This document shows positions 1-64,000 of a DNA stretch of 64,000 nt, in pieces (the stretch's first letter is position 1; every line of letters begins with the position of its first letter). The stretch lies in assembly GCF_058153355.1 (NCBI RefSeq), contig NZ_CM177019.1. One strand, written 5' to 3'. The position numbers were made by a program, and so were the translations under genes. Below the pieces are notes generated by a model that was given only the letters and a program-made list of their open reading frames with translations, was not told the origin of the DNA and searched no databases.

Positions 1-2
1 GT

Positions 3-389
3 TTTGATCTTCCGAGCGAAGATGAATGGGAATATTTATGTGGCGGTGGTTCCAGGACACTCTGGCGCTGGGGGAATAATTTCGACTATCAAATGAAAAT
101 CCCATTTATTACTTCAGAAGAACCAACAACCTGGGATATAGAATGGCCTAATCAGTTTGGGTTGCAGATTGCATTTGATCCCTATCTTCAGGAAATTATT
201 AATGATAAAGATATTCTTCTGAAAGGTGGCGATGGTGGGTGCAATCTCTGCGGAGGTGCTAATGTTGTATTAGGATTCTTGCCTGTGGCAACTTATTACA
301 AAGGATATAATAAACATACGGACGAATTAGAATATATGGATGACATTGGAGACAATTATACTTCTTATCGCAGAATAATTCGTTTATGA
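3..389 (+). CDS. 5'-truncated CDS at window edge; C-terminal part of a protein with a formylglycine-generating-enzyme-like (SUMF1/DUF323) signature
   Basis: Open frame runs from the window start to TGA at 387-389. Translation contains LPSEDEWEYLCGGG...WRWGN, resembling the LPTEAEWEYAARGG...PWGN core of FGE-like domains. Family call is from motif memory only. Confidence 0.35.
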   Translation, partial: FDLPSEDEWEYLCGGGSRTLWRWGNNFDYQMKIPFITSEEPTTWDIEWPNQFGLQIAFDPYLQEIINDKDILLKGGDGGCNLCGGANVVLGFLPVATYYKGYNKHTDELEYMDDIGDNYTSYRRIIRL

Positions 390-470
390 GTAAAAATTAT
401 ATTTCAGGACAAGAAGTTATGCTCGGGTCAAGCTAATGAATTGCTTAACGCAAGGAATAAAAACGTATTG

Positions 471-1952
471 ATGAACACTGGGAATTTCGAGTCGATACAA
501 ATCATGATCGACGCGCAAGAGTGGCGTAGCCTGCCGCTGCATCTGCGTCTGTATCACGCTTTTCGCCAATTGGTGATTTCCGGCGCATTGTCTGATGGCG
601 CAAAACTGCCTTCCGCTCGCGCACTGGCCCAGCAACTTGGTCTTTCCAGAGATACCATCGAAAATGCCTATTCCCAGCTCCACCGCGACGGTTTTATGGC
701 TCGCAGGCAGGGGGCCGGGAGTTTCGCCAGCCGCCAGGGGATACCGCATATTCAGGGCCAGCATGCGCAACCACCCTCGCCCGGACAAGTACCGGCTTTA
801 AGCGCTCGCTGGCAGCCAATTGCCGATCGCGCAGTCTCTTTCGATGCCCGCCAGATGCAGACCTTTACGCTTGGCCTGCCGGAAACGCGAAACTTCCCGC
901 TAAACATTTGGCAGAACTTTTCCCGCCAGATCCAACGTGAGCAGGCACATACGCTGATGTTAAATAGCGATCCGCAGGGCGAGCCACAGCTGCGCCAGCA
1001 AATTGCGCATTACCTTAATTTTGAACGCGGCGCGAAGGTAGATGCCGGGCAGATTGTGATTGTCAGCGGCGCACGGCAGGCGTTCTGGCTGTGCGGGCAA
1101 CTGCTGGCAGAGGCCGGACAGTCGGTGGCGATGGAAAATCCGGGCTATCCCGGCGCGCGTCAGGCGTTTTCTGCCGCACAGCTTAATCTTCTTCCCGTTG
1201 AAGTGGATGACGCCGGGATCCGGGTGGATAAACTGCCGCCCGCGCCGCTGGTTTACGTCACGCCCTCGCACCAGTTTCCTTCCGGTCATTTGCTCACGCT
1301 GGCGCGGCGTCATGCCCTGATTGCCTGGGCGCAGGCGCACAATGCGTGGATTATCGAAGACGACTACGACAGCGAATTTCACTACACCAGCGCGCCCGTC
1401 GCCTGTCTGCAAGGGTTAGACTGCGAGCAACGCACCCTGTATGTCGGCACTTTCAGCAAAACGCTCTATCCCGGCCTGCGCATCGGTTATCTGGTGGTGC
1501 CGACGTCGCTGGCTGCGCACTTTGCCGCCGCGCGTAATTTGCTTGATGGCGCAACGCCTGCGTTATCCCAACTAACGCTGGCGCGATTTATCGAGTCCGG
1601 TCATTTTGCCGCCCATATTCGCAACATGCGTAGTATGTATGCGGTGCGACAGGGGTGCCTGGCAGAGGCTATTCATCAGCACTTAAGTGAATGGGTCACG
1701 CCAGTGGTGACATCCGGTGGATTGCAAATGCCCTGCTGGCTGCATGGAGGTATTGATGAGCAACAGACGCTGAATGCCGCGCGCCGCGCCGGGTTAAACA
1801 TCGCCGGAATGCGCCAGTTCTGGCTGACGCACCCCGCGCACGCGGGCTGGCTGCTGGGATTCGCCGCCTTTACCCCCTACGAGATTGAACAGGGCGTCAA
1901 GCGTCTGCGGGCTGCATTATGCACTGAAAACGTGCGCCCAGCCGGGTCATAA
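471..1952 (+). CDS. MocR/GntR-family transcriptional regulator (N-terminal wHTH fused to a PLP aminotransferase-like domain)
   Basis: ORF-track 441..1952 begins at TTG. ATG at 471 sits about 13 nt after AGGAA. N-terminal HTH-like segment (LYHAFRQLVISGAL...LPSARALAQQLGLSRDTIENAY) followed by about 400 aa with aminotransferase-like features (SFSKTLYPGLRIGY). Visibly GC-rich. Confidence 0.75.
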   Translation: MNTGNFESIQIMIDAQEWRSLPLHLRLYHAFRQLVISGALSDGAKLPSARALAQQLGLSRDTIENAYSQLHRDGFMARRQGAGSFASRQGIPHIQGQHAQPPSPGQVPALSARWQPIADRAVSFDARQMQTFTLGLPETRNFPLNIWQNFSRQIQREQAHTLMLNSDPQGEPQLRQQIAHYLNFERGAKVDAGQIVIVSGARQAFWLCGQLLAEAGQSVAMENPGYPGARQAFSAAQLNLLPVEVDDAGIRVDKLPPAPLVYVTPSHQFPSGHLLTLARRHALIAWAQAHNAWIIEDDYDSEFHYTSAPVACLQGLDCEQRTLYVGTFSKTLYPGLRIGYLVVPTSLAAHFAAARNLLDGATPALSQLTLARFIESGHFAAHIRNMRSMYAVRQGCLAEAIHQHLSEWVTPVVTSGGLQMPCWLHGGIDEQQTLNAARRAGLNIAGMRQFWLTHPAHAGWLLGFAAFTPYEIEQGVKRLRAALCTENVRPAGS

Positions 1953-1956
1953 TCTC

Positions 1957-3003
1957 CTACGGGATGGTGTTGCAGGCAGCGGCAACCTGTTCCAGCGTCT
2001 GGCCTGCGCCAATAAATTCCACCTTATCGCCCGCTGTCGGCGTGACGGAGCTGGCATCGACCATAAAGCTGTCCATACAAACCCGCCCCAATACCGGTAA
2101 CCGCACGCCGCGCCAGCATACGCCCGCCGGAGGACGCATATTTCGCGGAACGCCATCCGCGTAACCCGCGGATATCGTAGCGATACGCAGCGGACGCGTG
2201 GCGGTAATCGTGCTGCCGTAGCCAACTGGCGTTCCCGCCGGGACATCCTGCACGCGCAGAATAGTTAGCGTCAGCGTAAAAGCCGGTTTTAGCGGCCTGG
2301 AAAACCACGGCTGGGCGACGCCAAACAGCGCAATCCCCGGACGGCAGAGATCTTCCCGCCAACCTGGTTGCAAAAACATTCCGCAGGAGTTCGCCAGCGA
2401 AAATCGGCTGCTGGGGAAAACCGTTTTTGCCTGCTGGAATAGCGCGTGTTGCGCCATATTTAACGCATGATCCGGCCTGTCGGCGTTCGCCAGATGGCTG
2501 ATGATATAGTCCGGCGCAGGCCAGTTACGCTCACGAAAAATCGCCGCCAGACGCATCAGTTGTTGCGGCATCATGCCCAGCCGCGACATACCAGAATCGA
2601 GCTGAATCATCACCGCGCTCCGTTGCTGGCGCGTTTCCAGTAACGTAAGCCACGCCATCACCTGGTCTACGGAATTGAGCAATGGCGTGATCTGCTGCGC
2701 GTAACAATACGCCATCGCCTCCGGCATAACCCCATTAAGCACTACCACCATCGCATCAGTGGGCAGGATTTTACGCAACGCCACGCCTTCAGAAAGCTGT
2801 GCGACAAAAAAGATCCGGCAGTTCGCCGCATACAGGGCGGGCGCAATCGCCTCCGCCCCCAGACCATAGGCATTGGCTTTCAACACCGCGCCACATTGCG
2901 CAGGGGCAGCATGGCGGGCCAGCATACGATAATTGTCGACGATGGCGGCGCGATTAACGCACATAACACCGCACGCCGCCTGGATTTCAGTAGAAGTCAT
3001 CAT
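1957..3003 (-). CDS. alanine racemase-family PLP enzyme (Alr paralog)
   Basis: 348-aa ORF with the AVLKANAYGLG PLP-lysine motif and overall colinearity with E. coli Alr. Start ATG overlaps the stop of the upstream SHMT-like gene (TAATG). GC-rich. Confidence 0.75.
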   Translation of the reverse strand: MMTSTEIQAACGVMCVNRAAIVDNYRMLARHAAPAQCGAVLKANAYGLGAEAIAPALYAANCRIFFVAQLSEGVALRKILPTDAMVVVLNGVMPEAMAYCYAQQITPLLNSVDQVMAWLTLLETRQQRSAVMIQLDSGMSRLGMMPQQLMRLAAIFRERNWPAPDYIISHLANADRPDHALNMAQHALFQQAKTVFPSSRFSLANSCGMFLQPGWREDLCRPGIALFGVAQPWFSRPLKPAFTLTLTILRVQDVPAGTPVGYGSTITATRPLRIATISAGYADGVPRNMRPPAGVCWRGVRLPVLGRVCMDSFMVDASSVTPTAGDKVEFIGAGQTLEQVAAACNTIP

Positions 3004-4238
3004 TAATAAGGCAACGGGTAGCGGTTGGTTAGTTGTATTACTTTTTGCTCAATATCGGCGCAAATGTCTGCAATATCTGATGAATTAATGGCGAAAATAA
3101 TTTCACTTATCCAGTCGGCAATCAGCGCAAAGTCATCCGCCTTCATCCCACGCGTGGTGCAGGCCGCGCTGCCAATACGAACGCCGGAGGTAATCAACGG
3201 CGGCTGCGGATCGCCCGGCAGGGTGTTTTTATTGACCGTGATCCCCGCCAGTTCGAGAAAGTACTCCACCTGTGCGCCGGTTAACCCCTGCGGGCGCAGG
3301 TCGATAATCCCCAGATGGCAGTCGGTGCCGTCCGTTAACAGCGTCAGGCCGCGCAGCGCCAGTTGCTGGCACATCGCCTGCGCATTGTCGATAACCTGCC
3401 CGGCATAACGTTTAAATTCCGGTTGTAATGCCTCGCCAAGCGCCACCGCTTTCGCTGCGATAACGTGCATCAACGGCCCGCCCTGCAAACCGGGAAAAAT
3501 GGCACTGTCGATTTTTTTCGCAAGCCTGGCGTCGTTGGTGAGGATCATGCCGCCGCGCGGCCCGCGCAATGTTTTATGCGTGGTGGTGGTGACCACATCA
3601 GCATACGCCAGCGGCGAAGGGAAACAGCCGCCCGCCACCAGCCCGGCAAAGTGCGCCATATCCACCAGCAAAATGGCGTCAACGGCATCGGCAATGCGGC
3701 GAAAACGGGCAAAATCATAGTGACGTGGATAAGCCGATCCTCCGGCAATAATCAACCGCGGGCGCTCACGCAGCGCGATCATCTCGACCTGATCCATATC
3801 AATCAAACCACTGTGCGCATCGACGCCATAGTGAAAAGCGTTAAACCATTTGCCGGATTGATTGACCGGCGAACCGTGCGTGAGATGCCCGCCGCATTGC
3901 AGGCTCATGCCAAGAATTTTGTCGCCGGGTTTCAGCAACGCCAGATGGACCGCCTGATTCGCCTGGCTGCCGGAGTGAGGCTGCACATTGACGTAACGCG
4001 CGCCAAAGAGCTGCTGCGCGCGGGTTATCGCCAGCATCTCAACCTCATCAATAAACTTACAGCCGCCGTAATAGCGATGCTGGTAATAACCTTCGGCGTA
4101 TTTATTGGTTAACACCGACCCCTGCGCCGCGAGAACGGCGGGGCTTACGAAATTCTCCGAGGCAATCAGTTCCAGCGACTGCTGCTGGCGCTGTTGCTCC
4201 TGGTTAATCAATGCAAAAAGTGGATCGTTATTTATCAT
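3003..4238 (-). CDS. serine hydroxymethyltransferase paralog (GlyA-like)
   Basis: Strong colinear similarity to GlyA ([57 protein letters not shown]). Start placed at MINNDPLF (ATG 4238), preceded by a GGGGGAAG RBS-like run; the ORF-track start at 4304 is an upstream extension. Confidence 0.85.
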
Positions 4239-4513
4239 GCGCTTCCCCCGCAAATTCATCATGCGATGATTTTCGCAGGGAAAACCTCGTCCGCACCCTG
4301 CCACTTTTTTGGGCAGGTGCAGACCACCTGTATGTCGTATTACTTAAAAGAAGAGAACATCGCTGACAATACCGGTATTAACTCCGAAATGAAGAGGGAA
4401 GAAGGCTCCGGCCATCTCCATGTGCGATTCTGGCTAGTAAAACATCATATTCCAGCTGCTCTTATCCGCCTACGTTATTGCATATACGGATAAGGCAGCC
4501 TCAATACGTACTT

Positions 4514-6067
4514 TTACTTGATATCTTTCACGCGCATACCGTTGATCTGTTCATCCGTGATGGTGTTACCCGCTTTAAAGTAATCAACCACCGCGTGATA
4601 AACGTAATAACCGCCCGTCGTATTGCGCGCTTTACCCTCGGTAAACGCGGTAAAACCATCTCCACCATCAGCAAGGAAACTCTGAGTGGCAATGTGGTAA
4701 ACCGTCGCATCTTCAATCGGTTTGCCATTCAAAGTCAGTGAGATAACCCGCTGACCAACCGGCTTGCTGCTGTCGTACTTCATTTCCAGGCCTTTCGATA
4801 CCTGTAAAACGCCATTACTTAAACTTGCGCCGTGTTCCATCAAACTGCGTAATTGTTTACCCGTGAGTTCCATCGTCACCAGTTCGTTGGGGAACGGGAA
4901 GGTACTGATGACGCCACCCATCGTAATTGCACCCGCCGGGATCTCATTGCGGATACCGCCAGAGTTGGTTAACGCCAACTGGGTATTTTTACCCGCCGCT
5001 GCCAGTAAAGCATCTGCCGCCAGGTTCCCGAGAGAAGCCGATTCACCATAGGCACGTTTTAGTTCAACCGGCGATTGCGCCACCGTTTGCTGCACGACTT
5101 CATCCAGCTTTTTATTCCAACTATCAATCACCTGTTTTGTTTGCGGATCGGGCTTCCACTCGTCGGCGTAAAGGGTTTTAAGCTCGAAGTTTTTCACCGT
5201 AAAAGTGTGCGGCTTCTCTTTGTAGTCCAGTACCAGTTTACCCACATCAATCCCACCGCTGTCAGTGGAGAGGATGAGCGTATTGCCGACTTTAATCGGT
5301 TCCGGCGTACCCACATGTGCATGCCCGGTGATCAAAATATCCAGCCCTTTCACCTGACTTGCCGTCTGAATATCTTTATCCAGTGCGCGGCGCACATCTG
5401 TGCCCCCCATACTGGACTGGCGGGCCGGAACACCTTCGTGAATCAGCGCAACGGTCAAATCAACCTTGCCTTTGAGTTCATCGATATAACGTTGTAGCCA
5501 TTTAATTTCATCACGCGCCTCAATACCCACTCGCGTTGCCGCAGATACCGTATCATTAAAGGCAAATACACCGTGCAAACCAATCACGCCAATTTTCACG
5601 CCGTCTTTTTCAATGATGGTATAGGGCTTATCCCAGAATGATTTACTGCTGTTCTGATAAAAAACATTACCCTGCACAATCGGGAATTTTGCCTGACTCA
5701 ACTGTAATAACGTATTGTCCCAGCCGTGATCAAATTCATGATTACCTATAGTGGCCGCATCGAACGGCATGGTATTCATAATATCGATAATCGCCTTGCC
5801 TTTAGTCAGGCTGCTGATATACGGCCCGGTAAAATAGTCACCCGCATCAAAAAACCAGGTCGCTTTGTTTTTAGCTTTTTCTTGTTTAACAAGCGTAGTG
5901 ATATTTGCCCAGCCGCCAATATCTCGTTTACCGTCAGCAATCCACGGCACTTTATAAGGCTCTACATGTGCATGGAGGTCGTTGGTATAAATGATGGTGA
6001 CATCTTTGGCGCAAGCCCAAAACGGCAGTGTTAATGCGATACCCGCAGCAAGCATTTTAATTTTCAT
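4514..6067 (-). CDS. secreted bifunctional metallophosphatase/5'-nucleotidase-family protein (UshA/CpdB-like), paralog 1
   Basis: N-terminal signal peptide ([20 protein letters not shown]). Metallophosphoesterase motifs NDLHAH, DAGDYF, GNHEFD, GHAH, followed by a 5'-nucleotidase C-terminal-like half. ATG 6067 follows GGAAGGGA; the ORF-track start 6073 is TTG. Confidence 0.85.
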
Positions 6068-6199
6068 AAACAATCCCTTCCAGTGAGATAAAGGATTGCT
6101 ACATTACGTTCTGAAAGGCTTTTTTATGTGAGAATACTCACATCCAGAGGCGATAACTGTAGGACAAAATCAACGACCTTATGAAATCGTTGGTGATAT

Positions 6200-7327
6200 A
6201 TGTCAAATCTGTTTGCGATTAATGTCTGTAAAACGTTCGGTTGTCGAAATTTGGGATTGGCCTCATCGGAAGATTACAGTTGGCCAGACTATAAACTGGG
6301 TTTTCCGGCACTGCACTGCCAGGCATGCGGAAGTTACCCCCCTTTGTTTGATGAACAACAATTTCGTGACTGGTTGTCAGTTCACATGACTGCGTGTGCC
6401 ATAGAAACAGGGCATTTTTGTCCATCATGCTATTGTAAAGAAAAGATTTTTTATGGCCACAACCCGCAGGGAACACAACGCGTTCAATGCCGTTCATGCA
6501 AAAAAGTCTGGACTCCGAAACAGCAGCCAGCAAGAGAAATTACGTATCCCCAGTCCATTGAAACCGTTCAACTGTTCATGCCCTTTCAAGGAGCCAGCGC
6601 AGTACAAAAGCTCTATGTTTTAGTCAGTCTTGACGCCACTCGTGGCAACATCCTTCATCTCTCCACGAATTATACGCAACATCAGACAGGAGACAGTCTG
6701 CGGTACAGTTACAGAGGCAATACAGAACCAACTGAGCACCATAGCGATATTGTGCAGAGGGTAGATATGCGTGAAGCGCAATTCTTGCGCCGGAGCCAGT
6801 TCGATGAAATTCAGTATGGCAGTGCTGTGCTCAAGCGCAACGGCAAGGGAGCCATACTACGCCCGGTTATCACGGCACACGGGCATTTCAGAATACTGAA
6901 AATCCGCTTTCCACATGTCAAAACGCATATCATTTCACACGAATGTTTTCTGAGAGGCGCAATTATTACAGCCTGGGCAGATCAGTTCCGCCAACAACAA
7001 GGCGAACTTTGGTTCGTAGAAGAAGAAATCAGCGACCGTAACGCTGATATTCCCTGGCATTTTCAGGGAACGACATACCATGGTTGGTGGCAAAATCAGT
7101 GGCAACGCTGGGGGCAGGGGAATAACAGCAAGATGGTCTGCCTGCTCACAGGAGTCTCCTTAGAAAGGGGCGCAAATGTTTCTCTGGCAACCAGTCGTTG
7201 CTTTATCACATGGCTGACAGACCAACACGACTTTACCCAAAGCGCGTTATTATCCGCAGGTCGCGTAACGAAAATGCTGACCTCACTGGCGTTAAAATAC
7301 AATGAATCGCTCAATCCATCTTGTTAG
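6200..7327 (+). CDS. hypothetical Cys-rich protein (zinc-ribbon-like N-terminus, W/Q-rich C-terminus)
   Basis: 375-aa ORF with CxxC pairs (CQACGS...CPSCYC...CRSCKK). No family I can assign with confidence. Flanked by AT-rich DNA and sits between nucleotidase paralogs. Confidence 0.5.
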   Translation: MSNLFAINVCKTFGCRNLGLASSEDYSWPDYKLGFPALHCQACGSYPPLFDEQQFRDWLSVHMTACAIETGHFCPSCYCKEKIFYGHNPQGTQRVQCRSCKKVWTPKQQPAREITYPQSIETVQLFMPFQGASAVQKLYVLVSLDATRGNILHLSTNYTQHQTGDSLRYSYRGNTEPTEHHSDIVQRVDMREAQFLRRSQFDEIQYGSAVLKRNGKGAILRPVITAHGHFRILKIRFPHVKTHIISHECFLRGAIITAWADQFRQQQGELWFVEEEISDRNADIPWHFQGTTYHGWWQNQWQRWGQGNNSKMVCLLTGVSLERGANVSLATSRCFITWLTDQHDFTQSALLSAGRVTKMLTSLALKYNESLNPSC

Positions 7328-7556
7328 TCAATACACTCGACAAACGACCATAAATTAATGGGATCACTATTTCTCATTTAATTAAATATATGAATGTATG
7401 ACTGAAAAATATAATCACAGTCAATGTTTAATTAATAACATTATTTGTTACTAAGATCACATAATACTTTCCTGACCTATGCTTACATAAAAATAAGACA
7501 CGGAGTTCCTTTTATTTAAATAATTCAACCAATGTAACAACCCCTATCAAGGAGGG

Positions 7557-9110
7557 ATGATGAGAACTGTATTTACGACTTTATCAGTCATATTCAGCGT
7601 GATGTTTTCTCACAGTATACTAGCTCAGGACGTTACTATTTATTATACGAATGATATTCACGCACATGTCAATCCGGCAAAAATTCCCGCTGTTGATAAG
7701 AACAGACTTGTAGGTGGTATGGCTAATATTGCAGGCATCGTTAATGAAGCGAAGAAAAAAAACAAAGATGTCTTTTTCTTTGATGCAGGCGACTATTTTA
7801 CCGGTCCGTATATCAGTACCCTGACCAAAGGTGAAGCTATTATTGATATCATGAACACCATGCCCTTTGATGCGGTATCCGTTGGTAATCACGAGTTCGA
7901 TCACGGCGTGCCCAATATGGTATCTCAGTTATCAAAAGCAAAATTCCCCATTCTGCTGGGAAATATTTACTACACCGATACAAATAAACCAGTTTGGGAT
8001 CATCCGTGGACCATTATCGAAAAAGATGGTTTAAAGATTGGTGTGATTGGATTGCATGGTGCATTCGCTTTCTATGATACAGTCGCGGCAAAAGCACGTG
8101 AAGGCGTAGAAGCCAGAGACGAAATTAAATATTTAAATAAAGCACTTGCAGAATTAAAAGGTAAAGTCGACATTACCGTTTTGCTAATTCACGAAGGTGT
8201 TCCGGCGCGTCAATCAAGCTTTGGTAGTAAAGATGTGGAGCGGCTACTACAGGCAGATATTGAGACAGCTAAAAAAGTGAATGGTGTTGATGTCTTAATT
8301 ACCGGTCACGCACATGTCGGAACACCGCAACCAATAAAAGTTAATAACACATTAATTGTATCTACCGATGCATACGGCACCGACATCGGAAAACTTGTGC
8401 TTGATTACAATCCGAAAACGAAGAAAATTGATAGTTATAATGGTGAGTTAATCACCATCTTCGCAGATCAATTTAAACCTGACACCATCGTTCAAAATAC
8501 TATCGATAAATGGAGTGCAAAGCTTAACAAAATAACACAGGAAGTTGTCGGCCATTCTCCCGTAGTTTTAACACGTGAGTATGGCAGTTCTTCTTCTACC
8601 GGTAACCTTATTCTTGATGCAATGATGGAAAAAACACCAGATGCCATTGCCGGATTTCAAAATAGCGGTGGGATGCGAGCTGATTTTCCTAAAGGTGATA
8701 TCACGCTGGGAGATGTTATTAGCACATTCCCCTTTAATAATGACCTCATCGAGATGGATTTGACGGGCCGCGATCTCAAATCGTTGATGACGCATGCAAC
8801 CAATCTAACTAACGGTGTGTTACAGGTTTCAAAAAGCGTTGCGGTTGTCTATGACAGCAAAAAACCACTGAACCAACGGTTAATCTCTTTCACCATTAAC
8901 GGCAAACCCGTGGAAGATAATCAAACATATCGTATTGTCACGCACTCCTTTTGTGCCAGTGGTGGTGACGGTTTTGAAGCATTTTTGAATGGAAAAAATG
9001 TGAAGACGATACCGGGAACAACCTCGGCGGAATCTATCATCGATTATTTCAAAAATCATAAACCTGTCACCCCAGACTTAACTAAACGAGTAATGGACGT
9101 CGCCAAATAA
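7557..9110 (+). CDS. secreted bifunctional metallophosphatase/5'-nucleotidase-family protein, paralog 2
   Basis: AAGGAGGG immediately upstream (ATG 7557 or 7560). Signal peptide, then NDIHAH, DAGDYF, GNHEFD, GHAH motifs; colinear with paralogs 1 and 3. Confidence 0.85.
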   Translation: MMRTVFTTLSVIFSVMFSHSILAQDVTIYYTNDIHAHVNPAKIPAVDKNRLVGGMANIAGIVNEAKKKNKDVFFFDAGDYFTGPYISTLTKGEAIIDIMNTMPFDAVSVGNHEFDHGVPNMVSQLSKAKFPILLGNIYYTDTNKPVWDHPWTIIEKDGLKIGVIGLHGAFAFYDTVAAKAREGVEARDEIKYLNKALAELKGKVDITVLLIHEGVPARQSSFGSKDVERLLQADIETAKKVNGVDVLITGHAHVGTPQPIKVNNTLIVSTDAYGTDIGKLVLDYNPKTKKIDSYNGELITIFADQFKPDTIVQNTIDKWSAKLNKITQEVVGHSPVVLTREYGSSSSTGNLILDAMMEKTPDAIAGFQNSGGMRADFPKGDITLGDVISTFPFNNDLIEMDLTGRDLKSLMTHATNLTNGVLQVSKSVAVVYDSKKPLNQRLISFTINGKPVEDNQTYRIVTHSFCASGGDGFEAFLNGKNVKTIPGTTSAESIIDYFKNHKPVTPDLTKRVMDVAK

Positions 9111-9150
9111 AATATCATTTATCAGTCTATTTATTTAACAAGGAATGCGA

Positions 9151-10770
9151 ATGAAAACAGTGCAGCGTACTTTACTTGCCGCAACATTGCTGACTATTTT
9201 TTCGGTCTCAGCCATGGCGCAGGATGTCACGATTATTTATACCAATGATCTTCACGCTCATGTGGATTCTTATAAAGTGCCGTATATCGCAGACGGAAAA
9301 CGCGACATTGGCGGCTTTGCCAATATATCTACTTTAGTAAAACAAGAGAAAGCGAAAAATAAAGCCACCTTTTATTTTGATGCTGGAGACTATTTCACCG
9401 GCCCTTATATCAGCAGTCTGACAAAGGGCGAAGCAATAATTGACATTATGAATACCATGCCTTTTGACGCAGTATCAATCGGTAATCATGAGTTTGACCA
9501 TGGCTGGGATAATGCCCTGCGACAATTAAGCAAAGCGAATTTTCCTGTTTTATTGGGCAATGTTTATCATAAAGAGAGTGAGAAACCCTTCTGGAACAAG
9601 CCCTACACCATCCTGGAAAAAGATGGCATCAAGATTGGTATTATTGGGCTACACGGCGTATTTGCATTTAATGATACGGTCTCGGAGCTCTCTCTCCAGG
9701 GACTCGATAATGACAATAATAACCGCTTTGATAAATCTTCCGAGACCCTTAAGAATCAGGGGATTGAAGCACGTGATGAAGTGAAGTATTTGCAGCATTA
9801 TATCGACGAGTTACGTGATAAGGTTGACCTCACTGTGGCGCTGGTTCATGAAGGCGTTCCGGCGCGTCAGTCCAGCATTGGCATTACAGATGTTAGACGC
9901 GCTCTTGATAAAGATATTCAAACCGCTAGCAAGGTGAAAGGATTGGATATTCTGATTACCGGGCATGCCCACGTCGGAACGCCAGAACCAATCAAAGTCG
10001 GCAACACCTTAATCCTTTCAACTGATAGTGGCGGTATCGATATTGGTAAATTAGTCCTTGATGTCAACCCTACAGCTCGTACCCATAAAATGAAGAGCTT
10101 TGAGCTGAAAACAGTTTATGCCGATGAATGGATACCCGATCCAACGACACAAAAAGTTATCAATGGCTGGAATAAAAAACTGGCGGATATTGTACGCCAA
10201 CCAGTGGGTGAATCATCGATTGCATTAACTCGCGCCTATGGTGAGTCATCGCAACTAGGCAACCTGTTTACCGATGCAATGCTTGTCGCTGCTCCGACTG
10301 CACAGATTGCATTGATAAACTCCGGCAGCTTACGTGCGGATATAAATGCAGGCACGATTACCTTTGGCGACATTACCAGTACATTCCCCTTCAAGAATGA
10401 ACTTACTGAAATGGATCTCAGCGGTAAGGATCTGCGTAACCTACTGGAACACGGGGCATCGCTTACCAATGGCATCCTGCAAATGTCAAAAGGCGCAGAA
10501 ATGCGCTATACCCCGCAGAAACCAGTAGGTCAGCGCATAGTATCTTTTAAAATTAATGGTGAAGAGATCGTTGATACGAATATTTACCATGTTGCAACAA
10601 CGACTTTCCTTGCACTGGGGGGCGATGGTTTTCTGGCATTCAAAGAAGGGAAAAATGTTCAGGTCCGCGCCGGAAAAAACATGTCCGATGTCGTGATCGA
10701 TTATTTGAAGAAAGGCCACAAGATTACGCCTGCACAGGTAAATGAAATGCGGGTGGACGTTAGCAAATAA
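9151..10770 (+). CDS. secreted bifunctional metallophosphatase/5'-nucleotidase-family protein, paralog 3
   Basis: ATG 9151 lies 7 nt after AAGGA (ORF-track start 9145). Very close to paralog 1 over most of its length but with an extra insert of about 25 aa (ELSLQGLDNDNNNRFDKSSETLKNQG). Followed by a hairpin terminator. Confidence 0.85.
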   Translation: MKTVQRTLLAATLLTIFSVSAMAQDVTIIYTNDLHAHVDSYKVPYIADGKRDIGGFANISTLVKQEKAKNKATFYFDAGDYFTGPYISSLTKGEAIIDIMNTMPFDAVSIGNHEFDHGWDNALRQLSKANFPVLLGNVYHKESEKPFWNKPYTILEKDGIKIGIIGLHGVFAFNDTVSELSLQGLDNDNNNRFDKSSETLKNQGIEARDEVKYLQHYIDELRDKVDLTVALVHEGVPARQSSIGITDVRRALDKDIQTASKVKGLDILITGHAHVGTPEPIKVGNTLILSTDSGGIDIGKLVLDVNPTARTHKMKSFELKTVYADEWIPDPTTQKVINGWNKKLADIVRQPVGESSIALTRAYGESSQLGNLFTDAMLVAAPTAQIALINSGSLRADINAGTITFGDITSTFPFKNELTEMDLSGKDLRNLLEHGASLTNGILQMSKGAEMRYTPQKPVGQRIVSFKINGEEIVDTNIYHVATTTFLALGGDGFLAFKEGKNVQVRAGKNMSDVVIDYLKKGHKITPAQVNEMRVDVSK

Positions 10771-10782
10771 TAAAAAAATTAT

Positions 10783-10816
10783 AATGCCATTCATTCACTG
10801 AATGGCATTATTTTCT
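10783..10816 (+). terminator. rho-independent terminator after nucleotidase paralog 3
   Basis: Palindrome AATGCCATTCA...TGAATGGCATT followed by a T-rich run. Confidence 0.6.
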
Positions 10817-10847
10817 CTAAATCAACAATAGATAATGAGATATATTT

Positions 10848-11708
10848 ATGTGTATAAAAAAGCACGGGATAGCTTTATCGATTCTATTAATACCTTGCAT
10901 TGGAAACGCTCAGGAAATTAAAAGTGAGGAAGGCTGGTTACATCAAAGCTTGAATGTCATTGGTCGCACAGACTCTCGCTTTGGCCCAAGGCTGACTAAC
11001 GACCTCTACCCTGAATATACTGTAGCAGGAAGAAAAGACTGGTTTGATTTTTATGGTTATGTTGATCTACCAAAATTCTTTGGCGTCGGCAGTCACTATG
11101 ATGTTGGGATCTGGGATGAGGGCTCACCACTATTTACGGAAATAGAACCTCGGTTTTCCATTGACAAATTGACCGGATTAAATCTTGCGTTCGGCCCTTT
11201 TAAAGAATGGTTCATTGCAAACAACTATGTCTATGATATGGGTGACAACCAGTCATCCCGGCAAAGTACATGGTATATGGGGCTTGGTACAGATATCGAC
11301 ACGGGTCTACCAATTAAGCTTTCTGCCAATATATACGCCAAGTATCAGTGGCAAAACTATGGTGCCGCTAATGAAAATGAATGGGACGGATATCGATTCA
11401 AAATAAAATATAGCATTCCTCTTACCCATTTATTCGGAGGGCGATTGGTATACAATAGTTTTACTAACTTTGATTTTGGATCCGATCTTGCGGACAAATC
11501 ACACAATAATAAACGAACCAGTAATGCTATTGCTTCAAGCCATATCCTTTCCCTGCTATATGAACACTGGAAATTTGCATTTACACTACGTTATTTTCAC
11601 AACGGTGGACAATGGAATGCTGGGGAGAAAGTTAACTTCGGAGATGGTCCATTTGAATTAAAAAACACAGGATGGGGAACCTATACTACTATTGGTTATC
11701 AATTTTAA
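10848..11708 (+). CDS. Tsx-family nucleoside-specific outer-membrane channel (Tsx paralog)
   Basis: 286-aa ORF with signal peptide and long colinear identity to E. coli Tsx ([70 protein letters not shown], terminal F). Confidence 0.85.
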
Positions 11709-11885
11709 ATCAGGTGATGTTTTAGATATTTTTACTTAATGCCATTTTGTAATTGTCATAAATAACTTCACCATTCACACTGTGAATTCATCGCTCAACA
11801 CAAAAGCCCCCTTATTACCGGGGCACTGACCAAAGGCAAAATGACAATCAATCACCACCTCCGCAGGAGGTGGTTTAGAGGTGAC

Positions 11886-11913
11886 AACAAAAGCTGGCAA
11901 CTGCCAGCTTTTG
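11886..11913. terminator. palindromic hairpin downstream of metL (likely bidirectional terminator)
   Basis: ACAAAAGCTGGCAACTGCCAGCTTTTGT palindrome just past the metL stop. A second palindrome (ACCACCTCCGCAGGAGGTGGT) lies at 11854-11874. Confidence 0.55.
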
Positions 11914-11924
11914 TTCAATAATCA

Positions 11925-14357
11925 CTACAACAACTGCGCCAGACGGTTAATATCCGACTGAATCGCCCCGGCGGTGACGTCGCGCCCTGCGCCTGGCCCA
12001 CGGATCACCAGCGGGTTGTCGCGATACCAGCGGCTTTCGATGGCAAAGACGTTATCGCACGGTAGTAGTGATGCCAGCGGATGGTCTTCTCGCACCGCTT
12101 CCACGCCTACTCGCGCTTTGCCGTTAGCATCGAAACGCGCCACGTAGCGCAACACCAGCCCCATTTCACGGGCCGCTTCCAACCGTTGTACCATCTGCTC
12201 ATTAAGTTCATCGCCATTTTCAAAGAAATGGTCGATGCTGCCACCTTCGCAATGGGTTGGCACCAGTGATTCAACACGCACCTGGTCCGGTTCAATGTTG
12301 TAACCCGCTTCACGCGCCAGAATCACCAGCTTGCGCATCACATCTTTGCCGGAGAGGTCATCACGCGGGTCAGGTTCAGTTAAGCCCTGCTGCCACGCCT
12401 GATCCACCAGCTCAGTAAACGGCACGCTACCGTCGAATTGCAGGAACAGCCAGGAGAGCGTGCCGGAGAAGATCCCGCTGATCGACAAAATAGTGTCGCC
12501 GCTGTCGATCAGATCGCGCACGGTATGGTTGATCGGCAAACCTGCGCCGACGGTGGCGTTGTATAGCCAGTGACGCCCGGTTTTTTCGAACGCGTCGTGG
12601 ATCTGTCGATATTTATTGCTGTCGCTGGCTCCCGCCAGTTTGTTGGCACTGATGACGTGGAAACCGTGGCTGGCGAAATCGAGATACTGATCAGCAAGCT
12701 GCTGGCTGGCAGTAACGTCCAGCACCACTAAATCATCATACGGATGGGCACGCATCCACAGGAACAGCGACTCTTCATCCTGTTCGACGGCTTCATCATT
12801 AAAGAAGGCTAGCGCACGGCTGGCGTCCAGCCCGTCATAGCTCAACAGGCTGCGACGGCTGTCCACCACGCCTGCCAGCACAAATTCAAAGCCGGTGCGC
12901 GCCGAGAGCGTGCTCTGCTCACGGGCGAACAGTTCCAGCCAGCGGGAACCGATATTGCCCTTACCGAACAATACCAGGCCGATGCGTTTTTCTGCGCGGA
13001 AGACGGACTGATGCAGCCCCTGAATCAGGCTTTCGGTCGGCCCGGTGCGCAGTACTGCCACCAGGCTGATGCCGTCATCGGACTGCCAGGTAAACTCGAC
13101 CGGCTGGCCTTTCAGTTGCTGCCAGAAGCGGTGGCAATGCAGCGGGTTACGGGTGACGCCCGCCCCAACCATCGCCACCAGCGCCAGCCCCTGACGCAGG
13201 CGCAGTTCGCCGGGTAATCCTGCTTCGTCGAGGATTTTCAGCGCACTGTCGGCCACTTCCGAGGTGTAGCAAAATTGCAGCAACTGGCGATCGTTATGCA
13301 CGCCAACTGCCAGTGGGCGCACCTGAGCACGTTTCAGGATTTGGTCGATCTCTTTATGCGCCAGTTTAAAATCCTGACTGGCGGGCACCTGAAACTCAAT
13401 CAAACAGACATCATCGTGGCTGGTGACAATACGCGCGCCAGTACCTGAGGCCAGCACGCGTTCAATACGCGTAGATCCTTGATCCGGTGTATAGCTACAG
13501 CGCAGCTGCAGGTCGATTTCGCTGCCAGAAACTGGCTGTAAAGTACGCGCGTGCAACACTGGCGCGGCAAGACGCGCCAGTTCACTGGCTTCATCAAGAC
13601 GCAGCAATGGCAGCAGACAGGCATCTTTCACTTTACGCGGGTCGGCACTATATACCCCGGCGACATCGCTCCAGATGGTTACGCGGGAAACCCCCGCCAG
13701 CGCACCGATTTGTGTCGCGGAATAGTCGGAACCGTTACGCCCCAGCAGCACCGTTTCACCGGCGTTGTTACGGCTGATAAACCCGGTCACCACCAGACGT
13801 TTGCCCGGATGTTGTACCAGTAGCTGTTGCAGCAACGGGTAAGAAAGCCCTTCATCAACCTGCGGCTGCGCGGCGCGTTCAGCGCGTAAAAACTCGCGGG
13901 CATCAAGCCAGGCCGCTGGCAGCCCTTGTTGATTAAGTACCGCAGACATCAGGCGCGCCGACCACACTTCACCGTGGCCCACCACTTCCGCATACACCGC
14001 ATCGTTAATACCGCTGTCGAGCAGCGCCGCCAGGCGTTCCAGATCGCTGACAAAAGCGCTAATGAGGCTATCGGCTTCTTCAGCGGGTAGCAGGCCGCTA
14101 ATCAGATCGCACTGATAGCGACGCAGCGTTTGTTGAACCTGATGCGCAGAGAGACGATCGGTCTGGCTTAGTTTCAACCAGTTAATCAACTGGTTAGTGG
14201 TGCTACCGGCGGCGGAAACCACCATCATATCGTCAGGCTGAGAGTACTCCGCCATAATGCCCGCGACACGCAAATAACACTTCACATCAGCCAGACTACT
14301 GCCACCAAATTTATGCAGTTGACGACCTTTCGCCCCTGCCTGCGCAATCACACTCAT
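11925..14357 (-). CDS. metL: bifunctional aspartokinase II / homoserine dehydrogenase II
   Basis: 810-aa ORF matching MetL in length and sequence. Two-nt gap to metB, as in the metBL operon. Confidence 0.95.
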   Translation of the reverse strand: MSVIAQAGAKGRQLHKFGGSSLADVKCYLRVAGIMAEYSQPDDMMVVSAAGSTTNQLINWLKLSQTDRLSAHQVQQTLRRYQCDLISGLLPAEEADSLISAFVSDLERLAALLDSGINDAVYAEVVGHGEVWSARLMSAVLNQQGLPAAWLDAREFLRAERAAQPQVDEGLSYPLLQQLLVQHPGKRLVVTGFISRNNAGETVLLGRNGSDYSATQIGALAGVSRVTIWSDVAGVYSADPRKVKDACLLPLLRLDEASELARLAAPVLHARTLQPVSGSEIDLQLRCSYTPDQGSTRIERVLASGTGARIVTSHDDVCLIEFQVPASQDFKLAHKEIDQILKRAQVRPLAVGVHNDRQLLQFCYTSEVADSALKILDEAGLPGELRLRQGLALVAMVGAGVTRNPLHCHRFWQQLKGQPVEFTWQSDDGISLVAVLRTGPTESLIQGLHQSVFRAEKRIGLVLFGKGNIGSRWLELFAREQSTLSARTGFEFVLAGVVDSRRSLLSYDGLDASRALAFFNDEAVEQDEESLFLWMRAHPYDDLVVLDVTASQQLADQYLDFASHGFHVISANKLAGASDSNKYRQIHDAFEKTGRHWLYNATVGAGLPINHTVRDLIDSGDTILSISGIFSGTLSWLFLQFDGSVPFTELVDQAWQQGLTEPDPRDDLSGKDVMRKLVILAREAGYNIEPDQVRVESLVPTHCEGGSIDHFFENGDELNEQMVQRLEAAREMGLVLRYVARFDANGKARVGVEAVREDHPLASLLPCDNVFAIESRWYRDNPLVIRGPGAGRDVTAGAIQSDINRLAQLL

Positions 14358-14359
14358 TT

Positions 14360-15520
14360 TTACCCCTTGTTTGCAGCCCGGAAGCCATTTTCCAGGTCGG
14401 CAATTAAATCTTCGCCATCTTCAATACCGGTGGAGATACGCAGCAGCGTCTCGGAGATCCCGGCGGCAGCACGCGCTTCTGGTGCCATGCCTGCATGTGT
14501 CATGGTTGCGGCGTGAGAGATTAAACTTTCCACTCCCCCTAATGATTCCGCCAGCGTAAACAACGACAACCCGCCCAGGAAACGACGCAGCGTCTGCTCA
14601 TCGCCATCCAGTTCAAAACTCAACATTGCGCCAAAGCCTTTTTGCTGGCGCGCGGCAATTTCATGCCCCTGATTTTCCGGCAGCGACGGGTGATACAGTT
14701 TTTTCACCAACGGCTGGGTTTGCAGATATTTCACAATCGTCTGCGCGTTGCGCTGCGCCAGCTCCATACGCGGCACCAGCGTTCGCAACCCGCGTAGCAG
14801 CAGATAGCTGTCAAACGCGCCGCCCGTCACACCAATATTGTTTGCCCACCAGGCCAGTTCGGTGACAACGTCCGGGTCTTTAGCAATCACCACGCCAGCC
14901 ACTACATCTGAGTGACCGTTCAGATATTTCGTGCATGAATGCAACACCAGATCGGCACCTAATGCCAGTGGATTTTGTAATGCCGGGCTTAAGAAGGTGT
15001 TATCCACCACGCTCACCGCCCCGACTTCCCTTGCCAGATGGCAGATTTTCGCAATATCCACGACGCGTAACAATGGATTACTTGGGCTTTCTACCAGTAC
15101 TAGTTTGGGTTTTTCTGCCAGTGCCGCCTGCAATGCCTGCTCATCTCCTTGATCAACAAACAGCACGCGATAACAGCCGCGTTTCGCCAGGCTGTCGAAC
15201 AGGCGATAGCTGCCGCCGTAGCAGTCGTGCGGTGCAACCAGCAAATCGCCAGGTTTCAAAAAGACAGTCGTTACCAGGTGGATGGCAGACATGCCGGTAT
15301 TAGTCAGCACTGCACCAGCACCGCCTTCCAGTTCTGCCAGCGCACGCTGAACCACATCGCGCGTTGGGTTGCCGCGACGCGAGTAATCATGCGCGCGCGG
15401 TTCATTAAATCCGATAAAGTTATAGGTGCTGGAAAGATGGATGGGAGGGACAACGCAACCATACTGTTCGTCGTCATTTAACCCGCTACGCACTGCGATG
15501 GTGGCCTGTTTACGCGTCAT
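14360..15520 (-). CDS. metB: cystathionine gamma-synthase
   Basis: Native N-terminus MTRKQATIAVRSGL recognised (ATG 15520); ORF-track entry is extended upstream. Confidence 0.95.
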   Translation of the reverse strand: MTRKQATIAVRSGLNDDEQYGCVVPPIHLSSTYNFIGFNEPRAHDYSRRGNPTRDVVQRALAELEGGAGAVLTNTGMSAIHLVTTVFLKPGDLLVAPHDCYGGSYRLFDSLAKRGCYRVLFVDQGDEQALQAALAEKPKLVLVESPSNPLLRVVDIAKICHLAREVGAVSVVDNTFLSPALQNPLALGADLVLHSCTKYLNGHSDVVAGVVIAKDPDVVTELAWWANNIGVTGGAFDSYLLLRGLRTLVPRMELAQRNAQTIVKYLQTQPLVKKLYHPSLPENQGHEIAARQQKGFGAMLSFELDGDEQTLRRFLGGLSLFTLAESLGGVESLISHAATMTHAGMAPEARAAAGISETLLRISTGIEDGEDLIADLENGFRAANKG

Positions 15521-15584
15521 GTGATGAAGTTCCCTGGGCTTGGTCGGTGAAATGTCAGGCACCAGAGTAAACATTGTGTTAATG

Positions 15585-15611
15585 GACGTCAATACATCTG
15601 GACATCTAAAC
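15585..15611. promoter_or_regulatory. tandem MetJ operator (met boxes) in the metJ-metB divergent control region
   Basis: Reverse strand reads AGATGTCC AGATGTAT TGACGTCC, tandem 8-mers related to the AGACGTCT met-box consensus, between divergent metJ and metB. Confidence 0.7.
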
Positions 15612-15796
15612 TTCTTTGCGTATAGATTGAGCAAATCCCAAATAGCCGTTAAAATTATATGCATTATCACGCCGACAGGTGCATTACACGATGTCACGGT
15701 AACGCCTGTACGGTAAACTATGCGGGTTTACGGTCAGTACCCACATAAATTGTGTGGTCTGGTCTCAATTTATTGACGAAGAGGATTAAGTATCTC

Positions 15797-16114
15797 ATGG
15801 CTGAATGGAGCGGCGAATATATCAGCCCATACGCTGAGCACGGCAAGAAGAGTGAACAAGTCAAAAAGATTACGGTTTCCATTCCTCTTAAGGTGTTAAA
15901 AATCCTCACCGATGAACGCACGCGTCGTCAGGTGAACAACCTGCGTCACGCTACCAACAGCGAGCTGCTGTGCGAAGCGTTTCTGCATGCCTTTACCGGG
16001 CAACCTCTGCCGGATGATGCCGACCTGCGTAAAGAGCGCAGCGACGAAATCCCGGAAGCGGCAAAAGAGATCATGCGTGAGATGGGGATTAACCCGGAAA
16101 CGTGGGAATACTAA
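15797..16114 (+). CDS. metJ: methionine repressor
   Basis: [18 protein letters not shown]...ETWEY, 105 aa; ORF-track start 15752 is upstream of the native ATG. Confidence 0.95.
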
Positions 16115-16124
16115 AGCGGAAAAG

Positions 16125-16155
16125 AGCGGCGCGGAGTTAACCAGCCGCTTTTTTC
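16125..16155 (+). terminator. putative metJ terminator
   Basis: AGCGGC...GCCGCT stem followed by TTTTTT. Confidence 0.45.
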
Positions 16156-16173
16156 ATACATGGACGTTTAACT

Positions 16174-16782
16174 ATGAAATACAGGCTACTGATCCTCAGC
16201 ATGCTGGTTTCTGTGCCTGCCCTTGCCTGGCAGCCGGAAACTGGCGACATCATCTTTCAGATCTCTCGCTCATCGCAAAGTAAAGCAATCCAACTGGCGA
16301 CCCATTCCGATTACAGCCACACCGGTATGCTGGTGATGCGTAACAAAAAGCCCTACGTTTTTGAAGCGGTCGGCCCGGTGAAATACACCCCGCTCAAGCA
16401 GTGGATCGCCCATGGTGAAAAGGGCAAATACGTTGTTCGCCGCGTTGAAGGCGGACTGAGTGTTGAACAACAGCAAAAACTGGCGCAAACGGCAAAACGT
16501 TATCTCGGCAAACCGTACGATTTCAGCTTCTCGTGGAGTGATGATCGCCAGTACTGTTCGGAAGTAGTGTGGAAGGTTTACCAGAACGCACTGGGAATGC
16601 GCGTGGGTGAACAGCAAAAACTGAAAGAGTTCGATCTCAGCAACCCGCTGGTTCAGGCGAAGCTCAAAGAACGTTACGGGAAAAATATTCCGCTTGAAGA
16701 AACGGTGGTCTCGCCACAAGCCGTTTTCGATGCGCCACAACTCACCACAGTCGCCAAAGAATGGCCGCTGTTTTCGTGGTAA
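16174..16782 (+). CDS. yiiX: YiiX family protein (putative lipid-binding hydrolase)
   Basis: 202-aa ORF MKYRLLILSMLVSVPALA...; position between metJ and rpmE. Confidence 0.85.
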   Translation: MKYRLLILSMLVSVPALAWQPETGDIIFQISRSSQSKAIQLATHSDYSHTGMLVMRNKKPYVFEAVGPVKYTPLKQWIAHGEKGKYVVRRVEGGLSVEQQQKLAQTAKRYLGKPYDFSFSWSDDRQYCSEVVWKVYQNALGMRVGEQQKLKEFDLSNPLVQAKLKERYGKNIPLEETVVSPQAVFDAPQLTTVAKEWPLFSW

Positions 16783-16802
16783 TACGACCAAAATTCAGGC
16801 AC

Positions 16803-16830
16803 AAAAAAAGCGCCGTGCGGCGCTTTTTTC
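16803..16830. terminator. bidirectional rho-independent terminator (yiiX / rpmE)
   Basis: AAAAAAAGCGCCGTGCGGCGCTTTTTTC: GC-rich hairpin flanked by an A-run and a T-run. Confidence 0.8.
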
Positions 16831-16842
16831 GGAAATCCGGTC

Positions 16843-17094
<252 letters not shown>

Positions 17095-17098
17095 CTAA

Positions 17099-19456
<2,358 letters not shown>

Positions 19457-19611
19457 TGCGCAAACGATGCGAGGCGGATCGAAAAATTCAATATTCATCA
19501 CACTTTTCATGAAAATTCTGTAACCGTTTTCACGCGCTATCTGCTAAAAATGTTGCCGATGTGAAGTAAACATGGAAGTAGTACGCCTGCCGTGCCGGGC
19601 GAGGAGTGAGT

Positions 19612-20637
19612 GTGAAAGCGAAGAAGCAGGAAACTGCCGCGACCATGAAAGACGTTGCCCTGAAGGCAAAAGTCTCTACAGCGACCGTCTCCCGAGCATT
19701 AATGAATCCCGATAAAGTCTCCCAGGCCACCCGTAATCGGGTTGAAAAAGCGGCCCGGGAAGTAGGTTATTTGCCGCAGCCTATGGGGCGCAACGTCAAG
19801 CGTAATGAATCCCGTACCATTCTGGTGATTGTCCCGGATATCTGCGATCCCTTCTTTAGCGAAATTATTCGCGGTATCGAAGTTACGGCGGCAAATCACG
19901 GATATCTGGTGCTGATTGGCGACTGTGCGCATCAAAATCAGCAGGAAAAAACCTTTATCGATTTGATCATCACCAAGCAAATTGATGGCATGTTGCTGCT
20001 GGGTTCAAGGCTGCCGTTTGATGCCAGCATTGAGGAACAGCGTAATCTGCCGCCGATGGTGATGGCGAACGAATTTGCACCGGAACTGGAGCTACCAACA
20101 GTTCATATCGACAATCTGACCGCCGCATTTGATGCAGTAAATTATTTATATGAGCAAGGGCATAAACGGATTGGCTGTATAGCCGGTCCCGAAGAGATGC
20201 CGCTGTGTCACTACCGCCTGCAAGGCTACGTTCAGGCGCTGCGTCGCTGCGGCATTATGGTTGATCCGCAATACATCGCCCGGGGCGACTTCTCCTTTGA
20301 AGCCGGAAGCAAAGCGATGCAACAGCTGCTTGCTCTTCCGCAACCGCCTACTGCTGTCTTCTGCCATAGTGATGTGATGGCGCTCGGCGCACTTTCTCAG
20401 GCAAAACGCCAGGGGCTGAAAGTCCCGGATGATCTGTCCATAATCGGTTTTGATAACATCGACCTGACGCAATTTTGTGATCCGCCGCTGACAACCATCG
20501 CGCAGCCGCGTTACGAAATCGGTCGGGAAGCTATGCTGTTATTGCTTGATCAAATGCAGGGGCAACACGTTGGCAGTGGCTCTCGTTTAATGGACTGCGA
20601 ACTTATCATCCGGGGATCAACACGCGCGTTACCTTAA
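19612..20637 (+). CDS. cytR: LacI-family transcriptional repressor CytR
   Basis: GTG start giving MKAKKQETAATMKDVALKAKVSTATVSRAL (HTH), 341 aa. Confidence 0.92.
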   Translation: MKAKKQETAATMKDVALKAKVSTATVSRALMNPDKVSQATRNRVEKAAREVGYLPQPMGRNVKRNESRTILVIVPDICDPFFSEIIRGIEVTAANHGYLVLIGDCAHQNQQEKTFIDLIITKQIDGMLLLGSRLPFDASIEEQRNLPPMVMANEFAPELELPTVHIDNLTAAFDAVNYLYEQGHKRIGCIAGPEEMPLCHYRLQGYVQALRRCGIMVDPQYIARGDFSFEAGSKAMQQLLALPQPPTAVFCHSDVMALGALSQAKRQGLKVPDDLSIIGFDNIDLTQFCDPPLTTIAQPRYEIGREAMLLLLDQMQGQHVGSGSRLMDCELIIRGSTRALP

Positions 20638-20728
20638 AGTAAACCTTTAAGACTGCCGTGACTGGTCAAAGGCCCGCCGCTTAAGTAACATGGCGGGCTG
20701 ACGAACGAATAAATACAGCGAAACGATA

Positions 20729-21676
20729 GTGGCACAACGAGATTATGTACGCCGCAGCCAACCGGCACCTTCGCGGCGAAAAAAAAGCACCTCACGGAAA
20801 AAGCAACGAAATCTGCCTGCGGTTTCTCCCGCAATGGTCGCTATTGCTGCCGCCGTTCTTGTGACCTTTATCGGTGGTCTGTACTTCATTACGCATCACA
20901 AGAAAGAAGAGTCCGAGACGCTGCAAAGCCAGAAAGTGACCGGAAACGGATTACCACCGAAACCAGAAGAACGCTGGCGCTACATTAAAGAGCTGGAAAG
21001 TCGCCAGCCGGGTGTGCGTGCACCAACAGAACCTTCTGCCGGTGGTGAAGTGAAAACGCCGGAACAACTGACACCAGAACAACGTCAGCTTCTTGAACAA
21101 ATGCAGGCTGATATGCGCCAGCAACCAACGCAACTGGTTGAAGTCCCATGGAATGAACAGACGCCGGAACAGCGTCAGCAAACGCTTCAACGTCAGGCAC
21201 AACAGCGTCAGATTCAGGCGGCTCAACAGCAGCAGCGTCAGGCTGAGCAGGCATATCAACAACCGCGTACCGCGCAAGCGCAGCAACCACCGCGCCAGAC
21301 GCAGCAGACTCGCCAGGCGGCTCAGCAGCCGTACCAGGATCTCCTGCAAACGCCAGCACACACTGCCGCGGCGCAGCCGAAGTCACAGCAAGTCGCGCCT
21401 GTTAGCCGGGCCGCTGACGCGCCAAAACAGACGGCAGAGAAAAAAGACGAGCGGCGCTGGATGGTACAGTGCGGTTCGTTCCGAGGCGCGGAACAGGCAG
21501 AGACGGTACGTGCTCAGCTGGCGTTCGAAGGCTTTGACTCGAAAATTACCACCAACAATGGCTGGAATCGTGTGGTGATTGGCCCGATTAAAGGGAAAGA
21601 AAATGCCGACGGCACCCTGAATCGCCTGAAGATGGCGGGTCATACAAACTGTATTCGACTCGCCGCCGGGGGTTGA
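20729..21676 (+). CDS. ftsN: cell division protein FtsN
   Basis: GTG start (VAQRDYVRR...), TM segment, Q-rich periplasmic linker, C-terminal SPOR domain region. Confidence 0.92.
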   Translation: MAQRDYVRRSQPAPSRRKKSTSRKKQRNLPAVSPAMVAIAAAVLVTFIGGLYFITHHKKEESETLQSQKVTGNGLPPKPEERWRYIKELESRQPGVRAPTEPSAGGEVKTPEQLTPEQRQLLEQMQADMRQQPTQLVEVPWNEQTPEQRQQTLQRQAQQRQIQAAQQQQRQAEQAYQQPRTAQAQQPPRQTQQTRQAAQQPYQDLLQTPAHTAAAQPKSQQVAPVSRAADAPKQTAEKKDERRWMVQCGSFRGAEQAETVRAQLAFEGFDSKITTNNGWNRVVIGPIKGKENADGTLNRLKMAGHTNCIRLAAGG

Positions 21677-21699
21677 AACCCTCAAAATCCCCCCCATCT
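21672..21699 (+). promoter_or_regulatory. sigma-32 heat-shock promoter of hslVU
   Basis: GTTGAAA - 13 nt - CCCCATCT matches the sigma-32 consensus, about 70 nt upstream of hslV; a leader hairpin GCCCCGTAC...GTACGGGGT follows at about 21711-21735. Confidence 0.7.
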
Positions 21700-21768
21700 A
21701 TAATTGCATTATGCCCCGTACTTTTGTACGGGGTTTGTACTCTGTATTCGTAACCAAGGGGTCAGCTC

Positions 21769-22299
21769 GTGACAACTATAGTAAGCGTACGCCGTAACGG
21801 CCATGTGGTCATCGCTGGTGATGGTCAGGCCACGTTGGGCAATACCGTAATGAAAGGTAACGTGAAAAAGGTCCGCCGTCTGTACAACGACAAAGTCATC
21901 GCGGGCTTTGCGGGCGGTACTGCGGATGCTTTTACGCTGTTCGAACTGTTTGAACGTAAACTGGAAATGCATCAGGGCCATCTGGTCAAAGCCGCCGTTG
22001 AACTGGCAAAAGACTGGCGTACCGATCGCATGTTACGCAAACTTGAAGCACTGCTGGCAGTCGCGGATGAAACCGCTTCACTGATCATCACCGGTAACGG
22101 TGACGTGGTGCAGCCAGAAAACGATCTTATTGCTATCGGCTCCGGCGGCCCTTACGCCCAGGCTGCGGCGCGCGCGCTGTTAGAAAACACTGAACTAAGC
22201 GCCCGTGAAATTGCTGAAAAGGCGTTGGATATTGCAGGCGACATTTGCATCTATACCAACCATTTCCACACCATCGAAGAATTAAGCTACAAAGCGTAA
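21769..22299 (+). CDS. hslV: ATP-dependent protease subunit HslV
   Basis: 176-aa ORF; the T2 (N-terminal Thr nucleophile) follows the initiator: [20 protein letters not shown]. Confidence 0.95.
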
Positions 22300-22308
22300 G
22301 GATCTCCC

Positions 22309-23640
22309 ATGTCTGAAATGACCCCACGCGAAATCGTCAGCGAACTGGATAAACACATCATCGGCCAGGATAACGCCAAGCGTTCCGTGGCGATTGCACT
22401 GCGTAACCGCTGGCGTCGCATGCAGCTTAACGAAGAGCTGCGCCATGAAGTGACCCCGAAAAATATCCTGATGATCGGCCCGACCGGTGTCGGTAAAACT
22501 GAAATCGCTCGTCGTCTGGCTAAGCTGGCGAATGCGCCGTTCATTAAAGTTGAAGCGACCAAATTCACCGAAGTGGGCTATGTAGGTAAGGAAGTGGATT
22601 CTATTATCCGCGATCTGACCGATGCCGCCGTGAAAATGGTACGCGTCCAGGCTATTGAGAAAAACCGTTATCGCGCTGAAGAACTGGCAGAAGAACGTAT
22701 TCTCGACGTGCTGATCCCACCGGCTAAAAACAACTGGGGACAGACCGAACAACAGCAGGAACCGTCCGCTGCTCGTCAGGCATTCCGCAAAAAACTGCGT
22801 GAAGGCCAGCTCGATGACAAAGAAATCGAGATCGATCTTGCCGCAGCACCGATGGGCGTTGAAATTATGGCGCCTCCGGGAATGGAAGAGATGACCAGCC
22901 AGCTGCAGTCCATGTTCCAGAACCTGGGTGGTCAGAAACAAAAAGCGCGTAAGCTGAAAATCAAAGACGCCATGAAGCTGCTGATTGAAGAAGAAGCGGC
23001 GAAACTGGTGAATCCGGAAGAGCTGAAGCAAGACGCTATCGACGCCGTTGAACAGCACGGGATCGTGTTTATCGACGAAATCGACAAAATCTGTAAGCGC
23101 GGCGAGTCTTCCGGTCCGGATGTTTCTCGTGAAGGTGTTCAGCGTGACCTGCTGCCGCTGGTAGAAGGTTGCACCGTTTCCACCAAACACGGGATGGTCA
23201 AAACTGACCACATTCTGTTTATCGCTTCTGGCGCGTTCCAGATTGCGAAACCGTCTGACCTGATCCCGGAACTGCAAGGTCGTCTGCCAATCCGCGTTGA
23301 ACTGCAGGCACTGACCACCAGCGACTTCGAGCGTATTCTGACCGAGCCGAATGCCTCTATCACCGTGCAGTACAAAGCACTGATGGCGACTGAAGGCGTA
23401 AATATCGAGTTCACCGACTCCGGTATTAAGCGGATCGCGGAAGCAGCATGGCAGGTGAACGAATCTACCGAAAACATCGGTGCTCGTCGTTTACATACTG
23501 TTCTGGAGCGTTTAATGGAAGAGATTTCCTACGACGCCAGCGATTTAAGCGGTCAAACCATCACTATTGACGCAGATTATGTGAGCAAACATCTGGATGC
23601 GTTGGTGGCAGATGAAGATCTGAGCCGTTTTATCCTATAA
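22309..23640 (+). CDS. hslU: ATP-dependent protease ATPase subunit HslU
   Basis: 443-aa ORF; Walker A GPTGVGKT; full-length match to HslU. Confidence 0.95.
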
Positions 23641-23668
23641 TCGCGTTCAATCATTTTCATCATTGTTT

Positions 23669-23696
23669 GATGGGGCTGAAAGGCCCCATTTTTATT
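23669..23696 (+). terminator. putative hslVU terminator
   Basis: TGGGGC-TGAAAG-GCCCCA hairpin followed by TTTTTATT. Confidence 0.6.
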
Positions 23697-23706
23697 GGCG
23701 CGTATT

Positions 23707-24633
23707 ATGACTGAACAACAAATTAGCCGAACTCAGGCGTGGCTGGAAAGTTTACGACCTAAAACCCTCCCCCTCGCCTTTGCTGCAATTATCGTCGGGA
23801 CGGCGCTGGCATGGTGGCAAGGTCACTTCGATCCGCTGGTCGCCCTGCTGGCACTGATTACCGCCGGACTGCTTCAAATTCTCTCTAACCTCGCTAATGA
23901 TTACGGCGATGCAGTAAAAGGCAGCGATAAACCTGACCGCATTGGCCCGCTACGTGGCATGCAAAAAGGGGTCATTACCCAGCAAGAGATGAAACGGGCG
24001 CTCATTATTACCGTCGTCCTCATCTGTCTCTCCGGGCTGGCGTTGGTTGCAGTGGCGTGCCATACGCTGGCCGATTTTGTCGGCTTCCTGATTCTTGGCG
24101 GGTTGTCGATCATTGCCGCTATCACCTACACCGTGGGCAATCGTCCTTATGGTTATATCGGTCTGGGTGATATTTCCGTACTGGTTTTCTTTGGCTGGTT
24201 AAGCGTCATGGGCAGCTGGTATTTACAGGCTCATACGTTGATTCCGGCGTTGATCCTTCCGGCGACCGCATGCGGCCTGCTGGCAACGGCAGTACTGAAC
24301 ATTAATAACCTGCGTGATATCAATAGCGACCGCGAAAACGGCAAAAACACGCTGGTGGTGCGCTTAGGTGCAGTAAACGCGCGTCGTTATCATGCCTGCC
24401 TGCTGATGGGCTCTCTGGTGTGTCTGGCGCTGTTTAATCTCTTTTCGCTGCATAGCCTGTGGGGCTGGCTGTTCCTGCTGGCGGCACCATTACTGGTGAA
24501 GCAAGCCCGTTATGTGATGCGGGAAATGGACCCGGTGGCGATGCGACCGATGCTGGAACGCACTGTCAAGGGAGCGTTACTGACTAACCTGCTGTTTGTT
24601 TTAGGGATATTCCTAAGCCAGTGGGCAGCATAA
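23707..24633 (+). CDS. menA: 1,4-dihydroxy-2-naphthoate octaprenyltransferase
   Basis: Native start MTEQQISRTQAWLESLRPKTLP; polytopic membrane protein, 308 aa. Confidence 0.93.
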   Translation: MTEQQISRTQAWLESLRPKTLPLAFAAIIVGTALAWWQGHFDPLVALLALITAGLLQILSNLANDYGDAVKGSDKPDRIGPLRGMQKGVITQQEMKRALIITVVLICLSGLALVAVACHTLADFVGFLILGGLSIIAAITYTVGNRPYGYIGLGDISVLVFFGWLSVMGSWYLQAHTLIPALILPATACGLLATAVLNINNLRDINSDRENGKNTLVVRLGAVNARRYHACLLMGSLVCLALFNLFSLHSLWGWLFLLAAPLLVKQARYVMREMDPVAMRPMLERTVKGALLTNLLFVLGIFLSQWAA

Positions 24634-24725
24634 CTGACAAATATCAATTAACAATTGATGATTTTGCCAACAGCCCACATAGCGCGATATACTGAAAATT
24701 CTCGCAGCAACTGAATGTTAAGCCT

Positions 24726-25211
24726 ATGAAATACGATACTTCCGAGCTTTGTGACATCTATCAAGAAGATGTTAACGTCGTGGAACCGCTGTTCTCCAAT
24801 TTTGGCGGACGGGCGTCGTTTGGCGGACAAATAATCACGGTAAAATGTTTCGAGGACAACGGGTTGCTGTACGATCTGCTCGAACAGAATGGCCGTGGTC
24901 GTGTTCTCGTCGTTGATGGCGGTGGTTCTGTTCGTCGCGCACTGGTCGATGCTGAGCTGGCGCGTCTGGCAGTACAAAATGAATGGGAAGGCCTGGTCAT
25001 TTACGGCGCGGTGCGTCAGGTAGATGACCTGGAAGAGCTGGATATCGGCATCCAGGCGATGGCAGCAATTCCAGTCGGTGCCGCTGGCGAAGGCATTGGC
25101 GAAAGCGATGTCCGCGTTAATTTTGGCGGCGTCACCTTCTTCTCCGGTGACCATCTTTATGCCGACAATACCGGAATTATTCTTTCAGAAGATCCGCTGG
25201 ATATTGAATAA
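24726..25211 (+). CDS. rraA: ribonuclease E inhibitor RraA
   Basis: 161-aa [32 protein letters not shown]. Confidence 0.93.
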
Positions 25212-25227
25212 GTACCTGCCATGCGTT

Positions 25228-25256
25228 AAAAGGGGAATTAAATTCCCCTTTTTTAT
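25228..25256 (+). terminator. rho-independent terminator after rraA
   Basis: AAAGGGGAATT-AAATTCCCCTTTTTTAT hairpin plus T-run. Confidence 0.8.
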
Positions 25257-25469
25257 ATGCAAAATATTCATAAAGACTATCGTTTGTTTTTATTTAATTC
25301 ATTTTAAATATCAATAGTTCACATCTGACAATATAAATTAATTATCGATAAATCATTTCATAAAAATATGCAGCATTAAAAATTAATGCTATATGGTAAA
25401 TTAACTATTCTGGGAATAGGGATATGAATCATCGTTAGTAGCGAACGTATTATATAATAAGGGACTGAT

Positions 25470-26186
25470 ATGAGATACGTTATCTTATTAATACTATGGA
25501 TAATAACTACTTTTCTTAGTCATCTTCAGCACAGCAACCTACTGTCTGGAGATCCTGGCATGGTTGGCGAGTATATCGGTTCAGTATTTCTGGGGCCGTT
25601 GTTACTTCCCGTGCTTGTGTCAGGTATTCTGTGCGCATTTATTAAAAAAAAACGTAACTTCGCCAGTTTTACTCGCGGGTGCTGTTGGGTATTGGGAATC
25701 CTGCTTTTATCCAAAGTCGGCAATACGTTTCGTATGTTTACCCCGTGGCAATATACCTTTGAGAATGCTGCGATAACCGTGACTATCCCGAACCGACACT
25801 GGAATACGGTTTCCATCAGTACTAATAAAACCATTGATATAAGAAGTGAGGATAATAGCGTCTTCATTTCTGCTTTCCGCCTGCCCGCAGGACGTAGCGC
25901 CGATGACCCGCTGGAAGCGTTAAAGAAGAAGCAGCGAGACAATCTCAAGGATCAATACAATGAGGAAGCCTTCCAGTTTCATGATTGTAATGCCAAACAT
26001 TTCACCTGTAAGTATCAGGATGTGTTGATAAATTTTGATGGTCAGCAGAAAAGAACCATCAGTGTTTATCTTGAAGACACCCCCAGGGCTGTGGGGATCA
26101 TTGCATTAATGGCGCCAGATACGGCAGATAAATATCGCCAACAGGCGATGGAGATTATGCTTTCCGCTAAAAATGCAGTGAAGTAA
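25470..26186 (+). CDS. hypothetical membrane protein in an AT-rich insertion
   Basis: 238-aa ORF with ATG 6-7 nt after AGGGA. Two to three N-terminal hydrophobic helices, then a soluble domain of about 150 aa. No family recognised. Upstream 250 bp is strongly AT-rich. Confidence 0.55.
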   Translation: MRYVILLILWIITTFLSHLQHSNLLSGDPGMVGEYIGSVFLGPLLLPVLVSGILCAFIKKKRNFASFTRGCCWVLGILLLSKVGNTFRMFTPWQYTFENAAITVTIPNRHWNTVSISTNKTIDIRSEDNSVFISAFRLPAGRSADDPLEALKKKQRDNLKDQYNEEAFQFHDCNAKHFTCKYQDVLINFDGQQKRTISVYLEDTPRAVGIIALMAPDTADKYRQQAMEIMLSAKNAVK

Positions 26187-26192
26187 AAAATA

Positions 26193-26210
26193 AGGCGCCT
26201 TGCGGCGCCT
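26193..26210 (-). terminator. putative zapB terminator hairpin
   Basis: AGGCGCC-TTGC-GGCGCCT stem-loop with a T-run on the minus strand, immediately downstream of the zapB stop. Confidence 0.55.
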
Positions 26211-26224
26211 CTGCGTGGAAGAGA

Positions 26225-26518
<294 letters not shown>

Positions 26519-26739
26519 TTACCGGTGACGCCTTAATAAATACGAGCGCACTTTAGTTAGCTCCGATTGTATGAAGCCGCGCCATCGCTGTCCAGCGGCA
26601 CGCCTTGCAGATTACGGTTTGCCACACTTTTCATCCTTCTCCTGGAGACATAATCCACGCAAATCGAAAATGTTAATAAATTTGTTGCGCGAATGATCTA
26701 ACAAACATGCATCATGTACAACCAGATGGAATAAATGGC

Positions 26740-26830
26740 GCGATAACGCTCATTTTATGACGAAGCACACACATTTTAAGTTCGATATTTCTCGTTTTTG
26801 CTCGTTAACGATAAGTTTACAGCATGCCTA
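26740..26830 (+). promoter_or_regulatory. glpFKX promoter/operator region (GlpR half-site-like repeats)
   Basis: Repeated CGATAACG / TTCGATA / CGTTAACGATAA elements upstream of glpF, consistent with GlpR operators; exact sites not resolved by eye. Confidence 0.35.
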
Positions 26831-26894
26831 CAAGCATCGTGGAGGTCCGTGACTTTCACGCATACAACAAACATTAACTCTTCAGGATCCGATT

Positions 26895-29271
<2,377 letters not shown>

Positions 29272-29305
29272 TATCAGGCATCTGAACCAATTGCCTGATA
29301 CTGAT

Positions 29306-29395
29306 CGCCTGATGCGACGCTTACGCGTCTTATCAGGCCTACGAGCCGATGCCATTTTGTGTAGGCCGGATAAGGCGTTCACGCCGCATCCGGCA
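29306..29395. repeat. REP (BIME-type) palindromic units, glpK-glpX intergenic
   Basis: GCCTGATGCGACGCTTACGCGTCTTATCAGGCCTAC and TGTAGGCCGGATAAGGCGTTCACGCCGCATCCGGCA, canonical enterobacterial REP sequences in inverted orientation. Confidence 0.85.
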
Positions 29396-29501
29396 TGTCG
29401 TAGACTCTAAAATCGTGCGGGGGCAACCCCCGCACACATCAATAATCCTGCCCTTCCCCTGTGCTACACTTCGCGCCATTCCTTACTGCTTAGAGTTTGC
29501 T

Positions 29502-30512
29502 ATGAGACGAGAACTTGCCATCGAATTTTCCCGCGTCACCGAATCTGCGGCGCTGGCTGGCTACAAATGGTTAGGACGCGGCGATAAAAACACCGCGGAC
29601 GGCGCAGCGGTTAACGCCATGCGCATTATGCTCAACCAGGTCAACATTGACGGTACCATCGTCATTGGTGAAGGTGAAATCGACGAAGCGCCGATGCTCT
29701 ACATTGGTGAAAAAGTCGGTACCGGTCGCGGCGATGCGGTAGATATTGCTGTTGATCCGATTGAAGGCACGCGCATGACGGCGATGGGCCAGGCTAACGC
29801 GCTGGCGGTGCTGGCAGTAGGCGATAAAGGCTGCTTCCTCAACGCGCCGGATATGTATATGGAGAAGCTGATCGTCGGACCGGGAGCGAAAGGCGTCATT
29901 GATCTGAACCTGCCGCTGGCGGATAACCTGCGCAATGTTGCGGCGGCGCTCGGCAAACCGTTAAGCGAACTGACGGTAACGATTCTGGCGAAACCACGCC
30001 ACGATGCTGTTATCGCAGAAATGCAGCAACTCGGCGTGCGCGTATTTGCTATTCCGGATGGCGATGTGGCAGCCTCAATTCTCACCTGTATGCCAGACAG
30101 CGAAGTTGACGTGCTGTACGGTATTGGTGGCGCGCCGGAAGGCGTGGTTTCTGCGGCGGTGATCCGCGCATTAGATGGTGACATGAACGGTCGTCTGCTG
30201 GCACGTCATGACGTCAAAGGCGACAACGAAGAAAATCGCCGCATTGGCGAGCAGGAGCTGGCGCGCTGCAAAGCGATGGGCATCGAAGCCGGTAAAGTAT
30301 TGCGTCTGGGCGATATGGCACGCAGCGATAACGTTATCTTCTCTGCCACCGGTATTACCAAAGGCGATCTGCTGGAAGGTATTAGCCGCAAAGGCAATAT
30401 CGCCACCACCGAAACACTGCTGATCCGCGGTAAATCACGCACCATTCGTCGCATTCAATCCATCCACTATCTGGATCGTAAAGACCCGGAAATGCAGGTG
30501 CACATTCTCTGA
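29502..30512 (+). CDS. glpX: fructose-1,6-bisphosphatase class II
   Basis: Native start MRRELAIEFSRVTESAALAGYKWLGRGDKN, 336 aa. Confidence 0.93.
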   Translation: MRRELAIEFSRVTESAALAGYKWLGRGDKNTADGAAVNAMRIMLNQVNIDGTIVIGEGEIDEAPMLYIGEKVGTGRGDAVDIAVDPIEGTRMTAMGQANALAVLAVGDKGCFLNAPDMYMEKLIVGPGAKGVIDLNLPLADNLRNVAAALGKPLSELTVTILAKPRHDAVIAEMQQLGVRVFAIPDGDVAASILTCMPDSEVDVLYGIGGAPEGVVSAAVIRALDGDMNGRLLARHDVKGDNEENRRIGEQELARCKAMGIEAGKVLRLGDMARSDNVIFSATGITKGDLLEGISRKGNIATTETLLIRGKSRTIRRIQSIHYLDRKDPEMQVHIL

Positions 30513-30532
30513 GTGATTTGATCGATTGAGCC

Positions 30533-30562
30533 TTCCAGTCCTTCGGGACTGGAATTTTTTTG
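30533..30562 (+). terminator. rho-independent terminator after glpX
   Basis: TCCAGTCC-TTCG-GGACTGGA hairpin followed by ATTTTTTT. Confidence 0.8.
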
Positions 30563-30608
30563 TTCGGAGAACGAAGATAAGGCAAGTCAATCAAAACAGG
30601 AGAAAAAC

Positions 30609-31355
30609 ATGGCTGATTGGGTAACAGGCAAAGTCACTAAAGTGCAGAACTGGACCGACGCCCTGTTTAGTCTCACCGTTCACGCTCCCGTGCTTCCATT
30701 TACTGCCGGGCAATTCACCAAACTAGGCCTTGAAATTGACGGCGAACGCGTCCAGCGTGCCTATTCCTACGTTAACTCTCCTGATAATCCCGATCTGGAG
30801 TTTTACCTGGTGACCGTCCCCGATGGAAAATTAAGCCCACGATTAGCGGCACTGAAACCGGGCGATGAAGTACAGGTGGTTAGCGAAGCAGCTGGCTTCT
30901 TTGTGCTGGATGAGGTCCCTGACTGCGAAACACTGTGGATGCTGGCAACCGGTACAGCGATTGGCCCTTATTTATCAATTCTGCAACGGGGCAAAGATTT
31001 AGATCGCTTCAAAAATCTGGTTCTGGTTCACGCCGCACGTTATGCCGCCGACTTAAGTTATCTGCCACTGATGCAAGAACTGGAAAAACGCTACGAAGGG
31101 AAACTGCGCATTCAGACGGTGGTCAGTCGGGAAACGGCGGCGGGTTCGCTCACCGGGCGAATACCGGCGTTAATTGAAAGTGGTGAACTGGAAAGTGCGG
31201 TGGGCTTGCCGATGGATAAAGAAACCAGCCATGTGATGCTGTGCGGCAATCCACAGATGGTTCGCGATACGCAACAGTTGCTAAAAGAAACCCGGCAGAT
31301 GACGAAACATTTACGTCGTCGACCGGGCCATATGACAGCGGAGCATTACTGGTAA
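30609..31355 (+). CDS. fpr: ferredoxin/flavodoxin-NADP+ reductase
   Basis: 248-aa ORF MADWVTGKVTKVQNWTDALFSLTVHAP. Confidence 0.93.
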   Translation: MADWVTGKVTKVQNWTDALFSLTVHAPVLPFTAGQFTKLGLEIDGERVQRAYSYVNSPDNPDLEFYLVTVPDGKLSPRLAALKPGDEVQVVSEAAGFFVLDEVPDCETLWMLATGTAIGPYLSILQRGKDLDRFKNLVLVHAARYAADLSYLPLMQELEKRYEGKLRIQTVVSRETAAGSLTGRIPALIESGELESAVGLPMDKETSHVMLCGNPQMVRDTQQLLKETRQMTKHLRRRPGHMTAEHYW

Positions 31356-31359
31356 GCGG

Positions 31360-31788
31360 TTACTTGTCGATAAACGGCACGATGAGCAGATCCGCTTTCA
31401 ACTTATTGATCATCCCGCGGTATGCCGGCATCAAACGGTTGATAAATGAGTGGTGATGACCACAGACAAGGAGGTCGCACTGCTCTTGTTGCATAATATC
31501 CAGCAGTGTTTCCGGCATTTCCCCACGTTCAATACGCAGTTTTGTCTTCGGCCATTGAATATTTTTCGTCAGTTTATACAGCTTGTTATCCGACTTATTC
31601 TTCAACAATTGAAGAATATCCTCTGTTGCAGGGAAGTAGATACCCGGATACAACTCGCTTAAGCCATCATCAATATGAATTAACGTCAGGTGAGCGTCAT
31701 TATGTCTGGCGAGCTCCAGGGCTTTATTCACCAGTAAGGCATCTTCTTCATTCCCGGAAATTGCCACGCCAATGTGTTTATAAGCCAT
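31360..31788 (-). CDS. uspD: universal stress protein D
   Basis: 142-aa [30 protein letters not shown]. Confidence 0.92.
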
Positions 31789-31814
31789 GTTTAACTCCTT
31801 CTAAAGCAACTCCA

Positions 31815-32114
31815 TCAAGCTAACGAACGCAGTGATAACTCAAAAATAATCATCTCGGCCTGGCATGAGAAGGTGAAGGCCGCATCAAGCTCAACTTGCC
31901 CCTCCAGATCCTTAATCTTATAGGCCACGCTGGCCCCTTCATCCGCAGAGGATGCAGCGGCGGCAAGCTCTTTCAGTTTAGTCATAAAGGACTCTGCTTC
32001 TTCGCGGGTGGCAAAAAAGCGCGAAAACTTACTGGTACAGTTGTCGTTATCAATCACCGTACCGATATCAATCGCACATCCTTTAGTACTGCATTTATCT
32101 ACGACATCTTTCAT
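31815..32114 (-). CDS. yiiS: DUF406/UPF0381 family protein YiiS
   Basis: 99-aa ORF in the conserved position between uspD and yiiR. Confidence 0.85.
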
Positions 32115-32325
32115 AGGGCACCTCTGTATATTCGCCTCTCTGTCGATTACGACTTAAGAATAATGCGCCGTTAAGGGAAGAACAAACAAGTAATGATCTT
32201 ATGGATTACCATTTTTTTTGATATTGCTTAAGGTGAAGAGATCAGAAGGATTTTCCGGGCATTGTCATTTTCAACGTGGAAATAACAAACCCGGAAAAAA
32301 ATAGCAGTAAGAGATATATTAAAGG

Positions 32326-32766
32326 TTAATTACTTGATTTATTGTCGGCTTTATACTTCACATCCTCGGTATCTTTACCATATTTATTTTCGCCTTGTGT
32401 GCCAACAAACGCACCAAGATCGATAAGCATCATCACCAGAATCAACGTCGGGACAAAACGCCCCACCGCCCATTGCCAGACACCAGGTAAAATCGCCCAG
32501 TTACCCGCCAGCAGCATCCACGCCACAATCATCAGAAATGCCCATGCGCCGGAACGCCCGCGATCATGCAAGCGCTTAACGGTTACTGCCGCTGTTGGCC
32601 AAAGCAAGCACACAAGGCAAAACGCCGCGGTCTGAATATCGAGTAAATTTTTACCCGCCAGTGAGAAAAGCACCAGCATGCCTGCGAACCACAGGCCTAT
32701 CCAAATCCAGAAATCACGGCGTCCAATACGCCCTTTAAATGAAAATAACCATTGCTGTATGGTCAT
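32326..32766 (-). CDS. yiiR: DUF805 inner-membrane protein YiiR
   Basis: 146-aa hydrophobic ORF MTIQQWLFSFKGRIGRRDFWIW. Confidence 0.85.
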   Translation of the reverse strand: MTIQQWLFSFKGRIGRRDFWIWIGLWFAGMLVLFSLAGKNLLDIQTAAFCLVCLLWPTAAVTVKRLHDRGRSGAWAFLMIVAWMLLAGNWAILPGVWQWAVGRFVPTLILVMMLIDLGAFVGTQGENKYGKDTEDVKYKADNKSSN

Positions 32767-32866
32767 GTAAGTTCCTTGATGGTTGTCTTTTCCAGGATTC
32801 TACCCTTTTGACAAGGGCGACAGATATCGTTTTAATCGGAGCCAGTCATAACAAAAGGTACTGTCA

Positions 32867-33466
32867 ATGAAGCCAGGGTGTACGCTGTTTTTTCTCTTAT
32901 GTTCTGCATTAACCGTTACAACAGCGGCGCATGCACAAACACCAGATACGGCAACAACCGCGCCTTATCTGCTGGCTGGAGCCCCTACTTTCGATCTCTC
33001 CATCAGCCAGTTTCGAGAAGACTTTAACAGCCAGAACCCCAGCCTGCCACTGAACGAATTTCGTGCCATCGACAGCAGTCCCGACAAAGCCAATCTCACT
33101 CGTGCTGCCAGTAAAATTAATGAGAACTTGTATGCTTCTACAGCGCTGGAGCGCGGTACCTTAAAAATCAAAAGCATTCAAATGACCTGGCTACCCATCC
33201 AGGGGCCAGAGCAAAAAGCCGCGAAAGCGAAAGCTCAGGAATACATGGCAGCGGTGATCCGCACACTCACCCCATTAATGACCAAAACACAAAGCCAGAA
33301 AAAACTGCAGTCGCTACTAACGGCGGGGAAAAACAAACGTTATTACACCGAGACCGAAGGTGCACTGCGTTATGTTGTCGCGGACAACGGCGAAAAGGGG
33401 CTGACCTTCGCTGTTGAACCGATTAAGCTGGCGCTATCTGAATCGCTTGAAGGTTTGAATAAATGA
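32867..33466 (+). CDS. yiiQ: DUF1454 periplasmic protein YiiQ
   Basis: 199-aa ORF with signal peptide; conserved position upstream of tpiA. Confidence 0.85.
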   Translation: MKPGCTLFFLLCSALTVTTAAHAQTPDTATTAPYLLAGAPTFDLSISQFREDFNSQNPSLPLNEFRAIDSSPDKANLTRAASKINENLYASTALERGTLKIKSIQMTWLPIQGPEQKAAKAKAQEYMAAVIRTLTPLMTKTQSQKKLQSLLTAGKNKRYYTETEGALRYVVADNGEKGLTFAVEPIKLALSESLEGLNK

Positions 33467-33573
33467 CAAAAAGCAAAGCCTTTGTGCCGATGAATCTCTA
33501 TACTGTTTCACAGACCTGCTGCCCTGCGGGGCGGCCATCTTCCTTTATTCGCTTATAAGCGTGGAGAATTAAA

Positions 33574-34341
33574 ATGCGACATCCTTTAGTGATGGGTAAC
33601 TGGAAACTGAACGGCAGCCGCCACATGGTTCACGAGCTGGTTTCTAACCTGCGTAAAGAGCTGGCAGGTGTTGCTGGCTGTGCGGTTGCAATCGCACCAC
33701 CGGAAATGTACATCGATATGGCGAAGCGCGAAGCTGAAGGCAGCCACATCATGCTGGGTGCGCAAAACGTGGACCTGAACCTGTCCGGCGCATTCACCGG
33801 TGAAACCTCTGCTGCTATGCTGAAAGACATCGGCGCACAGTACATCATCATCGGCCACTCTGAACGTCGTACTTACCACAAAGAGTCTGACGAACTGATC
33901 GCGAAAAAATTCGCGGTGCTGAAAGAGCAGGGGCTGACTCCGGTTCTGTGCATCGGTGAAACCGAAGCTGAAAACGAAGCGGGCAAAACTGAAGAAGTTT
34001 GTGCACGTCAGATCGACGCGGTACTGAAAACTCAGGGTGCTGCAGCATTCGAAGGTGCGGTAATCGCTTACGAACCAGTATGGGCAATCGGTACTGGCAA
34101 ATCGGCAACTCCGGCGCAGGCACAGGCTGTTCACAAATTCATCCGTGACCACATCGCTAAAGTTGACGCTAACATCGCTGAACAAGTGATCATCCAGTAC
34201 GGCGGCTCTGTAAACGCGTCTAACGCTGCAGAACTGTTTGCTCAGCCAGACATCGACGGCGCGCTGGTTGGCGGTGCTTCTCTGAAAGCTGACGCTTTCG
34301 CAGTGATCGTTAAAGCTGCAGAAGCGGCTAAACAGGCTTAA
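33574..34341 (+). CDS. tpiA: triosephosphate isomerase
   Basis: 255 aa; [15 protein letters not shown]; catalytic motifs ([18 protein letters not shown]). Confidence 0.97.
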
Positions 34342-34350
34342 GTCTGACAG

Positions 34351-34380
34351 GTGCCGGATTTCATATCCGGCACTTACTTT
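34351..34380 (+). terminator. rho-independent terminator after tpiA
   Basis: GTGCCGGATTTCATATCCGGCAC palindrome followed by TTACTTT. Confidence 0.75.
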
Positions 34381-34395
34381 CCTTAACTCCTCGCC

Positions 34396-35151
34396 TTAAC
34401 GCAAAATCTCACACTGATGATCCTGGATTTCCTCGGCTGAAGCACGGTTCAGCGTCAGTAGATTTCGTTGTGTCGCCAGCAACACAAACGAATTATCACT
34501 CTGCCGCACCATCGCCAGCCCGTAGCTTCCCATATGTTCCCGCGCCTCAGGCACTTCTTCTGCAAGCATCATAAATGGACTGCGTTGTACCAGTTCGCTT
34601 TCCGTTACCCGACGCGCCAGATATTCATGCCCGCGCAAGCCACCTGGCAGCGGCAACCAGCGACTGCTGATGTTCGCCAGATTATTATCCAGCTGTTCGC
34701 GCACATCAGGGCGAATACAAGAGATATGAATATGAAAATGGTTTTGCGTACGTCCGGTGCGGGAGTTAATCGCTAAAGAAACCGCGCGATCGGGAACCGG
34801 CTGCCCATATTTTTTACTCATAAAATCACGCGCCTGCCAGGCCAACCAAAAAAAGTTAGGCGTAGAAGGATCGGTCAACAAAGGGCTTTCAGTACCGTTA
34901 ATACGATACGTTGGCATCAACAGATATTGCAGTGGACCATTGAGGTCTTTTAAAACCACATATCCGGCATTGGGTTTGACTTCCGCACATGGCGAAGGAT
35001 TTTGATTTTGCTGCTGATTGGGTAAACATTCCTCAAGGACAATCTTACGTAATGTATCCGACTCTTCGCCGGTTAATTTCCAGTAACCAATACCAGCAGC
35101 CACAACGGCGATAACTATCATCACCAAAAAAAGAAGACCCGCTTTTTTCAT
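34396..35151 (-). CDS. cdh: CDP-diacylglycerol pyrophosphatase
   Basis: Native start [24 protein letters not shown] (ATG 35151), 251 aa; ORF-track start 35343 is an upstream extension. Confidence 0.92.
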
Positions 35152-35257
35152 CTTTTTTTCCCTGTACCTCAAAGAGATGCAAGGGTAACGCAAAATCGTG
35201 ACAAATAAAAAACCCGGTCGCGAGAAACCACCGGGGTTGATAATTATCCTGGGGAAA

Positions 35258-36247
35258 TCAGCGTTTGCTGATCTGATCGAACGTACCGCCGTTAGCAAAA
35301 TGCTCTTTTTGCGCTTTCGTCCAGCCGCCGAACTCTTCATCAATGGTGAATAACTTCAATTTTGGAAACGCATTTTCGTACTTTTTCGCTACCTCAGCGT
35401 CGCGCGGACGGTAGTAGTTTTTCGCGGCAATTTCCTGACCTTCTGGCGAGTAGAGATATTTCAGGTAGGCTTCCGCCACCTCTTTAGTACCTTTTTTCTC
35501 AACCACTTTATCGACCACCGACACGGTTGGCTCTGCGAGGATAGACTCACTCGGCGTGACGATTTCGAATTTATCTTTCCCCAGTTCATTCGCTGCCAGC
35601 AGAGCTTCGTTTTCCCAGGCAATCAGTACATCGCCAATTCCGCGCTCGACAAAAGTGTTAGTGGAGCCGCGCGCGCCAGAATCCAGAACTTCGACGTTTT
35701 TATACAGTGCCCGAACAAAATCCTGCGCTTTTGCCTGATCGTTGTTGTTGTGGTGCAGCGCGTAGCCCCAGGCAGCCAGGTAGTTCCAGCGCGCGCCACC
35801 AGAGCTTTTCGGATTAGGCGTGATCACCGAAACACCCGGTTTAATCAGATCGTTCCAGTCATGGATCTGCTTCGGATTGCCCTTACGTACCAGGAAAACA
35901 ATGGTGGAAGTGTACGGTGCGGAGTTATCCGGCAGACGTTTGATCCACTCTTTATCAATCCGCCCGCGTTCCGCAATTGCGTCCACGTCATAGGCCAGAG
36001 CCAGAGTGACAACATCAGCTTCAATACCATTGATTACCGACGTCGCTTGTTTGCCTGAACCACCGTGTGACTGACGAATCACCACGTTATCGCCAGTTTG
36101 CTGTTTCCAGTGGGCGCTGAATGCCTTGTTGTACTGTTCGTACAATTCGCGCGTTGGATCATATGAAACGTTAAGAAGCTGAATATCCTTTGCCATAACG
36201 CTGGTTGCCGCCAGCAAAAATGTTAACCCTACGCCCCACTTGTTCAT
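35258..36247 (-). CDS. sbp: periplasmic sulfate-binding protein
   Basis: 329-aa [39 protein letters not shown]. Confidence 0.95.
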
Positions 36248-36411
36248 CGCCCGACTCTCTTATGTTGTGTTGTGATGAGCAAAGCGTGCCAGAAGGTTAA
36301 CCAAACATTAAAGAATAAAAAAAGATTGGCTATAACTTGCGGGTATATGTTGGGGGATTAAAAAGGCGGAAGAAATCCGCCTCATATTGCTGATAAAGTG
36401 CGCTTTGTCCA

Positions 36412-36510
36412 TGCCATATGCGGCGCGAACGCCTTATACGGCCTACAAAAGTTTGCAAATTCAATAAATTGCAGAATTCATGTAGGCCTGATAAGCGAAG
36501 CGCATCAGGC
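36412..36510. repeat. REP palindromic units, pfkA-sbp intergenic
   Basis: CCATATGCGGCGCGAACGCCTTATACGGCCTACA and TGTAGGCCTGATAAGCGAAGCGCATCAGGC. Confidence 0.8.
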
Positions 36511-36566
36511 ATTTTTGCTTCTGTCATCGGTTTCAGGCTAAAGGAATCTGCCTTTTTCCGAAATCA

Positions 36567-37529
36567 TTAATACAGTTTTTTCGCGCAGTCCAGCCAGTCG
36601 CCTTTGAACGGACGCTTCATGTTTTCGATAGCGTCGATGATGTCGTGGTGAACCAGCTGTTCGTTCTGGATACCTACACAACGACCGCCGTAACCTGCCA
36701 GCAGCAGTTCAATGGCGTAAGCACCCATACGGGAAGCCAGAATACGGTCGTAAGGCACCGGAGAACCACCACGCTGAATGTGGCCCAACACAGTTGCACG
36801 GGTTTCACGACCAGTTTCTTTCTCGATGAAATGCGCCAGTTCGTCAACATCACACATATGTTCGGTAATCGCCACGATCGCGTGTTTTTTACCTTTCGCG
36901 ATACCCGCTTTGATTTCGTTTACCAGGTCTTCACGGCTGAATTCAACTTCCGGAACTACAACGAATTCACAGCCACCGGCAATGGCCGCAGCCAGGGTCA
37001 GATCGCCACAATAACGACCCATCACTTCCACCACGGAAATACGCTGGTGAGAAGAAGAGGTGTCACGCAGACGGTCGATCGCTTCTACAACGGTGCTCAG
37101 CGCAGTGAAGAAACCGATAGTGTAGTCAGTGCCTTTGATGTCGTTGTCGATAGTGCCCGGCAGGCCGATGCACGGGAAGCCCATTTCGGTCAGACGCATT
37201 GCACCCATGTAGGAACCGTCACCGCCGATAACCACCAGCGCGTCGATACCACGTTTTTTCAGGTTTTCGATAGCCACGGCGCGGATGTTCTCGTCGCGGA
37301 ATTCCGGGAAACGCGCAGAACCGAGGAACGTACCGCCACGGTTGATCATGTCAGACACGCTGTAACGGTCTAGCTGTACCATACGGTCTTCATACAGACC
37401 CAGATAGCCGTCATAAATACCCATTACTTCCAGACCTTCTGTCAGCGCAGAACGAACAACCCCGCGAATTGCGGCGTTCATGCCTGGCGCATCACCGCCG
37501 CTTGTCAACACACCGATTTTCTTAATCAT
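36567..37529 (-). CDS. pfkA: ATP-dependent 6-phosphofructokinase I
   Basis: Native start [25 protein letters not shown] (ATG 37529), 320 aa. Confidence 0.97.
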
Positions 37530-37709
37530 GACTACCTCTGAACTTTGGAATGCAAAATGAAATCTGTTGCCGGAAGTCTTCTTGCACATCGAAGTGATCC
37601 AACGAATGTGCAAATAGTATAACAATCACTTCCTGCTGAATTGATTCAGGTCAGGCCAAATGGCGGTATTTTATACACAAAATGCGGGTCTGGCTCTCTT
37701 TTATACTGA

Positions 37710-38612
37710 TTATGAAAGCATAGACCGTTTACCCTCCCTGGGTACGACGGAACAGGGGTCCTGATGGATAATCACATCCGATCCCGGAAAACGCCGTAAA
37801 ATAGCCTGCTCTACCTGATCCGCCACCATATGTGCCTGAACCAAAGGCAGAGAGTCTTCCATTTCCAAATGAATCTGAATAAAGCGGGTCGGCCCTGACT
37901 GCCGCGTGCGAAGATCGTGAGCGCCGCTAACACCCGGCCAGGAAGTCACGATATCAATAATTTCTTGCCGTTCCTCATCAGGTAATGCGCGATCCAGTAA
38001 TGACTGTACCGCCTCATATCCCATGCGTAACGCGCTATATAAAATATAGATGCCAATTCCCAATGCAAACAGAGCATCGGCGCGATGCCAGCCGTACCAG
38101 GACAACCCCAGCGCCAGCAGAATTGCGCCGTTCATCATAACATCAGACTGGTAATGTAGCATATCAGCCCGCACCGCCTGGCTTTGCGTCCGGCGCACCA
38201 CCCACCGCTGAAACGAGACAAGGATAATCGTACAAATTAGCGCCACAATTGTCACGATAACCCCGACGCCTGGATCTGTCATCGGTGTTGGAGATACCAG
38301 ATGTTGAATACCCGTCAAAAACAGGAATAGTGCCGAACCGGAGATAAACATACTTTGCGCCAGCGCCGCGAGGGACTCAGCTTTACCGTGACCAAACGAG
38401 TGATTATCGTCGGCAGGTTGCAGGGAATATCGCACCACCAGTAAATTCGTCAACGACGCGCCGATATCCACCAGCGAATCCACCAGCGCGGCGAGAATAC
38501 TCACCGACCCGGTATACCACCATGCAAAAATTTTAATCAGCAATAGCAGCGAAGCCATCGCCGTTGCAGCAATCGCCGCCCGACTGACCAGCCGTCCATA
38601 AGATTGATTCAT
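37710..38612 (-). CDS. fieF: cation-diffusion-facilitator Fe/Zn efflux transporter
   Basis: Native start [25 protein letters not shown] (ATG 38612), 300 aa. Confidence 0.93.
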
Positions 38613-38693
38613 AAATACTCCCGCTATCAACTGACGGTAGTATAACGGAAGCAAATCATCTGCAATGCATTAAGCAGTAGGCAAATTGAGGAT

Positions 38694-38760
38694 AAAAAAA
38701 AACCCCACATCATGTGGGGGAAGACAGGGATGGTGTCTATGGCAAGGAAAACAGGGTTTA
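38694..38760 (-). ncRNA. cpxQ: cpxP 3'-UTR-derived small RNA region (CpxQ) with intrinsic terminator
   Basis: Immediately 3' of the cpxP stop. Terminator hairpin CCCCACATCATGTGGGG followed by a nine-T run on the minus strand. CpxQ is known to be processed from this 3' UTR; the 5' end is not determinable from sequence alone. Confidence 0.5.
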
Positions 38761-39261
38761 CTACTGGGAACGTGAGTTGCTACTACTCAATAGCTTCAAC
38801 GATGAACTTTTTTGCCATTGCGTCACGTCGCGCAACTGCTCCATTCGTTGTTGATGTTTCTCGTTTAAAACCGCTTGCTGCTCCGGCGTTAACAGGCGAT
38901 ACATTTGGTTGCGGACTTTTGCCATCTCAACCTGACGAGCAATTTGCTCATTCGCCATTTTTTCTGCCTGTGCGCGCACAGCGTTTTCATCAAAATTTTC
39001 TGCGGTGACAAGGCGATGCATTGTCTCCAGTTCGCTAACATTAACAGGAGGCTGTTCGTGCCGGGCCTGTTGCATAAGATCTCGCATCTGCTGACGCTGA
39101 TGTTCGGTTAAACTTATGCCGTCGAACATATGGCTCTGCGTACTGCGCTGCGTAAGTTCTTCACCCGGATGCCAGTTATCGCCTGAACCGACTTCAGCAG
39201 CGTGGCTTAATGAACTGACTGCCAGCGTTGAGGCCATGACGGCAGCGGTAACTATGCGCAT
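38761..39261 (-). CDS. cpxP: periplasmic stress adaptor CpxP
   Basis: Native start [24 protein letters not shown], 166 aa; two LTxxQ motifs. Confidence 0.95.
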
Positions 39262-39340
39262 CATTTGCTCCCAAAATCTTTCTGTCGCGATTCAACGATA
39301 GAGAGTTTACGATTCAGGCTGCAAACATGCGTCAGGGGGT

Positions 39341-39355
39341 GTAAAACAACGTAAA
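39341..39355. promoter_or_regulatory. CpxR-P binding box in the cpxP / cpxRA divergent control region
   Basis: GTAAA-ACAAC-GTAAA, an exact match to the GTAAA(N5)GTAAA CpxR consensus. Confidence 0.8.
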
Positions 39356-39410
39356 GTCATGGATTAGCGACGTCTGATGACGTAATTTCTGCCTCGGAGG
39401 TATTTAAACA

Positions 39411-40109
39411 ATGAATAAAATCCTGTTAGTTGATGATGACCGAGAGCTGACTTCCCTGTTAAAGGAGCTGCTCGAGATGGAAGGCTTCAACGTGATTGTT
39501 GCCCACGATGGGGAGCAGGCGCTTGATCTTCTGGACGACAGCATTGATTTACTTTTGCTTGATGTCATGATGCCGAAGAAAAATGGTATCGACACATTAA
39601 AAGCACTTCGCCAGACACACCAGACGCCTGTCATTATGTTGACGGCGCGCGGCAGTGAACTTGATCGCGTTCTCGGCCTTGAGCTGGGCGCAGATGACTA
39701 TCTCCCGAAACCGTTTAATGATCGTGAGCTGGTGGCACGTATTCGCGCGATCCTGCGCCGTTCGCACTGGAGCGAGCAACAGCAAAACAACGACAACGGT
39801 TCACCGACACTGGAAGTTGATGCCTTAGTGCTGAATCCAGGCCGTCAGGAAGCCAGCTTCGACGGGCAAACGCTGGAGTTAACCGGCACTGAGTTTACCC
39901 TGCTCTATTTGCTGGCACAGCATCTGGGTCAGGTGGTTTCCCGTGAGCATTTAAGCCAGGAAGTGCTGGGCAAACGCCTGACGCCTTTCGACCGCGCTAT
40001 CGATATGCACATTTCCAACCTGCGTCGTAAACTGCCGGATCGTAAAGATGGTCACCCGTGGTTTAAAACCTTGCGTGGTCGCGGCTATCTGATGGTTTCT
40101 GCTTCATGA
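39411..40109 (+). CDS. cpxR: envelope stress response regulator CpxR (OmpR family)
   Basis: 232 aa; receiver domain (LLVDDD...D51 region) plus winged helix; stop overlaps cpxA start (ATGA). Confidence 0.96.
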   Translation: MNKILLVDDDRELTSLLKELLEMEGFNVIVAHDGEQALDLLDDSIDLLLLDVMMPKKNGIDTLKALRQTHQTPVIMLTARGSELDRVLGLELGADDYLPKPFNDRELVARIRAILRRSHWSEQQQNNDNGSPTLEVDALVLNPGRQEASFDGQTLELTGTEFTLLYLLAQHLGQVVSREHLSQEVLGKRLTPFDRAIDMHISNLRRKLPDRKDGHPWFKTLRGRGYLMVSAS

Positions 40110-41479
40110 TAGGCAGCTTAACCGCGCGCATCTTCGCCATCTTCTGGCTGACGCTGGCGCTGGTGTTGATGTTGGTTTTGATGTTACCCAAGCTCGATTC
40201 ACGCCAGATGACCGAGCTTCTGGATAGCGAACAGCGTCAGGGGCTGATGATTGAGCAGCATGTCGAAGCGGAACTGGCGAACGATCCGCCCAACGATTTA
40301 ATGTGGTGGCGGCGTCTGTTCCGGGCGATTGATAAGTGGGCACCGCCAGGACAGCGTTTGTTATTGGTGACCACCGAGGGCCGCGTGATCGGCGCTGAAC
40401 GCAGCGAAATGCAGATCATTCGTAACTTTATTGGTCAGGCCGATAACGCCGATCACCCGCAAAAGAAAAAGTATGGCCGCGTGGAACTGGTCGGTCCGTT
40501 CTCCGTGCGTGATGGCGAAGATAATTACCAACTGTATCTGATTCGTCCGGCCAGCAGTTCTCAATCCGATTTCATTAACTTACTGTTTGACCGCCCGCTA
40601 TTACTGCTGATTGTGACTATGTTGGTCAGTACACCGTTGCTGTTGTGGTTGGCCTGGAGTCTGGCAAAACCGGCGCGTAAGCTGAAAAACGCTGCCGATG
40701 AAGTTGCCCAGGGGAACTTACGCCAGCATCCGGAACTGGAAGCGGGGCCACAGGAATTTCTTGCCGCTGGTGCCAGTTTTAACCAGATGGTGACCGCGCT
40801 GGAGCGCATGATGACCTCCCAGCAGCGCCTCCTTTCTGATATCTCTCACGAACTGCGCACGCCACTGACGCGCCTGCAACTGGGTACGGCGTTATTGCGC
40901 CGTCGTAGTGGTGAAAGCAAGGAACTGGAGCGTATTGAAACCGAAGCCCAGCGTCTGGACAGCATGATCAACGACCTGTTGGTGATGTCACGTAATCAGC
41001 AGAAAAACGCGCTGGTGAGCGAGACATTGAAAGCTAACCAGTTGTGGGGTGAAGTGCTGGATAACGCGGCGTTCGAAGCGGAACAAATGGGCAAGTCGTT
41101 TACGGTTAACTTCCCGCCTGGGCCGTGGCCTCTGTATGGCAACCCGAACGCTCTGGAAAGTGCGCTGGAAAACATTGTTCGTAATGCCCTGCGTTATTCC
41201 CATACGAAGATTGAGGTGGGCTTTGCGGTAGATAAAGATGGTATCACCATTACGGTGGACGACGATGGTCCTGGCGTTAGCCCGGAAGATCGCGAGCAGA
41301 TTTTCCGTCCGTTCTATCGCACCGATGAAGCGCGCGATCGTGAATCTGGCGGTACGGGCTTAGGGCTGGCGATTGTCGAAACAGCTATCCAGCAGCACCG
41401 TGGTTGGGTGAAGGCAGAAGACAGCCCGCTGGGCGGTTTGCGGCTGGTGATTTGGCTGCCGCTGTATAAGCGGAGTTAA
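40106..41479 (+). CDS. cpxA: envelope stress sensor histidine kinase CpxA
   Basis: 457 aa; two TM segments, HAMP, H-box (SHELRTPLT), ATPase motifs. Confidence 0.96.
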   Translation: MIGSLTARIFAIFWLTLALVLMLVLMLPKLDSRQMTELLDSEQRQGLMIEQHVEAELANDPPNDLMWWRRLFRAIDKWAPPGQRLLLVTTEGRVIGAERSEMQIIRNFIGQADNADHPQKKKYGRVELVGPFSVRDGEDNYQLYLIRPASSSQSDFINLLFDRPLLLLIVTMLVSTPLLLWLAWSLAKPARKLKNAADEVAQGNLRQHPELEAGPQEFLAAGASFNQMVTALERMMTSQQRLLSDISHELRTPLTRLQLGTALLRRRSGESKELERIETEAQRLDSMINDLLVMSRNQQKNALVSETLKANQLWGEVLDNAAFEAEQMGKSFTVNFPPGPWPLYGNPNALESALENIVRNALRYSHTKIEVGFAVDKDGITITVDDDGPGVSPEDREQIFRPFYRTDEARDRESGGTGLGLAIVETAIQQHRGWVKAEDSPLGGLRLVIWLPLYKRS

Positions 41480-41489
41480 ACTCCGCATT

Positions 41490-41576
<87 letters not shown>

Positions 41577-41584
41577 TCCGGGGG

Positions 41585-42259
41585 TTATTTTCCCCACAAC
41601 CGGCGGGAAAAATCTTCGATCTTGCCGCTCAGTCGGCGCTTCTGCATCGTTCGCGTCCAGCTTTTCGATAGTCCGGCTGCGGAAAGCAAACGGTGATACT
41701 GCTCATCATCAAACGGCATATGCCATGCGATGGCGGCAGCCTCCTGCACGGTCACATCACTGACACGGGAAACCAACTCCAGCGGCGCATCAGCAGATAC
41801 CAACCCTGGCGCAATCACGCTATACAACCACCCCACTTTACCCGTGTTTTGCATCAACTGCGCTATATCGCTGATATCAAAATGGTAATTGAGTTTATAG
41901 CAAGGGGAGCGTGGCTGGCTGACCTGAATTAATGCCTCTCCCCAGCGGAAAATATCGCCAATATAAACATTACTTTCCGTCAGACCGTCGGTTGAGAGAT
42001 TTTCGCCAAACGCAGGCGCAACAAACAACTCCGCCTGTTCCGGAAATTCCCGCGCCCAGTAGAGATAGTGCTCACGAGGATAATGACACAGCGCTCTGTC
42101 TGGCCCGCCGTGAACCTTCTTCTCCGCCTGCTCGTCACCTTCCAGCCCCAGCTCCGTCAGCATCAACTCACCATCAACCTGGATTTTGGCAATTGCGCTG
42201 GGTTTGCCTTCGGGATAAGCCTGAATCTTGCCCGTGTATACATCAACCGGATATCGCAT
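41585..42259 (-). CDS. yiiM: MOSC-domain protein YiiM
   Basis: Native start MRYPVDVYTGKIQAYPEGKP (ATG 42259), 224 aa. Confidence 0.9.
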   Translation of the reverse strand: MRYPVDVYTGKIQAYPEGKPSAIAKIQVDGELMLTELGLEGDEQAEKKVHGGPDRALCHYPREHYLYWAREFPEQAELFVAPAFGENLSTDGLTESNVYIGDIFRWGEALIQVSQPRSPCYKLNYHFDISDIAQLMQNTGKVGWLYSVIAPGLVSADAPLELVSRVSDVTVQEAAAIAWHMPFDDEQYHRLLSAAGLSKSWTRTMQKRRLSGKIEDFSRRLWGK

Positions 42260-42407
42260 CTGTTCCCTCTCCACGAGAAATTTCCCCATTAGACCATATT
42301 TATTTTATGTCAGGCGTGCTGTTTTCGCGGTATGTATCCAGGCAGGAGCTCAATCGCAAACCGGACGAACGTTAGTTCATCCGGCTGTGGGGATTAAGGA
42401 AGCAGGT

Positions 42408-43391
42408 TTATTTTACCGTGCCTAAAATTTCGATTTTCGCCACTCTGGCTTTGACTTTACGTGACCAGATAGAGGTAAGAATTGGCACCAGAATCGAAGT
42501 CACAATGACCGCCGTCGCGACCAGCGAAGTTGCTGCCGGAGCCATCGGTTTAAACGCAGGCACCATTTCAGCAATCAGCACAGGTGTCGCTACCGCGGCC
42601 CCTGCCGAACTGGAAGCGGCAATTCCGGCAGTGCCATCGCCACCGCCAATCAATTTATCGGCGATAATCAACGGAATACCGGTCACGATAATTACTGCCA
42701 CACCCAACAGGATCCCCAGCAAACCTGTCTGGGCAATTACAGTCAAATCAATGGTATTGCCCAGCGCGAAGGCAAAGAATGGAATCAGCGTCTGCACCGC
42801 TTTGCTGAAAAATTCTCGTAATTCAGGGTCAAGGTTCCCAAGGGCAAAGCCCACCAGGAACGGTAATACTGCGCCGACGAAAACATGCGGTTCAAACGAG
42901 GCAATCCCGGCAGTGCCCAGAATAATCATCGTCATGAGCGGCCCGGACTCCAATGACATCAACACAAATGCCCCAGCTTCTTCTTTCGTACCGTACTGCT
43001 GCATGATGGAAGCGTAAAGTCCGCCGTTGGTCATATCCATCGCCGCCACCAGCGCCAGCGTTGAAAGTCCGGCAAAGAATCCAACTTCAACACCATGTTC
43101 CGGAATAATGCGCGAGGCAATTGCCGCAACCACCCACGCGACGGCAATTTTTGTTACCACCAGCGTACCGGATTTACGCAATACCGTTCCCGTCGCGCTT
43201 AATTTTATTGACGCCCCCATGCAAAAAAACCACACCGCCAGAATGGGCACCGTACCGGTAATCATCCCGTTGGTGAATGATCCAAAATATTTCCCCGCCC
43301 CCGGCGAGAAGGTGTGGCACAGTGCGCCAAGGAATAGCGGGACGAGCATCATCCCCCCCGGGATTTTCTCAATCGAGCGTTTTATCTGCAT
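42408..43391 (-). CDS. kdgT: 2-keto-3-deoxygluconate permease
   Basis: Native start [24 protein letters not shown] (ATG 43391), 327-aa polytopic membrane protein. Confidence 0.93.
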
Positions 43392-43650
43392 TTCCATCAC
43401 CTGTCGGCATATTTTTAAGGGCTGATGCGTAATTCCTCAACGGAGCATCAGTGTTGATGAAAACGAAGATAGACATTCATTTAATCAATAAAAGTGATCA
43501 AAACCACATCAATTGAAACACTGTTTTATTTTTATCGGATCATTGTTTTTATTTTGAAATTGATCACAAAAAAACCACCGCCGTTGGCGATGGTTCATTT
43601 TTTAAGCTGATATGCGGCGTAAACGCCTCATTGCAGCAGGCGGCAAATGA

Positions 43651-44271
43651 TTATTTTTTCGCCGCGAAACGTGCCGCTGCTTCGTCCCAGTTCACCACGT
43701 TCCAGAACTCTTTGATGTAGTCAGGACGGCGGTTCTGGAATTTCAGGTAGTAAGCATGTTCCCACACATCCAGGCCCAGAATCGGGAAGCCGGAAGCGCC
43801 AGAAATAGCTTCACCCATCAGCGGGGAGTCCTGGTTAGCAGTAGAAACCACCGCCAGTTTATCGCCTTTCAGCACCAGCCATGCCCAGCCGGAACCAAAG
43901 CGGGAAGCTGCCGCTTTCTCAAATTCTGCTTTGAAGTTATCAACGGAGCCGAAGTCACGTTCGATAGCCGCTTTCAGGTCACCCTGTAAGGTGGTGCCTT
44001 TTTTCAGACCTTTCCAGAACAGGCTGTGGTTAGCGTGACCGCCAGCGTTGTTGCGCAGTACGGTTTTCTTGTCTGCTGGCAGCTGGTCCAGTTTGGTGAT
44101 CAGCTCTTCAACCGGCAGGTTGGCAAATTCTGGCAGGCTTTCCAGCGCCGCGTTGGCGTTGTTGACGTAGGTCTGATGGTGTTTGGTGTGGTGGATTTCC
44201 ATGGTCTGCTTATCGAAATGCGGTTCCAGGGCATCGTAAGCATACGGCAGGGATGGCAGGGTATAGCTCAT
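43651..44271 (-). CDS. sodA: manganese superoxide dismutase
   Basis: Native start [38 protein letters not shown], 206 aa. Confidence 0.97.
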
Positions 44272-44555
44272 ATTCATCTCCAGTATTGTCGGGCGGCCGA
44301 TTGTTAATGCCGCGTAAGCAGTTGGTTCATTATAGTTAATTAAATGATATTGAAAATGATTATCAATGCCGTACTTTTCGTAAGGGTATGGTTTTGCAGG
44401 AAAATGCCCGAGATGTGAAGCAAATCACCCACTTAATGCCGTGATTGCCAGTAAATCGACAACGGCGGCAACAGGCGAAAGGTTAATCGACAGCACGATT
44501 TTTACACTCATCTCGTCGGAGATGTGACGCGACGAAAAATGATGAGGATAAGAAG

Positions 44556-45590
44556 ATGAGTAACGCGATTACGATGGGGATATTTTGGCATTTGATCGGC
44601 GCGGCCAGTGCAGCCTGTTTTTACGCGCCGTTCAAAAAAGTAAAAAAATGGTCATGGGAAACCATGTGGTCAGTCGGTGGGATTGTTTCGTGGATTATTC
44701 TGCCGTGGGCCATCAGCGCCCTGTTACTACCGAATTTCTGGGCGTATTACAGCTCGTTTAGTCTCTCTACGCTGCTGCCTGTTTTTCTGTTCGGCGCTAT
44801 GTGGGGGATCGGTAATATCAACTACGGCCTGACCATGCGTTATCTCGGCATGTCGATGGGAATTGGCATCGCCATTGGCATTACGTTGATTGTCGGTACG
44901 CTGATGACGCCAATTATCAACGGCAATTTCGATGTTCTGATTAATACCGAAGGCGGACGCATGACGTTGCTCGGCGTTCTGGTGGCGCTGATTGGCGTAG
45001 GGATTGTAACTCGCGCCGGGCAGTTGAAAGAGCGCAAGATGGGCATAAAAGCCGAAGAGTTCAACCTGAAAAAAGGGCTGGTGCTGGCGGTGATGTGCGG
45101 CATTTTCTCTGCCGGGATGTCCTTTGCGATGAACGCCGCAAAACCGATGCATGAAGCAGCTGCCGCACTGGGCGTCGATCCACTGTATGTCGCTCTGCCA
45201 AGCTATGTTGTCATCATGGGAGGCGGCGCGATCATCAACCTCGGTTTCTGCTTCATTCGTCTGGCAAAAGTGAAGGATTTGTCGCTAAAAGCCGACTTTT
45301 CGCTGGCAAAACCGCTGATCATTCACAACGTGTTACTCTCGGCACTGGGCGGTTTGATGTGGTATCTGCAATTCTTTTTCTATGCCTGGGGCCACGCCCG
45401 CATTCCGGCGCAGTATGACTACATCAGCTGGATGCTGCATATGAGCTTCTATGTATTGTGCGGCGGTATCGTCGGGCTGGTGCTGAAAGAGTGGAACAAT
45501 GCAGGTCGCCGTCCGGTAACGGTGTTGAGCCTCGGTTGTGTGGTGATTATTGTCGCCGCCAACATCGTCGGCATGGGCATGGCGAATTAA
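44556..45590 (+). CDS. rhaT: L-rhamnose-proton symporter
   Basis: 344-aa polytopic [31 protein letters not shown]. Confidence 0.95.
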
Positions 45591-46435
45591 TCTTTCTGCG
45601 AATTGAGATGACGCCACTGGCTGGGCGTCATCCCGGTTTCCCGGGTAAACACCACCGAAAAATAGTTACTATCTTCAAAGCCACATTCGGTTGAAATATC
45701 ACTGATTAACAGGCGGCTATGCTGGAGAAGATATTGCGCATGACACACTCTGACCTGCCGCAGATATTGATTGATGGTCATTCCAGTCTGCTGGCGAAAT
45801 TGCTGACGCAAAACGCGCTCACTGCACGATGCCTCATCACAAAATTCATCCAGCGCAAAGGGACTTTTCAGGCTGGCCGCCAGCCGGGTAATCAGCTTAT
45901 CCAGCAACGTTTCGCTGGATGTTGGCGGCAACGAATCACTGGTGTAACGATGGCGATTCAGCAACATCACCAACTGCCCGAACAGCAACTCTGCCATTTC
46001 GTTAGCAAACGGCACATGCTGACTACTTTCATGCTCAAGCTGACCGATAACCTGCCGCGCCTGTGCCATCCCCATGCTACCTAAGCGCCAGTGTGGTTGC
46101 CCTGCGCTGGCGCTAAATCCCGGAATCGCCCCCTGCCAGTCAAGATTCAGCTTCAGCCGCTCCGGGCAATAAATAATATTCTGCAAAACCAGATCGTTAA
46201 CGGAAGCGTAGGAGTGTTTATCGTCAGCATGAATGTAAAAGAGATCGCCACGGGTAATGCGATAAGGGCGATCGTTGAGTACATGCAGACCATTACCGCG
46301 CCAGACAATTACCAGCTCACAAAAATCATGTGTATGTTCAGCAAAGACATCTTGCGGATAACGGTCAGCCACAGCGACTGCCTGCTGGTCGCTGGCAAAA
46401 AAATCATCTTTGAGAAGTTTTAACTGATGCGCCAC
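45587..46435 (-). CDS. rhaR: AraC-family activator RhaR
   Basis: C-terminal AraC-type HTH. Start placed at the GTG giving a 282-aa product ([13 protein letters not shown]...); in-frame upstream ATGs (46525, 46546) would give longer forms, so the start is uncertain. Confidence 0.85.
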
Positions 46436-46508
46436 CGTGGCTACCTCGGCCAGAGAACGAAGTTGATTATTCGCAATATGGCGTACAAATACGTTGAGAA
46501 GATTCGCG

Positions 46509-47345
46509 TTATTGCAGAAAGCCATCCCGTCCCTGGCGAATATCACGCGGTGACCAGTTAAACTCTCGGCGAAAAAGCGTCGAAAAGTGGTTACTGTCGC
46601 TAAATCCGCAGCGATAGGCGATGTCAGTAACGCTGGCCTCGCTGTGGCGTAGCAGATGTCGGGCTTTCATCAGTCGCAGGCGGTTCAGGTAACGCTGAGG
46701 CGTCAGTCCCGTTTTCTGCTTAAGCTGCCGATGTAGCGTACGCAGCGAAAGAGAAAATTGATCCGCCACGGCATCCCAATTTACCTCATCGGCAAAATGG
46801 TCCTCCAGCCAGGCCAGAAGCAAGTTGAGACGTGATGCGCTGTTTTCCAGGTTCTCCTGCAAACTGCTTTTACGCAGCAAGAGCAGTAATTGCATAAACA
46901 AGATCTCGCGACTGGCGGTCGAGGGTAAATCATTTTCCCCTTCCTGCTGTTCCATCTGTGCAACCAGCTGTCGCACCTGCTGCAACACGCTGTGGTTAAC
47001 GCGCCAGTGAGACGGATACTGCCCATCCTGCTCTTGTGGCAGCAACTGATTCAGCCCGGCGAGAAACTGAAATCGATCCGGCGAGCGATACAGCACATTG
47101 GTCAGACACAGATTATCGGTATGTTCATACAGATGCCGATCATGATCGCGTACGAAACAGACAGTCCCACCGGTGATGGTATAGGGCTGCCCATTAAACA
47201 CATGAATACCCGTGCCATGTTCGACAATCACAATTTCATGAAAATCATGATGATGTTCAGGAAAATCCGCCTGCGGGAGCCGGGGTTCTATCGCCACGGA
47301 CGCGTTACCAGACGGAAAAAAATCCACACTATGTAATACGGTCAT
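46509..47345 (-). CDS. rhaS: AraC-family activator RhaS
   Basis: 278-aa [53 protein letters not shown]. Confidence 0.95.
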
Positions 47346-47508
47346 ACTGGCCTCCTGATGTCGTCAACACGGCGAAATAGTAATCACGAGGTCAGGTTCT
47401 TACCTTAAATTTTCGACGGAAAACCACGTAAAAAACGTCTATTTTTCAAGATACAGCGTGAATTTTCAGGAAATGCGGTGAGCATCACATCACCACAATT
47501 CAGCAAAT

Positions 47509-50358
<2,850 letters not shown>

Positions 50359-50362
50359 ACAC

Positions 50363-50397
50363 TGCCGGATGCGGCGCGAGCGCCTTATCCGGCCTAC
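50363..50397. repeat. REP palindromic unit, rhaA-rhaD intergenic
   Basis: TGCCGGATGCGGCGCGAGCGCCTTATCCGGCCTAC. Confidence 0.8.
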
Positions 50398-50440
50398 GGG
50401 TCGTGCATCCGACAACACCGAATTTACAGGAACACAGAAC

Positions 50441-51265
50441 ATGCAAAACATTACCCAGTCCTGGTTTGTCCAGGGAATGATCAAAGCCACCACCGACGCC
50501 TGGCTGAAAGGCTGGGACGAGCGCAATGGTGGTAACCTGACGCTGCGCCTGGATGACGCCGATATCGCACCGTATCACGACAACTTTCATGCACAACCGC
50601 GCTATATCCCGCTCAGCCAGCCCATGCCTTTACTGGCAAATACACCGTTTATTGTCACCGGCTCCGGCAAATTCTTTCGTAACGTCCAGCTTGATCCTGC
50701 GGCTAACTTAGGCGTCGTAAAAGTCGACAGCGACGGCGCGGGCTACCACATTCTCTGGGGGCTAACTCACGAAGCCGTTCCAACCTCTGAACTTCCGGCT
50801 CACTTCCTTTCCCACTGTGAGCGCATTAAAGCCACCAACGGTAAAGATCGGGTGATCATGCACTGCCACGCCACCAACCTGATCGCCCTTACCTACGTAC
50901 TGGAAAACGACACCGCGCTCTTCACTCGCCAGCTTTGGGAAGGCAGCACCGAGTGTCTGGTAGTGTTCCCGGATGGCGTCGGCATTTTGCCGTGGATGGT
51001 GCCCGGCACGGACGAAATCGGCCAGGCGACCGCACAGGAAATGCAAAAACATTCGCTGGTGTTGTGGCCCTTCCACGGCGTCTTCGGCAGCGGTCCGACA
51101 CTGGATGAAACATTCGGTTTAATCGACACCGCAGAAAAATCAGCACAAGTATTAGTGAAGGTTTATTCGATGGGCGGCATGAAACAGACCATCAGTCGTG
51201 AAGAGCTGATAGCACTCGGCCAGCGTTTCGGCGTTACACCACTAGCCAGTGCGCTGGCGCTGTAA
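50441..51265 (+). CDS. rhaD: rhamnulose-1-phosphate aldolase
   Basis: Native start [37 protein letters not shown], 274 aa; ORF-track start 50351 is extended upstream across the REP. Confidence 0.96.
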
Positions 51266-51274
51266 GGAGCAAAC

Positions 51275-51589
51275 ATGATCCGCAAAGCCTTTGTCATGCA
51301 GGTTAACCCCGACGCCCACGAAGAGTATCAGCGTCGGCATAATCCAATCTGGCCGGAACTGGAAGCAGTGTTGAAATCTCACGGTGCGCATAACTACGCC
51401 ATTTACCTCGACAAAGCGCGTAATCTGCTGTTTGCCACGGTAGAGATTGAATCTGAAGAACGGTGGAATGTGGTAGCCAGTACTGATGTTTGCCAACGTT
51501 GGTGGAAGTATATGACCGACGTTATGCCAGCTAACCCGGACAACAGCCCAGTCAGTAGCGAGCTGCAAGAAGTGTTTTACCTGCCTTAA
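51275..51589 (+). CDS. rhaM: L-rhamnose mutarotase
   Basis: 104-aa [49 protein letters not shown]. Confidence 0.95.
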
Positions 51590-51593
51590 TGAG

Positions 51594-51624
51594 TTGCGGT
51601 GCCGGAAAATATCCAGCACCGCGC
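51594..51624. terminator. putative bidirectional terminator hairpin between rhaM and the porin gene
   Basis: GCGGTGC...GCACCGC inverted repeat with a 13-nt loop between convergent genes. Confidence 0.4.
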
Positions 51625-51629
51625 CTTCA

Positions 51630-53024
51630 TCAGAAGAAGTATTTAAAGCGAACGCGTGCGCCGTAACGGTCATCAGTATCATCACCGTGTTTTTTATCAC
51701 CGTCGCTATCCAGAATGGAGTAATAAGTACCAAGGTAAATATTAAAGTTCTCCATATCCATCACATTAGCGAACTGATAAGACGCATGAATGGTGTGAAT
51801 GGTGTACGTCCCTTCATCATCAATCCAGCAGTCGTTATCACAAACTACACCGCTGAATTCATCAATCTTATTGTGCGCGTAGATATAACCCAGCTCGAAA
51901 CGTTTCCACAGCGCGTTAATCCCGGCAGTGAAATCTTTTTCATTATTAGCATCTAAATAGGCGGTATTAAGATTAACCACGACGCCATTTTCCGGATCCG
52001 TTTTCAGGCCATTCCAGGTCATGCTCATACCATAGCCGGTACGATCGGACTGATCGACAAAATTACCCTTGCTATCGGTATAACCATAAGCATTATTTAC
52101 TACGTTCGCTTCCATCGCTGCGGAAACGGTGAATTCTTCCGTCGGCGACCAGGCAATTACCGGACGCAGATAAGCAACATTTTTCTGCTGCTTCATATCG
52201 CGTCCATGATAATTACCGTCATTATATAAAGATGTTCCGTCTTCAAGTAACGTGTTTAATTCAAAATACCAGTTATCGAGTTGTTTGCTGACGAGGAAAT
52301 TACCGCCAGCGTTAGAGCGCCCGCGGCCCTCTTTCATCATATAGATATAACCGCTGCCATCGTCATAAAGATCGTTCGCAGTATTACCGGAATGTTCAAC
52401 AAAGGTATCCTGATTCAGCGGGAACATATCGTAGGCTTCAAAACGGCCTACTTTGACCTTCCAGTCGTTTTCTTTGCCAAAGAAGAATACCGCATCATCG
52501 ATATTTACTGAACCGTGCATATCCCCCAGCGGTTGTGCGGAGAACCCGGCGAAATAACCATTATCCAGTTTTCGCATACCATCAAAACCTAACAGAATAC
52601 GACCATTGAGATTCCACTGTTCATTAGTGGGATCGCTATTCACATCAGCGTTGGTCATTGCCAGCAGGCCATGATTACTTTCCGCATCCATATTAAATTC
52701 TACGTCGCCGTAGATTTTTAAATCGCCATAACCTGAAAGCAAAAGATTAGGTGAGGTGGCATTTTTCTTTGCAGATTCCGCCGTTGTCTGTCCATTTACC
52801 GGCGTATTGCCCTGGGCAGCCTTAATTTCGCGGATCTCAGCGGCTTGTTGTGTCTGCAGCTGTTTTACCTGCCCCTCTGCTTTTGCTGCCCGCATTTCTG
52901 CCGCTTCCAGGCGTTCTTCCAGCAATGCCATGCGTTGTTCCAGCGTTAAATGCTGTGTTTTTGCCATTCCGGTACTACATGCCAATAATAAACCGATGGC
53001 TAAAGATAATGTCGATTTTTTCAT
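51630..53024 (-). CDS. putative outer-membrane carbohydrate-selective porin (OprB/ScrY-like: N-terminal coiled coil plus beta-barrel)
   Basis: 464-aa ORF with signal peptide MKKSTLSLAIGLLLACSTGMA, about 50 aa of coiled coil (LEQRMALLEERLEAAEMRAAKAEGQVKQLQ), an aromatic/Gly-rich alternating region and C-terminal ...RFKYFF typical of OM beta-barrels. Family assignment is inferred. Confidence 0.6.
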   Translation of the reverse strand: MKKSTLSLAIGLLLACSTGMAKTQHLTLEQRMALLEERLEAAEMRAAKAEGQVKQLQTQQAAEIREIKAAQGNTPVNGQTTAESAKKNATSPNLLLSGYGDLKIYGDVEFNMDAESNHGLLAMTNADVNSDPTNEQWNLNGRILLGFDGMRKLDNGYFAGFSAQPLGDMHGSVNIDDAVFFFGKENDWKVKVGRFEAYDMFPLNQDTFVEHSGNTANDLYDDGSGYIYMMKEGRGRSNAGGNFLVSKQLDNWYFELNTLLEDGTSLYNDGNYHGRDMKQQKNVAYLRPVIAWSPTEEFTVSAAMEANVVNNAYGYTDSKGNFVDQSDRTGYGMSMTWNGLKTDPENGVVVNLNTAYLDANNEKDFTAGINALWKRFELGYIYAHNKIDEFSGVVCDNDCWIDDEGTYTIHTIHASYQFANVMDMENFNIYLGTYYSILDSDGDKKHGDDTDDRYGARVRFKYFF

Positions 53025-53500
53025 TATTTACGTTCCCTGAAATAAAAGATACCCTACGCTTTCCAAAAGGAATACGTATATAGAGAAATATAAGGTGTGC
53101 ACTTTCGAATTTTTAATCCAACTTCAGCAGGCCGATGGATAGTATCCCGCTGCATAATATGAGTAAATCCGCTGATTTCCTGGAACGTGAGGAATATAAC
53201 AATAGTGCCGTTTTTAACTAAATATCGTAAAAAATATTAGATATAATTCACGCTGACTCATAAGCCACAAATATAAATAACCTTGCTGCAAAATATGTGC
53301 GGCAGTTAAACATTCACAACATCATTAAATAATGATTTTTTATTCACTGCATTTATTTTTCCCATCAATATGTGCCTTACACCGCAAAATTTATCCTTCA
53401 CTCTGCCTTATATTGTCACGACTTCACGACATATCCGCGCTCATCACAAAACCGCCCCGCCGTTACAATTAACTATAATATTTTTTCATGGAGTCCAATA

Positions 53501-53947
53501 ATGGCAGCACTTACTGCAAGCTGTATTGACCTGAATATTCAGGGCAATGGCACTTATTCCGTTCTGAAGCAGTTAGCGACAATGGCGTTACAAAACGGTT
53601 TTATCACCGACTCACATCAATTCCTGCAAACCCTGCTGGTGCGCGAAAAAATGCACTCCACCGGTTTTGGTTCTGGTGTCGCCGTGCCGCACGGTAAAAG
53701 CGCCTGTGTTAAACAACCGTTCGTATTATTCGCTCGCAAAGCGCAGGCCATTGACTGGAAAGCCAGCGATGGCGAAGACGTCAATTGCTGGATCTGCCTC
53801 GGCGTGCCGCAAAGTGGCGAAGAGGATCAGGTCAAAATCATCGGCACACTGTGTCGCAAAATTATCCACCAGGATTTTATCAACCAACTGCGACAAGGCG
53901 ACGCCGTCCAGGTGCTTGCTTTGTTAAATCAAACCCTCAGCTCATAA
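53501..53947 (+). CDS. frvA: PTS fructose-like EIIA component
   Basis: Native start MAALTASCIDLNIQGNGTYSVLKQ, 148 aa; ORF-track start 53372 is extended upstream. Confidence 0.92.
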   Translation: MAALTASCIDLNIQGNGTYSVLKQLATMALQNGFITDSHQFLQTLLVREKMHSTGFGSGVAVPHGKSACVKQPFVLFARKAQAIDWKASDGEDVNCWICLGVPQSGEEDQVKIIGTLCRKIIHQDFINQLRQGDAVQVLALLNQTLSS

Positions 53948-53957
53948 GGAAGTGGCG

Positions 53958-55409
53958 ATGGAGTCATCCTTACGTATTGTCGCGATCACCAACTGCCCCG
54001 CCGGGATCGCTCACACCTACATGGTGGCGGAAGCCCTGGAACAGAAAGCCCGTTCTCTCGGTCATACCATTAAAGTTGAAACTCAAGGATCAAGCGGCGT
54101 CGAAAACCGCTTATCCAGCGAAGAGATTGCCGCTGCCGATTACGTGATTCTCGCTACCGGGCGTGGCCTGAGCGGTGATGATCGCGCGCGATTTGCCGGG
54201 AAAAAGGTTTATGAGATTGCCATCTCCCAGGCGCTGAAAAATATCGACCAGATTTTCAGTGAATTACCGACAAACTCACAACTTTTTGCCGCAGATAGCG
54301 GCGTGAAGCTCGGCAAACAGGAAGTGCAAAGTGGCAGCGTAATGAGCCATCTGATGGCGGGCGTCTCTGCGGCGCTGCCGTTTGTCATCGGTGGCGGTAT
54401 CCTGGTGGCGCTTGCCAACATGCTGGTGCAGTTCGGTTTGCCGTATACCGATATGTCGAAAGGTGCGCCGTCGTTTACCTGGGTGGTTGAATCCATCGGT
54501 TATCTCGGTTTCACCTTTATGATCCCCATCATGGGCGCTTATATTGCCTCGTCGATTGCCGATAAACCCGCTTTCGCTCCGGCGTTTCTGGTTTGTTATC
54601 TGGCGAACGACAAAGCCCTGCTCGGCACCCAGTCTGGCGCGGGCTTCCTCGGTGCGGTGGTGCTTGGGCTGGCGATTGGCTATTTCGTCTTCTGGTTCCG
54701 TAAAGTGCGCCTTGGCAAAGCATTACAACCGCTGCTCGGTTCCATGCTGATCCCGTTCGTTACTCTGCTGGTTTTTGGCGTACTGACTTACTACGTTATC
54801 CGACCGGTGATGTCCGACCTCATGGGCGGGTTGCTGCACTTCCTGAACACCATTCCTCCGTCAATGAAGTTTGCGGCGGCGTTTCTGGTTGGTGCGATGC
54901 TGGCATTCGATATGGGCGGCCCCATCAACAAAACCGCCTGGTTCTTCTGCTTCTCTCTGCTGGAAAAACACATTTACGACTGGTACGCCATCGTCGGCGT
55001 TGTCGCGCTAATGCCGCCTGTCGCGGCGGGTCTTGCGACGTTCATTGCGCCCAAACTGTTTACTCAACAGGAAAAAGAAGCCGCCAGTAGCGCCATAGTG
55101 GTCGGTGCCACAGTCGCAACCGAACCGGCTATTCCTTACGCTCTGGCAGCCCCGTTGCCGATGATTACCGCCAATACGCTGGCGGGCGGTATTACCGGCG
55201 TGCTGGTGATCGCTTTCGGAATCAAACGTCTGGCACCTGGTTTGGGTATCTTTGACCCGCTGATCGGCCTGATGTCGCCGGTAGGTTCGTTTTATCTGGT
55301 GCTGGCGATTGGCCTCGCGCTGAACATTTCATTCATTATCGTCCTGAAAGGATTATGGTTACGCCGCAAAGCCAAAGCTGCGCAACAGGAGCTTGTCCAT
55401 GAACATTGA
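53958..55409 (+). CDS. frvB: PTS fructose-like EIIBC component
   Basis: MESSLRIVAITNCPAGIAHTYM (EIIB Cys) followed by a polytopic EIIC domain, 483 aa; ATG 53958 is 8 nt after AAGGA. Confidence 0.93.
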   Translation: MESSLRIVAITNCPAGIAHTYMVAEALEQKARSLGHTIKVETQGSSGVENRLSSEEIAAADYVILATGRGLSGDDRARFAGKKVYEIAISQALKNIDQIFSELPTNSQLFAADSGVKLGKQEVQSGSVMSHLMAGVSAALPFVIGGGILVALANMLVQFGLPYTDMSKGAPSFTWVVESIGYLGFTFMIPIMGAYIASSIADKPAFAPAFLVCYLANDKALLGTQSGAGFLGAVVLGLAIGYFVFWFRKVRLGKALQPLLGSMLIPFVTLLVFGVLTYYVIRPVMSDLMGGLLHFLNTIPPSMKFAAAFLVGAMLAFDMGGPINKTAWFFCFSLLEKHIYDWYAIVGVVALMPPVAAGLATFIAPKLFTQQEKEAASSAIVVGATVATEPAIPYALAAPLPMITANTLAGGITGVLVIAFGIKRLAPGLGIFDPLIGLMSPVGSFYLVLAIGLALNISFIIVLKGLWLRRKAKAAQQELVHEH

Positions 55410-56469
55410 GTTACTGCAACAGTTGTGCGAAGCCAGCGCCGTCAGCGGCGATGAACAGGAAGTTCGCGACATTCTGATGAACACGCTGGAACCCTGCGTG
55501 AATGAGATCACCTTCGATGGTCTGGGCAGCTTTGTTGCCCGTAAGGGGAATAAAGGGCCGAAAGTTGCCGTTGTCGGGCATATGGATGAAGTCGGCTTTA
55601 TGGTCACCCACATCGACGAGAGCGGTTTTCTGCGTTTTACCACCATTGGCGGCTGGTGGAATCAGTCGATGCTCAACCACCGGGTAACCATACGCACACA
55701 CAAGGGAGTGAAAATCCCTGGTGTAATTGGCTCCGTCGCGCCACATGCGTTAACCGAAAAGCAAAAGCAACAACCGCTGTCATTTGATGAGATGTTCATT
55801 GATATTGGCGCGAACAGTCGCGAAGAAGCGGAAAAACGTGGCGTGGAAATTGGCGATTTTATTAGCCCGGAAGCCAATTTTGCCTGCTGGGGCGAAGATA
55901 AAGTGGTCGGCAAGGCGTTGGATAACCGCATCGGCTGCGCAATGATGGCTGAACTATTGCAGACGGTGAATAACCCCGAAATTACGCTTTATGGCGTTGG
56001 CAGTGTGGAAGAAGAAGTTGGGCTACGCGGGGCACAAACCTCGGCTGAACACATTAAACCGGATGTGGTGATCGTGCTGGATACCGCCGTCGCGGGCGAT
56101 GTTCCGGGCATTGATAACATTAAATACCCGCTGAAACTGAGCAACGGGCCGGGGCTGATGTTGTTTGACAAGCGCTACTTCCCCAACCAGAAACTGGTAG
56201 CAGCGTTAAAAAACTGTGCCGTACATAACGATTTACCACTGCAATTTTGCACCATGAAAACCGGAGCGACGGATGGCGGGCGCTACAACGTGATGGGCGG
56301 CGGGCGTCCGGTTGTCGCGCTGTGCCTGCCAACGCGTTATCTGCACGCTAACAGCGGCATGATTTCAAAAGCCGATTACGATGCTCTGCTCACGTTGATA
56401 AGGGATTTTCTGACCACCTTAACCGCGGAGAAAGTCAACGCGTTTAGCCAGTTCCGTCAGGTGGATTAA
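55399..56469 (+). CDS. frvX: M42-family aminopeptidase/endoglucanase-like protein FrvX
   Basis: MNIELLQQLCEASAVSGDEQEVRDIL, 356 aa; overlaps the frvB 3' end. Confidence 0.92.
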   Translation: MNIELLQQLCEASAVSGDEQEVRDILMNTLEPCVNEITFDGLGSFVARKGNKGPKVAVVGHMDEVGFMVTHIDESGFLRFTTIGGWWNQSMLNHRVTIRTHKGVKIPGVIGSVAPHALTEKQKQQPLSFDEMFIDIGANSREEAEKRGVEIGDFISPEANFACWGEDKVVGKALDNRIGCAMMAELLQTVNNPEITLYGVGSVEEEVGLRGAQTSAEHIKPDVVIVLDTAVAGDVPGIDNIKYPLKLSNGPGLMLFDKRYFPNQKLVAALKNCAVHNDLPLQFCTMKTGATDGGRYNVMGGGRPVVALCLPTRYLHANSGMISKADYDALLTLIRDFLTTLTAEKVNAFSQFRQVD

Positions 56470-57794
56470 TGCTAAACGAACGCCAGTTAAAGATTGTCGA
56501 TCTGCTGGAGCAACAGCCACGCACGCCTGGCGAGCTGGCGCAACAGACTGGCGTTTCTGGCAGGACCATCCTGCGTGATATTGACTATCTCAACTTTACC
56601 CTTAACGGCAAAGCCCGCATTTCCGCCAGTGGCAACGCGGGCTATCAGCTGGAAATCTTCGAGCGCCGCAGCTTTTTTCAGTTGCTGCAAAAGCACGATA
56701 ACGACGATCGGCTGCTGGCGCTGTTATTACTGAATACCTTCACTCCCCGTGCGCAACTCGCCTCGGCGCTTAATTTGCCAGAAACGTGGGTCGCAGAGCG
56801 TCTGCCCCGCCTGAAACAGCGCTATGAACGCGGTTTTTGTCTCGCTAGTCGCCCTGGTTTGGGCCATTTCATTGATGAGACAGAAGAGAAACGCATTATT
56901 TTGCTGGCGAATCTTTTACGCAAAGATCCGTTTTTAATTCCGCTGTCGGGAGTAACACGAGACAATTTTCAACAATTAACCACCGCCTGCGAAAAGCAAC
57001 GTCGCTGGCCGCTGATGCAAGGCGACTATCTCTCAAGCCTGATTCTGGCTATTTACGCGTTGCGTAATCAGCTTACTGACACATGGCCTGAATATCCCGG
57101 TAGCGAGATAAAACAGATTGTTGAATATAGCGGCCTGTTTCTTGGTGATAACGCTGTAAGAACGCTGACGGGGTTGATAGAAAAACAGTATCAGCAAGCA
57201 CAGGTAATTTCTGCCGATCATGTGCTGGCATTGCTGCAAAGGGTGCCGGGCATTGCGTCATTGAATATTATTGATACGCAGCTGGTTGAGAATATTACCG
57301 GGCATTTATTACGTTGCCTTGCCGCGCCGGTGTGGATTGGTGAGCACCGCCAAAGCAGCATGAATAACCTGAAAGCCGCCTGGCCTGCGGCCTTTGATAT
57401 GAGTCTGCACTTTATTACGCTACTGCGTGAACAGCTCGATATTCCCCTTTTCGACAGCGATCTGATTGGTTTGTATTTTGCCTGTGCGCTGGAACGGCAT
57501 CAAAACGAACGCCAGCCGATCATTTTGCTCTCTGATCAGAACGCGATTGCCACTATTAATCAGCTCGCCATTGAGCGCGATGTCCTGAATTGTCGGGTGA
57601 TTATTGCCCGCAGCGTAAGCGAACTGGTTGCCATTCGCGAAGAGATTGAGCCGTTATTGATCATTAATAACAGCCATTATTTACTGGATGACGCGGTCAA
57701 TAATTGCATCATCGTAAAAAATATCATTACGGCTGCCGGTATCGAACAAATAAAACATTTTCTGGCGACGGCATTTATTCGCCAGCAACCGGAG

Positions 57795-59220
57795 TAATGC
57801 CGATCAGTTAAGGATCAGTTGACCGATCCAGTGGCTGTGTAAGAATCCGGAAACGCTCACTTGTTTCCGGATTTTTTTATGCACATTGGACAGGCTCTTG
57901 ATCTGGTATCCCGTTACGATTCTCTGCGTAACCCACTGACTTCTCTGGGGGATTACCTCGACCCCGAACTCATCTCTCGTTGCCTTGCCGAATCAGGTAC
58001 TGTAACGCTACGCAAGCGCCGTCTTCCCCTCGAAATGATGGTCTGGTGTATTGTTGGCATGGCGCTTGAGCGTAAAGAACCTCTTCACCAGATTGTGAAT
58101 CGCCTGGACATCATGCTGCCGGGCAATCGCCCCTTCGTTGCCCCCAGTGCCGTTATTCAGGCCCGCCAGCGCCTGGGAAGTGAGGCTGTCCGCCGCGTGT
58201 TCACGAAAACAGCGCAGCTCTGGCATAACGCCACGCCGCATCCGCACTGGTGCGGCCTGACCCTGCTGGCCATCGATGGTGTGTTCTGGCGCACACCGGA
58301 TACACCAGAGAACGATGCAGCCTTCCCCCGCCAGACACATGCCGGGAACCCGGCGCTCTACCCGCAGGTCAAAATGGTCTGCCAGATGGAACTGACCAGC
58401 CATCTGCTGACGGCTGCAGCCTTCGGCACGATGAAGAACAGCGAAAATGAGCTTGCTGAGCAACTTATAGAACAAACCGGCGATAACACTCTGACGTTAA
58501 TGGATAAAGGTTATTACTCACTGGGACTGTTAAATGCCTGGAGCCTGGCGGGAGAACACCGCCACTGGATGATACCTCTCAGAAAGGGAGCGCAATATGA
58601 AGAGATCAGAAAACTGGGTAAAGGCGATCATCTGGTGAAGCTGAAAACCAGCCCGCAGGCACGAAAAAAGTGGCCGGGACTGGGAAATGAAGTGACAGCC
58701 CGCCTGCTGACCGTGACGCGCAAAGGAAAAGTCTGCCATCTGCTGACGTCGATGACGGACGCCATGCGCTTCCCCGGAGGAGAAATGGCGGATCTGTACA
58801 GTCATCGCTGGGAAATCGAACTGGGATACAGGGAGATAAAACAGACGATGCAACTGAGCAGGCTGACGCTGAGAAGTAAAAAGCCGGAGCTTGTGGAGCA
58901 AGAGCTGTGGGGTGTCTTACTGGCTTATAATCTGGTGAGATATCAGATGATTAAAATGGCGGAACATCTGAAAGGTTACTGGCCGAATCAACTGAGTTTC
59001 TCAGAATCATGCGGAATGGTGATGAGAATGCTGATGACATTGCAGGGCGCTTCACCGGGACGTATACCGGAGCTGATGCGCGATCTTGCAAGTATGGGAC
59101 AACTTGTGAAATTACCGACAAGAAGGGAAAGGGCCTTCCCGAGAGTGGTAAAGGAGAGGCCCTGGAAATACCCCACAGCCCCGAAAAAGAGCCAGTCAGT
59201 TGCTTAACTGACTGGCATTA
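57795..59220 (+). mobile_element. IS4 insertion sequence (1426 bp) with 12-bp target site duplication
   Basis: Terminal inverted repeats TAATGCCGATCAGTTAAG (left) and CTTAACTGACTGGCATTA (right), 16/18 complementary. Element length is exactly 1426 bp. Direct repeats CAGCAACCGGAG at 57783-57794 and 59221-59232. Confidence 0.95.
57879..59207 (+). CDS. insG: IS4 transposase
   Basis: 442-aa product [34 protein letters not shown]... matching the IS4 transposase; ORF-track start 57861 is an upstream extension. Confidence 0.95.
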
Positions 59221-59658
59221 CAGCAACCGGAGCGTTTTTTTTCTGCCCCCGGAAGTTTTCATTATTCGAATGTACGTGGTGAAAGCTGGCAACATATTAC
59301 CCGGCAAATATGTGCTCAATTAGTGACGCAACACCACATTACCGCCGATGAAGCACAACGGATCATCGCCCGCGAAAGCGAAGGCGAAAACCTGATTGTT
59401 AATCGTCTCGCCATCCCACATTGCTGGAGCGAACAGGAACGACGTTTTCGTGGATTTTTTATTACCCTCGCCCAACCGGTTGAGGTGAATAACGAAGTAG
59501 TTAACCATGTGCTGATCGCCTGTGCCGCCGCCGATGCGCGTCATGAGCTAAAAATATTTAGCTATCTTGCCAGCGTATTGTGTCAGCATCCGGCAGAGGT
59601 TATTGCCGGGTTAACAGGATATGAGGCATTTATGGAGTTACTTCACAAGGGGTGAACT

Positions 59659-59683
59659 GTGTCGGATGCGCCGCATCCGACAC
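59659..59683. terminator. palindromic hairpin between frvR and yiiG (probable bidirectional terminator)
   Basis: GTGTCGGATGCG-C-CGCATCCGACAC near-perfect palindrome directly after the frvR stop. Confidence 0.6.
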
Positions 59684-59710
59684 TGCATTTATCACCAAAA
59701 TCAAAAACAT

Positions 59711-60766
59711 TTAACGCAGGCGATTATAGTCATCGACCATTTCGTTGTACTCGCGTAACGCTCGCGGAAATGAGTCGTCGACCATCCAGCTGGTGTTTGC
59801 ATCCTGAAGTTGCTCTTTATCCCAGTCAGAGTACGGAACTTTATCTCTGACGCGGCGAACATATTTTTTAGCCTCGAGTTGATACTGGTCTGCCGAATTA
59901 ATGAACGAGAAATTCATACCGCCTTTATCCGCTTCTTTGGCCTGCGCCACCAGCGTTTCCAGTTCAGAGACTTTCTTCATTGCCGCATCAACATCAAACT
60001 TCTCTTGCGAAATCAGGTTATTAATTTGTTTCGCTGAAATCATGACTGCCAGGGAGTAGTAGTGGAATGTTTTTCCTTCTGTTTCTTCAATATTTTTCAG
60101 TTCCGCAAGCTGACGCTTATCGTTAATTTCCTGAATCGCCGCATGATAAGATTCTGCTACAGGTTCAAAGGCTTCAAGATTTTTTAAGAATGTCTGGTGC
60201 AGCGTTTTCCCTTTCGCAAACGCATCGTCTTTATAATTTTCCTGGGTGTAATATTTATCCATTTCGTTAATGGTATTACCCAACGCCACGGCAGCATCAA
60301 TATAACTCACCGCCACGCCATCAATAGGTTGCAGCGCAGGCGTTAACGCCACAGCACTTTTTACGCCTTTTTCACACTCAGCGAGGTTGGATTCACTAAT
60401 ACCGTAGATACCATAAACAGTACGCTCTTCACCGGTAGGGCCCTGTTTAAAATCTTTCAGCCAGTCAGCATAACGCGCCAGACTGCTCTGTACAGGGATC
60501 TGTAACTTGTTGTAGCACTTGATATAGACATCCATTTTTTCGTCGAAAACCGCTTGTTCATCGACCACCGGTTGAGCAGGCGTTTCAGGTTTAACTTCTG
60601 CTTTTGTAACGGGAGCTTCAGCAGGTTTCGCTTCAGGAGCTGGTGCGGCAGGTTGACTATTGGCAGGCGGGGGCGTTTCTGTTTCGGTTTTTTTATCATC
60701 ACAACCCGTGATACCGAGAGCCATGATGGCGGCTATAATAGCGGAAGATAATAAATTCCTTTTCAT
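59711..60766 (-). CDS. yiiG: DUF3829 lipoprotein YiiG
   Basis: 351-aa ORF with lipoprotein signal (LGITGC lipobox) and an Ala/Pro-rich linker. Confidence 0.88.
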   Translation of the reverse strand: MKRNLLSSAIIAAIMALGITGCDDKKTETETPPPANSQPAAPAPEAKPAEAPVTKAEVKPETPAQPVVDEQAVFDEKMDVYIKCYNKLQIPVQSSLARYADWLKDFKQGPTGEERTVYGIYGISESNLAECEKGVKSAVALTPALQPIDGVAVSYIDAAVALGNTINEMDKYYTQENYKDDAFAKGKTLHQTFLKNLEAFEPVAESYHAAIQEINDKRQLAELKNIEETEGKTFHYYSLAVMISAKQINNLISQEKFDVDAAMKKVSELETLVAQAKEADKGGMNFSFINSADQYQLEAKKYVRRVRDKVPYSDWDKEQLQDANTSWMVDDSFPRALREYNEMVDDYNRLR

Positions 60767-60918
60767 TTAATTGCCTTATAAATATATAGATAAGAGAGTA
60801 AACATAATAAAGGAAAAAAGAAAATGCCACTACACGCGTTTTGTTTATAAATAAAACGATAAAATTCACGAAATGAATAAGTCCTGCAATTTAATATATA
60901 TCGCAGGACTTATTTTAA

Positions 60919-61752
60919 TTAATTACTCAAACGCTGCGGATGGGTATAAACCGTTGCCCGACCCGGCTTACAAAAGCCCACCAGCGTCAAATTACAGCGC
61001 TCAGCCACTTCTACGGCAAGCGTGGTCGCGGCAGACACCGCAAACAAAATTTCTACGCCGCACATCGCTGACTTTTGCACCATTTCATAACTGGCACGAC
61101 TGGAAACCAGCACCGCACCTTGCTGCCAGCTTTCCCCTTCTTGTGACCGGCGGCCTAACAGTTTATCCAGCGCCACATGGCGACCCACGTCTTCATGCCC
61201 GCCTACCAGTTCGCCAGATGGCAACATCCAGGCAGCGGCGTGAGTACAACCAGTCAGTTGCCCCACTGGCTGGAAATCATTGAGATGGCGTAATGCATCA
61301 TCCAGTTTGTTGAGATCAAATGTCTGAGTGAACGGCAGCGGCTGCACCGGTTTACCGATGTCATTAAGTTGCTCCACGCCGCACACGCCACATCCCGTAC
61401 GTCCCGCCAGTGCCCGACGACGCTCCTTCAACCCCATAAAGCGGCGGCTGGAAAGCTCAATTTGCACTTCCAGACCATTACAGGAAGGAACGACATCCAT
61501 ACCGAAGATATCGCGCGGACTTTCGATAATCCCCTCGGAAAGCGAAAAACCGAGCGCAAAGTATTCAAGGTCTTTGGGCGACGCCATCATCACCACATGC
61601 GAAATGCCGTTGTAGACCAGCGCAACGGGAACCTCTTCCGCCACCTCATCTAACCGTGGGTGTTGTAAATCGTCACGCCGCCATAACTCAATTTGACGAA
61701 CACCTGTGACATTTATCACATTTTTGATTTCTTTTTGCTGTGTTTTTTTCAC
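60919..61752 (-). CDS. fdhD: formate dehydrogenase accessory sulfurtransferase FdhD
   Basis: 277-aa [31 protein letters not shown]. Confidence 0.93.
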
Positions 61753-61945
61753 TTTCTATTAACCGGATAAGAACACACACACCAACATTATGGTATTCTG
61801 TTACAAACCCTTCCTGGATGGAGGGAAATTGAGCCAATTCTGGACCTTTGCGGCCCCTTCCGCAAAGAAAAATAACTCCCACTCCCTGCACACGCAGCAA
61901 GCGAATGTAAATGGGACGTGACAATGTCGAAACAAGGAGCAATCC

Positions 61946-64000
61946 ATGCAGGTCAGCAGAAGGCAGTTCTTTAAGATCTGCGCTGGCGGTATGGCAGGCA
62001 CCACGGCAGCGGCACTGGGTTTTGCACCCAGCGTAGCACTCGCGGAAACCCGGCAGTATAAACTGCTGCGCACCCGCGAAACCCGTAATACCTGCACCTA
62101 TTGTTCCGTAGGCTGTGGGCTGTTGATGTACAGCCTCGGTGACGGAGCAAAAAACGCCAAAGCATCTATCTTCCATATCGAAGGTGACCCGGATCACCCG
62201 GTCAACCGCGGTGCACTTTGTCCCAAAGGCGCTGGCCTGGTGGATTTCATCCACTCCGAAAGCCGTCTGAAGTTTCCGGAATACCGTGCCCCTGGTTCTG
62301 ATAAATGGCAGCAAATCAGTTGGGAAGAGGCGTTTGATCGCATTGCCAAACTGATGAAAGAAGACCGCGATGCTAACTACATTGCGCAAAACGCCGAAGG
62401 CGTGACTGTTAACCGCTGGCTCTCCACCGGGATGCTGTGTGCTTCCGCGTCGAGTAACGAAACCGGCTATTTAACGCAAAAATTCTCCCGCGCGCTGGGT
62501 ATGCTCGCGGTCGACAACCAGGCGCGTGTCTGACACGGACCAACGGTAGCAAGTCTTGCTCCAACATTTGGTCGCGGTGCGATGACCAACCACTGGGTCG
62601 ACATCAAGAACGCCAACCTCGTCGTGGTGATGGGCGGTAACGCCGCTGAAGCTCACCCGGTCGGGTTCCGCTGGGCGATGGAAGCCAAAATTCACAACGG
62701 CGCGAAGCTGATTGTGATCGATCCTCGCTTTACGCGTACGGCGGCGGTGGCTGACTACTATGCCCCTATTCGTTCCGGTACTGACATTGCTTTCCTGTCA
62801 GGCGTATTGCTGTACCTGCTGAACAATGAAAAATTCAACCGCGAATACACCGAAGCCTATACCAACGCCAGCCTGATCGTGCGTGAGGATTACGGCTTTG
62901 AAGATGGCCTGTTCACCGGCTACGACGCGGAAAAACGCAAGTACGATAAATCCTCCTGGACCTACGAGCTGGACGAAAACGGCTTCGCCAAACGCGATAC
63001 CACGCTGCAACATCCGCGCTGCGTGTGGAACTTGCTGAAACAGCACGTTTCCCGTTATACGCCAGATGTGGTTGAAAACATCTGTGGCACGCCGAAAGAC
63101 GCGTTCCTGAAAGTCTGCGAATACATCGCAGAGACCAGTGCTCACGATAAAACTGCCTCGTTCCTTTACGCGCTCGGCTGGACGCAACACTCCGTTGGTG
63201 CGCAGAACATTCGTACGATGGCGATGATCCAGCTACTGCTCGGCAATATGGGGATGGCAGGCGGCGGCGTTAACGCCCTGCGCGGTCACTCCAACATTCA
63301 GGGGCTGACGGACCTGGGGCTGCTGTCGCAGAGCCTGCCAGGTTACATGACGCTGCCAAGCGAGAAGCAGACCGATCTGCAAACCTACCTTGCCGCCAAC
63401 ACGCCAAAACCACTGCTGGAAGGCCAGGTTAACTACTGGGGCAATTACCCGAAATTCTTCGTCTCCATGATGAAGGCCTTCTTTGGTGATAAAGCGACGG
63501 CAGAAAACAGCTGGGGCTTTGACTGGTTGCCGAAGTGGGATAAAGGCTACGACGTCCTGCAATACTTCGAGATGATGAAAGAGGGCAAGGTCAATGGCTA
63601 TATCTGCCAGGGCTTTAACCCTGTTGCCTCATTCCCGAACAAAAACAAAGTGATCGGTTGTCTGTCGAAACTGAAGTTCCTCGTCACTATCGACCCGCTG
63701 AACACTGAAACCTCTAACTTCTGGCAGAACCACGGTGAGCTGAACGAAGTGGACTCGTCGAAGATCCAGACCGAAGTGTTCCGTCTGCCATCGACCTGCT
63801 TCGCGGAAGAGAACGGTTCAATCGTTAACTCCGGTCGCTGGTTGCAGTGGCACTGGAAAGGTGCGGACGCCCCAGGGATTGCGCTGACTGATGGCGAGAT
63901 CCTCTCCGGTATCTTCCTGCGCTTGCGCAAGATGTACGCCGAACAGGGTGGCGCGAACCCGGACCAGGTGCTGAACATGACCTGGAACTACGCCATCCCG
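61946..64000 (+). CDS. fdoG: formate dehydrogenase-O major subunit (selenoprotein), 3'-truncated by window end
   Basis: Tat signal MQVSRRQFFKICAGGMAGTTAAALG; N-terminal Fe-S Cys cluster (CTYCSVGCG). In-frame TGA at 62531-62533, after which the frame continues without stops (HGPTVASLAPTFGRGAMTNHW...) to the window end. Confidence 0.92.
62531..62533 (+). other. selenocysteine (UGA recoding) codon of fdoG
   Basis: In-frame TGA at the conserved Sec position (codon 196), with conserved molybdopterin-enzyme sequence on both sides. Confidence 0.85.
62534..62573 (+). other. putative SECIS stem-loop downstream of the Sec codon
   Basis: Outer arms GACCAA/TTGGTC and inner arms AGCA/TGCT can pair in the roughly 40 nt immediately 3' of the UGA, where bacterial SECIS elements lie; the fold was not computed. 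Confidence 0.45.

Follow-up and report, generated by a model that had tools for sequence, protein, structure and literature searches.

The question raised by this locus, near the end of the 64-kb stretch of DNA that was analysed as a whole (the window), is whether a TGA within a long coding frame ends translation there or is decoded as selenocysteine (Sec) with the aid of a hairpin in the mRNA just 3′ of it. An earlier, sequence-only reading had favored the latter. It named the gene fdoG, placed an in-frame TGA at codon 196 with the frame open from there to the window end, and pointed to a stem-loop of about 40 nt at the position of a bacterial SECIS. With regard to the frame, it was right. 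Counted from the ATG at 61946, the TGA is codon 196 and the sole stop in the 684 codons to the window end, the frame being open for a further 488 codons after it. A mechanical list of open reading frames closes the frame at 62533, yielding a 195-aa product. Coordinates of the features considered are collected in the table.

Table. Features at and around the fdoG recoding site, in window coordinates
Feature	Coordinates	Strand	Basis or remark
fdhD, sulfurtransferase needed for Fdh activity	60919..61752	-	TIGR00129, 340 bits vs cutoff 141; divergent from fdoG
fdoG, catalytic (alpha) subunit of formate dehydrogenase-O	61946..64000	+	codons 1-684 of 1016 inside the window; gene cut by window end
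Twin-arginine (Tat) signal peptide, MQVSRRQFFKICAGGMAGTTAAALGFAPSVALA	61946..62044	+	SRRQFFK motif read from translation; cleavage point predicted
Near-total synonymous-site invariance block, codons 195-217, fdoG and fdnG	62528..62596	+	Enterobacterales synonymous diversity
Rfam SECIS_3 (RF01989) match, full extent	62528..62586	+	59 nt, model 1-59 of 59
UGA codon 196, read as selenocysteine (predicted Mo-ligand residue)	62531..62533	+	in-frame TGA; 1KQF alignment; conservation
SECIS stem-loop: lower helix, internal loop, apical helix	62533..62578	+	MFE -14.6 kcal/mol
Apical SelB-binding mini-helix (predicted), GGUAGCAAGUCUUGCUCC	62545..62562	+	G15-C32; begins 11 nt after UGA

The identity of the gene needs settling since E. 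coli K-12 has two close candidates. Over the part inside the window, the frame matches K-12 FdoG (b3894) at 683 of 684 residues (99.9%), with 98.1% nucleotide identity; the single substitution is at residue 483, where the window has A and K-12 has T, and the synonymous differences are scattered. Residue identity to K-12 FdnG, over the same part, is only 79%. The NCBIfam equivalog model for the formate dehydrogenase-N alpha subunit, TIGR01553, is matched with a score of 1070 bits (cutoff 814) despite the gene being cut by the window end. The divergent arrangement with fdhD is the synteny also present in K-12 and in RefSeq, and fdoH, fdoI and fdhE, which follow the gene in matching E. coli genomes, would lie beyond the end of the window. 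Identity and synteny together thus identify the gene at 61946 as fdoG and not fdnG, in agreement with the name first proposed for it. A side aspect is that PGAP labels the fdo locus 'fdnG / formate dehydrogenase-N subunit alpha' despite its fdoH, fdoI and fdhE neighbors (e.g. NZ_CP027579.1, locus L001, 3147-6197), and does so in all the E. coli matches listed.

Features surrounding the coding sequence merit brief mention. Residues 1-33 of the window FdoG align with the FdnG chain of 1KQF, and the twin-arginine motif SRRQFFK at the N-terminus fits the periplasmic location reported for Fdh-O (PMC3160892). The segment 61800-64000 is matched at 99% identity or above in 18 of 5433 matching E. coli records, most being at 95-99%, and with so few close matches the window derives from an E. 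coli lineage that has been sequenced less often than others. A candidate RNA thermometer in the fdoG 5′ UTR (Rfam FdoG1_thermometer, RF02778; 61777-61975, + strand) was rejected as its score of 32 bits is below the gathering threshold of 50; the match is partial, with the Shine-Dalgarno and start-codon part alone aligning well. Elsewhere in the window, other Rfam matches at gathering level are naRNA4 at 41494-41571 (+, 87.4 bits), the ES036 sRNA at 36448-36489 (+, 48.2 bits), the ClpQY (hslVU) promoter element at 21714-21771 (+, 63.6 bits) and an L31 ribosomal-protein leader at 17062-17114 (-, 60.1 bits).

That E. coli Fdh-O is a selenoprotein has been known since the 1990s, and a full-length FdoG of ~110 kDa, labelled with 75Se, has been reported for this organism. 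In an alignment with 1KQF_A, the alpha subunit in the solved structure of Fdh-N, the window TGA falls on residue 196, a non-standard one, and so an in-frame UGA is present where a known selenoprotein family has its catalytic Sec or Cys; the FdoG/FdnG alignment by which the selenoprotein identity was to be checked therefore bears it out. Each of the three Fdh enzymes of E. coli is a selenoprotein, and Fdh-N and Fdh-O activity is missing from a selC mutant (PMC3160892). When a TGA-free recoded strain was constructed, the internal TGAs of fdhF, fdoG and fdnG were purposely kept, that of fdoG being treated as a Sec codon (PMC11903333). [quoted passage not shown]

Is there a structure of the appropriate type 3′ of the TGA? 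A search of the whole window with Rfam models yielded a sole SECIS, a full-length match to SECIS_3 with a covariance-model score of 84.3 bits against a gathering threshold of 63 (E = 2.7e-20 / 1.4e-18). The ~40-nt stem-loop proposed from sequence inspection is thereby upheld. The SECIS_2 model (RF01988), which represents the fdhF type, gave 28.1 bits at this site against its gathering threshold of 70, so that the window element, though its mechanism is as in SECIS_2, is of a different sequence sub-family. The minimum free energy fold places the stem-loop immediately 3′ of the UGA and inside coding sequence, pairing positions 3-48 (numbered from the U of the UGA), with pair probabilities in the lower stem of 0.84-0.96 in a 90-nt context. 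The SECIS_3 consensus pairing instead spans 62534-62576, and the lower stem could be in either register, there being few variants and these not deciding the matter. The extent originally given, 62531-62573, took in the codon and the contiguous lower helix but stopped short of the outer pairs, which reach 62576-62578.

Folding energy cannot carry the claim for the hairpin as its stability relative to shuffled sequences is not above chance (z = -1.03, with 25 of 200 shuffles folding as well). That the hairpin is nevertheless beyond chance rests on the covariance-model score, nucleotide invariance in Enterobacterales and association with TGA but not Cys codons. The position of its determinants is also pertinent. 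Liu et al. 1998 is reportedly the primary paper on the minimal SECIS. The determinants used here are those given in a review, namely a stem-loop at a distance of 11 nt from the UGA, with U17 bulged and G23 and U24 in its loop, U17 and G23 being the contacts to SelB (PMC8659212). Read from the window sequence, G15 is at 62545, the bulged U17 at 62547 and the loop G23-U24 at 62553-62554, the offsets of U17, G23 and U24 from the UGA being identical to those in K-12 fdhF. Comparison with the fdhF SECIS, the check originally proposed for the hairpin, consequently favors it. Given all of these aspects together with the conservation described below, the site is, with a probability of roughly 97%, the selenocysteine recoding site of E. 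coli fdoG, with UGA196 being decoded as Sec and a bacterial SECIS directly downstream. This particular site is already known, as a member of Rfam SECIS_3.

Conservation was assessed by scanning one genome per species, which yielded 80 Enterobacterales loci of both fdoG-type and fdnG-type paralogues, ranging from Escherichia to Photorhabdus, Yersinia, Proteus, Edwardsiella, Pantoea and Arsenophonus. Close relatives with a Cys codon at the homologous position, against which the sequence-only reading had set its proposal, did not appear: TGA is kept at this codon in all 80, and the few Cys-type homologues, of metagenomic origin and considered below, are without the hairpin. The 59-mer matching SECIS_3 is identical in 73 of the 80 loci, which makes a test for covariation within Enterobacterales impossible. 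Within E. coli itself, the 95-nt region of the site was found in 5425 of 5426 complete genomes. Mean per-codon synonymous diversity across the Enterobacterales loci is 0.021 inside codons 195-217 and 0.442 outside. Twenty consecutive degenerate codons in the block are at or below 0.10, a level shared by 3.5% of codons outside, and the lowest 20-codon window elsewhere averages 0.338 compared with 0.016 in the block. Nucleotide identity to the window is likewise 99.7% in the block and 81.1% outside it. Since flanking residues are equally conserved at the protein level, the constraint on the block acts at the level of the RNA. A single Enterobacterales locus, in Arsenophonus nasoniae (locus L069, 1740-1830), has a changed residue beside the Sec, HAP for HGP (CAU GCG); the change alters the 5′ arm of the lower stem and favors a shifted register, with the TGA and the apical helix unchanged.

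More distant relatives, in which there is variation to be utilized, were sought in metagenomes with a degenerate DNA pattern in which the site could be TGA, TGC or TGT, and position 18 any base but A so that the invariant enterobacterial type would be passed over. The 120 matches comprise 110 with TGA and 10 with Cys codons. G23-U24 is present in all 94 distinct Sec-type 54-mers, and 68 of the 94 have an apical helix that is perfect in one or other of three registers. The Cys-type is a small sample of nine distinct sequences, of which only three have GU at positions 23-24 and none a perfect apical helix. The element is thus present with UGA and absent from homologues with a Cys codon. Some Sec-type metagenomic sequences (26 of the 94 distinct, about a quarter; from loci L085-L204) have an apical helix of the form GGUCUCAAGUUUGGGACC in which U17 is paired with A30 and G23-U24 is kept, a U17-A30-paired sub-type of SECIS that does without the 'essential' bulged U of the E. 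coli model.

For structure counts an ungapped alignment of 99 Sec-type sequences was used. When the window structure is imposed on it, 81.3% of cells are paired, a value that none of 500 shuffles reaches (74.4 +/- 0.5 after shuffling), though the counting favors this structure as it is the window's own and the window is one of the sequences. Sliding the partners gives at most 55.1% paired. The covariation score, at 0.162 against 0.073 for shuffled alignments, was also not reached in any of 500. Pairing in the apical helix stands at 88%, and three of its seven pairs change on both sides. Pairs 18-30, 19-29 and 21-27 switch among G-C, C-G, A-U and U-G, and so the helix is backed by compensatory changes among homologues. 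An RNAalifold consensus from the same alignment is weak (-1.89 kcal/mol), partly different, and recovers part of the apical helix. The weakness is attributable to relatives using at least three helix registers, and is the reason for counting pairs on the window's own structure.

A different type of issue is the extent of what is constrained. Synonymous invariance in the Enterobacterales (79 loci) runs ~15-20 nt past the last SECIS pair, through 62577-62596 and codons 212-216 (GCG AUG ACC AAC CAC), where diversity is 0.02-0.10, the block ending at codon 216/217 (62593-62596). One possible explanation is that in Enterobacteriaceae the functional element extends beyond the textbook SECIS, with a further 3′ module (~62577-62596) that aids recoding efficiency, mRNA refolding or some other function. 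That codons beyond the last hairpin pair should be invariant at all, to a degree seen in 3.5% of outside codons, is in its favor, and the Rfam SECIS_3 model also has 10 conserved unpaired nucleotides at its 3′ end. Against it, no convincing structure was found, positions 48 and 51 vary freely in distant metagenomic relatives, and a preference for C-ending codons (ACC, AAC, CAC) could explain part of the effect. The odds are therefore against such a module, though not heavily so. The more specific proposal, that the constrained RNA element at the Enterobacterales fdoG/fdnG Sec site is ~69 nt (62528-62596) and that an undescribed 3′ module in it tunes recoding efficiency, is a shade more doubtful again.

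Two structures were considered for the region and rejected. Pairing of the 3′ arm UUGGUC (38-43) with a downstream GACCAA (54-59) reaches a probability of at most 0.02 in the ensemble, and distant relatives do not preserve it. For a second hairpin at 62576-62605 (-9.2 kcal/mol), z is -0.93 and no pair changes on both sides; its 97% pairing in Enterobacterales comes solely from invariant sites or pyrimidine-for-pyrimidine changes opposite G, and its pair 48-73 is broken in most metagenomic relatives. Were a 3′ module to be real, its role might lie in how the SECIS refolds between ribosomes, in contacts made at the mRNA entrance, or in dealing with frequent termination. What is mildly new, in a quantitative sense, is that in Enterobacterales both paralogues show next to no nucleotide change over the SECIS region and that the frozen block overshoots the hairpin.

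Much less credible is the possibility that the downstream invariance reflects constraint on the protein plus codon bias, with no RNA element being involved and read-through being independent of a SECIS. The encoded peptide HGPTVASLAPTFGRGAMTNHW is itself 100% conserved and the z-score of the MFE fold is weak, both as would be expected on that basis, but the codons of equally conserved residues on either side, 182-194 and 218-240, have synonymous diversities of 0.3-0.7 compared with 0.00-0.10 in the block. Also, Cys-codon homologues with similar peptides are without the helix and mostly without G23-U24, and there are compensatory pair changes in distant Sec-type relatives. The chance that protein-level selection suffices is accordingly very slight.

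The weakest contention, that the TGA is a genuine stop and fdoG either a pseudogene or two genes of 195 aa and about 800 aa, can be set aside even though a mechanical ORF caller stops at 62533, the 195-aa product has stand-alone entries in protein catalogues and Ribo-seq density drops ~100-fold after the site (PMC5714196), for the TGA is at the same codon in K-12 and in 80 of 80 Enterobacterales loci of both paralogues, 488 open codons follow it in a protein 99.9% identical to that of K-12, its position is that of the catalytic residue in 1KQF, and Fdh-O activity needs selC (PMC3160892).

Databases do bear traces of such a misreading. The warning that a gene caller would split the gene or call it a pseudogene was apt for naive ORF callers: the exact 195-aa fragment (61946-62530) is present as a stand-alone entry in public protein collections from at least 1000 contigs, its 90%-identity cluster has 3382 members, and REPARATION, a Ribo-seq annotation tool, predicted two ORFs at fdoG (PMC5714196). 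It did not apply to RefSeq and K-12, where a single 3051-nt CDS is annotated. Some members of the 195-aa cluster, among them certain Cronobacter malonaticus and Hafnia alvei entries, are misnamed 'sulfate ABC transporter substrate-binding protein', and wrong names on such fragments can spread to other records. From a practical perspective, what annotation of the site needs is one selenoprotein CDS with a translational exception, and not a pseudogene or two ORFs. For biology there is nothing new in this, Fdh-O being a known selenoprotein and its SECIS a curated Rfam family.

Returning to selenocysteine decoding, the codon, frame, gene identity, family match, in-register determinants, conservation, covariation and TGA-specific association are demonstrated here. 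By analogy with the E. coli literature, SelB binding, selenium dependence and competition with termination would be expected to apply also. In mechanistic terms, UGA196 would be decoded as selenocysteine with the mRNA just downstream folding into the SECIS hairpin, and its apical mini-helix would be bound by a specialised elongation factor, SelB, through the C-terminal domain of that protein. SelB-GTP together with Sec-tRNA(Sec) would be tethered at the mRNA entrance of the ribosome as the UGA enters the A site, and would there compete with release factor 2 (RF2). Once inserted, the Sec would coordinate the active-site molybdenum of formate dehydrogenase-O, a periplasmic enzyme. Recoding is inefficient. 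With Ribo-seq density ~100-fold lower after the fdoG Sec site and RNA-seq ~3-fold lower (PMC5714196), termination was a major outcome under the conditions involved, and on the Ribo-seq figure the main one, ahead of Sec insertion.

Parallels with known systems are close. The recoding region of K-12 fdoG (b3894), with its Sec196 and SECIS, is identical to that of the window over 66 nt, and there is no functional difference. For the SECIS of K-12 fdnG, which serves Fdh-N and is of the same Rfam family, SECIS_3, 65 of the 66 nt around the UGA are identical, and the Sec of FdnG has the same residue number, 196 (structure 1KQF). However, fdnG is a paralogue at a different locus, and its product has 79% identity to the part of the protein within the window. 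Regulation of fdnG also differs from that of fdoG, being nitrate-inducible and anaerobic.

The fdhF SECIS, which serves Fdh-H and represents SECIS_2, has in common with the window element the layout of a UGA, an 11-nt spacer, and a mini-helix with a bulged U17 and a loop G23-U24 (PMC8659212). The helix sequences differ, the fdhF mini-helix being of 17 nt with the loop GGUC, whereas that of the window is of 18 nt with AGCAA/UUGCU and the loop GUC, and the Sec is residue 140 in the fdhF product and 196 in the window FdoG. Sec-type FdnG/FdhA homologues from soil and other metagenomes share with the window the context UGA-HGP(T/S)V, a G23-U24 that is invariant and, at positions 15-32, an apical helix, but with G-C or C-G pairs where the window has A-U and, in about a quarter, with U17 unbulged.
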